A DNA stretch of 64,000 nt, from positions 72,106,001 through 72,170,000 of the forward strand of contig OZ024740.1 of assembly GCA_964016885.1 (NCBI GenBank), written 5' to 3'. This stretch comes from Eledone cirrhosa. Taxonomy: Eukaryota. Numbering within the stretch: the first letter of the stretch is position 1; the number at the start of each line of letters is the position of its first letter. Below, piece after piece: positions 1-64,000 of this stretch. The notes below the pieces were generated by a model. The model was not told where the DNA came from and did no database searches. It saw nothing but the letters and a program-made list of their open reading frames with translations. The translations under genes were made by a program, and so were the position numbers.

Positions 1-2190
1 AAGAGTTAATGACATGGACAGTGTCTTTTATTAGGAATATGGTAACAAGAGTTAATGTTGTCTGATTTGTTTAGATTACTGGTTATTATTCGATAGTTAA
101 AGTGACCAGTAGTAAAAACAATTTGAAAGTAAAAAATGTATTGTCATCATTTCTGTTGTAGTTAATTTAATGTCTAACAGTGTTCTGTTATTACTACAGA
201 AGGAAAGCACCTGTATAACATCACCATCGTCATTATCATCTGTCTGTATTCCACACTGGCATGGGTTGGATAGATCATTACTGCCCGAGACTAGACAGGT
301 CACAGAACTACATCTTTCTCATACACTCCATTTTTGGCAAGATGTTTTGGTGTTGGTTACCCTTCCTAATGCTAACTACGATATAGAATGTACAGGCTGC
401 ATTTTATCATGGCATCAGCACCTTCCCTTTACAGAGTGTACTGGCTGCATTTTATCACAATACTAACACTAGAGAGGTTGTCATGTCCTGCTAAGGACTG
501 AAGTCTTTTTACAGAATGCACTAGGTGTATTTTATTGTAGCACTAGTGAGGTCATCAAGTCTTCAACAAGAACAAAGATCATTTCTGCCTTACATTGTCT
601 TTGTCCATTTGTCAACCACTTTACAGGGAGAACTGAGTATTTTATCAATGGTAGGAAAACATTCTGGGAGTGTTCTTGTACGAATTTTATATAGTTGACA
701 GTGAAATTTTGGAATAAAGTTTTACTAAAATTGAAATATATCTAATTAATTGAAATATAGTTTTACTAAAATTGAAATGCATCTTATTAATTGAAATAGA
801 AGTTTACTAAAATCAAAATGCATCTAATTCATTTCTGTATTTCATGAGACTATCAACTTTTATAGGATAGGCCATAAAAATGTTCAGGAAGTCTGTAAGG
901 AAATGAAAATTGATCTGTCAAAAGTCACTGAATCATTCAATTTATACATACGTTATTAGTTTTACAGTATTATAAAACTAATAAATGTGTTAACATTAAT
1001 CTATAGTAGTGGCCAGCCATGTTAAGACATTCTGAAGAACAGAATTTCTTGTAGTTAGTTGCTTTTCAAAGAAGCTTAACCTTTTTCATATTAAGCTGCC
1101 TGACATAAAACTACTTTAAAGTGTTTATCATCATCATCGTCATCATTTAATGTCTGATAGTGACATTTATCTAAAGACTTTCTCTCTTAATTTTATGTAA
1201 GAAGAATTAAGTCATTTTCCAAACATCAGCTTCATAATGAGAAAGTTAGTCATATTACTAAATCCTTTCATTAACTTGATTATTTTCAAAATTATTTCAA
1301 AATCACAGACAGTTTCTTTCATTAGAAATATGAAAATGAAAGGGTTAAAGACATATACAGTGCCTTTCATGAGAAATATTGTAATTAAAGGGTTAAAGAC
1401 AGTCTTTCATTAGAAATATGGCAATAAAAGTGTTAGACATAGGTGGTGCTTTGATTAGAAATATGGTAATGAAATGATTAGACATATACAGTTTCTTTCA
1501 TAAGAAATAAGGCTGGTTCAATGTAGTGTCCTCTATAAAGGTAGGACTGGAGCCCTATCTTTATGACCCTCAAGAAACTTCCTATATGATGCAACCTTAT
1601 AGGAGACCAACTAAACCTACATAGATGTGAGCTGTAACTTATTCTTCTACACAGATATAATTGGATGATTTAATCTTCCTTTAACTGCTTAACTTAAAGG
1701 TGTGTCCTGCTCAAAGCTCTGCAATACTGTTGATTTGAATGGAATGGTATTTTTGTTTTTATTTGAATTAGGTTTTGTAAACACTAACAACAGTTTAGTG
1801 AGTGACTGAGGCATCATCCTAAAGGAATTAATGGTAGGGGGAGAGTGTATACTTTATCATGTTAGTTGAGTGAAGGCTTCTGTTTAAACTTTCTTTTACA
1901 CTTGAAAAATCAAAGCCCCCCCCCCCTCTTTTTTTTTCCAATTATATTTTGTTTTGATAATTCAATTATTTTCATTCCAATATTTTCTCTTGAATCTGCA
2001 ATGGTTTATTAGATGAGAAATCATGCAAGAAATAGAGATAATTTGATGTTAAGCCATTCAGGCATAAAGATAGGATTAGTCTGCATGTAATGATGGACTG
2101 TTTGAGAATCGAATACATGTTATTCAAAGAAGACCTCTTGAAAATAGTAATAGCAGAAAATATTCTAAGTATAGATTAGCTGTAATTTAA

Positions 2191-2221
<31 letters not shown>

Positions 2222-3764
2222 GATATTTTTCCTTGTCAAGTATCATAGTTTTATATGGAAATTGTAAAGGATGCCAATAATTTAAAATATAATAAATATG
2301 GATTTTGTGAAGGTTTCAGTGTCAATATTCCAATAATACTCACCTTTAGCATGTTAATACCTTTTGAAGTAACACCTTTAATAAGAGATATTTTAATGTA
2401 TGATAGGAAATTGGTGATACATAGAAGTTAAAAAAAAAAATTTTTTTAAATGACTGGAAATTTTCTTGGTAACCCTTTCATTTTCATATTTCTAATGAAA
2501 GACACTGCTTATGATTTTTGAGATAATTTCAAAAGAATCAAGAATTTGTAGGATTTAGTACTATAACAAATTTTCACATTAAGATGTTTTTCAGAATATA
2601 ACAAAGGTTCTCACAAAAAATTATGATGGAAAGTCTTTAGATAAATAAAGCACTTTAAAATAGTTCTGTATCCTAAAAATATGTGTGGTTTCAGGCAACT
2701 TGATATCAAAAGCGTAAATTTGTTTGATATTTGTAACAAGTATTTGAACCAGTTGTTAAAGTACATTTCTATTAACAAAATAATGACACCTGATAGAATC
2801 AGAGGTCATTAACCGAATTAATGTGATAAAATGATGTACCAAAGGTTAGGCTGTACTATAAAACAAAAGAATTCAATATCGAAAAATTTTCATGAGTTCA
2901 GAACTAAAAGCTTGCTGTTTAAACCCTTTTTAGATTAGCCCACCCAAAATTGCCCTTTTTTCAAATTGTTCATATAGTAATTTAATGTAAGACACTTTTG
3001 AGGTGTTTTAAGCATCTGCTATATAATGGTTTGGTAATAATTGTTACAAATATTTGAACCAGTTATTAAAGTACACTTCTACTAACAAAATCACACCTGA
3101 TAGTTGAGATATATTAATAGCTCATTGACCGAATTAATGTGATAAAATCACATACAAAAGATTAGACTTTTGGTGCATGAAGAAAGTCAATTATATCAAC
3201 CACCATCTCTATAGCTATCCATCACTTGTTGTTCCTCATAATCACCTATTTTTATTGCTGTGCTTTCCCATCATGCTGCTCATGTTGTTAATCTGTCCAG
3301 TCTCCTTCCCAACATGTAACTATAATTGTTTCTCTCTTACCACCCTCTTACTCCTATCACAGTTTTTCTCATCACACACTTAGTCTCTCTCTTGGTCATT
3401 ATTCTCTCTTCAATTTCTCCTTTTGACCATGTTTACCTTGAAGGAACAGAAACACCTCTTCAGTCTTGCAGAGGTCAAAGCAGCCTCTTTAGTGCTGGTG
3501 TCACAATAAATTGCATTCAGTAAAGTCTATAAGAAATGCAGCTGGCTTTAGAAACCATGCCAAAGAAAGTACATACAAGTGAAACTTGTTCCTCAAACTC
3601 TAGGAGAGCAGCAACCCCAAATAAAGAACTTAGACTATAACCCATTCAATCCAAGCCAGCATAGATAGTGGACAGAAAAGAATAATTTATGCTAAATAGG
3701 TAAAGCTTAACTATTTGATAAAGGGAGATCAATAAAATAAAAATATCAACCACTATCAACCGCA

Positions 3765-3871
3765 CGCGCACACACACACTCTTTCTTTCTCTTTCTTTCT
3801 TTCTTTCTTTTTCTTTTTCTTTCTTTCTTTCTTTTTCTTTCTCTTTCTCTATCTTTCTCTATCTTTCTCTT

Positions 3872-3918
<47 letters not shown>

Positions 3919-3945
3919 CTCTTTCTCTCTCTTTCTCTCTCTCTT

Positions 3946-3976
<31 letters not shown>

Positions 3977-4053
3977 CTCTCTTTCTCTCTCTCTCTTTCT
4001 CTCTCTCTCTTTCTCTCTATCTCTCTTTCTCTCTATCTCTCTTTCTCTTTCTT

Positions 4054-4086
<33 letters not shown>

Positions 4087-4190
4087 TTCTCTTTCTCTCT
4101 CTCTCTTTCTCTTTCTCTCTCTTTCTCTCTCTCTCTCTTTCTTTTTCTCTCTCTTTCTCGCTCTCTCTCTCTCTCCCTCCCTCTCCCTCT
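3765..4190. repeat. (CA)n plus (CT/CTTT)n microsatellite
   Basis: Polypyrimidine tract seen directly. Confidence 0.97.
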
Positions 4191-5130
4191 GTGATTTGTA
4201 ATCACTTCAAGAAGTTATGAAATCTATCCTTGTATTATTATTATATGCATTTAACTCTGCTATGCGCTACCTATACAATACCATATGAAAATTGGTAAAA
4301 TACACAATGTTGAGTGCTCTTTACATATTACATGGTTTTCCTAATCACATTCCTTTTTACGGATTAGGAAACACCTTTTAATGCACGCGTACACATATGT
4401 GTATGTAGGTTTTTCAGTATCTTTGATTACTGGAGGTAACACCAAAGCTATAGCAGTGTATATGTATATAAAGTATGATATAACAGTTTCACTTTAAAAT
4501 GTTTTTATTGTATATCAAACATTAAAAATGTTTCACAGATCCTTACATATAAGGAGCAGATGAATATTGGAGCTAGGCCTATCACATCAATGGGGAGTTT
4601 GAGCCAATCACTAATGAAACATTTGTAATAGTCGATATAAAATAATAAAAATTTCAAAGTGAAACTTTGTTATATCATACTGTAAAAATTACATCCAATA
4701 AAGATTGGATGTGTAAAAGTAAAAAGAAAAACGGTACTCAATCTGGTATGAGAGCTGATATATTATATTTGTTTATGTTCATACATGGAACAAAACGGGT
4801 TATTTGAAAACATGCTAACATGGAAAAGTGGTTAAATGATAAATTCATGTAATGAGTATTTTCTTCCATATTTTCATTCCTTTGTCAGTTATTTAAGTGT
4901 TGACACCTTACTATAATGACTGAATACATTTCATAAGTGTACATTACATACAATGAAATGGTTTGTTTTTATGAACAACACTCAATGCAGGTGCCAACAC
5001 TTAAATAACTGACAATCTACCATCTTGATATTAAACCTTTAAACACCATCCTACCCATATTAAAATGTTCAAATTTAAATATAAATCTTGGACTAAAATT
5101 TCATTATTACATGTCATATTAGATTTCATT

Positions 5131-5540
5131 AGTGGATTGGCAGTATCGGTAGAGCGTCGAACACCATGCTTTGCAGCATAGTTATGGCCCTTTATGGTCT
5201 GAGTTCAAATCCCATCGAGGTGAGCTTGGCCTGTCATCTTTGCAGGGTTGATAAAGTAACAGTAATGCACTGGGGTAATTGCTGGCCTTCTGCCAAAAAT
5301 AGAAACAATTATTTCAGTTGGATCAAGGGGTTGGCAATATCGGTAGTGTTGAACACCGTGCTTTGCAAAATAGTTATGGCCTCTTACGCTCTGATTTCAA
5401 ATCCCACCTAGGTTAATTTTGCCTTTCATCCTTACAGGGTCGATAAAATTAAAGTACCAGTAATGCACTGGGGTCGATTTAGATGACTTTCTCCTCTCCC
5501 AGAATTCTTGGCCTTGTGCCTAAATCAGAAACCATTATTC
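5131..5540 (+). mobile_element. Tandem pair of short tRNA-like SINEs (GGATTGGCAGTATCGGTAGAG family)
   Basis: B-box-like GAGTTCAAATCC, conserved core TTTGCCTTTCATCCTTACGGGGTCGATAAAATAAAGTACCAG, tail CTGGCCTTGTGCC...AGAAAC. Many copies in the window. Confidence 0.85.
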
Positions 5541-6669
5541 ATTTAAGCCGTTTCAGATTTCAGTAGTTAAATATGACTTGTTCTTTCAAAGAAAAATAAA
5601 ACATAGGGGTCGTTTTAGTCTTGTTGTGGCAAAGCAATATCTCTAGTGCTGGTGCCATGATAAAATACTCATGGGATTTTGGTTGGTGTTAGGAAGGGCA
5701 CACGCAGCCGTAGAAATCGTGCCAAAAATGGAAGGAAAATATAGAATAAAATACACATGAAAAGTTATTTCACTAAACCTCTCATAATTCTCTATTTTGA
5801 TAACTGAAACACAATGGCTGTTTATTCTTGTTAGAAATATGGTTGTAAATGGGTTCAACTACATATATTCAAATAACCTCTTCAATATACAAATGGCAAT
5901 GGACAGATGCTTTTGTTTCGGACATGAAATATGTACAGGACTGTAAAGGGTTCATCTAGTTAACAAATGGCTCAGTATAGATTATCTAGAGTACAGTCAG
6001 GATTATCTGAAAATAATCCCTCATAGATTAGTGATGCTGTCTTCCTGATTGATTTATATACACATTGATAGAAAGAAAGTGTTGAAACTAGATCTAAAAT
6101 AGTCACTGAGATGTCAGCAGTGTTGATGTATTGGCTGTATGTGTTTATATTCACATTTAACCAATGGCTATTAATCTATATATTGTCATATGCAGACTCT
6201 GTCCAACCTTCAATATTTGTTTTATTTAAATTAGTTTCAGATAAGAGGCTTTAATTTCATAGACAATAAAAAATATATTCTAAGGTCTGTTCAAAGGCTC
6301 CTTCATGTAAACACGCATGGGTGCACATGTACGCATGTGTATTCATATATGCACAAGCAAACAATAACTCAATATATTGAGTTGAAAACAATGACAGTAG
6401 TGCAGGGATACTTCACATGATAGGTTTACAAGTTAAGGCATTGAAAGTCATAAGAATTACTTACAATGTAATTAACAATACACTTTTAGAAATCCATTAA
6501 TAACTTATATCCTTAAAATCTCTTTTTTAGTTTGAACATCTTTTAAAGCTGCTGTTGTTTCATTCAATGTTAATACTTGTAGAAGTATGCATTAATAACA
6601 TTAATTTGTCAGTGTCTCTATAATGGATGGTGGTTCTGCTTACTACATATCATTGAGCTACAAATTATG

Positions 6670-7145
6670 CTTAAAATTTTATGTTGCTGAAACTAATGGG
6701 AAAGGTGTATGCTATACATGAGAAGTGCCATGATTTATGGATGTGAGACATGGGTGATGAACATGGAACAGCAGAGAAGGTTGGAAAGAACAGAAATGAG
6801 AATGGTCTAGTGGCTGTGTAAGGCTTCACTGAGAGTGGAAGACAGACGATTAATTGCAAAAGATGATGAGAATAGAACCAGTGATAAATTTTGTGAAGGA
6901 AATAGAATGAGATGGTTGGGTCATGTGTGTAAGGAAGAATGAAAGTGACTGAGAAGTAAATGAAGAAGGCAGTAGGAGGGAAAGAGGAAAAAAGACAGCT
7001 AAAGATGATAGAAGAAATAAAAGCCAGATGTTTAGTGAAGGGAAATGCAGAAAATAGGGCAAGATACAGAAGTTTGTTATAGCACCCATGAGGTTGACCC
7101 CTACTTTTAACAGGGAATGTGGCCTTAAAATACTTGTTGAACTAA
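6670..7145 (+). mobile_element. Decayed RTE-clade LINE 3' fragment
   Basis: Frameshifted remnants resembling GKVYATC-RSAMIYGCETW...RLERTEMRM and RWLGHV, typical of the RTE ORF C-terminus. Confidence 0.7.
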
Positions 7146-10079
7146 GTTGTTAAAACTTGGATCAATGATGGATAATTGAACAGTGAAATTAAAATGAAAT
7201 AACAGAAGTCTTCCTATTTTTTTTTATTTATTTTTTTTTTTGTTGCTGTATGTTGGCCACTATTTTCCCTTGTATATATAGTTTTCAACATTTAGTGTGT
7301 GTGTGATATATATATATATACACACACACACGCACACGCACACACTCTCATTCTCAACATTTAGTCTATTCTCTTGTGCCTCTTCTACCAACAGTTTTTT
7401 TTTTTTTTCTTTTTTCATTTATCTATATGTAATATGTGAAGGCACGTGGTTATGACAAAAGAAAATGAAATTTGCAGCTCCACCTATGTTGGTTTAGACA
7501 GCCTTTCATGAGGTTGTATCTCATAGGTTTCTTGGATGTTTTATTGATAGGAGCCCTGGTTTTATTATATCAAAGCTCACACCTATCTAGGTTTAGATGG
7601 CCTTCTATGAGGTTTCATCTTATAGAGAGTTTCTTGGATGTTTTAATGAAAGAGAATCCAGTTCTACCACGAAAAGCAACATGGAATGAATCCTCTTCCT
7701 CAACAACACTAAACACAGCCTGGTTCAGGAATCAAACTCTTGACGTGATCTTCTTGAGTCCAACATTTTAATTATTAGACCACGTTTTGTCTAAAGGTTA
7801 TTTTTAAATGTTTGGGATTTTTTTATTTTATTTTATAGTTAATGCTATGTATGTGTTGAGGCTTAAAATGATTTGTGTGAAAGTTGAGAATTAGTGTTAA
7901 ATAATGTGCACACAGTACTTAGATAGCAATTATTTCCATTGTTGCTCTTGTTCAATATTTATCTGTTATTGCTGTTTCAGCCTCCAGGCTGATTACATTT
8001 GTTGAACAAAACAGTACAAACTGAATAGAGATCTAAAATTAAAAATAAATTGTAAATATATTTATATATTTATCAGTTGTTTAGTAATTAGCCACACTAG
8101 GATTAGCTATCTGCTTGTTTCACTAAATACATCACAAGATGATAAACTAGAAATAGCAGCTAAATCTCCCTCATATCACATCCTAGCTTAGCCATCCACA
8201 AAGGAGGACACAGTCAAGGTTGTCCTAAATATACAAAAAAAAATTATATGTGATAGTCATGACTGGAGTGACCTTGATTATGCTTTTTTAAGGTTTACTG
8301 AATCTGGACTTATGAGGCTAACAACGAAATACTTCCAATGACTTGTTTTATATGACTTGGCAGAGTTATCAGTGTCTTCTTCATCTTCTTCACACACTTA
8401 TTCCTAGGAGGGTCGTGAGGGCAGTCCTCCAGCACATCTTCCAGCAGGTCCTGTTAGAAGCAACTGTCTCCAATTGATCCAGCTGGATCTCCAAACAAAA
8501 CCAGCCAAGCTCATGGATGTTATCCAACCATTGTACTCAATGTCTACCTCTAGATCTCCTATTGGCTGGTTTTGCCCATGAAATCTGTCCAGCAATTCTT
8601 TCTTGTGACATTCTAATCACATGTTAGTGTGTTTGACTAAATACCTTGATGTTTGTTCTGGCTCTACACCAAGTTCAAATCCTGTTGAGGTTGCCTTTGA
8701 TATCATATATAATATATATATAGTGTATATATGAGTTATGACACTGGTGCCAAGCTCTATTGGTCTTTACCTTTATTAATCAATGTTCATTTCATTAATG
8801 AAATAATCGATAAAGTTTATCTCCACTTATAAATCTTTGTGTGTGTTTTGGGTCATCTCATAATGTTTTTTCAATTGCTTGTGATAAAAGTTGGAGTGGG
8901 TGAGGATAAACACCTGCATGAACTTGCTATAAAAGCATGAATTAAATTCACCTTGTCCTCATCCTTAGTGCAAGCTTCAAAAAGTGCGGTTTTATGTTAA
9001 TTTAAAAAATAAAAGTATTAAAAAATGCATTATGGGATATATATATAGATGTGGCGAATTGGCAGTCGTTAAGATGTCGGATAGAATGCTGTACAGTATT
9101 TGTCCCACCTCATTGTGTGCTCTAAGTTCAAATCCCACCATGGTCAACTTTGCCTTTCATCCTTTCGAGGTCAATAAAAAATAAAGTACCAGTCCAGGTC
9201 GCTCAGACCCGGAGAGGATTGAGCTCTGCCAGGTTTAAAAGGGCCTTAGACATGCCATATGACAGTGCCTCTGCAACTCCACAAGGAGTTATGGCGTCTT
9301 TATCCTATTATATATATATATATAATGTGTGTGTGTGTGTATATAAAAACAGGCATGTGCAGACATGAAGTCAACAAGAAAACACTCACAGGTGAACGAT
9401 ATAATGGTGGTGTATTAGTTTAATGTATGATATATTTAGAAAATATTCTTAATGTTTTAGATGCTTGTCCCTTCTTTGAATGATAGAGAAGAGATGTTTG
9501 GGAGAGAGGAAGAATAGTGTGTGTCCATCCCCTGTAACCTAGCAATTCAATAAAGAGATGGATAACATAAGTAGCCGATTTGAAAAAATAAAAATATGCA
9601 GTTGATATGGTTGACTTTAAGGTAGTGTCCAAGCATCACTGTAGTTTAATGACTGAAACCAGTAAAAGAATAAAGGACTTTAGTGATCTTGTATATAATT
9701 AGTGTTAAAGGACTTTAGTGATCCTCTATATAATTACTGTTAAACAGTACAAAGCATGTTGTCTTTCTGTGATATCATCTGGAGGTTTAAGAACTCTATA
9801 AGTTTGTTGACTTTGTTCAAAGTGGATCAGATAGTTAACTTTCACATACATTTTATTTTTATGGCCCTTTGTGTACTGAGTTCAATCCTGCCGGGTTAGC
9901 TTTGCTTTTCATCCTTACAGAGTCGATAAAATAAAGCACCAGTAATGCACTGGGGGCACCAGTAATGCACTGGGGTAATTGCTGGCCTTGTGCCAAAAGT
10001 AGAAACAACTATTTTCATCTGTAACTGATGAAAATATTCTCATATGTGCTCTCTGTCATGTCTTGCTCTTCCCTGTCTA

Positions 10080-10280
10080 TCCTGCCTCCTTACCCTGTCT
10101 ACCCGACCCTATCTGTCTACCTTACCCTGTCTTACTGTCTGTCTACCCTGCCCTGTCTTACTGCCTGCCTGTCTACCCTGCCCGGTCTAAGTGGCTGCCT
10201 GCCTGTCTACCCTGCCCGGTCTAAGTGGCTGCCTGCCTGTCTACCCTGCCCGGTCTAAGTGGCTGCCTGTCTACCCTGTC
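10080..10280. repeat. Degenerate CTGCCTGTCTACC repeat with a triplicated unit of about 34 bp
   Basis: CTGCCTGTCTACCCTGCCCGGTCTAAGTGG occurs three times. Confidence 0.85.
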
Positions 10281-12309
10281 TATCAATATATAATCAATAA
10301 TCTGACTTGGCCATGTTTATTGATGATTTAATACTTTATCTGGTCTGTATTTATTATATTTTTATTGCCATAAAGATAGATAGGAAAGGTAGGAGTGAGG
10401 GTGGATATCTATGTACATGGGATGGTAGTGTGTGTCTGGGAGGGAGTGGGTGAGTGTGATTGAGTTTGTGTGAGATTCTGCATATATTTATGTGTGTGTG
10501 AGAGGTGAGAGAGTGTGGGTGTATATTTGTATCTTTATGACTGTGCATCTGTGTGTCTCTATAGATTATCAATTCTCTATCCTATGTACACATTTAAACC
10601 CAGTATTGATGAGTTACATTAATTGCTAACTTCAAATTTCATTTGTCTTCCTCTAACATCCTATAGTTTCATGTTTGGCTTTTCATGGTGTTGGTGGTGG
10701 TGGTGGTAGTGGTCTGGTGATCATGGGCAAGGTGTTGGATTTTTTTTTTTTTTTTTTTTTTTAACAGTCGAGCTATAGTGTTCAGGTAAATTATGAGAGT
10801 ACTGTTGTTTGTTGTGGTGGTGATTGATGCTTGTGTTGGTGATGGTGGTGCTGTTTCCTCATTCTATATTAGATTGCTTATGATGTTCTCCCAAGTAGAA
10901 TGCCGATGACTAACACATTCACTTAATCAATGTCTTTCAGAACTAAACTGGTTGTGTTAGTGACATAATAAAAAACACCTAGTTCACCTGTAAGGTGGTG
11001 AGCTGGTAACACAATACTGTTCCCAGCCCACCCTGTTTGGTGGTTGTGTTGGTAACACTATAAAAAACACCCAGTCTACCCTGTAAAGTGGTTGTATTGG
11101 TGACATGACAAAAATCACCGCGTCTACCCTGTGAGGTGGCCATGTTGATGATACAATGAAAAAGTACCCAGTCTGTCCTGTCAGATGGTTGTTTTGTTGC
11201 AATGATAAGCACCCTGTCCACACTGTAAATGTGGTTGGCATTAGGAAGGTCATTCAACTATAGAAACGAAGCCAGAAACAGTTCTGTATGAGCAAAAGAC
11301 AGTCACCTGATCTGACTTGCCTCACAATGGGACAACTCATCTAATCCATTCTAGCATGGAAAATTGACGTTAAATGGTGATGATGATGATGAAACAAGTC
11401 ATAAACGTGCATATGTGCATGTTCATGCATGCACACACATGCTTTCATGCACATGTGCAAATGTTTGTTTGCATGGAAGTAGAGAATCACCACAATTTTA
11501 CAATCATTCTGAAAATTGATTTTAAAAGATCAATTATGCCAGTACATCTATATCTATGTGAATGTGTGTGTGAATACATGTATGTGGATATGTAAATGTA
11601 TGTATGTAAATATGTATGTGTGTATAAATATGCATGCAGATGTATATGTGTGTGTGAATGTGTTTAAATGCCTATGGGTATGTTTGTGTAAATGTGGATA
11701 AATGATAGTCTCTCCAGTTAACAATGAGCATTACAGTTGTTTAATCATCTTAACATCTGACCCATGAAGTAGCTGAGTATTCCAATGACACTGGTAGCCT
11801 TAATGTAATTCAGAAGCTGAATCAGCATGACACACTGTCACATGACTGGACTTGAAATCATCATCATCATCATCCTCATCGTTTACCGTCTATCTTCCAT
11901 GCTAGCATGGGTTTACTTTTACGATCCGTCTGACAGGCTTCTGTACAGCATCTGTCTACCCAATTTCACTCACACGACTTTGATCAACTCACACTTATGA
12001 CAAAACTTGCTCTATATATATATAATTTTTTTTTTTCCTCATGTCACTAACACAGCCACTATACATCCTGTAAAGTGGTTGTGCTCGTGGTACAGAAAGC
12101 TCCCAGTTCTCACTGTGACATGGCTGACATTAGGAAGGGCGTCCACATATAGAAACCAAGACAAAATACAGATCTGCATGAGCAAGACAGGGTCACCTGA
12201 CCCAAACTCTCATAACACAACAATCCATTTCACCCATGCAAACGTGGGAAAATAGACGTTAAACGATGATATATATATATAGATATATAGATATCTTATA
12301 TCATATCAA

Positions 12310-12625
12310 GACGGAGAGTGGTATTTTTTATGCTTTGGGTATAAGAGCAATGAGATGTAGTGTGCAGGAGAGAAGACTGCACTGGTATGGACATGTGATG
12401 GGCATTGATGATGATCGCTGTTTGAAGAAAATGCCAAGAAATATCCCAGTAGAAGGAAGCTGCTGCAGAGAAAGACCATAGACCTGGGTAGAAGTGGTGA
12501 GAACTGATTTCAAATTACTGAAACTTGCTGAGGAGATGAAGGAATGCAATGAGTGGAGATGTTGTGCTGAAAAGAACCTATCGAACCCATGCAAGCATGG
12601 AAAGCAGACATCTGATGATGAGGAT
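12310..12625 (+). mobile_element. RTE LINE 3' fragment
   Basis: LGIRAMRCSVQERRLHWYGHVMGIDDDRCLKK, then an RP-x-TW motif and a GAT-repeat tail. Confidence 0.75.
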
Positions 12626-13284
12626 TGTGTGATCTCACTTGGTTGTAGGCATCTTCTTACTCTTTTGTCAATATGGCTGCACCTTTGAATCACAGCATTG
12701 CATTGAGTGCTGAACACAATTTATGCCTGCATTAATTGCAAGAAACCCAACAGATATATACACACACACACACTTAAAATAGCTGTTAAACAGTGATGAT
12801 GATATATAAACCATGTTTAATGACTATTTTCCATGCTTGCATGGGTTGAATTGTCACATGAGGCCAGGCATGACAAGTAACCATGGCTTGCTTGTAGGCT
12901 CTGTTTTGGGCTTGGTTCTGCAGCTGGATGCCCTTCCTAATGCCAATCAATACATGTGTACTGAGAGCATTTTATGACTCCAGCACTGCCACCTTATAGG
13001 GTAGACTGGGTGCTTTTTGTCCTGGCATCAGTACTATCACATAATTTTATGTAAGAACTTTTAAGTTATGTCCCAAACACCAGATAAAGCCTTTCTAAAT
13101 TCTTGATTTTTCAAAATTAAATAAAACTGTATTTCATTAAAAATATGGTAACTAAAGGGTTTTATGTCTGAGATGAGTCACTGTTTTTGTGGTTATCTGT
13201 AAAATTAACCTCGTTACAATGCATATTTACAATAATTATTGCTGCATTATTTCAATAGGTTTAATCCCAAATCATCAACATATG

Positions 13285-13675
13285 TCTTAGTCCTGCCATA
13301 GACAGTACTACGTTCATCTCAGATCGTTAATGGATGTCTTAGTCCTGTGTATGAACATAGATGGTACTATCTTGATCTCAAATCATCAGTGGCGGTCTTA
13401 GTCCTGTGTATGTATGTAGATGGTGCTACCTTGATCTCAGATCATTGGTGGAGGTCTTAGTCCTGTATATTTAGACAGTGCTACCTTTATCACAGATCAT
13501 CAGTGGGATTCTTAGTCTTGTGTATGTACATAGACAGTGCTACCTTAATCTCAGATCATCAGTGGCTGTCTTATTCCTGCGTATGTACATAGATGGTATT
13601 ACCTTGATCTCAGATCATCAATGGGTGTTTTAGTCTTGTGTATATACATGGATGGTGCTACTATGATCTCAAATT
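13285..13675. repeat. Degenerate minisatellite, unit about 59 bp, about 7 copies
   Basis: Unit approximately GTCTTAGTCCTGTGTATGTACATAGATGGTGCTACCTTGATCTCAGATCATCAGTGGC. Confidence 0.9.
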
Positions 13676-14597
13676 ATCATTTTATGCTGCACTAGTCCAT
13701 TCAGCTGCAAAAAAAAAAGTTACAGGAACAGCAGCTGAGGAATAACCCTATGATGGATTAGTGTCCCATCCAGGGTTGTATGTTTTACTTATCACAAATG
13801 AAACTGGGATAAGCTCTAGCCTGATGAGATGAGTCTCGGCTTGAGAGAGACTTCATTTACTTATTTTTTTAAACTAATTCACATTGAATCTGGAAATCAA
13901 ATTGATTGTGTGTGCATGTGCATGTATGCGTGTTCTCTCTCTCTCTCTGTAATACAAGGACAGCAATGTGTTCAGCTGTTGCGGAACGACATCTAGCCAA
14001 GCTCTGTAAATGACACTCTTGTGGACACGATAAGATATGTAATACAGAATATATCTATTGATTTTTAACCATTATTGTATGTTAATACCTTTCTGTTCAC
14101 AAATGAATATTGTAAAGACAGGTGTTTGTATTTGTCTAGTTCAATATATGTTCATTTTAAAATAGTAGGTTGTATTTGATGATGCTTTGGCTGCTATTTT
14201 TAACAGATCGAGTGACCATGTAGAGATCTTGACATAGTTTGGTTTTTGTCTTTTTTATTTTTTATTGTCATAAAAGTATATATTATTTGTGGTTTCCAAT
14301 ACAGTTAGATAAATAAATATTTTTTAATAAAGACCATTGAAATGAGAAAATATATTTTAGAAATTACAATATCTTCATTGTATTTATGAAAATAGGTATG
14401 AATCGATAGAAAAATTGGGTCAAATATATTTGAGATTCTAAGGTCATATCACGTGCTATAACTTTTATATTAATAAAATTGATTTAAAAAAAAAAAAAGT
14501 TGTCAAGCTGTCTCCAAGTATTTGTGTGAACATTTCAGATAACTAGAAATGCAGTTTCAGACAAATTCTATTTGTTCTTTGTCTGCTTTTATTATTA

Positions 14598-14810
14598 TTG
14601 GCAGTATCGATAGAGCGTCAGACACCATGCTTTGTAGCATAGTTATGGCTCTTTATGTCCTGAATTCAAATTCCACGAAGGTTAGCTTTGCCTTTCATCC
14701 TTACGGGGTCGATAAAATAAAGCACCAGTAATGCACTGGGGTCGATTTTAATTGATTTCCCACTCCACCAAAATTGCTGGTCTTGTGCCTAAATCAGAAA
14801 CCATTATTAT
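14598..14810 (+). mobile_element. Short SINE, same family as 5131-5540
   Basis: Same head, core and tail motifs. Partial copies also at about 9050-9195, 9860-10012, 17155-17300(-), 42290-42390(-), 43720-43840(-) and 58970-59085(-). Confidence 0.85.
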
Positions 14811-15727
14811 GATTATTATTGTTAATCTAATATAGTAGGTACTGGGACTCAGAGGAAGGATGTATCAAGTTATAATTAACTTTAGTATAACTGCTTCTGA
14901 ATTAGATAAAAGAAACACTTAATGGAAGTAGATTTGGCAGCCTCCCTTTTGAGGTAAGCCAACACACTGGCAGTGTTACCACTGGTGATAGTGAGGCTAA
15001 GGTGCTGGAACAACCAAGCACTCACAGGCATCACCTGACATCTTGGTAAGGTGAGCCGCCAACGATAAGAACTGCATTGTCAATGGCCCAGCTCCTCCAA
15101 ATGTCTTGAACACCACAGGCTGAAGAAAATACTTATTATTATTATAGAAAACTAATTCTATGGCAAATTGACAGACATGGCTGTGTGGTTGAAGGGGTCA
15201 CTCTATAATCACATGGATTTGGGTTCATTACCACTGCATGGGACCTTGGGCAAGCATCTTCTACTATAGCCTTAGGTTGACTACTGCCTTGAGTGGAATT
15301 TGATAGGGGGAAACTGCAAAATCTGGTTGTTTGTGTTATGTTCCTAGTGTGGTTATGTCTTTCTCTGAAGTCAGTGTCTTAAGGGTTAAGATGTTCTGTT
15401 GATAGTAAGATTGCATTTAATTCCTGACAATGAGTTGTCCTTGAGCAAGACACTTTATTTTATGTTGCTCCAGTTTACTTAACTGGCTAAAATGAGTTGT
15501 ACCTGGAATTAAGAGCCAGCCATGTGTGTGTATGTATGTAGGTGTGTTTCTGTGTGGGTGTGCTTATGTGTTATATTCATGTGTATGCATGTATGTGTTC
15601 AGGTGATGGTTAGTTGTGTAGGTGTATGTCTCTAGTGTGTGTGCAGGTGGTGCATAATATTAATGTATGTGTTTCTGTGTATGTATGCAGGTGGTTATAT
15701 CAATGCATGGGTGTAATGGCTACTCAA

Positions 15728-16136
15728 ATCTCTCTCTGTCTCTCTCTCTCTCTGTCTCTCTCTCTCTCTCTGTCTCTCTCTCTCTCTCTGTCTCTCTGTC
15801 TCTCTCTCTCTCTGTCTCTCTCTCTCTCTATCTCTCTGTCTCTCTCTTTCTCTGTCTCTCTTTCTCTGTCTCTCTCTTTCTCTCTGTCTGTCTCTCTCTC
15901 TCTGTCTCTGTCTCTCTCTCTCTGTCTCTGTCTGTCTCTGTCTCTCTCTCTGTCTCTGTCTGTCTCTGTCTCTCTCTCTGTCTCTGTCTCTCTCTGTCTC
16001 TGTCTCTCTCTCTGTCTCTCTCTGTCTCTGTCTCTCTCTCTGTCTCTCTCTGTCTCTGTCTCTCTCTCTGTCTCTGTCTCTCTCTCTGTCTTTGTCTCTC
16101 TCTCTGTCTTTGTCTCTCTCTCTGTCTCTGTCTCTG

Positions 16137-16167
<31 letters not shown>

Positions 16168-16188
16168 GTCTTTGTCTCTCTCTCTCTG

Positions 16189-16222
<34 letters not shown>

Positions 16223-16560
16223 TCTGTCTCTCTCTCTGTCTCTGTCTCTCTCTCTGTCTCTCTCTGTCTGTCTCTGTCTCTCTCTGTCTGTCTCTGTCTC
16301 TGTCTCTCTTTCTCTCTGTCTCTCTTTCTCTCTGTCTCTCTTTCTCTCTGTCTCTCTTTCTCTCTGTCTCTCTTTCTCTCTGTCTCTCTGTCTCTGTCTC
16401 TCTTTCTCTCTGTCTCTGTCTCTCTCTCTGTCTCTGTCTCTCTCTCTGTCTCTCTCTGTCTCTGTCTCTCTCTGTCTCTGTCTTTCTCTGTCTCTCTCTG
16501 TCTCTGTCTCTCTCTGTCTGTCTCTGTCTCTCTTTGTCTCTCTCTGTCTCTCTCTCTCTC
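15728..16560. repeat. Compound (CT)n/(CTGT)n microsatellite
   Basis: About 830 bp of CT/GT low-complexity sequence; source of the long SL/ER-repeat ORFs. Confidence 0.98.
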
Positions 16561-19500
16561 AATATTACTTTCACTCTATTTTTCCTCCTAATATCCTAAA
16601 TCAGCTTATTACCAATAATGGAAGGAAAAGTAAAGAATTGATCTCCGTCTTAAGCCACACAACTGCTGATAACCGCTGGAATCCAATATCAATTCCTCTG
16701 CTTTCCATTCCAGTAACAGAACCTTCTTTTACTCTTCTGTTCCTTTAGTCTTTTGCTGGTTTCATTTTCGACTGCGGCCATGCTGGGACTCAACCTTGAC
16801 GGTGTTTAGTCAATTATATTGTACTTTTTTTTATCAATCTTAGTTTGTTGAACTGCTAAGTTATGGAACATAAACACACATGCATTCAACCGTTGAATTA
16901 ATATATTTCTTCATTGTACTGGGTTGTTTGCTTTGTTGTTTCTGTTTACTTTTTGCAATATATATATATATATATATGCGCGCGCACACACTGACAGGCT
17001 TTTACCATTTCCATTTATCAAATTCCACTCAGAAAGACACTGGTCAACCTGTGACTATAATAGAATGCACTTGCCCAAGGTGTCACATGGTTGCAAAGTG
17101 AACTGTTTAACTACACAGCCATACCTGTACCTATGAGACAATAACAATAAGGGTTTCTGATTTAGGCACAAGGCCAACAATTTTGAGGGATGGGAAAGTT
17201 GATTAAATCAACCCAGTACTTAATTAGTACTATATTTTATCAACCCCGGAAGGATGAAAGGCAAAGTTGATCTCAGTAGGATTTGAACAGAACATAAAGA
17301 GCTGGATTGCTATATCACTGGAACCATTAACTTCCTATCAGTCATTCCAACCTGTACAATCAACAATTGGATGCTTATATTGTGTTGTTTATCAGTAGAA
17401 TTTGCCACCAGCCAATTGGGAGAAGGCATTCTTTGGCTTCATTCTTTCTTCCTGATAATCTACACATGTTATGTTCACTTAACAAAAGGTCACAGACTAG
17501 AATAGAAAGTTTATATCTCTATTGTATTCATCATCTTCTTCCTCCCAAATTAATCTCTAACAATTTAATACTGCACAGTAGAGACAAACAGAAAAAAGTG
17601 TGTGTATATATGTGTGTGGTGTATGTATGTAACCTGATGGTATAGTCATTAAATGACTTTCTATTAATGTGCGAGATAAGAAACCATTATTAAGAAATAT
17701 TTTGTCATGAAATAGAACTGCATCAGTGACCAGGTAACAAAAAGAATGTATGGGTGTGTGATAAGGAACATTGATATTTTACATCTGCTTTCCATGCTGG
17801 CAACAGTTGGATTGGTTGTCATGGCCCAAGACAACGGGTCAGGGAGACCTCATCTTATTGACAACTACTGATTATTTTTCCTATCGAAATTATTGTAGTC
17901 ATCATTTAACATCCGTTTTTCCTGCTAGCAAGGGTTGGACAGATCTTCACTGACTGGATCAGTATTGAAATGGGGGCTACTGACCTCCCAGACAAGCTGG
18001 GGGTTTACATCTCGCATATGGTTCCACATCCTACCAAGTGCATTTTATTGTAGCATCAGCACTAGAAATGGCCATACAGCTGACAGGATCCACTGGAAGG
18101 AGCGTTTGAGGACTCTACTCCTATGACTCTCCCAGGAATAAGTAGGCGAAGAAGACGACCTTATTCGGGGCTGGAAGAACAGAACCTATGATCTTTTTTG
18201 GAGGCTTTCTAAGATTGGTGAAAGGCAGTTACCTTCATGTAGACACCTGACCCAGAGGCTTGCAATAGAGTGGGCCCTGCTAAAGACACCCAAAGGCAGT
18301 TTCAGAAAGGTTAAATCATGTTTTACAAAATTATTTTAAATGTCTCTAATCAAAATTTTGGAGGGATTTAGTAAATTAATCAACTTTATCAATAAGTTGA
18401 TGTCTGAAACAAAGAATCTTACATATTATGGTTTTTAGCTAGATATAAACCACCCATGGTGGTTTCAGGGGGTTAATCCTTGCTCAAACCTGATTAAGCA
18501 GATTTATGATCAAATATGTTTCAGTTGTAACCATCCCATCTTTTTGTATATCTAAAAATTTAGTAAACATACACTCATCAATGTAATTTTAAAGCTATGT
18601 GATTTGAGGTGGGGTTTGCTATTTCTTGCTGTTTGATCAACCACAAAGAGTTCCCCTTGTTAGCCCATGTCAAAAATTCATATTCATAGTGACAAGTTGT
18701 CTCCCTGACCAAGACAGTTGTTTATGTTATAAACAAGCTCCCTGCCCAATTAAGCAAGCAATAACATAGCTATTACCATTGAGGTTAATTAGTGATATTA
18801 TATTAATAAATATTGATAGCTCCATCATGACATTTAGTAAACAATTATTAAAAATGCTGTAAATTGATGAGCATTTTAAAAAAAGTTGTTTCTTTTAAAA
18901 ACAGAATTTAATGAAACATTGTTTGTTTTTTCCATCATCTTGGCCAGTGTTTATTTTGATTGTTGGCTAAAGCTTATTGAGTGCTTCTGCTAGATTAATG
19001 TTAATCTGCTGAGAAGCTTTGCTGCTGTCAGTCAACTCATAAGTATTTGATCAATTGAACTTTGTCATTGATTGATATTTGGTTTGTCTAAATGAAAAGG
19101 ATGTCAAAATATTTTTTTTTTTTTTTTTTAAATTTCTTTTTATCACCAACCTTCCCTCTCGAAACGACCACTCAATTCTTTTGATACCAACCTCTCCAGA
19201 AACTGCCCCTGATTTTATGATACAAAGCTGTTTGTTTTATAGTGTTGTTAATCATTATCAAGTCACTATATCCTGCTTGTACATTCCATATTTAGCTTGG
19301 CTTCTAAAATGACCCTCCTAATGCCCACCACTTTACAGATTGTACTGGGCATATTTGATTAGACTGGACTGGGGGCTTATTGTAGCACTAGCACAACCTC
19401 TTTAGTAGAATGTATTTACTAATATATATATACTTCATCATTTAACATCTGTTTTCTCTGCTAGCAAGGATCTCTCTAAAGCTTTTCCATTATAATTTTA

Positions 19501-19974
19501 TGTAAGAGCCTTTGTTCTGTACACCAGCTTAAAATTGATAGTTATATTGCTGTTTCAGATTCAAATTTTGAAAGCTCTCTCTCTCTCTCTGAGAGGGAGA
19601 GAGTAATTGTGACTATATTACCTCTTACAATAGTAATTAACATGTATTAATCTATTAATTCTTATGTAACACATCAGACAGAAAATATGACACAATCACT
19701 TGCTCTAGGTCAAACTAATTAACATACATGTGTGTCTATCCAGTCAGTTTAGAATAGAGACTCTGTATCCCTGCATGCTATAAGAAGGGACTCTGGTTGT
19801 AAAACATTGCCTCAAAAAGTCCTGTTCAAACCATGCCACTATGGGAAAGTCAATGTAAAAATAATGATGATGATATGTTGAACTTTCTTTCCCCTTTTCT
19901 ATATAAAGCATGAAACTAAGACTTTTTGTACCTCTGTTTTGTTCTTTCCTTGAAATTATATATATAAATAAAGC

Positions 19975-20077
19975 GAAAGTAGAGGATCTATCACGAGGTC
20001 AGAGGCTTCGACTAGGTACCTCTTCTGAAAAGGTAACTAGCAAAAACTGCTGAGCTTACAGTAGATCCTCTACTTTC
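19975..20077. repeat. Inverted repeat with decayed hammerhead-like remnants
   Basis: GAAAGTAGAGGATCTA ... TAGATCCTCTACTTTC outer arms. Inner CTGAAAAGGTAACTAG is imperfectly mirrored by CTAGGTACCTCTTCTG. Confidence 0.6.
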
Positions 20078-20120
20078 ACCCACATACTCACTCTGCCTCT
20101 TACCATGTAATGAGTACCTC

Positions 20121-20157
<37 letters not shown>

Positions 20158-20624
20158 TTCTCTCTCTGTTATATATATATTTTTTTTCCATGTATCACAT
20201 TGATCTGAAGTTGCAATAAGGCAGTTAAATTATTTGAGGTAGCCCCTAAGCACTCAATGATGCAAGAAATGAATTAATTCTTCCACCAAAGTGAACATAT
20301 TAAGTTACAAGGGAATCACCATGAATATATATACACCTAGTGTGTGCAGCCACAGTATATAACAATGAATACCAAAATATATCCTAGAAAATTTTGTCTT
20401 ATATAGAATTAATATTGGAAAAATTGAGGTTAAGAAAAGATATCTCAGTGAAGTAGTTTTAACTCTTTTGTGACCAGATGTCTAACAAGATTGAATGCAT
20501 TCTGCATGTTTTTATTATCAAGGTAATCAAGAATTATGAAAGACTTAGTATACTAACTTTCAACTTAATAAAAGATATGTTTCCATGTCGAAATCTGTTT
20601 TATCTTTCATTTATTATTGAACGG

Positions 20625-20810
20625 TGGATTGGCAGTATCGGTAGAGGGTCAGACGCTATGCTTTGACGCATAGTTACATCCCTTTATGATCCGAGTTCAA
20701 ATCTTGCAGAGGTTAACTTTGCCTTTCATCCTTACGGGGTCGATAAAATAAAAAGTACCAGTAATACACTGGGTAATTGCTGGGCTTGTGCCTAAAATAG
20801 AAACAATTAT
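20625..20810 (+). mobile_element. Short SINE, same family as 5131-5540
   Basis: GGATTGGCAGTATCGGTAGAG head through AGAAACAATTATT tail. Confidence 0.85.
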
Positions 20811-22080
20811 TGAAATTTCATTTCAAAGTTTGAACTTGAAATGAGGGCACTTTAGTAGAGGCTATGGTTAATTTAATATAAATATCTCTAACAACCTCAA
20901 AAAAGCTACACTTGCTGTTTAACTAAGACTACACCATTAAGATTGGGTTATCTTCTTCAGGACCACAAAATACTTCTGCCATGATAGCTGCTTAATTTAT
21001 TTAGTATTGCAGCATAAATACATTTGATATTAGATTACTATTCATACATGTGACTGTGACTCATTACACCCAGCAACTCTGTGTGTATAAACATGCACAG
21101 TTTACACTTTTGATTCCAACTTGCCAAACACTACCATTGGTTCTATGAAATAAACCCCCATTTTAAAGGGTACATATTTAAATTAAAATCTTTCAGCATA
21201 GTTTGACATAAGAACCCTTAAAGTTATGTTACAAATACTAGCTTAATGATGAAATAATGATATCTAATTTAAGCACAAGCCCAGCAATATATAGATTGTT
21301 AGCTTTTGTTAGAAGTTAGATGGCAACAGTTATGTAAATATTTTGGTTTCTTCCTTATAAGTTCTCAGTTAACTTTCTAAGTTTATAGTTGCTGAAACAA
21401 TACTGGTATCATATGGTATAAAATATCCATTTAAAAACATTAACCCTTTTGATACTAACCTGCCTGAGACCATCCCAGGTTCTATGATGTAAAACAAATT
21501 CTTTTGAAGTGTTCATGTATAAATTAAAACCTTCCATCATAATTTTATCTAAGAACCTTTTAAGCTATGCTCCAAACACTACCGTTGGTGTAGACCTCTC
21601 ATCTAGGATGCCACATGGCTGCAACCTAGTGCGTTTGGTTACCTGCCCAGTATTCGATACCTACCAGGCCGAAGAGGGCAAACTGTTGAAGTATCGGCCT
21701 CTCTGATAGATTTGTGGTTGAGTTGGTGGCAATGCAGACCTCTGCTCACTGTTATCGGAGCAGTTAGCTACCCATAATTGTGAGATCTGCAAGGTAGAAT
21801 GGCTGTTTCAGTTCATCTCCCTCACCATCCTTTGGAGCAATATCTTCTCCATCCTGTCAGCCAGAACCACGAGGTTGGCTAAGTTTCATGGTGGCATGTG
21901 GAATAGATTTACTTCCATAAGCATGAGTAGGTTGAGAAATGGAAAAGTCCTTCCGAATACTTACTTTTAAAATGATTTTAAAATTGTAGGCAATGTATTT
22001 TATTAGAAATACGGTAATGAAAAGATGAATGGAAGCAAAGTTTAAAAGTTAATAAATAACAATGAGTAAAGATAGTTTAA

Positions 22081-22614
22081 CCCTTTTGTTACCATTCCTC
22101 CTCCTCCTTCTTTGCCCACTTATTCTTGAGAGGGTCGTAGGGGCTGTCCTCAAACACTCCCTCCAGCGTGTCCTGTCAGAAGCAACTGTCTCCAACTTAT
22201 TTGCCGGGATCCCCAAGCGTGACCAGCCAAGCTCATGGATGTTATCCAACCATCTTGCTCGGGGTCTACTCCTGGGTCTCCTACCTGTTGGTTTTGCCCA
22301 TAAAATCTGCCCAGCAATTTCCTGAGACATTTTAACCACATTCCTAATTTTGAAAATAAAGAATATGGAGAAGTTTAGTAGTATAACACATTGTCATAAT
22401 TAAGCTAATGTTTGGAACATAACTTAACTAAGGTTTTTACATAAAATTAAGATGGAAAGGTTTTTGAGAAATATAAACTTTGTCATCATTTAATGACTGT
22501 TTAAATGATGTTTATATTTATCTAAAACTTTCCATCTTAATGTTATGTAAGAGCCTTTGTTAGCAAAGTATCATAGAACCAGGAGTCCTTTTAGGCAGCT
22601 TTGTATCAAAAGGG
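22081..22614. mobile_element. piggyBac-like MITE (abundant family) with nested RTE 3' fragment (about 22096-22342)
   Basis: TTAA-CCCTTTTG ... CAAAAGGG-TTAA termini. Many decayed copies, for example about 2470-2716, 23616-23790, 24176-24420, 24766-24977, 47546-47760 and 52810-53225. Confidence 0.8.
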
Positions 22615-25431
22615 TTAAAGATCTGAGTCTTAGAAAATAACCATAATCTCTGAGATAACACAACTACAAAGTGAAAGGGAAGGAAGGGTTTTCTGCCAAG
22701 CTATATTTGCTTTGAGATTGTTTTTGGTTTAGGATTTCATGGAATCTAAAAAAAAATAACCTTAGGTACATTTTACCTGCATAGAAAAATAAAACCAACA
22801 GAAATAAAAAAGAGATGCTGTATGGTATGTGATGGCATCTAAGACAATTAATGTTACTTATTTGTTCTAGTTAGAAAATCAGTATTGTTTTTATTTTGTT
22901 GAAGTCAGCCTTTAAGTGGATAAATATGTCTTTGACTAATTTGTGTTATTTTGTGCTATTTATTCATCTCATCATACAGAGATGATAGTTTGTCCATCTG
23001 GTGCTTCCTGTTGCTAACCTTGTACTGAATGTATTAGCTGGCTTGTGGAATGTACTATAAAGCTTGTCTCTTGAGAAAAGACAAGATCATATAAATATAT
23101 ATATCATCGTCATTATCATTATCGTTTAACGGCCATCTTCCATGCTAGCATATATCATTTAACATCTGGGAAAATACTGTTAAGTTTACTTTTCTCTCTT
23201 TCACCCAAGATAGCGTTACCCAGATATTTTATGTTTAACCCCTCCCTATGGTTTTCAAATCATTTTGAAAATCATCTAGAACTTTATCATTATTAAGCAG
23301 GCGTTTGTAACATAATTTAAGGAAGTTCCTTATATGAAATTATCATTTAATGTTTTTAGATAAAATAAACACTTGAAATCAAACAGCTTAATATTTTAGA
23401 ACCTGGGGTTGTTTCATGTGGTTTGATATCAAATGGGGGAATATCATGCAATTCAAAGTTCTTAAAGGTAAGATTTTATCAATGACTGGGTACTTTGAAA
23501 ACAATTACTTTCAAAAAAATATATAAATAAAATTTTAAAAAATAAATAGAATTATGTATATAAAGAATAAGATATGAATAACATTTCTGCCATAAATTTA
23601 GCACTGGCCATCTATTTAACCCTTTCATGACTGTAATTCTAATGAAATATACTCCATTTCAATTAAGAATTTTTGAGGGATTTACTAAAATTATATTTGA
23701 AGATTTTAATTTAGATAGAAACCCCATAAAATTGGTGTCTGCCTTTCATAGAATAAGGGTCGGTTTGTGACAGGCTGGTATTGAAAAGGTTGAGGGTTTA
23801 AGGATTGAATATGATTAACCTTTTACCATTTATAATACTATTATATTTTCATGGTAAATGCTTTATCTCACAAAATTATCTCGCGTATCGAATCTGAGAT
23901 TTTGATATTTTTATTTTGAGAATAATACCTTAACATCAGTATGAGTGGCCTATTTGAACAGAAAGAGGTGAGAGAATTCTGACAGGATACAACCGGTTTA
24001 AAAGCTAAGAGGTTGAAGAGCTCTCTAAGAGTAAATTTTGAACGATTTGGAACTCACTTCATTTGAAAAATTGTGAAGTATAGGTTTGCTCTTAAAAGAT
24101 AGCAGTGTTTTCTTTTTTTTTTTTTCAATTAAAATATAATAGCTAATTTGTGTTAAGTACCAGAAACATTGAATTTAACCCATTTGATACCAAATCACCT
24201 GGTTTTATGATGCAAAGCTGTTTATTTAAAAGTGGTGTTTATATGTATCTAAAAGCCTTCAACTGTAGTTTTATGCAAAAACCATTGTTAGATTTCAAAC
24301 ACCAACTTAATAATGACAGTTAATTATTTTACTAAATCTCATCAAATTCTTGATTATTTTCAAAATTATTTGCAACAGATTGGCAATGTATTCATTAGAA
24401 ATATAGTAACAAAAGAGTTAAAAAATTTCTTTTTACACTTTAACAAAGATATGTTGTGGAAAATGGACGTCGTATGATGATAAATAAATCAATTTATTTC
24501 TTTTCTTTAGTTCTATATTATGATAGTTTAATGGTTTAGGAGGAAAACCTAGTGCTATACATAGACTTCTTTCACTCTTTTGATTTTCCTGCTGTCTGCA
24601 CATGAGTTCTTACACAAGTGTTATTGATTTAAATTCTATTGTCTCAAACCACTAACACTATGAATTTGAAGTCATAGCATATATTATGAATTAGAAAACC
24701 AACTTTGATTCTAAAATTGTTTCAGCATTGTTCTACTAACTGTAGAATTAGAATAAAGGGCTTTATTAACTCATTCATTACTGTATTTTTAATGAAAGAA
24801 GCTACCTGATTTTCAAATAATTTTAAAAATAATCAAGAATTTTGAGAGATTTAGCAATATAACTTTCTCATTATTAAAGTGATGCTTGGAACATAACAAA
24901 AAAGTTATATATAAACACTTTAAAATAAACAGATTAGTGATGGAATAGTTTCAGGCAGCTTGATATTAAAAGCGTTAACTGTTACTTAATTTGTCTTAAC
25001 CTTTTCATTACCATCCAATCAAATCCAAGGCCCTCACACTCATTTACCATAGCCTTGGGTCGGTCCTGGTCTTGTGTGAGAAATTTGGTAGATAGAAATT
25101 GTTTGGATGTACTGCAATGGCCTCTACCTGTAATTCAAAGGGCCAGCTATGTCACACTATAATGCTGAATTTCCCTAAGAATTACATTAAGGATACGTGT
25201 GTTTATGGAATGCTCAGCCACTTGCACGTTAATTTCATGAGCAGGCTCTCATTGGTCAAACTGGAATGCTCATCATCGAAAGTGATGGAGATCCATTCCA
25301 TATATTCTGCAAATGGTTTAAATAGTTTATAGAAAATATGGTTTTATTCTCATTCTGATGACTTCTCTCTGTAATTTAATGATTTCTAATTTAGGCACCA
25401 AGCCAGCAGTTAGGGAGTGGAAAAGTAGATT

Positions 25432-25530
25432 ACTGTATTTTTCAAATATAGGACACACACTAACATTTTACCCTCAAAATCACTGTGCATCTTATAAGGT
25501 GAAGGTCGGGTTTGGGGTAATTACCGTATG
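25432..25530 (+). mobile_element. Possible decayed pogo/Tigger-like DNA transposon terminus
   Basis: TACTGTATTTTT...TATAGGACACAC...GTGCATCTTATA resembles TACCGTATTTT...TATAAGACGCAC...GTGCGTCTTATA termini. No matching right end found. Confidence 0.35.
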
Positions 25531-26824
25531 TCAAAATTTTATAATTAAAAAGTAGGAAATATTTAGACTTTTGTTTAAAATTTTTGAAAGTATTAAAATT
25601 GAGGACTAATTTTGTACAGTAAGGAGGGTAAAGAACTTAAACACTGTAATAGCTGTCAAACCTGGTGAACTGACTTTTCAATTACAACCCCTTGATGTTT
25701 CACTAAACAAGCCCTTTAAGGCACACATGAGAGAGGAATGGCATAATTGGATGAAGGACCCTACATGAACTGACACCAACAGGATGTATGAAGAGGCTTA
25801 CATTTTCCCAGGTAAACCAGTGGGTGAAAAACTCAGGTGCTGTGAAAACCAAGACATTTATAAAAAAAATTTTTAAATGTGGTATATAGCAACGCCCTCG
25901 ATCGCACCAAAGATGATTTTCTGTATAATGATAGCTACACAAGTGATTCTGAAAATAGCAATAACCCCGAGGAATAGGAGGAAGATGAATTTCAGGAACT
26001 AATTTAATGAAAAACCATCAAAAATATATTGCTTTGATGTCATTAGTTATAGACAAACAAGGGTAATTTTTGTATATATTTAATTTCATCAACTTAAAAC
26101 ATTTCTGACAGATTGCCTCTGTTTTTAGTTTTATATAAATAGTTATAACCCTCTCTTATCTAATCACAATGAGAGTGGGTGTATTATTTGACAAACTGGC
26201 TCCAGTTTAGATGCTTCATTTCATGCTTTTTGGTTAGGATTCCAACACTAGCTTAGTTATGTTGTTTGTTGTCATTTTGAGAATGGTTTCATTGACACAA
26301 ACACAAGTTATATTGAGGATAATAGTTGAAAGAATTCATTAAAATATTTTATTAGTATATTTTATATAATTATTGTTAATAGTAATTTTCCAAGTATACA
26401 GTAGATTAGTCACTGTTAAATATAATTTGGATATAGCCCTAGTTTTAGAGTATTTGATGTTAAACTATAAAGATGGGAAGGCATGTGGTCTAGTTGTAAG
26501 AATATTGGGCTTATGATGACAAGGTTGTGGGCTCGATTCCTGGATTGGGTGGTATGTTGTGTCCTTGGATAATATGCTTCATTTCGTATTGCTCCAGTCC
26601 ACCCAGCTGAAAAACAGAATGAGTTCTAACAGGGACCTCATCATTAAAGCATCCAAGAAACATCCTATGGGGCACAATCTTGTATGAACCCAGCTAAGTC
26701 TACATAGGTATGAAAATGAAATGAAATTTACAGTTCCTACCTGATATTTAGCAATACAATACTAACTTTAGACATGTTTCAATCTTAGTAAATTATTAGT
26801 CTATTTATCTAGCTTGGCTTCAGT

Positions 26825-26883
<59 letters not shown>

Positions 26884-26952
26884 AAAAAGAGATGAAATCG
26901 AAAATGCAACTGGAGTCTTATTTTTTTTTTAAATATATATATTTATTTGGTT

Positions 26953-26990
26953 CCTTTACCGGTTTCGCAGTTCTTCTGCTTTTCAAAAGG
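26953..26990 (-). ncRNA. Identical minimal hammerhead copy on the opposite strand
   Basis: Exact reverse complement of 27066-27103, in the left arm of the palindrome centred at 27028. Confidence 0.72.
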
Positions 26991-27065
26991 TGAGTTGAGA
27001 TGGAGGGTCTGTGGTTTTTCTCACATCTGATGTGAGAAAAACCATAGACCCTCCATCTCAACTCA

Positions 27066-27103
27066 CCTTTTGAAAAGCAGAAGAACTGCGAAACCGGTAA
27101 AGG
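27066..27103 (+). ncRNA. Minimal type I hammerhead ribozyme, U3-A8 core variant (Penelope-like type)
   Basis: CCUU | UUGAAAA | GCAG-AAGAA-CUGC | GAAA | CCGG | UA | AAGG. Stem I CCUU/AAGG, 4-bp stem II, self-complementary ACCGGU stem III, GUA cleavage triplet, AATAAA just downstream. Confidence 0.75.
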
Positions 27104-27234
27104 AACCAAATAAATATATATATTTAAAAAAAAAATAAGACTCCAGTTGCATTTTCGATTTCATCTCTTTTTCTTTATACTTTCACTCGTGTAGGACACC
27201 TCGGTTATTTTTCATTTTGTAAAAAAAGCCTCAC

Positions 27235-27284
<50 letters not shown>

Positions 27285-27286
<2 letters not shown>

Positions 27287-27689
27287 TAGCAGTGGTACCC
27301 GGCGTTGCACAGGATAATGTATTTTGGAACTCAGACCTCATCGTGTAAAAATTGCATGCCTGGACAATATGTAAAGAAAATAAACCGAATACTCTGATGG
27401 CTGGATAATCTTTAAGATTTTCCTCAATGAAGCAGGAAAAATGCAGGTTTTCACCTAATGCGGGCCCTAGGGATCAAGAAAATGAATTTTTTTTTTATGT
27501 GCATAATATGCCTTGAAATTTCGGGGGAAATCGGCTAGACGTAACATCTCAAAAAAGCCCTAAAAAGCTGAAAAAACGCAGTTTTTCACCTAGGGATCAA
27601 AAAGTTGAATTTTTTTTTATGTGCATAACACTCCCTCCCTGAAACATAAGTAATACACATGTAAAGTTTGAAAAAATCGGTTGGGTACT

Positions 27690-27721
<32 letters not shown>

Positions 27722-28187
27722 TACAAACAGATTAAAGTTTAAGCAAAGAATCGTTGCTTTCACTCTTAACGGGATCTTCTGAAACTAAAAAAACTAAAAA
27801 CATTAATCTGTGAATGTAGAAGTAAATATTTCGAAAAACGTTGCAACCGAAGGAAAGCAGGAAGACGATACTTTGGTTCGTGAAGACATTCCCTGGCAAT
27901 GAACACACAATAGCGAACATAATACGTCATCAATGTTCGTCAGAATGTCGTAATGCAGACAGCCAGGCATACAGACAGATAATATAAGAGCGCTACAGAG
28001 ATGGATAAGCGCTGCCTAAAACGCCTTAACAGAAAATTGAAAATTAAAAGCTGCAGTTAATATCTTTAGACCGCAAGGAATATATAAATGCAAGCTTGAA
28101 GCCAATTGGAGTAGAAATGTGGATTTGTATAGACTTTGCAAAAATGAGGATGGACACACAGACGACAACAGTTTTATATATATATAG
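27285..28187 (+). mobile_element. Putative non-autonomous Helitron/Helentron-like element
   Basis: Begins ACTAGC...CCCGGCGTTGCACAGG right after (AT)n, has an internal duplicated CTAGGGATCAA...TATGTGCATAA block and a CA-rich tract, and ends CAGAC...TTTTATATATATATAG. This resembles invertebrate Helitron-like repeats; assigned from recall only. Confidence 0.45.
27736..27786 (-). ncRNA. Hammerhead-like motif with non-canonical CAGAAGA core
   Basis: Minus strand reads AGUUU | CAGAAGA | UCCCGUUAAGAGU | GAAA | GCAA-CGAUUCU-UUGC | UU | AAACU. Homologous to 61735-61785. Confidence 0.5.
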
Positions 28188-28227
28188 GTGTGGGTGTGTG
28201 TGTGTTACCGTTTTCAGCTCTCAATAT

Positions 28228-28366
28228 ATACAATGTGAATGTAGGTTTAGCTGGCCTCATATGAGGTTGCATATCATAGGAAAGTTCTTGGGTATTTTGA
28301 TGATAGGATCCCTCCTATGAGATTCAACCTCTTAGGAGGCCAGCTAAACCCACACTCGCATTGTAT
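28228..28366. repeat. Fold-back copy of a dispersed repeat (TTTAGCTGGCC...AGGTTGCATCTCATAGG family)
   Basis: Imperfect inverted arms. Single-arm copies at about 1545-1640, 7475-7660, 26630-26730, 35390-35480 and 44145-44230. Confidence 0.7.
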
Positions 28367-28386
28367 CAGTTTTCAGCTCAAGAACG

Positions 28387-28518
28387 ATCATTTCTGAAGA
28401 CAGCATGTATATGTGAAGGTATGTATATTTCCTCTGATAAATTGTAATATTTTTACATAGATCTATATGATCTACATACCAACACACATATGCACCCCAG
28501 AAACGATCGTAAAATGAT
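28387..28518 (+). ncRNA. Type I hammerhead-like motif with very long stem II
   Basis: AUCAUUU | CUGAAGA | about 99-nt imperfect hairpin | GAAA | CGAUCG | UA | AAAUGAU. 7-bp stem I, canonical core, palindromic ACGAUCGU stem III. The base of stem II is unpaired. Confidence 0.65.
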
Positions 28519-30033
28519 GAATTTTTTAATATAAGAAACTTGTTCTTTGTTTTTATTTCATTGTTTTTATTAATTTATCTTGACTCTGTTTTTCCTATGA
28601 TTTTTATCGAAAATTTTGTCATGATACTTGGATTACATTGAGTTCTTCATATGGATTGGACACTACCATATATTTTGGTAGATTTAACTACATATATATA
28701 TATATAATTTCAACTGGAGCAAAGCTTCACGCATAGGTGTGAGCTGTAAGAACTATCTAGAATAAAACTTCATTATGATTTAACCACTAGGCCACCTACC
28801 TTTTTAAATGTAGGTGTAAGCTGTAAAAACTATGATAGAAATCTCTCAATTCATTTTGTAATATGAATATGAGCATTAAATGCTATGTCTGTCCATTCAT
28901 TCATCCATCCAGCTGTCTTCTTTATTTCTGTTATTTTGTGATGCTTTTTTTTTTTAACTTAACAATCACAACAGCTTATAGAACAGTATTTAGGTTCAAC
29001 TGCAGCTGTTTCTATCTTATGAATAGCAATATAATAAATTCAGAACAAATGGCTTAATAGTCACTGTGTAACTGAATATAGGAGAAATATGACTTCCATT
29101 TGTGTAAGTGTTTCTTAAATTCATACATTTTATCAATGACTTGAAATGACACATTTAGTGTGTATGTGTGCACAGGATTTAGACCTTGGGTTGCCCTGTG
29201 CACTTCACGTTTGGGCAGGACCCTCATACAAATGCCCTTTTATTAAACCTGGCCTTGTATATATGTATGGCAACCCTTAATAGCAGGAAAAAAATGGATA
29301 TTAAATTCTTTCTCTCTACGTGTGTGTGTGCGACGCACGCGCGCACACACACACGTTAGAGAGAAAGAGAATTTAATATCCATTTTTGTACATGTATTGA
29401 GACAAACTTTGTGGCAAATTAAACTTTTGTACATTTATTGAGTACTTTTTCTTACATTCATTTTATGGGTACATTTTCAAAAAACAAATATATTTGTGTG
29501 TGTGTGGTTGCATGCATACACGCACATGCGCGTGTGTAAATTGTTGGGGATCAACCTCTGTTGTGCTGGTGTTAGGTTAAATGCACCCAACCCACTCTGT
29601 AAAGTGGTTATTGATGAATGGGTTATCCTGCTATGGAAACCCTGTTGTAGTAAGAACAGACAGTAGTATCAGCCAATTTTTCTATTGCTGTCTGTGCCAA
29701 ATGACAAAGGCCCACAATGAGTAGGAAGATATTGTTAGACTTGTTCAACTGATGCAACATGGAACATTTAATGTATGGTAATAAGTTCTTGTTTCATGGT
29801 TTTGTGTAATAAACACTAAACATATACTGACTGAAGGAGTCATTGTGTATAGGGTCAATGTTTTTATAGTGACTATTTACTTCAGTTTTGCCAAATCTAC
29901 TGATTTTTCAAAACAGTATTGAAAAGCCAGTCACTACTAATAACAAATATTATATCTCAAGTAGTGTTCCAACACAAGGAAGTGTGTGGAGTTATCACAA
30001 AGAAAATAGTTGCAGAATACAGATGTCATCATT

Positions 30034-30369
30034 CATCATCATTTCATTTTACGTCCACTTTTCCCTGCTTGCAAGGGTGGGACGGGAACTGATTCTGGCT
30101 TGATTTCTACAGCTGGATGCCCTTCCTAACACCAACCTCATTTACAGTGAGTGCTGGGTGCTTTTTTGCCGTGGCACCTCCACGACCACTTTGTAGTGGA
30201 ATGATAGGGACCCCAGTCCCCATTATCTCATTTCTACAGCTGAGTAAACTGGAGCAACGTGAAATAAAATGTCTTGCTCAAGGAAACAACACATTACCTG
30301 GTCTGAGAATTGAACTCACAACCTTTCGATTGCAAGGCCAATGCTCTAACCACTAAGCTATGTGCCTCC
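30034..30369 (-). mobile_element. Full-length tRNA-derived SINE, same subfamily as 61310-61641
   Basis: Aligns by eye end to end with the reverse complement of 61310-61641, with few differences. Confidence 0.9.
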
Positions 30370-32772
30370 ATGTAGAAAAAACATTTCATTAAGAAGTGAA
30401 AACCTTCCCTAAACCATCAGAATAATCTGAACTCTTGGAAACATCTTCTTTGCCCAATTATTCCTAAAAGGATTGTGGGGGCAAGTATCAGACTTGCCTC
30501 CCAGTGGGTCCTGTCAGCAGCAACTGTCTCCAATTGATCTGGCTGGATCCCCAAACATGACCAACCAAGTACATAGATGTTATCTTGTTCATGGTCTCCC
30601 TCTGGGTCTTCTGCCGGTTGGCTTTGCCTATAAAATCGATCCAGTAATTGTTTCCTTAGACATTTCAACCATATCTGTAGTACCAGAGCTGTGATCTCTT
30701 GAGCCAGGGAAGTACCATCTCTACCTGGAATGACTCCCTGATCTCTGAACTACGCACCCTATCGAGTAACATTATTCCAAAGACTCTTCAAAGGAACCCC
30801 AGTTCGACCACTTGTATTTGTGATCATATTCTTTCAGTTGTTACCCGAGCTTCATGACCATAGGTAAGGGTAAGCATGTAAACTGAATTAAAGATATCTT
30901 GTAGAAACATGTTTACACATATTTCAGTTGGTAACAAGAATAGAAACACGGTATACACGTCTGAAGGATTATAAATCCGAGGGCACTCAGAACTAACCAT
31001 TGCTAATCCAACAAGAAGGTTTCTTAGTTCGCAGCTATGAACCCGTTGATAGTGTTTCACTCTGTTATCTTATCTTATTTTTACCTTTCCACCTCTACTT
31101 CCCTCATTAATCAAATTGAACCACACCATATACCCTCACCTACACACACCTCTATCTTTTCTGGTTAACTAAACAAACAATAAAATGCAAAACAAACCAT
31201 TTAAACAAGTTTTAACTTGTTTTTTATTTAATTCTATTCTACCACTTTTCTGGTTTTTCATTTCATCTCTTTTTCTTGCCTGCTTAATTTTACTTTGAAC
31301 TACATACATCTACAACACCTTATGCCTATTTTTTTCCATTATTAGGGCTTACATGGGGGGGGGGGGCTATTGGTAATTTTTCTACGTTGTTTCTGTTGAT
31401 TTTTTTTTTTTATTGATTTTGATTTTTTTATTTTTTTTTTTATTATAACCAGAATTACTCATTTAGTTTACTTATTGAAAATACATTTTAAAATAAATAT
31501 AACTTCACCTACAAATCTGTGCTTATACTGTGATTTCATTCCAGCAAAGAAATGGATATTATGATTAATTCATAAATTAAGACGCTGTTCTCATCAGTAA
31601 GCATTGTCTTAAAACCTACTTTATGGCTTTTACAAGAAAATGAAAGTAAAATACATTATGTTACATGTCTAGACAGCAAAAACAATCTCTCAGGAAAAAG
31701 ACATTAATATTATAAATAAAATCATATATATATATATATACTAATCATTTGATGTCCATTTTCACAAGGGTTGGATGGGATTTCACTGACTGAGTCAATA
31801 CTAAAGCATGGCCAGTGACCTCCCAGACAGACTGGGGGTTTGTATCCCGCTTACATACTGTTCCGCATTCTACCAAGTGTATTTGTGGCAACAACAGGAG
31901 AGGTTGTCATATCCTTGACACAACTGAAGGGCCTCTCCCACCAACCTTTTGTTTGGTAAGCTTTCTATGGCTGGGTGCTTTTATCGCTGACACTAGGGAG
32001 GTTGTCATACACAGGTGAAACTTCAGAGTAACAAGACTCATCACTTTAGCTATAATAAAGTGTGCGTGTGTGTTCTAATTGATTAGAAACGGGAAATTAG
32101 AGCAGTGATTGTAAGAGGCTTATTAGCAAATATCTATCTCATTAATATTATCTTTGAGAAATATTGGAGACTTGTATGTATTAAAAAATGTTTTTAAAAC
32201 ATCTCATAAATCTAGTTTATGAAAACCTAGCATTACTACTTTAGTAAAATAAAGGATGTTTAACTTATATATACCTAGTTGTGTATATTAGTGCATAATC
32301 TTTTGCAAATAACTATTTTAAAACAGTTTCCCCAAGCCAATTACATAAATTTATGTAAATTTGTTAGGTTGGCAGTAGATTTTAATATTAGAGAAGTGTC
32401 TTGTAAATTACAAACTAAGTTAATATTGTTCAAAAGAAATAAAGTTGAGGCTAACATACTTTTTGAGGCAATTTTCCAAACTTTTTTTGACTGCTGCTCT
32501 CATTTTAGGGAATGTTTCATTAGCACACACACACACACAACACTGTAAAATTGATAAAAAATTATACTTTGAAAATCAAATTAATTTTTTTTCATTTTAC
32601 TAACCCATTTGATACCAACCTGGCTAGAACTGGCTCTGGTTCTATGAAACAAAACTTCCGGTTTTTAAAGGTTTCACCCTATTTTAACTATTTTATTGCA
32701 TCTCTGTGCATGAGCACACCATTCTTTATTTATATATATATATATATATCTTGATATACACTGCTGATGTAG

Positions 32773-33560
32773 ACTGGCTGCCCATGGAAACTTCTCTATG
32801 CAGATGATCTGGTCCTTATAGCCAGATCCATTAAAGGCATAGAAAATAAGTTCTGACTATGGAAACAGAATTTAGAATCAAAAAGCCTGAGAGTAGACAT
32901 AGCCAAAACTAAAGTTCTAGTGAGTCAGAAAAAAGATAGGACCATGATTCCTGCTCAATATGCAGAAAAGTAGTAAGCATGGGTACACAAGAGATATAGT
33001 GGGTTAATGAGTAGACTAACAAGAAGGGAAGGCTTTGTTTGTAGAAGATGCACAGGGGTAACTGAGAAGAAGATAACCAATGTTGTAACCAATTCCAGTT
33101 ACAGGAAGGACCCATAGAAGGGTTGATAGCTTCTGCTATCTAGACAACATAATTAGCAATGGAAGAGGGTACTCTGAGAGCATAATAGCTAGAATAAGGA
33201 TAGGATGGAAAAAAGTCAGAGATACTCCCTCTGTTGACCACAAAAAGGTCTCTCTACATACAAAAGGACGAGTGTATGATGCCTGTGTGCGAAGTGCAAT
33301 GCTGTATGGTAGTGAAACATGGGTTGTGACTGTAGGACATGCGTAGACTGGAGAGAAATGAAGCAACCATGCTCCATTGAATGTGCAATGTTAGTGTGAG
33401 AGAAAAGTCGGGCTTGGACAAGTTGGAGAAACGGGGGTTAAGAGGAATCTGAGGTGGTGTGCAGGAGAGAGACTGCATTGGTTTGGACATGTGATGTGCA
33501 TGGACAATGACTGATGAGTGAGGAAATGCCAGGAAATCCCTGTGGAAGCCTTCCAAACAG
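32773..33560 (+). mobile_element. Decayed RTE LINE reverse-transcriptase fragment
   Basis: TGCPWKLLYADDLVLIA...LRVDIAKTKVLV (YADD catalytic motif), then GRVYDACVRSAMLYGSETW and LHWFGHV. Multiple stops and frameshifts. Confidence 0.9.
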
Positions 33561-33800
33561 ATGGTTGGGGAGTCCCTTCAGTTATGTCAAAGACATGATA
33601 GCCTTTCCCATGCACTCAGTAGAACATGACTGTATGTAAGCAAGATGCAGACCCCCGGCTTGACTTGGAGGTCAATAGCCTACTTCAGTATTGACTTGGT
33701 CTATGTAGACCCATTTGACCCTTGCTAGTAGGGAAAGCAGACATTAAATGTGATGATGATAGTGTATTTCATTAGTGATAAGGTCAAGAAAAGAGGTTAA

Positions 33801-33990
33801 CCCTTTAGCATTTACATTACTCTATATTTACTATTGTATTTTCATGGTAAAGGCTTTACTTCAGATAATTATCTCACATAATATTGAATCTAAGAGCTTT
33901 TGATATTATGTTGAGAACAATACCTTACAGCTGGTTTGGACAGAGGTGAGAGAATTCTGGCCAGATATGACCGGTTTAAATGCTAAAGGG
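33801..33990. mobile_element. Complete piggyBac-like MITE (190 bp)
   Basis: 14-bp TIRs CCCTTTAGCATTTA / TAAATGCTAAAGGG with TTAA on both sides. Related copies at about 23815-24015 and 49350-49540. Confidence 0.85.
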
Positions 33991-34376
33991 TTAAAGCATT
34001 TGTTGACTAACTAAAGGTGGCATTTTTTACAAACTACTAATTTGTATTATTTGTCTCTTTCTTCCCTCCCCACCCTTCTATGCCACCACTACCACTCCCT
34101 TGGCTTCTATTGCCCTTTTTGAATCACAACTATCCCCATGGAGGAGGGGGTAGCTCACACTTTGGAAATCACTGATTTAATGAGAATTTTATTTTGTTAT
34201 CCATCCAGTTTTTAAAATCGATCCTGATTTATTGAATGTTCGATCAGACATCTAAATTGGAAAAATATATATAGTTAGGTTTATTCTCTTTTAATGTGGG
34301 CTGTAGCATATTAAAACTCTTCTGACTATAATTCAATCAGAATTAATCAATTTGCATATTTTGACCTGATCTAAAT

Positions 34377-34413
34377 TTCTCTTTCTTTCTCTTTCTTTTT
34401 CTTTCTTTCTCTT

Positions 34414-34444
<31 letters not shown>

Positions 34445-34520
34445 TTCTCTTTCTCTTTCTCTTTCTCTCTCTCTCTCTTTCTCTCTTTCTCTCTCTCTCT
34501 CTTTCTCTTTCTCTCTCTCC
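34377..34520. repeat. (CTTT/CT)n microsatellite
   Basis: Seen directly. Confidence 0.95.
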
Positions 34521-35585
34521 TAACCATTGCAGTTGCATCTTTAAAGGAAGTACACAACATAAAACAGGGTTTCTTATTTATTTCTGCCCCGAATGGTATA
34601 GTGTAGTTTAACCCCGTTGATAGTAGACTGCCCCTGGTTTTCTGATGCTAAACTGTGTGTTTTAAAGTGTTTATATTTATCATAAAACCTTACATAGAAA
34701 TCTTATGTAAACATCTTTGTCTCAAACACCAGTTTAATAATGAGAAAGCTAGTTAAGTTAGTTATATTACTAAATCCCACTAAATTATTATTTTCAAAAT
34801 TATTTGAAAATCTTTTATTAGAAGTATGCATTTGTTTCAAATACTTAACCCTTTCATTGCCAGAGTCTTTATCTACTAAATACTGTTTACCAACATCAAA
34901 CATTTTCCGGCTGTTTTCCTTGTTAAAGCAGGGCCTTGTGGGCTCCATGAATGAGTGTAGTACATGGTCAATCATCTTGTGGCAGCCTGGCTTTTAACGG
35001 TTATATTTGGCATCATGAGTGGAAAATTTAGAAGTTGAATAATAATTGGTACGAGATATCCGTGGAGAGAACTCTATTTAAGCTACATATTGTAATCAAT
35101 TGCTAATTAAAGCTTAATATTGTTGTCAGTGGCTAATTTTCTTAAACTTTAATCAAAAATAATTTTTGAGTGCTTAACACCCTTTATCACATTTCTAATA
35201 AAGGTTCTTACATACAATTATGATGAGAGATTTTTTATATAATTATAGATGCTCTAAACAGTGTTTTACATCGAAGGTCATTTTTAGATATGTTATCAAA
35301 AGGCTTAATGAATTTATAAGATATTTTCTTTTATAAACCTTTGTGTTTCTGAGGCCCTGTATTTATAAAACCTTTTATTTATTAGCTGTGATAGGACTGG
35401 AGCCTCTATCATTAAATCCTATGAGATGTAATCTTGTAGGTGGCCAGCTAAACTTACATAGGTGTGAGCTGTAAATTTCATTAAAAATAAAAAAAAATTT
35501 GATAGCTGAACAAGCAATTATGTTTATTAACATGTTTAATTATGTGACATATTTGTAAGTGAAGAATATTTTTTGTGTTTTGTAG

Positions 35586-35712
35586 GTATCTATTCAGCCC
35601 AATAGGTAGAACACTTGGTCTCAAGGAAGAAAAAACTATTCGAATTACACATAATGAAGCATTGGAGAAAGCTTTTAAGTTACATAAAGTTCCATGTAAT
35701 GGACTTGTACAG
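35586..35712 (+). CDS. CERS: Ceramide synthase (CerS/Lass family) internal coding exon A
   Basis: Acceptor ttttgtag, donor CAG|gtaaat. 127 nt = 1 nt + 42 codons: YLFSPIGRTLGLKEEKTIRITHNEALEKAFKLHKVPCNGLVQ, resembling the CerS segment leading into the Hox-like domain (N-x-x-LEK-x-F). Splices in phase 0 to the next exon. Confidence 0.92.
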
Positions 35713-36524
35713 GTAAATATGGTGACAGTTTTTCTTTTTATGTATGCTATATAACTCTTAATGTCAAGACATTTATTGAATAAGAGCAAAACAGCACTAC
35801 AACTGCATCACATTAAAAATTAAAATATTTACTTTAGTACTGCAAATTTTCACAATATGTCCAATAGCAAAGATATTATAAACATTTTAATTAACAAACC
35901 CATCATTTTTAGATATTTTCTGCTAACTTATTACAGGATGTTAAGAGCTAACTTTTAATTACACTGTTGAAGGAATTTTAGTTATTCTTAAAACATACAA
36001 CATTTATCATTTATTTTCTGGTATCAAAACTTTCATTGCAGTTCTTTAAACTAGATTGGTTTGTTTTGTTTTTAATTCTGTAGTTGGAAATTTAGTTTTT
36101 GTAGAGCTAGTGTTACCAAAGGTGATTGGAACCACTCCTAATACAGTATGGAACCTATGAAAAATGACAGTTATGCAAAGTGTCCTGTCTTGGACTGTGA
36201 TAACCTGTCTAACCCATACCAACATGCAAAACAAACATAAAATAATGATTTCCTATTTCAAATTGTTCCTATTTAAATTAAAATCTCCCTTTGACAGTTT
36301 AATAATAACAAAATTAATTATTTTACTAAATCCTTCAAAAGTTTTTTGTTATTTTCAAAACTAATTGAAATAGATAAGCTGTGTTTTTCATAAGAAATAT
36401 GGTTTTGAAATGGTTAAACAATTTTAGGGGAAATTCAGATGGCAATGCTAGACAGGGGGAACTTCGTCATGGCACCAGTAACTGATGTATAGAACAAGAA
36501 ATATGATTATAAAAAGTCTACATA

Positions 36525-36721
36525 CTGTATTCCATTAGATATATGGGTGTGAAATGGTTAAATAATGTACTTCATTAGATATATGGTTATGAAAGGGTTA
36601 AATAATGTGCTTCATTAGATATGTGGTTATGAACAGGTTAAATAATGTACTTAATTAGATATGTGGTATGAAAGGGTTAAGTAATGTACTTCATTAGATA
36701 TGTGGTTATGAAGGGGTTAAA
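36525..36721. repeat. Tandem repeat of about 40 bp, 5 copies, derived from a MITE terminus
   Basis: Unit TACTTCATTAGATATATGGTTATGAAAGGGTTAAATAATG. Confidence 0.9.
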
Positions 36722-36994
36722 GACTTGACATTGTGTTATGTCTAAAAGTTGTTGACTGTTAAATCAAAGTGATATGTATTGTTTTAAGTAGAGTATAAAT
36801 AGTATTTATACTAAATGTGATATAGATCCTAAATATGATTTAGGAACCTTTCAGTGATATGGGTATTTTTTTTTTTTAAGTAGATTGATTTATCATCATC
36901 ATCATCATACGTCTGCTTTTCCCTGCTTGCAAGGGTATTTACAATATGAAAAAAAAAAAAAAAAGGAAAGCAGCAGATTGTCTGATTGGTTTGA

Positions 36995-37170
36995 AGAAGC
37001 TATGTTTCCATTGGTCCTTCCATTGCTGATACTATCTGCTAGCCATCAGATCAGATGAAGGAAACTTTTTCCATTGGTCCTTCCATTGCTGATGCAATCT
37101 ACTGGTTATCAGATCAGACCAAGGAAACAATGTTTCCATTAGTCCTCCCATTGCTGATACTATCTGCCAG
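36995..37170. repeat. Three direct repeats of about 65 bp
   Basis: TTTCCATTGGTCCTTCCATTGCTGATACTATCTGC-like unit three times. Related single copies at about 56925 and 50410(-). Confidence 0.8.
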
Positions 37171-37939
37171 TCATAACTCCCTGCAGAAAGAGGCAGGATT
37201 TGAACTCAGAAAGCACAAACCTGATCATATACCACAAAGTGGCTTGTCCAACTTTTGAACAATTTCATTAATTTTATTTATCGACCTTGAAAGGATAAAA
37301 TGCTTTTATCAGTTGACCTGAGCAGGATTTGAACTCAGAGAATAAAGAACTAAAGCAGTTATTTAATCCAGCACGTCTGACAAATATGCCAATTTGCTGC
37401 ATGTGAGGGTCTCTGGTTAACTACCTCTAATTGGAGTGTTTTGAATAACATCTTCAAACCAATTGAGCTGTATTGTAGAAATTACAAAAAAAGTATGTTT
37501 TTAATTAAAATAAACTCCCTTCTGAGGTCAATGAAATAAAGTACCAATAAAATACTGGGGTCAATATAATCAATTCCCCCACCATAAAAAAACAATTGCT
37601 GGCCTTGTTCCAAAATATATTCTCAAAACACATACCAGCTGGGGGTTCTCATTGCTGACAGTAAATGGAAGGAAATGTTTTATCATTTTACATCTTTTAT
37701 CTGTTCATGGCAGCAAATCTGGGGTTCTTTATTTCCAGCTGTTACAGAAATTATCTTTTTGTTGAAATACTAATTCTCTGGCTTTGGCAATAAAATTGCA
37801 GTTATAAAGAGATTTATTACAAGCAAGATACCTCAATAAATCTAGAACTCCATTATTCAACCCGTTTGTTACAATATTTCTAATGAAATACATTGCTTAT
37901 GATTTTCAAACCATATTGAAATTATGATGAAAGCTTTTT

Positions 37940-37997
37940 AGAATTTGTTTCCATCTGATCACCGAAGTTAAACGCTGTGACATCTAGTTAGTACTTA
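37940..37997 (+). repeat. Inverted 58-bp duplicate of the 5S-derived fragment
   Basis: Reverse complement of 38248-38305 with one mismatch, embedded in a piggyBac-like MITE remnant (about 37858-38057). Confidence 0.85.
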
Positions 37998-38211
37998 TTT
38001 TTAAATAAAGTTTTTTTTATCAGAGAACCAGAAGCAGTTTGTTATCACAGGGGTTAATCTCTTTTCCTTTTTATAAGAAGGTATGGTGGGATTTGAGAGA
38101 TTTAGCTGGTATATCTAGCAGGTTTAGCAACCACATCAAGGCTCCCTTATTGGTTTCTTCCAGCAGATCAAACAACCATGTAGAAGCCCTCCCACTGGCT
38201 CAATTTTAATG

Positions 38212-38305
38212 TTTACAGTAGCTCAGCTCCCCAATCGGTCACTCATCTAAGTACTAACTAGATGTCACAGTGTTTAACTTCGGTGATCAGATGGAAACAA
38301 ATTCT
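38212..38305 (-). pseudogene. 5S rRNA-derived fragment (pseudogene or SINE3-type head)
   Basis: Minus strand reads ...CATCTGATCACCGAAGTTAA...GTTAGTACTTAGATGAGTGACCG...GGGA...CTGTA, matching the 5S internal control region (GATCACCGAAGTTAAGC, GTTAGTACTTGGATGGGTGACCG). 5' end missing, sequence diverged. Confidence 0.75.
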
Positions 38306-38739
38306 TTTTTAAACAGGAAACCAAAAGCTGAGCATTGTCAGATGTGAATTATTATTCTTTATAAAATCCCCCCCCCCCCCCCCCCCCGCCCTCCTCTAAC
38401 ATACGATGGGATATGAACCAGTAATAAGCAGAAGCATAGTTGAAACAGTTCTGCATAGCATCATGTCCTTTCTATTGTTGATAGATTAGAAATTTAGAAG
38501 AATAGACTATGGCTTTGTAACTATGTTATCTGGAATAATTACTTCACTGTTGGAGCAAAGTTTGGCCACTAACACTTCTACTTTTGACTATTAAGTGGAC
38601 AAACCTATCCCATACATTTTACTTTGAACAAATTTTGACTACAAGTGTTGCTATTATCTGTGTAATCAGTTTTTGAATCTGAAATTATTTTGAGGCGGAA
38701 TATAAAACCCACTTATCATCATTTTACATCTTTCCATGC

Positions 38740-39210
38740 TGGCATAGGCTGGACAAATGGTCCCTGTATGAGACTACACTGGTCAGCATGAGCTGGACAA
38801 ATCATTCTGATCTGAGATTAGACTGGTCAGCATGAACTGGACAGGTTGTCATGGTCTGAGAGAATACTGGTCAGCATGGGTTGATCTGGGGCTAGACTGG
38901 TCAGTGGAATAGGTTGAATGAGTCATCATGGTCTGATACTAGACTGATTAGCATGAGCTGGTTTGGTCTGAGATTAGACTGGTTAGTATGGGCTGGACAG
39001 GTTGGCATGGTCTAAAACTAGACTGGTCAGCATTGGTTCGATGTGTCATCATGGTCTGAGATTACTGGCCAGTGGCATGGGCTGGATGGGTCATCATGGT
39101 CTGATACTATACTGGTCAGTGGCATGGGCTGGATGGGTCATCATGGTCTGATACTATACTGGTCAGTGGCATGGGCTGGATGGGTCATCATGGTCAGAGA
39201 TTAGACAAGG
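38740..39210. repeat. Degenerate minisatellite, unit about 44-47 bp
   Basis: Recurrent GGTCTGAGATTAGACTGGTCAGCATGGGCTGGA; the last copies are nearly identical. Confidence 0.85.
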
Positions 39211-40643
39211 TTGGGGAACCTTGCTCCTACATATTTTAATTAAAAATGATTAACCCTTTCATTACTATATTTTTATTTATTTAGAATTCTTGTTACACAA
39301 ATGTAAGACAGGAGTAGGATGGGTTTGGGGGTGGGGGTTAAATGTTCTGCCAAAAGTATTGTTTGTCTCCCTCTCTCTCTCTCTCTGCAACTGTTGTACT
39401 ATAGTTTCTATATTACTCTGCAGCAGCTACTGTCAGTGAGCGTGACTTTGTTACAGTTAGGTGAAGAAGCTAAATATTATTCTGCCCATAAAACAATGGA
39501 TTATGTACTAGTATAGAAATATTAGGATCTGTTGATATCTATGGTCTGTAAATTCCTCTCTAGGAGGACAAACTGAAACACTCTGGAACTCTCAATTCAT
39601 GTTTTTGTTGTTTTTTAAATTACATTTCTTGCTGCTTTAACATCCACTCAACGACTTCCTATAATTTGAAATCTATTTAAGTATAACTTATTCCACTATA
39701 GTACATCAATACATACATATATATATATATATAGGCACACATATGTGCGCTCACACATACAGACATTGTGTATGTTTGTGTGTATATGTATATACATCAC
39801 CTATTTATTATAAAGGGAAGAATATTTCAGTTTTAATGAGATATTCTAAGTGTTTGTATCGTGTTCTATTGTATGAACCACTCAACAAGGAATATTTACA
39901 TAAGTAGTCTGTCTTGTCTGAGTTTGCAGCTGTGAACTTAAAACATTTGGACTCCACTCAAAAGTCTTAAAAGATTTAAATTAACAATGTCTCTAACATT
40001 TGGATTGGTTTCTGTTACAGTGTCATTAGAGAATTGGATTAAAAGACTTGTTGCATTTGTTTTTCCTTTCTTTATTCTGAATTCAAGTCCTCGGGGGCGG
40101 ATTGGTAGATCATCAGTTGTGATGCCTTGTGGCATCTTTCACCCACTTTGCTTCCTAGTTTGCTTGCAACATCACTGGTACCAAACTGCATCAGCTTTTG
40201 TCTTTCTTTTAGACACTGTCAGTGATGCAGAGAAGGGGAAATTGACATGCATGGATGACTGCTGCACTTCCACAAAATAGCTGTGTTCAGACCTGCACCT
40301 TGGAAAGAGACTTTCCATGTGTAAACCTATCATCTCACAAGATGTAGAGAGGTTATGCTGTGGCATCTCCCTCTTCTCTCTCTCTCTCTGTCTCTGAGAG
40401 AGAGAGAGAGAGAGAAGAATTGACATTGAAAAAGGGAAAGACAAAGTTAGCCTCAGTGGGACTTTAACTCAGCACAGCATACTAGAATGAATACCACAAA
40501 GTATTCTATCTGATATCCTATCAACTCTACCAATTTGCTGGTTTACTGGAGTGAAATATTCTGCACTCTTTGTGACTTTGGTTTTTGAATGGCCATACCT
40601 AAAAATAGGGGACATTAAACCTTGATTTATGAATTATTATACT

Positions 40644-41035
40644 ACTTCTTTGCCCACTTATTCCTGAGAGGGTCGTGGTGGCAGAGCCCTCAAACACACC
40701 TTCCAACAGGCCCTGTCAGAAGCAAGTCTCCAACTGATTCAGCTGGATCCCCAAGCAAGACCAACCAAGCTCATGGATATTATCCAAACATCTTGCTCAG
40801 GGGTCTACTCAGGTCTCCTGCTGGTTGGTTTTTCTGGTAAAATCTGTCCAGTGATTCTTTCCTGAGACATTCTAACCATATGCCCCTGGTAGCGGAGCTG
40901 TAATCTCTCAATTCAGAGAAGTAGCGGCTCTACCTGGAGTGACTCTCTGATCATCAAGCTATACACTCTATTAAGTAATGTTACTCTAGAGACCCTTCAG
41001 AGGAACCCCACTTTGGCCACTTGTGTTTGTGATCG
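40644..41035 (-). mobile_element. RTE (Rex3/Expander-like) LINE 3' end
   Basis: Same family as 22096-22342 (RPRSRPRARWLDNIHELGWSRLGI). Other copies at about 8375-8625(-), 18080-18160(+), 30445-30905(-), 51330-51550(-) and 59195-59585(+). Confidence 0.85.
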
Positions 41036-42085
41036 TTGGCATAAGAGTTGGCATGAATACCATATTGAAGATAGCAAATTTGGCTTTTACACCTACCTCC
41101 CTTCTTCTGGTTACTGAATGCTGAAGCTGGTGCATTACTGCTCAAGTTGCTGCAATTCTTGGACTTAATTCAACCTCCTGTCTTCCACCACTCATGAACA
41201 TGGACAAAGCTTGACTTAGAAATAAATCTTCCTTGTATTTGGAGTACAAGCAGGCACAAAGAATCACAGCAAAGACAGTAAAGGCATCCAAAGTTAAGAC
41301 ATGGCAGAGACTTTAGGCTTAAGCTGAAATCCGACTTCAGATCAGCAAATAAAGTGTTCTGGCAGACCATTTGCTGACTTCATAAGTGCTCCTCCACACC
41401 TGCTATCAGGAATGTGTCTGGCATCCTCACAAGGTGGAGAGAATACTTTGCTAATCTCCTAAACCAGGTCACAACAGTATCTTTTGACGTACACAAGATG
41501 CACCTGGGAGCAGTGACTGATTTCTCATAGACTGTGGTCACAAGAGCAGCTAAAGAGCTCAAATGTGGCAAGGCCACTGGAGAAGATGAAATATGGCCGA
41601 GATGTTAAAAGCCTTAAATAGAGAAGGTATTCTCTGACTGACTCATGTGTGCCGGCTGACCTGGATCTCTGGAAAGGCACGTATGCAATGGCAATCAAGA
41701 GTGATAATCCCAATTTTTAAATAGAGATTGTTCCAATTGCAGAGGGATCTCCTTGTTAAGCCTCCCTGGTAAAGTCTATGCTAAGTGTCTGGCAAAGAGA
41801 TGCAGGGAGATTGTCAAGTCCAAGCTAGCTGACGGACAGTGAATATTTGGTTGGCTGTGCTGTGTCTGGGGTGAAAACTGCACTCTGTGACAGGTCTTCA
41901 AGAAATTGTTGGAATGTTGCCAAGAGGTATATTCGTGTTTTGTAAACCCTAAAAAGGCATATGACCGTATTTCTTGGGACTTCCTGTGGAAGGTTCTGCT
42001 GGAGTATGAGATGGTCAGCTTCTTGCTGCCCTGATCTCTCTATACAAATGTCTAAGTATTTGTTCTGATAAATAGTGCTAAATCA
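41036..42085 (+). mobile_element. RTE LINE RT N-terminal fragment, inverted relative to the adjacent 3' end
   Basis: CSNCRGISLLSLPGKVYAKCL...CFVNPKKAYDRI...LWKVLLEY (RT domains 2-3), decayed. Confidence 0.85.
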
Positions 42086-42558
42086 AATTATAATACTTTA
42101 TCATAATTATAAAAATATAAAGTACTTTATAAGTATAATACTAAAAGGACTTCATAAAATCTGAATGATTTAAATAATTCATCTACTTGATTGTTTTTTT
42201 TTTTTTTTTTTTTTATAATTTGACCTTCACACAATTTAATATTTGATTTTCTCATTAGATGTATCTGCCCAAGAGATAAGACAGAATCATTTTCTACTTT
42301 TGGCACAAGGCCAGCAATTACCCCAGTGCATTACTGGTACTTTATGTTATCGACCCCATAAGGATAAAAGACAGTTAACTTCGGCAGGAATAACACATGT
42401 AGATTGTTAGAAAAAATATCAGTTTGTTTCATTTCCCAATATTCAGTTAAGTAAAACACACTGCCTATCACTTTCAAATTGTTTTGAAAATAATGAATTT
42501 GGAGGGATTAGTAATACAATTAAATTTCTCATCATTAAGCTGGGGTTTGTAATATACC

Positions 42559-42765
42559 TTAACTCTTATGCTTCACATGAAACAATATTAGCAAGGCATT
42601 CTTGAAAAGTAAAAAAATAGCACTGACTGCATCATATTAAAATTTAGTCTTTAATTTAGTTTAACAAATTTTCACAACAATCTGTCCTAGTAAAGATATT
42701 AACATTTGAGTTAACAAACATTTTAGATATTTTCTGCTAAATCATTGCAGGGTTTTAAGAGTTAA
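42559..42765. mobile_element. Third TTAA-flanked MITE family (TTAACTCTTA...TAAGAGTTAA)
   Basis: Inverted termini with TTAA. Homologous copies at about 35752-35951, 57817-58030 and 58500-58685(-). Confidence 0.7.
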
Positions 42766-43085
42766 CAAAGGCTTTTACATGATGTAAGGCTTTTAGATGA
42801 ATATAAACACTTTAAAATAAAAAGGTTTGTATGATAGAACGAAGGGAGAGGGAGTATGTTTTAGACAGTTTGGTATCATAAGGTTTAACATGTCATAAAC
42901 TTTGGTGGTGAAATGAATATAGATTGGAGCATAGACATAGCTAAATTTAAGATTATCTATGATCTCAGGATATGTTACTAATGTTGAAGTTAGTCATAGT
43001 CCTGTTTAACAAATGAAAGCTAAGAAATTTTTAATAGTCAGCTTAGGTGCAGGCATGAATGTGTGGTTAACTTTTCACTGCACAA

Positions 43086-43108
43086 CTCTCTCTTTCTTTA
43101 TCCCTTCA

Positions 43109-43179
<71 letters not shown>

Positions 43180-43355
43180 CTCTATCTCTCTCTACTACCC
43201 TCTCTCTCTCTCTACTACCTCTCTCTCTCTCTACTCTCTCTCTACTTTCTCCTTTCTCTCTCTCTCTCTCTACTTTCTCTCTGTCTCTCTTTCTACTCTC
43301 TCACCTCCCCCTTTCTCTTCCCAACCCCTATCTCTCTTTACCTTCTCTCTCTCTC
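43086..43355. repeat. (CT)n microsatellite with CTAC interruptions
   Basis: Seen directly. Confidence 0.95.
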
Positions 43356-44890
43356 ACAACCAGTCTTGTTTATAGAGCCATTTTTATGTCTTGTAACTTA
43401 ACAGTTTGACAAATAGAGATTGATAAAATAAATACCAGATTGAAATATGTCTTGGGATCAATATGATCAATTAAAACACTAGAAACATGGTACCTCAGCA
43501 TGACTGCTGTTCATCACCTTCATTTAACGTCCATCTTTCACGCTAGCATGGGTTCATGACTCAAATCAATAAAAGGATATTCCTGTAACCCTACTTATAC
43601 CAAACAGTCTGAAATTGCTTCTAATTCTACGATAAAAATGTATATTTATCTAAAAACCTTCCATCATAATATTATGTGAGAACTTTTGTTGGGTCATGTT
43701 CAAAATAGTAGCTTAATAATTGTTTCTACTTTTGGCACAAGGCCAGCAATTAATCCAGTTCATTACTGGTACTTTATTTTATCGACCCCGTAAGGATGAA
43801 AGGCAAAGTTAACCTCGGCAGGATTTGAATCCAGACCATAGAACAAGTTATATTAGTAAATCCCTTCAAATTTTTGGTGTTAGGAAGGGCATTCAGCTGT
43901 ACAAACCGTGCCAAAAATGGAATGCATGAGTAAGGCAGTATGGAAACTGGGAATAAAATGATGATGATGATGTTTATAAATACTTTAAAACAAATAGTTT
44001 TGTATCATAAAACCAAGGTCAGTTTCAGGTGGCTTGCTATCAAAAGGGGTGGGAAAAGGAAATTTCAATAATGTTTGAAAGATTAGTAATTTTACAAGGA
44101 TATTTATACAATTTTATCTTCAGCAGCTGGGGTGAGATAAAATGAAATTTATAGCTCACATGTAGGCTTAGCTGACCTCCTATGAGGTTGCATCTCATAG
44201 GAGGTTTCTTGGATGTTTTAGTCCTATCATATAAAGCACAGTGATATGAAACATATTAAGAACACATGCTGTCCAGTCCAAGAATAGAACCCATGATCTT
44301 ATGATTGTGAATTCAACACTCTAACCATGTAATTTCACTCAGTTGGTATGAAGACAAGATAAACAGGATGTTGTATATGTCAATCATTCAATTGATGAAT
44401 CATTTACTGTTATCATTATGGAGCAATCCCCAGGAGGGTCTTCTAAGCCATTGTATGACTGAAACTTGACACTGCCTCCTAATGAAACTTAGAAAATTCA
44501 GGATCCTCTGCATTTTAGTGGTGAGCTGCACCTATTTGATACATTTGTGTAGTTGAGTGACTTATTAGAAATAGCAGCCAAATATCCCTCAAATCACACC
44601 CTGCCATCATAAAAAAGTAAAGTCACATTGGTCAATGTAGTTATAGATATATGAAAGATTTATAAAATGACAGGATGGCAACAGTTGAAATGCCTTTGAG
44701 CAATAGGTCTACTTGATCAAGACTGGCCTGTATCTAAACAACATGCTTAATGTTAACTCTTTCTTTACCATATTTCTAATGAGACACTGCCTATTATTTC
44801 CAAATAATTTTGAAAATAATCAAGAATTTGAAAGGATAAGTAATATAACTAGCTTCCTCATTAATATGTTAAAGGTTCTTACATAAAATT

Positions 44891-45780
44891 ATTACTTACA
44901 TAGACTTACAAGCTCTTGCGTCTCGAGACACATAAGTCAACCGAAGTGCTCCAAAGACCAGTCAGTTGCATCTATCAACACACCATTCCAACTTTCGTTG
45001 ATGGGTTTCAGTTCTCTGTCAATTGTCTGCCGATAGTTCATCTTGGGATGTCCTCTTCGCCTGTTTCCTGTTTCCAATTCAGGACCTGATTAGCATGTCT
45101 CTTACTTGGTAGTCATCTAATGTATCCCAACCAGCCAAGTTAACACCTACATGTGATGTTAGACACATTTTGTTGGTGGGTTTGTTGAGACTTCTTTGTT
45201 GGTGATGAAGTCATCCCAGCTGATACCAAGAATTTTTCGTAAGCATTTGGTATCAAAGGCACCTAATTGGTTCTCTTGGCTGGTCTCCACGTTTCACACC
45301 CATGCAGGAACGTTGAAAGCACATTGCTGCTGTAAAATCTCATCTTGGTATCAAGTGAAAGCCCTTTGCTTTTCCAGATCTTGTTGAGCTGCTTAAAGCT
45401 TTGCCGATTCTGCAATTAATTTCTTTCACCATGTCTCCACTTCTGTTGATAGAGCTTCCAAGATAGGTGAAGTCATCCACAACCTCCACATCCTCCTGGT
45501 TGATGGAGACATTTGTTGATGATGGATGAATACCAACTAATATGTTCTTGGTCTTTTTGACACTGATGTGAAGACCAATGCTGGCTGCAGATAACACTGT
45601 CTCATCTATCAGATACTGCAAGTGGGATGTATTATTGGCCATGGTTGCAATATTGTCTGCAAAATCAAGGTCTGAGAGCTTCTGTTCCTCTCGCCAATCA
45701 ATCCTCTTACCTTCTGTTGCCCTTTTGAGAATCCAGTTGATGGCCTTGGTGGACTCAAAAACCACTCACTATAGCCATCT
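44891..45780 (-). mobile_element. Decayed RTE-clade LINE (RT C-terminal half plus tail)
   Basis: ORF 45340-45765: LSDLDFADNIA...IGLHISVKKTK...VDDFTYLGS...EINCRIGKA. Downstream GKQARGHPK-like remnant and a TAAG-type tail at about 44891. Confidence 0.9.
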
Positions 45781-46666
45781 TCAGTTTTTATGCAACATTT
45801 GACCCAGTATATAAATCCTTGATGGCTGAGACAACCTTGGATGATATGCCATAAGCTCACGTGATGTTCAATAAGGTTTTCCAAATGCTTTAGTAAAGAC
45901 AATGGATGTAATAGCACGTGGTACTTGGAATTCATTGTATTTTTCAATGATGTGCCATAGAGTAAATAAATATAAGCACCCAAATATCTTTGTCATAAAA
46001 CCAGGAAGAGTTTCAGACAGTTTGATATCAAAAGGGAAAGAGGATAGCTCTGGTGAGAAGTATGTGTCTGTGATTTGGGATACATGGTAATGGGATATGT
46101 TCCCTTTGTACTTTAGATTTATTTTGATATACTATCAACTTGACAAGTTGGGTACTCATTCCTTTGACCTTAATCTAGACCCTGTCCTTTAGCTTTAATC
46201 TGACATACCACCAATGTGACCATTGACATCCATTAATTTGACTAGTTACAGATGTAGCATGATGTTATTGTAAATTTCGCCAAGCAACTAGATTTGAAAA
46301 GGCAATATGAAGAAAACGGGTGCAGTTGAAAACTGATATTGTAGATGCTATCAAACCAATAGAAGTGGTGAAATTTAACCATTTTGATACCAAGCTGCCA
46401 GTAAACAACCCTGGTTCCATGACACAAACCCTGCTATCATAATTTTAAATAAGATCCTTTGTTCTGTTCCAAACACCACCTTGATAATGGGAAAGTTTGT
46501 TAGGTTACTAAGTCCCTCCAAAATGTTTAATATTTCAAAATTAGTTGAACATAAGCAGTGTTTGTCATTAGAAATACAACAAATATGTTAAATATTGAAA
46601 TCACGTTAACACAAATGTGTTAACGTGATTTATATTTGAATTATTATATTTGAATTATTTATTATT

Positions 46667-47025
46667 GGATTGGCAGTATCAGTAGAGGGTCGGACGCCAT
46701 GCTTTGCAGCATAGTTATGGGCCTTTACAGTTTGAGTTCAAATCTCACCGTGGTTAACTTTGCCTTTCATCCTTACGGAGTTGATAAAATAAAGCACCCG
46801 TAATGCACTTGGATAATTGCTGGCCTTGTGCCAAAAGTAGAAACAATCACTATTAGGATCGGACGCCATGCTTTGCAGCAAAGAGTTACGGCCCTTTATG
46901 GTCTGAGTTCAAATCCCACTGAGGTTAACTTTGCCTTTCATCCTTATGGGGTCGATAAAATAAAGTACCAGTAATACACTGATATAATTGCTGGCCTTGT
47001 GCCAAAAAAGGAGAAACGATTATTA
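46667..47025 (+). mobile_element. Tandem pair of short SINEs, same family as 5131-5540
   Basis: Two head-to-tail units; the second is 5'-truncated. Confidence 0.85.
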
Positions 47026-48544
47026 TTTCTTCAAGTTAGGCATGGTCACACATTCCACAATATGTCTAGGGGAACAGTGGCTTGAGTAAGGCTCAGACTT
47101 GGTCAGTAAGAACCCATGCAATCCATGTCTATGGAAAACCAGTCATAAAATCATGGCGGTTGTGAAGATTACTGTTATTATTGATGTGTGTCAATTACTA
47201 CTGCTGGAGAACCATTGATAACCCTGTATATCACAGATGTATAGTTGAGAAAGAACCATTTCTCACCTCATGCTGATAAGTAAACACTGTGTTGTAAGTA
47301 ACAGAAGCATTAAGTACTTACTGTACAGTAAAATGGTGTTAACCTAGAACTTGATAAGAGAGATAAGTCATACTCTGTGGGTTATGTAGTGAGGAAGGTG
47401 GTGGTGGTGGCAGCTGGTAATGACTGAGGGGGGTTTTGGAAGTGCAGAATGGGTGGTGGATTTGTGAGTGTGCAATAAATTAATACGATTAACTCTTTTG
47501 ATACTAAAATTCCTGAAACTGCCCTGTTACTAAGCTGTTTATTTTAACCCTTTCATTAGCATATTTCAAATGTAAGACATTGTCTATGATTTTCAGTTAT
47601 TTTTTTAAATAATCAAACATTTGAGGGATTTAATAATATAGCTAACTTTCTCATTATTAAGTTGTTTAGAACAATGAAATAATTTAAACATGAACACTTT
47701 AAACAAATGGATTTTCTTCACAGAAGCGAGGGTGGTTTTAGGCAGGTTGGTATCAAAAGGGTGTTTATATTTATCTAAAAAAAAATTCCATCATAATTTT
47801 ATGCAAGAGTCTTTGTCAAGTTACGTTCCAAACATCAGATAAATAATGTGAAAGCTATTTTATGAAACCCTTCTGTAGGCTTGATTGTTTTCAAAATTAT
47901 AGGCAGTGTCTTTTATTATTATTTAGGCTAACCCTTTTGATACCAACACTGCCTAAACTAGTTCCTGTCCTATAAAACAAAAGAACCCATTTTAAAGGGT
48001 TTCTATTGAAATTAAAATCTTCCAACATAATTTAATATAAGAACCATTTGTTAAGTTACTATGTTAATAATGAAATAACTAATAATTTTAGTATATCCTT
48101 CAACATGTATCATTAAATAAAATGGTTTATTTCATCAGAAATATGGCCACAAAAATTTAGACAAAATTTGTAAGTTGATACTGGTTGAAATTAATGTAAT
48201 GCTGGAAATTGATATACAAAACCTTTATATTAAAATAGACTGCAATATGTAACACACACACACACACACGCGCGTGTCAGTTGTGTCAAAGACATGACAA
48301 CTTCTGTGCACTAGGTAGAATGTGAGACTGTATGTAAGTGAGATGTAGATCCCAATCGGGGAGATCAGTAGCCCTGCTTCAGTACTGGGACTTGGTCTAT
48401 GCATACCCATTCAACCCTTGCTAGCAAAAAATTATATATATATAAAGAAAGAATAGTTTTCCGTAAAGGGGTGGAAAGAAACCAGTTAGAAAAAGTACTC
48501 AATACATTATTAGAGAACGTATATATTTATTTCATATAGAAATG

Positions 48545-48793
48545 ACTCCTACAGGACTCTTTCATTTGTTTTAAATCATCAGGAATATCACTGGACGTGT
48601 GTGTGTGTGTGTGTGTGCGTGTGTGCATTTGTAGAAATGAATTTTACAAGACTAGAACTGTTTCATTCCTTTTAAATCACCAGGAATCATCACCGTTTAA
48701 CGTCCATTTTCCGATGATGATGATGATTTCTGGTGATTTAAAAGGAATGAAACAGTTCTAGTCTTGTAAAATTCATTTCTACAAATGCACACA
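48545..48793. repeat. Inverted repeat with three degenerate hammerhead-like units
   Basis: Arms about 48620-48692 and 48721-48793, flanked by (GT)n and (CA)n. Plus arm reads GAUUU|CUGGUGA|UUUAAAAGGAAU|GAAAC...GUA|AAAUU. A third, minus-strand copy at 48545-48586 keeps CUGAUGA. Confidence 0.7.
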
Positions 48794-49075
48794 CACATAC
48801 ACACTCTCACTCTCTCTAGATTTGAGAGTCTGAGAGAGGATTTTGATAATCTAGTCAATATCTAATTTTTTTTAATTGAATAAGCTGCTCTATTTCTGGT
48901 TGTATTGTATTATCCTTGTACAAAGTATTTTATATGCTTTATTTCACACAAAGGATTACACTATATAATTCTTTTATTTTTTTGTTGCTGTTCTATTTTT
49001 TCATGATACATATTTTATCAATCTCTTGTTGAATTGCTAATTTACAGGACATAAACAAGCAGTAAGCATACAAAC

Positions 49076-49131
<56 letters not shown>

Positions 49132-50745
49132 GTATGTGACAAGCTTCTATGCAGTTTCTCTCTATCAAATTTCACAATTGATCTCTGAGGTTATCGTAAA
49201 GTTATTTAATCACACACCTATGCCTGCACCTATAAATAATTCTTAAATTTAAAAGCAATTCATCTTCATCATGATCAATGTTTTTTCCATGCTTGCATTG
49301 GTTGGATGGAACTTTTTCTGACTATTTTAAAGCTGGGTGCCTTTCATAACTTTAGCCCTTTTAGTAAATATTTACTATTGTATTTTCATGGTAAAGGATT
49401 TATCTCACATAATATCTCACATAATATCGAATCTGAGATTTGAGAACAATGCCTTAACATCAGCTGATTACGGTCGGTTTGAACAGAAAGAGGTGAGAGA
49501 ATTCTGGCCAAATACAGCCTGTTTAAATGCTAAAGGGTTAAGGTACACAGAACCTGCAGAGATATGGTGCACTTTTTTCTAAAACAAGGGTGTGATATAC
49601 ACAATTCAAGTCAGAATGTGTATAGCTGCTAATTTGTTTTTATCCTATTAATTGTAGGCAGCTATTTTATACTACAGTTTTCTTTATAAATAATGATAAT
49701 GATGATATATAGGGTATTTTCTTTGTTAGAAACTTTGTCTTCTGTGGTGTCACCTTATGTGTTTTCTCTAGTCTATAACATTAACTATGTCATACTTATT
49801 AAATTTCTAAAACCCTGATGACAAGAACTATCAGGCCATCTGAAAGGTAACAAGATTAATGGCGATATAATTTATACATTATAGTGTTGTATCAGATGAA
49901 AGAATGGTATTTAACTAATGTATTGGTATGCGATGGGGCCCACCCACAGCCCCGGTGGACAGAATGGAGAAGGCGTTTCCCCGGAGGATGGCAAAGGAGA
50001 CGCGCTGGAAAAGCCACTCCAACTCGCGGGCCCACACCTGTGGCTGGCCAGCTCAGCGCCTATGGTGGTGAGTAAGGAGGTAGCCCTGGGGCCGAGCACA
50101 CCAGAAGTCTCCACTGCCAGGGGAACGACTGCAAACCTGTCGGCGAGCGATCGGTATTTGAGGAGTTTGGCCCCCTCAGCCCGACAAACCTTTTAAAACA
50201 AAGTTTTTGTTTTTGTATTGTAAAATTAGGAATGATTTCAGGAGGTTTGGTATTAAATTTTGCTGTAAAGGCATGTGGCTTAGTGGTTAAATAATTGGAT
50301 TCACAATCGTGAGGTTGCAAGTTCAATTTCCAGACCGAGTGATGTTATCCCCTTGAGCAGGACACTTTATTACACATTGCTCTTTCTGCCGGGAGTTGTG
50401 ACTGGTAGATAGTATCAGCAATGGAAAAACCAATGAGAACTTTGTTTCCTTGGTCTGATTTAACGAGTTCTACGCATAACCCTCTTACATAGTCTGCACT
50501 TAGCTTTAACTTACTCCCAAAATTAAACTTTTTTTTTATAAGATATGTTCAGTTATATACTGTATAAATAAGAAAATTGAAGATCTTAAAAAATTGCTAC
50601 CCATCCTATAATATACAGCACTCATCCTATCATTTATATATGTACCTTATAATAAGTATATCCACGGCATCTTTATTTTATGTCGACTTCCATGCTGGAG
50701 TGGATTGGACAGGTTGTCATAGCCTTGCTCATCCCCTTCAAATAT

Positions 50746-51306
50746 TAATGTATCTATGGAGATATGATGTTGTAATGTATCTGTGGAGATATGATGTTGT
50801 AATGTATCTATGGAGATATGATGTTGTAATGTATCTATGGAGATATGATGTTGTAATGTATCTGTGGAGATATGATGTTGTAATGTATCTATGGAGATAT
50901 GATGTTGTAATGTATCTATGGAGATATGATGTTGTAATGTATCTATGGAGATATGATGTTGTAATGTATCTATGGAGATATGATGTTGTAATGTATCTAT
51001 GGAGATATGATGTTGTAATGTATCTATGGAGATATGATGTTGTAATGTATCTATGGAGATATGATGTTGTAATGTATCTATGGAGATATGATGTTGTAAT
51101 GTATCTATGGAGATATGATGTTGTAATGTATCTATGGAGATATGATGTTGTAATGTATCTATGGAGATATGATGTTGTAATGTATCTATGGAGATGTGAT
51201 GTTGTAATGTATCTATGGAGATGTGATGTTGTAATGTATCTATGGAGATGTGATGTTGTAATGTATCTATGGAGATATGATGTCGTAATGTATCTATGGA
51301 GATATG
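50746..51306. repeat. 27-bp minisatellite, about 21 copies
   Basis: Unit TAATGTATCTATGGAGATATGATGTTG, nearly homogeneous. Confidence 0.97.
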
Positions 51307-51844
51307 TCATAATTAGATGTAAAACTAGCCTTCTTTACCCACTTGTTCCTGAGAGGGTCATGGATGCAGGGTCCTCAAATAATCCTTCAAGTGGGGCTTG
51401 TTAGAAGCATCAATCTCCAGCTGGATCCCCAAGTGAAACCAGCCAAGCTCATGGATGTTATCCGACCATCTTGCTTGGGGTCTACCCCTGGGTCTCCTGC
51501 CAGTAGGCTTTGCCTATAAAATCTGTCCACTGATTCTTTCCTGAGACAAGCCTAAAGTTCCTATTTTAGATTGATTTTCCTAATGTTGACCTAACGATTC
51601 AGTTGAACAAGTTTTTCTGTTGTCCAGTTTAAAAGTGATGAGTAAAGCTGATAGAACAGGATATAACTTGCACTGATTAAATTGTTGATAATATTATTTA
51701 ACTGTGGAATATCTTTCTGGTTGATTTGTTTACATAGTCCAGCTTCACTAATTATATTCTATATCAGAAGTTAAAGAGCTATAACTCTATGCCACAAAGC
51801 ATAGTGTCCAATGCTCTTCCAATACTGCTAATCCACAGCCGTCA

Positions 51845-52040
51845 TAATAATAATAATTGTTTCTACTTTTTGGCACAAGGCCAGCAATTATCCCAGTGCA
51901 TTATTGGTGCTTTATTTTATCGACCCCGTAAGGATAAAAGGCAAAGTTAACCTCAGCAGAATTTGAACTCAGAACGCAAAGGGCCATAACTCTATGCTGC
52001 ATAGCATGGCGTCCGACCCTCTACCGATACTGCCAATCCA
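51845..52040 (-). mobile_element. Short SINE, same family as 5131-5540
   Basis: Reverse complement of the family consensus, ending CTCTACCGATACTGCCAATCC. Confidence 0.85.
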
Positions 52041-52075
52041 CATCATAATAATAATAATAATAATAATAATAATAG

Positions 52076-52430
52076 GCAAGAAAAAAACCATATTTGATTG
52101 ACATACTGGAGATAGGTGGAAGAAAAAAGGATGAAAAATATAAGACCTTGAAACGTGAAATAAAGTGAATTAGGGAATTAAATTGGGTGGAAGTATTGTA
52201 GTTGTTGGAGCTCTTGGTATTGTGACAAAGATGTAAAATTATATTCCAAAGATTGGTGTTGAAATGTGTACTGAATTGCTGCAAAGACTGCACTCTTGAA
52301 AACGGCTAGAATTTTAAGAATGGGACTACAAATGTAATGATTGATGAGGAACTGCAGGACCTTTTGTTATTTGTTATGACCATGGGTCTTGCAGGTTCAT
52401 TTTGACAAAAGGTCAGTCTGAGTATAAAGA
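52076..52430 (+). mobile_element. R4/Dong-like non-LTR retrotransposon 3' fragment (restriction-like endonuclease region)
   Basis: Remnants EKYKTLKREIK, VVGALGIVTK and ELLQ/KTALLKTARILRM. Directly preceded by (TAA)n at 52046-52074. Confidence 0.6.
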
Positions 52431-52639
52431 AATAACTTCATCTTTCAGCTCAAGTTAAAAATTGTTATCTATAAAAAAAAGTGCTATGGTTGGGCTATTA
52501 AGTTAGACATGGCCTGGGCCAATACTGGCCAAGACATATCAAAGTTATATCTATCTGTTATAATTGATTTCTTTTTCATCATTGTTGAAAATATATATAA
52601 TTGAAGCTTGTTTTTTTTTTTTTGTTTTGTTTTTTGTAG

Positions 52640-52746
52640 GGGTTAGCAAAGCAGACAGATCTAAGTATACGTCAGGTGGAAAGATGGTTCAGAGGCAGGC
52701 GGAAACTAGACAAACCAAGTGTACTGAAGAAGTTTGTGGAATCTGG
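52640..52746 (+). CDS. CERS: Ceramide synthase exon B (Hox-like domain helices 2-3)
   Basis: Long polypyrimidine tract plus tag acceptor, donor GG|gtaagg. Encodes [35 protein letters not shown](G), matching the CerS motif L-x-KQ-x-D-x-x-x-R-x-x-x-x-WFR-x-RR-x-x-DKP-x-x-L-x-KF-x-ES. Confidence 0.96.
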
Positions 52747-53823
52747 GTAAGGCTATTTATTCTTAACTTCAAAGATTAAAGCTAGACTAAGAGCAAAGAT
52801 TAAAGCTATTAAGCCCTTTTACTATCATATTTCTAAACAAAAACACTGCCTATAATTTTCAAATAAGTTTGAAAATAATCAAGAATTTGGAGGGATTTAA
52901 TAATATAAAACAAATTTTCTCATTTTCATCTGATATTTGGAGTATAACATAACAAAGGTTCTTAGATACAGTCTATATATTTTGATTCTGATGTGTGTTC
53001 CATCATAGTTGAAAAATATATGTATCCAGTGCACACACTGATTAACATTAGGAAGGACATCCAGCCAAAATAGCACATATAAGCAAAATATGGTCATCTG
53101 ACTTGTCTAATCTCAGAACACAATAACCTGTCTGATCCATGTAAGCATGGAAAATAGACATAAAACGGTGATGATAAACTCTTAGAACCAGAAGTGGATT
53201 CAGGCAGTTTGGTATCAAGAGTTAAACTACAGGACATTTTCTTGACTGTTAGTGGCTTCGTTAGGTGCAGTGCTTACTTCTATCTACAACTGTAGTAAAA
53301 TCGAGACATGACAACCTCTCTAGTGCTGATGCCATAATAAAATGAACCCAGTACACTCTGTAAAGCGGTTTGCATGAGAAAGCGCATCCACATGTAGAAA
53401 CAATGTCAAAAGTATAACATATTGAGCGAGACAAGGTCCCCTGGTTTGTTTAGGCAGACAGTAGCTTTGATTAAGTATTGACTTGGTTCGTAACACTCCA
53501 TCTAACCCAAATCAGCATGTAAAAATGTATGTAAAATAATGAACTAACTACCATTTGATATGAAGAGGAAATCTATAATGTATGAGTGTTTATTTCTAAT
53601 GAGACAAGACATGACAGATCTATAAATATCTTAACACAGTGGAGAACTGGCAGAATTGTTTGTGTCAAACAAAATACTTTCTAGTATTGGTTATGAACCT
53701 TTACATTCTGAATTCAAATCCTTTTCCAGTTAAATATATCTTTCATCCTTCTAGGGGTCAATAAAAAAAATATTGGATTTGAAATAATAATTATTTCTAG
53801 AAAGCTCTATATATCATCATTAT

Positions 53824-53869
<46 letters not shown>

Positions 53870-55200
53870 CTCCCCCCATTTTCTATGCTGGTTTAGGCTG
53901 GACAGGTTGTCACAGTTTGAGGCTAAACGGGTCAGGCTGATCTCATCTTGCTCATTTTATATTTAGCTTGGTTTCTACAGTTGAATACCCTCAATGCCAA
54001 TGATCTTAGAGTGAGTTATAAGTGCATTTTTTATGGCACCAAAATTACTACTTTACAGAGTGTACTAGGTCAACACTTCAGAAATTGTTACATGCTCTTC
54101 AGACTAACCCTATATTGTCTCCTAGAATTATAATAGAATATTAAGATGAAATGAAACATCAATGCATAGGCAGTGGATTTATAGTGTCAGATCAGATGCC
54201 TTGTGGTATCTGTTTTGGCACTTGGCATTCTGAATCAAAAATCCACCTAGAGATTAAAATCTCACTGATGGCCAGGGCTGATCACCTGACCATAGGACCA
54301 CAACTAATTATGAAAGCTGCAATAGGTGGAGGAGGATTGTGGTTATATGCTACTGTAGTGGAATGATGATGATACAGAGCTAATCCAACTAACCACATGT
54401 CCACAGCTGGTTATAAAAGCTGCAATTAATGGGCGTTGATTGTGGCCATCAGTTACTGCAGTCAAACAATAAGTACCAGTTTTCAAGCTGGTTGACTAAA
54501 ATAAATAGTTCAGTGACTTATCTAAAGTCTGACAGCTCATTCTTTAACCAAGCTTCAGTTTTCTATTTATGAACTGACTGTCTAAAATTAATGATACTGT
54601 AGTGAGTACTTTTAGTGTTGCAGTCACCAAGGCACACTCACTAGTGCTGGTGCCATGATAAAATGCTCCCAGTACACTCTTTAAAGTGGTGGTGGTGGTG
54701 CTGGTGGTATGATAAAATGCTCCAAGTACACACTGTAAACTGGTGCTGATAGAACTGAAGCCATATAAGGTTGAGAGGATCCTTTTAATCCCATTGAGGA
54801 CATAACATCCTCTCCAGTGCTGGTACCTTGAAAAAAAGCATGCAGTAGACTCTATAAACGTCTAGCACTAGGAGGGGCACCCAACTGTAGAATTCATGCC
54901 AAAATGTTCCATTTTCTCATGGGTTCTGCAGTTGGATGATGGAAATGAATGTGGATGGAAGTAGAAGAGGAAGACCAAGAAAGACATGGCAAAAGATGAT
55001 GTAAGAAAGCTAGGGGTTGGTGAGTGGGTGGGCAGATAATAGGGAAAAATGAAGCCTGTTGTGGGAGACCTTATGGCTAACCCTTAGTGTAGCAGGGAAA
55101 TGGCTTTAAAATATTTGTGGATGATGATGATGTAGTAAAATAATTCTACTTTAAAAAAACTCAATTTTTGCTTACCTTTTTCCTTTCTATTTGGTTTCAG

Positions 55201-55258
55201 ATGGCGTTGTACATTTTATTCTGCAATATTCATTTATGGAATGGTGATGCTTTTGGAT
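55201..55258 (+). CDS. CERS: Ceramide synthase exon C (start of TLC domain)
   Basis: Acceptor ttggtttcag, donor GAT|gtaagt. 58 nt, in phase with exon B. Encodes WRCTFYSAIFIYGMVMLLD (CerS WR-x-x-FY...YG motif). Confidence 0.95.
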
Positions 55259-56041
55259 GTAAGTTGCTGTCATATTTCTTATAGTTCCTTTTGGTTTTAT
55301 TTTGTATTAAGAATTACTTTTAGCATAAATTCTACAAGAGATGAAGATATGTTGCCTATAGGTTAGAAGTTTTGGTTCGCCATTATCGGGTCATGGATTT
55401 GCTTCCCAGACTGGGTGGTGTATTGTATCCTTGAGCAAGACACCTCATTTTACATTGCTGCAGCCCAATCAGCTGACAAATGAGTATCAGCAGTAGTTGG
55501 AGATTAATCCTGCAATAGACAGGCTTCCCATCCAGGGTTAAGTGTTGTGCTCTCATTGAAACTGGGATAAGCTCTGATCTGATAAGCTCTGATCTCTAAG
55601 CTTCAAACAGGCTTTAACTTAGCTTCTTTTTATACAACTGAGCTTCTAGAGTTACATGTTAGTTACCAGCAGTAGCTGGAGATTAACCCTGCTAGGAAAT
55701 GGTGTCCTTTCCAAGGGCAGAGTGAGCCTAGTACTTTATTCACTTAATGCCAGTTAAACTGGGATAAGCCCTGACCTGATGTGCCTTTCGGTTATGCTGT
55801 TTTAACACATGGCTTTCAGGTATTTCATACTCTAGCTCTTCAATCTTTCACCCCATTATAGTTTATAGGCTTAACAGGCCCCTGATTGTCAACCTAGTCA
55901 ACTTTCTGAATAATGCAGCACTGCTTCTAGCCTTGAGATTAATGTTAACTTAAACTACAATAGAATAGATTTTGGTTTAACAATATATTTGTGACTGGCT
56001 ACAAATGTAACTATTTCACCTCTTCACCTCACCATTAAGTT

Positions 56042-56253
56042 AAATTTGAACCTCACTTTCCTATTAAGATAAGTTTGAACCTCACTTTCCTATTAAGATA
56101 AGTTTGAACCTCACTTTCCTATTAAGATAAGTTTGAACCTCACTTTCCTATTAAGATAAGTTTGAACTTCATTTCCCTATTAAGATCAGTTTGAACCTCA
56201 CCTAACTATTGTTCAAACTTATCTTAAGTGAAATGAGGTGCAAACATATCTTA
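56042..56253. repeat. 29-bp tandem array (about 5.5 copies) followed by about 1.5 inverted units
   Basis: Unit AAGTTTGAACCTCACTTTCCTATTAAGAT; inverted GTTCAAACTTATCTTAA at 56211. Confidence 0.9.
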
Positions 56254-56357
56254 ACAAGTGAAGTGGTGGTTATTGATGATACTTCATCTATGATTATTGA
56301 CACTTCAGTTATGTTTATTGATGATACCTCAACTATGTTGTATTTATCTCTTTGTAG

Positions 56358-56408
56358 AAAGTCTGGTTGTGGAAACCTGTTAACTGTTGGATTGGCTACC
56401 CACATCAT
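56358..56408 (+). CDS. CERS: Ceramide synthase exon D
   Basis: Acceptor ctctttgtag, donor CAT|gtaaga. 51 nt, phase 0-0. Encodes KVWLWKPVNCWIGYPHH (CerS W-x-W-x-x-x-x-CW-x-x-YP motif). As I recall, 58-nt and 51-nt exons also occur at this position in vertebrate CERS genes. Confidence 0.95.
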
Positions 56409-58856
56409 GTAAGATTACTTTATATTAAACTGTCTATTGAAAATTTATCAAATATTTATTTTTTACTTGCAATCAAAATATTTCAGTGAAATTTAAATAT
56501 ATGTAAGATAACAGCTGTAGGCATGGCTGTGTGGTTAAAGTGTTCACTTTCTAACCACATAGTTTTAAGTTCAGTCCCACTGTGTGGCACCTTGGGCAAG
56601 TGATTTCTACTATAGTTTTGGTTTGATAAATGTTGTGTGAGTGAAACTGTGTGGAAGCCCATTGTTTGTATATGTGTTTGTCTGTTTTTCTGTTTGTTTG
56701 CTGTTTGTTTATGCCCTCTAACTTAGTGGCTCGACAAATGAAGACTGATAAAATAAGTACCAGACTTGAAAGTAAATCAGTATTGGGTGTCAATATTTGT
56801 GATTAAATCCCTTCAAGGCAGTGTGCTAGGATGGCTGCTGTCAAATGACTGAAACCAGTAAAAGAATAAAAGAGCTTCTGAAAAAATTGGTAAAAGAAAT
56901 GGAAAAAAAAGCTGACTAAAGAAACTATTTTTCCATTGGTCTTTCCATTGCTAATATTGTCTGCCTGGTCATAACTTCTGACAGAAGGAGGCAAGATTTG
57001 AACTCAGAATGCGCAGAACTGGATGAGATATTGCAAAGCATCCTGTTCTACTCTAACTATTCTGTCACTCTGTCCCTGAATTGGTACATTATTTACCGAC
57101 CTCAAAAGGATAAAAATCAAAATTAACCTCAGCAGGATTTGAACTTGGAACACAAAGACGCAGAACAAATGCAAAAGTTCTAACAGCTCTGCCAATTCAC
57201 TGTTATGAAGATATTCACTGAAGCAAAGTATATACACAATGACTTTGATAGTTGTTTCAAGCTATTGCAATTAAATTTCTAAAAATGCCCAAGCTAAATT
57301 TAGAACAGATTCAACCAAAGTTATCTTTTAGATTAGTGAAGATGAATAAAGAATACATTTTTAGTTCTGTAACTGTCAGTACATTTACTAAATTCTTTGG
57401 AAATGAAAAAAAATTAATTTGTTTGTTTTTAAATATTTTCTTGAGGCTGCAGTTAGTGTGTATGTGTTTACATTTATGCCTGTGGTTATGTCCTGTAACT
57501 TAGCAATTCAACAAAAAGAAGTTGATAAAATAAGTACCAGACTTGAAACAATGAATCTGGGGTTGATAGGATCATCTAAATCCTTTCATAGTTGTGCCTC
57601 AGTATGGCTGCAGTCTAATGACTGAAACCAGTCAAAGAATAAATTGATTTGTTAGGGTTGTGAAATATTTATTAAAACACTCAATTATTTTCTCATCATT
57701 GCAACCTTACAATATTCTAAAAATATTATTCTAGCATTACTTAACATATGGATAGTTTTTGTAAAACTTAATGTGTCTAACAGATGTAGTTATCATTTGG
57801 CTGTTACAAAATAATTTTAACTCTTATCATCCTACATGAAACTACATTAGCAAGGTATTCTTGAAAAATATTAAACAGGACTATGACTGCATCGCATTAA
57901 AGTCCTTATACTAATATTGCAAATGTTCACAATGATCTACATGTCCACTAGTAAAGATATTATAGACATTTGAATTAACAAACACGTTTTTAAACATTTT
58001 CTGCAAAATCACTACAGGAATTTACAAGTGGATTAAAAACTACACATACACATTATTTTTAGCATTAAAATGTAAAATATTTACTTTAATACAAATTTTC
58101 AAAGATCTGTCCACAAGTTAAGATACTATAAACATTTGAATTCACAAACTCATGTTTAGATATTATCTGCTCAGTCACTACAGGATCATCATCATCATCA
58201 TCATCATCATACATCTGCTTTTCCCTGCTTGCAAGGGTAACTGAAAAAAAGAATCTCTCTCTAAATAGTTCAGATATGTAATAATTTGAATAATAATAAT
58301 CGATGGAATTTATATTTTGTTCTATTAGATAAGTTATGATACTGCTTGTGTTCACTGGATATCTTATTTCAGTTTCATTTGAATAAAAAGAAAAAAAAAT
58401 TGACATTTTCAGGGACTAGAATAGAAACATTTTAAAATATATAGTTGAAAATTGTTTTTCTATAATGAAATACTAAAATTACTGATTTGATATTATCGCT
58501 GAACATCCTGTAATGATTTAGAAAAAATTGACCAGTAGGTTTGTTAATCTAAATGTTTATTGCATCTTTCTAGTGGGCAGATCATTATAAAAAAATTGTT
58601 CAATGTGATACTGTCATAGTAATGTTTTGTACTGTTTTAGAATATCATACTAATGTGGTTTCATGTGGTACAGGATGTTAAGAATTTATTTGTAAGCTAG
58701 ATGCCATTCTGTGTGATACCAGTCCTGAATGACACCGATATATATATCTTTAAAGTATATATATCCTGTCCAATTTAGTCTCATCAATACTATGTACCCT
58801 CTGTGGAATGTGTTAAGCTGGTTTCTGATTCCATGTTGAAGTCTTTTAGTAATGAT

Positions 58857-59657
58857 TTAACCCTTTTGTTACCATATTTCTAATGAAAGAAACTGCCTAT
58901 GGTTTTCAATTAATTTTGAAAATAATCGAGAATTTGGAAAGATTTAGTAATATAACTTTCTCATTATTATAATTGTTTCTACTTTTGGCACAAGGCCAGC
59001 AATTACCCAGTGCATAATGGTACTTTATTTTATCGACCCCCGTAAGGATGAAAGGCAAAGTTAACCTCGGCGGGATTTGAACTCATTATTATAATGAAAG
59101 GCTTTTAGATAAATATAAACATTAACCCTTTTGTTACCATATTTGCAAGGAAAGACATAGCATATGATTTTCAAATCATTTAAAAAATAATCAGGTAATG
59201 ACCAAAAGAATATGATCACAAATACAAGCAGCCGAAATAGGGTTCCTTCGAAAGGATCTTGAGAGTAACATTACTCGATAGTGTGTAGCTCAGAGATCAG
59301 TCACTCCGGGTAGAGCCACTACTTCTCTGAATTGAGAGATTACAGTTCCAAAACTATATGAGTATGTGGTTAGAATGTGTTGGGAAAGAATTGCTGGCAG
59401 GAGACCCAATGGTAGACCCCGACCAAGTTAGTTGAATAACAACCATGAGCCTGGCTGGTTTCATTCTGGAATCCAGCTGGATCAGTTGCAGATGGTGGGC
59501 TTCTGACAGGACCCACTGGAAGGATTGTTTGAGAACTCTGCCCTCACCACCCTCTTGGGAATAAGTGGGCAAAGAAGGAAAAGAGGTTTTTAAATAAATA
59601 CACTTTAAAACAGAGAACCAGGGTCAGTTTCAAGTGGTTTGGTATAAAAAGGGTTAA
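58857..59657. mobile_element. Nested stack: two piggyBac-like MITE left ends, SINE, RTE fragment, MITE right end
   Basis: TTAACCCTTTTGTTACCATATTT at 58857 and about 59122, SINE at 58970-59085, RTE at 59195-59585, AAAGGGTTAA at about 59648-59657. Confidence 0.75.
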
Positions 59658-60883
59658 TCCCTTCTACACCAATTACCCGATGTGGGATATAGTTGGTTGA
59701 TCTCTGATGATTTCTTCTATGTTAAAGTCTTCTAGTATTAATCTAAAACAGTTTTATTGTATATGCTCCTAATGTTAAGCCAGAAAGAAATGTAGTCTTA
59801 GAAGTACAATGTTACCATTTTCCATCAGTCTTGTTTAGTTGCTACTTGTTAGGTGATGTAACGATAAGACAGTTGTATTTAACAAGTATTTTATTTATAC
59901 TACAGAAACAAGTATTTCCATGAATTGATAGTGAGTGAGCTGAGCCAAAAGTGAGAAAGGGGTGTGTTATATTCCTAACAGTAGTGAATACAAGACATAG
60001 CACATGCATAAACTGCAAATGTAAAGTAGTTCTATATATTATTACTACACTACGTTGAATGTGAAGTAGTTGGTGGGGGTCAGGTTCCTGTGAATAGAAT
60101 AACTTTCTTCTTGGGAGCTAAATAAGAGTAAACAAAGACTGCTTATCTGACTTGCAGGAACTTGATCCAGAAATTAAAGGTCCTTTCTCTGATCCAGGAT
60201 CACTTAGAGAGGAGTTTAAGGTTTAGGTAAGTGTTCACAAGACTTTTGTCTTGAGTTCAATAAATCAAATGTTCATCCTAACTCTTGGATTTCATTTAAT
60301 TCAAAATCAAGATAGAATGGTTTGGGTGTAAATTTTGTTACAAACAAATATCTTGATTCTTCTGGAAGAATCTGAGAATTCTGTAAGAGAAATTCAATAT
60401 GAAGGATTGCAGTCAAATCCTGTGCCCGAACAGTTAACATTAAAACTCTTTGTTATAGATGTAATTTCTAGTTGTCCAGCATGAACTAGGTTAGCAATTA
60501 ATGTGAAAGATCAAGCTGCATGATATTTCAGTGTATTTCAACCCAACATGAAAGTTGCTTGCAAAGATTATAGATCTCTAGTCATTAACAATATGTTCAA
60601 TAATTCATTGCTAAATTTTCGAATGTTTAACTAAAACAAAGTTCTTTATAAGGAAATTAGCAGCTATTATTGTTGCCGTGGTAACAATAAAATATTCATC
60701 TGTTAAGGGTTATTTTGAATGTGGAGATTTCATTTAGATGTTGTTTATCAGTGGTAAGTTGTAATGTTGTTAGCTTGGTTTGTAGAAACCTTGGAATGTT
60801 GATTTATGAGGTGTTTCAAATGGATGAAATAGACAAAGCTTGTAAAATAGAACTGAGCAAAACAAATGCAGAATAGAAAATAA

Positions 60884-60918
<35 letters not shown>

Positions 60919-61309
60919 TGCATAAAAAAAAACAAGGCAACAGTTCAATAATTGTATACCAATTAATGCTTAATAAAGATCTAACATTTCAGATGTTAGT
61001 CCTATATGTTTGTGTGTGTGTGTATCATGGTTTAATGCCTACTTTACCTGCTAGCAAGGGTTGGATGGGTCTACATAAGCGAGGCTTCTGACCTCCTAGA
61101 CAAGTCAAGGGGTCTGCATCTTGCTTATATATGTTCTATCAAGTGCACAGAAGTTGTCGTGTCTTTTGACACAAGCTGAAGTATCCTCCCAACTATATAT
61201 AAACCCATGCTAGCGTGGAAGATAGCTGTTAAACGATGATGATGATGATGGTAATAATAAATGTGAAGACTAAAATCTGAAGAGGGCTCGAGAAGGATTA
61301 TATATATAT

Positions 61310-61641
61310 GGAGGCACATGGCTCAGTGGTTAGAGCATTGGCCTTGCAATCGAAAGGTTGTGAGTTCAATTCTCAGACCGGGTGATGTTTCCTTGAGCAA
61401 GACACTTTATTTCACATTGCTCCAGTTTACTCAGCTGTAGAAATGAGATGATAGGGACCCCAGTCCCTATCATTCCACTGCAAAGTTGTCGTGGAGGTGC
61501 CATGACAAAAAAGCACCCAGCACTCACTGTAAATGAGGTTGGTGTTAGGAAGGGCATCCAGCTGTAGAAATCAAGCCAGAATCAGTTCCCGTCCCACCCT
61601 TGCAAGCAGGAAAAAGCGGACGTAAAATGAAATGATGATGA
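61310..61641 (+). mobile_element. Full-length tRNA-derived SINE with RTE-type 3' tail
   Basis: A box TGGCTCAGTGG, B box GAGTTCAATTC, internal hairpin, tail GGTTGGTGTTAGGAAGGGCATCCAGCTGTAGAAA...GGACGTAAAATGAAATGATGATG. Inserted in (TA)n. Confidence 0.9.
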
Positions 61642-61666
61642 TATATATATAAACCCGTAGAGCAAA

Positions 61667-61807
61667 TATTTATTATAAGAACAGATTAAAGTTTAAGCAG
61701 AGAATTGCTGCTTTCACCCGTAACAGATTTTTTTAATTTCAGAAGATCCCGTTATGGATGAAAGCAGCGATTCTCTGCTTAAACTTTAATCTGTTCTTAT
61801 AATAAAT
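61667..61807. repeat. Inverted repeat containing a CAGAAGA-core hammerhead-like motif (61735-61785, +)
   Basis: Arms about 61667-61724 and 61751-61807, followed by (TAAA)n and (TA)n. Same family as 27727-27786. Confidence 0.75.
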
Positions 61808-61821
61808 AAATAAATAAATAA

Positions 61822-61877
<56 letters not shown>

Positions 61878-62359
61878 ATTTTATATAAAGTGTTGAGACA
61901 TGTAGTTAAAATTATTTTAGGAAAGCCAGTCCAACCCAAGTTAGAGTGAAAACAGGATTAAATTAAGATGAAATAAAATATAAAAGCCTAAACTATTGTC
62001 TTGTCTTACTTTACTGCCATTCTTACTCCTTTATTTCTAACTTGCTTTGTACTGGCTTTCCTAAAACAATTTTTTTTAATTAAAGGTTTAATAAAAAATA
62101 GTTCCAAAACTTGTTATAAATTCAATATTTTTTAAATGTGTAAGAAGGGCATTAGGAAGGGTATCCAGCTGTTGAAACCAAGTCAGAAACAGTTCTGTGT
62201 GAACAAGACACGGTCATCTGATCTGACTTGTCTTGCAACGGGATAACCCATGCTAGCATGTTAAAATGGACATTAAATGGTGATGATGATGATTGAACGT
62301 TTATATTTTCTTCTGTTGTACTTGTGCTTTATATTAAAAATATTACATATAGTATATGT

Positions 62360-62805
62360 AATATTACACCTCTCCAAGACAATGTCACTGGACCGAGATC
62401 TTTGGCGATACACAGTAATACAGAAGACCCGCCTTGCCTAAGTACAAAGTGAAACCTACAGTCAGTAGGCACCTCTAACAAAATACACCCCGGCCCCACT
62501 ACCCCCACCCCTTCCAATTTAAAGTTATGTTGGTACCATAGCATCCAGTCCGAAACAAATGAGGGCGTGTAGGTGTCACGACAAAAAAACACAGTCCACG
62601 CTGTAATGTGGCCGTGTAGGTAACACGGTAAAAACCTCCCAGTCCACACTGTAAACGTGGTTGGTGTTAGGAAGGGCATCCATCCGTAGAAAACCCGCCA
62701 GACAGTCCTATACGAGCAAGACAACCAATCTTGCCTCAAGTGGGAAAATTCCCGTCCAAACCCATGCTAGCGTGGAAGATGGACGTTAAACGATGATGAT
62801 GATGA
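62360..62805 (+). mobile_element. RTE LINE extreme 3' end plus 3' UTR
   Basis: MSLDRDLWRYTVIQKTR-like ORF end, followed by a UTR ending GGTTGGTGTTAGGAAGGGCATCC...GGACGTTAAACGATGATGATG. Confidence 0.65.
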
Positions 62806-64000
62806 GTATAGTGTGTTAAATATCACATTGTCAATATATATAGTATTAACACAGACATCCTAGTATGAAATTAAACCTGTACTATTGTTGTTGTTTAGCT
62901 CTAGAATAAAGATCCCTATATATTTTAGACCATCATGGAATCATTGATTTCTTATTGACCCCTTTGTCAAATCATTGACCTCTAGTCAACTGTTATGGAA
63001 GCTTTGATTCCCTCATCAACTCAGCCATGGAGCCCTTAACTCATCATTGACCCTGCCATGGAACCATTGTCCCATCAACCCCTACATGGAACCCTTGACC
63101 ACCCCCATCACTCCAGCCATATACAAAAATAAATAAGTATATAAATAAATCAATTACCACTATATAGAATAAACAATAAATTCTGCTGAGTTCAACTTTG
63201 CCTTTCGAGGTTGATAAAATAAAGTACCAGTTAAGTACTGGGATTGATTCTTCTTCTATATCTTTCTCATTTCGATTTTCTCATTCCCTATCCTTCTCTA
63301 GAAGAAATCTGCTGCTATATTCAGACCTGGAGAAGAGATGGGCTCCACCAGGTTTTAAAATGCCCAATAAATTCCCTCAGGAGTTATGGGACCATGCATG
63401 CTTATATAAACCAGAAACCTATATGTTGTATTTTATTGTATTGTTTTATGTATATTCATTTTTTATACAAATGTCGGGTTTTGGTCCCAAAGTTCAATCA
63501 CTCCCCTCCTTCCCCAGGTCACACTTTCTCTAGTTACCTCTAATTAGGCAGACCTGTGATCAGACATTTCAGCCATGACCATCCTGTCCTTTTAGAGATA
63601 GTATAAGCAGGACTGCATATCCAATATGAACTTCATAGTGAAACAGTAGAATGGGTTTGGAGGGAAAGTTGGCTGAGATTTCTAGGTTGTTGAATGAACT
63701 CTTTGATGTTGACCTCTTAGCTCAGAACTTGTTGTTTAGCAGTATATCTACCAATGCATCTGGAGAGATGAACGGTGGTGTTTGCTGTAGTATCTGGAGA
63801 GACAGTCTCAATTATTTTCCTTCCAGTTTATAACCATTCATGTAATAGTTCCAAGTATTAGATTCTTGCTACAGTAGATCGTTATATAAATACTGAGTGG
63901 TCAGTTTTTTTTCTCATTCTACATTGCATTATTGCTACTGGTTGAACAAGATTCCAGATAAGTTGTTAAAATACAGGGAACAAAAATGGAAAACTATTGA

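What the first reader, a model, noticed from the sequence alone, without database searches (positions are those of the whole stretch)
26881..27175. 295-bp palindrome encoding a U3-A8 variant hammerhead ribozyme on both strands
Seen: 147-bp arms with one mismatch and a 1-nt spacer, between two (AT)n tracts. Each arm holds CCUU-UUGAAAA-GCAG(AAGAA)CUGC-GAAA-CCGG-UA-AAGG followed by AATAAA. Established: HHR core positions 3 and 8 form a Watson-Crick tertiary pair, and U3-A8 is the compensatory alternative to C3-G8. Minimal HHRs with a palindromic stem III are thought to cleave as dimers. Inference: the double change implies selection for catalysis in the parent element, and a standard CUGANGA search would miss it. 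Read-through transcription in either direction makes the antisense arm first, which should trap the ribozyme in a long duplex that is also a good ADAR or Dicer substrate. It lies in the CerS pre-mRNA only if exon 1 is upstream of the window.
Basis: partly seen in the sequence, partly recalled or inferred. Interest (0 to 1): 0.8.

Follow-up and report, generated by a model that had tools for sequence, protein, structure and literature searches.

The report
Twin-primed Penelope retrotransposon hairpin with hammerhead
The 295-bp palindrome is one of about 1,600 near-identical head-to-head mini-insertions of a Penelope-like retrotransposon in this genome, carrying a known kind of variant hammerhead ribozyme motif, and its fixed one-long-arm, one-short-arm shape suggests it was likely made by two target strands priming reverse transcription on a single RNA.

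Summary
The palindrome and the U3-A8 minimal hammerhead motif are real, but not a singular locus. The arm is the 5' end (pseudo-LTR) of a young Penelope-like retrotransposon (RT plus GIY-YIG). The genome holds 1,612 palindromes with this centre (control 0) and 23,298 U3-A8 motifs (control 49). U3-A8 hammerheads in Penelope elements, opposite-strand pairs and head-to-head junctions are already published.

What is more useful is the anatomy. All 28 scoreable inverted pairs of 33 have one tailed and one untailed arm. Arms of one locus share variants, and arm 5' ends pile up 30 nt after a TATA box. This points to twin priming on one uncleaved sense RNA, not to fold-back or antisense self-priming.

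Catalysis is untested. There is no pile-up of arm ends at the cleavage site, and U3 can pair with A17, a possible brake. This copy lacks the TATA box and lies in the first coding intron of CerS, so it is likely a silent dsRNA hairpin. Interest 0.4.

The parts
26827..26881 (.). Left (AT)n target tract
   Evidence: family ends abut (TA)n in most copies
26876..27027 (-). Untailed arm: inverted copy of the PLE pseudo-LTR from the inferred start site to the inner UAUA priming site (q151); its last bases merge with the (TA)n tract
26953..26990 (-). Mirror copy of the U3-A8 minimal type I hammerhead motif
27028..27029 (.). Head-to-head junction; coincides with the inferred transcription start (A of CC|AGATGTG), 30 nt after a TATA box that full pLTRs have and this copy lacks
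27029..27179 (+). Tailed arm, shared part (q1-151 of the pLTR)
   Evidence: 98% identical to both pLTRs of the near-full element in L032
27066..27103 (+). U3-A8 minimal type I hammerhead motif; predicted cut after A27099; palindromic ACCGGU helix III for dimer formation
27180..27240 (+). PLE 'tail': extension present on one end only; in full elements it leads into ORF1
27241..27285 (.). Right (AT)n target tract
35584..35712 (+). Ceramide synthase coding exon 2; the palindrome lies in the ~103-kb intron before it
   Evidence: exon 1 at G000:C1:72038472-72038666

Best explanation
The palindrome is a minimal, non-coding insertion of a Penelope-like retrotransposon's 5' end into a (TA)n tract, likely made by twin priming on one RNA. 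Shown: the arm is the pseudo-LTR of an RT/GIY-YIG element, and every scoreable inverted pair has one tailed and one untailed end. Inferred steps: (1) a full element is transcribed from a TATA promoter starting at the base that became the palindrome centre; (2) the endonuclease nicks both strands of (TA)n; (3) the two 3' ends prime at two UAUA sites about 62 nt apart on the same uncleaved sense RNA; (4) both cDNAs run to the RNA's 5' end and join through 1-2 nt microhomology. The hammerhead is the parent's conserved pLTR ribozyme, predicted to act only as a dimer, probably with protein help. In this copy it is likely inert: the TATA box is gone, and CerS read-through would fold the arms into a 146-bp duplex.
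For: Parent: L032 has inverted short arm, pLTR+tail, ORF1, RT+GIY-YIG, 3' UTR, pLTR+tail, (TA)n. End rule: of 33 inverted pairs, 23 scored tailed+untailed by script, 5 more on inspection (3 damaged tails, 2 with a third neighbouring copy), 5 had only one arm scoreable, none was tailed+tailed; independent choice of two sites would give this at about 0.5^28. Same template: subfamily variants sit in both arms (115C>T in 10 of 10 loci, 138T>C in 4 of 4), and 4 palindromes share a rare N17 change in both arms among 86 such matches. Start site: 43 of 81 arms begin at q-3..q10; TATAAAA lies at -30 in 19 of 24 arms that extend upstream; raw reads show single arms ending at 27028 in (TA)n (175 and 203 reads). 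Fold-back fails where the untailed arm reaches further 5' than the tailed arm (L136 q1 vs q74, L063/64 q-902 vs q-449, L046, L155, L031). In vitro, an anole PLE protein nicks and extends both strands from two internal RT start sites that define the tail, and does not need ribozyme cleavage (PMC11167929, main text read).
Against: No RNA data for this species, so the start site is inferred from DNA. Shared variants could also come from gene conversion between arms. One pair (L138) is discordant at a subfamily marker, which fits two RNAs in that case. The tail is about 61 bp against the 30-40 bp reported. The anole protein primes at sites not homologous to the target, whereas here both sites carry UAUA. 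The ribozyme motif alone folds no better than shuffles (z -0.73), stem I is only 2 bp in two sister families (by eye), and U3-A17 pairing is predicted. The sample of pairs comes from the first 100 Mb of contig C1.
Confidence: 0.7

Rival explanations
1. Same PLE origin, but the two arms come from two RNA molecules held by a protein dimer whose subunits are fixed to different priming sites.
For: The anole PLE protein is predicted to be a dimer (PMC11167929). L138 is discordant at a subfamily marker. A dimeric hammerhead would also need two RNAs.
Against: Markers are concordant in nearly all pairs (6 concordant and 1 discordant for 138C), and very rare N17 variants are shared by both arms in 4 loci. 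This needs both RNAs from one source copy, or conversion.
Confidence: 0.15
2. Same PLE origin, but one arm is a fold-back copy of the first cDNA, or the product of self-priming on an antisense transcript (the published reading), resolved by a cut at the inner TATA.
For: Explains shared variants and the one-tail rule; proposed in PMC3846280 (discussion read); in many short pairs the tailed arm reaches further 5'.
Against: A fold-back copy cannot hold sequence upstream of the cDNA end, yet untailed arms do in at least 5 loci. The window's 1-nt spacer is too tight for a priming loop. An antisense template gives no reason for both arms to stop at a sense TATA/initiator site.
Confidence: 0.1
3. The palindrome is a self-propagating non-autonomous unit (MITE-like or retrozyme-like) copied as a whole.
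For: 13 of the first 49 loci have exactly the window's centre; other cases of DNA captured between pLTRs are published (PMC3846280, passages).
Against: Junctions vary widely; the commonest centre occurs in both orientations relative to the tail; ends are asymmetric; spacing runs continuously from 0 to kilobases; each subfamily makes its own palindromes; no head-to-tail arrays.
Confidence: 0.04
4. The palindrome is an assembly or long-read fold-back artefact.
For: No laid record spans this whole locus.
Against: Flanks differ on the two sides; arms are asymmetric by a fixed rule at many loci; Illumina raw reads from other samples hold head-to-head joints of this family (27020 to 27097 in 121 and 150 reads, 2-3 starts).
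Confidence: 0.01

Closest known systems
Minimal hammerheads of metazoan Penelope-like elements, incl. the U3-A8 variant of Schistosoma Cercyon (Cervera and de la Pena 2014, PMC4209133; parts 1-2 of 4 read)
   Same: Type I, short helix I, G10.1-C11.1, palindromic 15.2-16.2, in the pLTR; U3-A8 core (about 1,300 hits there); dual motifs on opposite strands 100-700 bp apart.
   Different: Here U3-A8 dominates the tested ACCGGU class (23,298 vs 105), helix II is 4 bp, and the cleavage base is A17, which can pair with U3.
EN+ PLEs of the Neptune/Nematis type (Craig et al. 2021, PMC8557442; introduction and passages read)
   Same: C-terminal GIY-YIG, CX4CxxC linker, partial tandems, inverted 5'-truncated copy, tail at one end, (TA)n targets, optional frameshifted ORF1.
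   Different: Tail about 61 bp; very many minimal pLTR-only palindromes; clade not fixed by an RT tree here.
PAc Poseidon element of the green anole (PMC11167929; main text read)
   Same: Two internal RT start sites bounding the tail; both strands nicked and extended; uncleaved RNA as template.
   Different: That paper does not discuss head-to-head products (0 hits for 'palindrom' and 'head-to-head'); PAc primes at non-homologous AC-rich sites and has a C3-G8 core.
Adineta vaga Penelope inverted pLTR junctions (Arkhipova et al. 2013, PMC3846280; passages and discussion read)
   Same: Head-to-head palindromes at inverted junctions, tail on one inverted pLTR, TATA and initiator in the pLTR.
   Different: Read there as self-priming on an antisense template; the counts here favour two primings on a sense RNA.
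LINE-1 twin priming (recalled, no call)
   Same: Both target strands prime on one RNA and give an inverted 5' segment joined by microhomology.
   Different: L1's two segments are mostly non-overlapping; here both copy the same 151 nt, which gives a palindrome.

Membership tests
EN+ Penelope-like element | RT followed by a C-terminal GIY-YIG endonuclease in the parent | tested here: met
   L032 RVT_1 E 9.4e-7 (29.2 bits, just under the 29.6 cut-off), GIY-YIG 23.4 bits (cut-off 22.6); L036 GIY-YIG 30.9 bits
EN+ Penelope-like element | Two cysteines between GIY and YIG plus two histidines (CCHH) | tested here: met
   by inspection of the L032 and L036 translations
EN+ Penelope-like element | Pseudo-LTRs in partial tandem, with an inverted 5'-truncated copy | tested here: met
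   L031, L032, L036
EN+ Penelope-like element | Optional tail at one end | tested here: met
   about 61 bp, longer than the 30-40 bp reported
EN+ Penelope-like element | Retained spliceosomal intron in the pLTR | tested here: inconclusive
   donor-like sites exist; RNA contigs of relatives covered only 40 bp and showed no joint
Neptune/Nematis clades | CX2-5CxxC linker between RT and EN | tested here: met
   CX4CxxC in L031, L032, L036
Neptune/Nematis clades | Placement in an RT phylogeny | not tested
Minimal type I hammerhead (PLE type) | Core boxes with a Watson-Crick 3-8 pair | tested here: met
   U3-A8; mismatched classes at about 0.8% each
Minimal type I hammerhead (PLE type) | Helix II closed by G10.1-C11.1, with covariation across families | tested here: met
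   27 distinct inter-box segments: mean best stem 3.6 vs 1.6 bp in shuffles, 14 of 27 at 4 bp or more (many are variants of one family)
Minimal type I hammerhead (PLE type) | Palindromic helix III allowing a dimer | tested here: met
   homodimer -22.5 vs 2 x -7.5 kcal/mol with the ACCGGU duplex and cross-molecule stem I
Minimal type I hammerhead (PLE type) | Position 17 free of pairing with position 3 | tested here: inconclusive
   minimum-energy folds pair U3 with A17; analogous C3-G17 is inhibitory in minimal ribozymes (PMC3884650)
Minimal type I hammerhead (PLE type) | Self-cleavage | not testable with these tools
   no spike of arm 5' ends at the cut site (6 of 100 listed)
Rfam hammerhead families | Covariance-model match | tested here: not met
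MITE (DNA transposon) | Symmetric terminal inverted repeats from a transposase-coding parent | tested here: not met
   ends asymmetric, parent codes RT/GIY-YIG
Non-LTR retrozyme | Head-to-tail tandem repeats with a hammerhead | tested here: not met
   head-to-head single unit

The most novel reading that the evidence does not exclude
These roughly 1,600 palindromes are a genomic record that Penelope-like elements integrate by obligate twin priming at two fixed sites on a single capped, uncleaved sense RNA. That would explain inverted pLTRs and the one-sided tail together and overturn the antisense self-priming reading. The near-universal U3 with A17 would be a built-in brake that keeps the ribozyme off until the element's protein refolds it, and the by-product hairpins would be a major source of the intronic dsRNA edited in octopods.
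Probability: 0.35. Interest if true: 0.7.

Novelty: new member of a known kind. Interest (0 to 1): 0.4.

Why it matters
How PLEs make their tandem and inverted ends is named as open in PMC8557442. This family supplies thousands of young, countable insertions whose ends, junctions and shared variants discriminate between models, and it links the 2024 in vitro result (two start sites, both strands extended) to the head-to-head structures seen in genomes. It also shows that a CUGANGA-based census would miss most hammerheads of this class in this genome (23,298 vs 105). One-step generation of perfect 150-bp hairpins in introns could help explain the high dsRNA fraction and hyper-editing reported for octopus (PMC5625713, passages); that link is inference. 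The single locus itself is probably a neutral insertion.

Tried and rejected
Rfam scan of 26000-28000: no hammerhead match. Cleaved RNA as template: 182 junctions have an arm starting between about q50 and q77, and by eye 6 of the 100 listed start at the predicted cut (q72) against 10 at q69, 8 at q66 and 5 at q74, so there is no spike. The T27045 mismatch as a two-template marker: rejected, since 48 of 49 loci are C/C and the T is best read as a private change enriched by my query. Cap-derived extra G: 7 of 12 non-templated letters before the start are G, 2 of them ambiguous; a weak hint only. Expression: no RNA holder listed; RNA-guessed contigs of related organisms covered only L032:6919-6960, so nothing on splicing, editing or start sites. 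PLE linkage of the sister U3-A8 families: tblastn on 52 loci hit only 3, possibly separate insertions, so it is not established. Earlier findings: three look-ups empty. Literature: searches for Penelope + twin priming + head-to-head + pLTR + tail, octopus + Penelope + hammerhead and one search found no paper on this family or on twin priming in PLEs; the library lacks most subscription papers. Lunse et al. 2016 on dimeric PLE hammerheads is not held; it may already test U3-A8 or A17 variants. Supplements of the papers were not read, and Repbase was not available.

Full report
OBSERVATION. The inverted repeat is as described: arms 26881-27027 and 27029-27175, one mismatch (G27011/T27045), one spacer base. 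A descriptor requiring a paired 3-8 position, stems I and II and a palindromic helix III finds exactly two hits in the 64-kb window, the two mirror copies. Rfam has no hammerhead among its 50 matches. Below, q numbers count from 27029 = q1.

WHAT IT IS. A DNA search with the right arm plus extension scored 40 of 445 candidates and returned copies 94-100% identical. In L005 and L008 the extension leads straight into an ORF. L032 holds a near-complete element: a short inverted arm, pLTR with tail, ORF1, an overlapping second frame with RT and C-terminal GIY-YIG, a 3' UTR of about 1 kb, a second pLTR with tail, then (TA)n. Pfam gives RVT_1 at E 9.4e-7, just under its cut-off, and GIY-YIG above its cut-off. 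A CX4CxxC linker and the CCHH pattern are visible in the translation; PMC8557442 (introduction and passages) ties these, the (TA)n target, the inverted 5' copy and the one-sided tail to PLEs, and the linker to Neptune/Nematis. The inspected copies carry stops or frameshifts. The host is an octopod by inference from its closest ceramide-synthase relatives.

ABUNDANCE. A pattern spanning the centre finds 1,612 palindromes against 0 for the control; 13 of the first 49 distinct loci have the window's exact centre. The U3-A8 motif with ACCGGU occurs 23,298 times (control 49), C3-G8 105 times (control 157), U3-G8 182 (control 30) and C3-A8 196 (control 21). By eye 83 of the first 100 U3-A8 matches belong to this family and 17 to about four other families with different helix II sequences.

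THE RIBOZYME. For: the search pattern did not require helix II, yet 27 distinct segments pair to a mean 3.6 bp against 1.6 in shuffles (many are variants of one family), with different complementary sequences in different families. Mismatched 3-8 classes are at decay level, except one small C3-A8 family seen. A homodimer folds into the expected two-molecule form at -22.5 against 2 x -7.5 kcal/mol. U3-A8 is a known natural covariation (PMC3088659, section 8) and was reported in Schistosoma PLEs with about 1,300 hits, along with dual motifs on opposite strands (PMC4209133). Against: the monomer folds no better than shuffles (z -0.73); stem I is 2 bp in two sister families (by eye); such minimal motifs cleave poorly in vitro. 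Position 17 is A in almost all copies (only 86 otherwise exact copies differ), and U3-A17 pairs in the predicted folds; the analogous C3-G17 pair is the presumed cause of a 300-fold or greater loss in minimal ribozymes (PMC3884650, passages). Arm 5' ends show no spike at the cut site (6 of 100 listed, by eye), in line with the anole result that uncleaved RNA is the template. Selection in the parent is likely (about 0.85); activity of this copy is unlikely.

HOW THE PALINDROME ARISES. (a) 3' ends. Among 81 arms at 59 loci taken in genome order (two arms counted twice), 41 end at q213 and 24 at q151; both sites carry UAUA, matching the (TA)n target. Of 33 inverted pairs, 28 were scoreable and all have one tailed and one untailed arm: 23 by script, 3 with damaged tails and 2 with a third neighbouring copy on inspection; 5 had one arm unscoreable. 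(b) 5' ends. 43 of 81 arms begin at q-3..q10, 24 extend further upstream, 13 begin after q10, 1 hit a locus edge. TATAAAA lies at -30 from that point in 19 of 24 upstream-extending arms, so the centre is most simply the transcription start. Raw RAD reads from other samples show arms ending at 27028 in (TA)n (175 and 203 reads), arms continuing into the upstream pLTR (425 and 397) and head-to-head joints (121 and 150 reads from 2-3 starts). (c) Template. In 29 of 33 palindromes analysed (4 skipped by the script), arms differ less within loci (3.8%) than between (5.8%), and subfamily variants are shared by both arms (115C>T 10 of 10, 138T>C 4 of 4). Four palindromes share a rare N17 variant. One pair, L138, is discordant. 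Gene conversion is not excluded. (d) Junctions show 1-2 nt microhomology and vary. (e) In at least five loci the untailed arm reaches further 5' than the tailed one, which a fold-back copy of the tailed cDNA cannot do, while a fold-back of the untailed cDNA cannot make a tail. Together with the in vitro finding that a PLE protein extends both strands from two internal sites bounding the tail (PMC11167929), the best model is two primers on one sense RNA, each occupying one site. When priming uses the sites near the RNA's 5' end, both cDNAs stop at the start site and the product is this mini-palindrome; priming at the downstream pLTR gives the long forms. These steps are inferred. The published reading is self-priming on an antisense template (PMC3846280).

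CONTEXT. Ceramide synthase coding exon 1 lies at G000:C1:72038472-72038666 (+) and exon 2 at window 35584-35712, so the palindrome is in a ~103-kb intron. On the pre-mRNA the antisense arm comes first, and the unit folds at -254.8 kcal/mol. The TATA box is absent from this copy, so outward transcription is not expected unless internal promoter elements suffice, as reported for Drosophila Penelope (PMC2377424, passages). Editing is plausible: octopus has an exceptionally high dsRNA fraction and hyper-editing, and lizard Penelope is heavily edited (PMC5625713, passages). No RNA of this species was available to test it.

VERDICT. Real, explained, and a new member of a known kind: PLE pseudo-LTR with a published type of variant hammerhead. 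PLE origin about 0.97; single-RNA twin priming about 0.7; ribozyme active at this locus below 0.1. The added value is the countable evidence on PLE integration and the U3-A17 question, which searches did not find in the held library. Interest 0.4.

Noticed in passing
L031, L032, L036, L038 at the ORF1/ORF2 overlap (L032 about 5590-5680, minus strand): The two frames overlap in the -1 sense in 4 of 4 copies, with a U UUU UUA slippery-type heptamer at the overlap; a programmed frameshift is likely. PMC8557442 Fig. 1 legend mentions an optional frameshifted ORF1.
   Followed up: partly
window 48603-48810: A second head-to-head hairpin (90-nt arms, 94%) within (TG)n/(CA)n, with a decayed hammerhead-like box order; probably the same kind of product from another PLE family.
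   Followed up: partly
window 27286-27320: Directly right of the (AT)n tract begins CTAG followed by a short GC-rich inverted motif, resembling a Helitron 3' end on the minus strand (motif recalled, no call).
   Followed up: no
L043, L084, L171, L181, L186: Sister hammerhead families, U3-A8 and C3-G8, also form their own palindromes, so the mechanism may be general in this genome.
   Followed up: partly
G000:C1:348863669-348911675: Six C3-A8 copies of the motif at about 9.6-kb spacing, a tandem segmental array.
   Followed up: no
G000:C1:91259722 and at least ten more places: A small family with an apparent C3-A8 mismatch core and a distinct purine/pyrimidine helix II; may use another register.
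   Followed up: no
L070, L174-L177, L181, L182, L186, L187: Related families with a U10.1-U11.1 helix II closure occur with both U3-A8 and C3-G8 cores, a natural pair for testing the swap; the U-U closure is noted as tolerated in PMC3088659.
   Followed up: partly
window 35584-35712, 52640-52747, from 55202, 56358-56408: Four ceramide synthase exons on the + strand; the gene spans at least 183 kb.
   Followed up: yes
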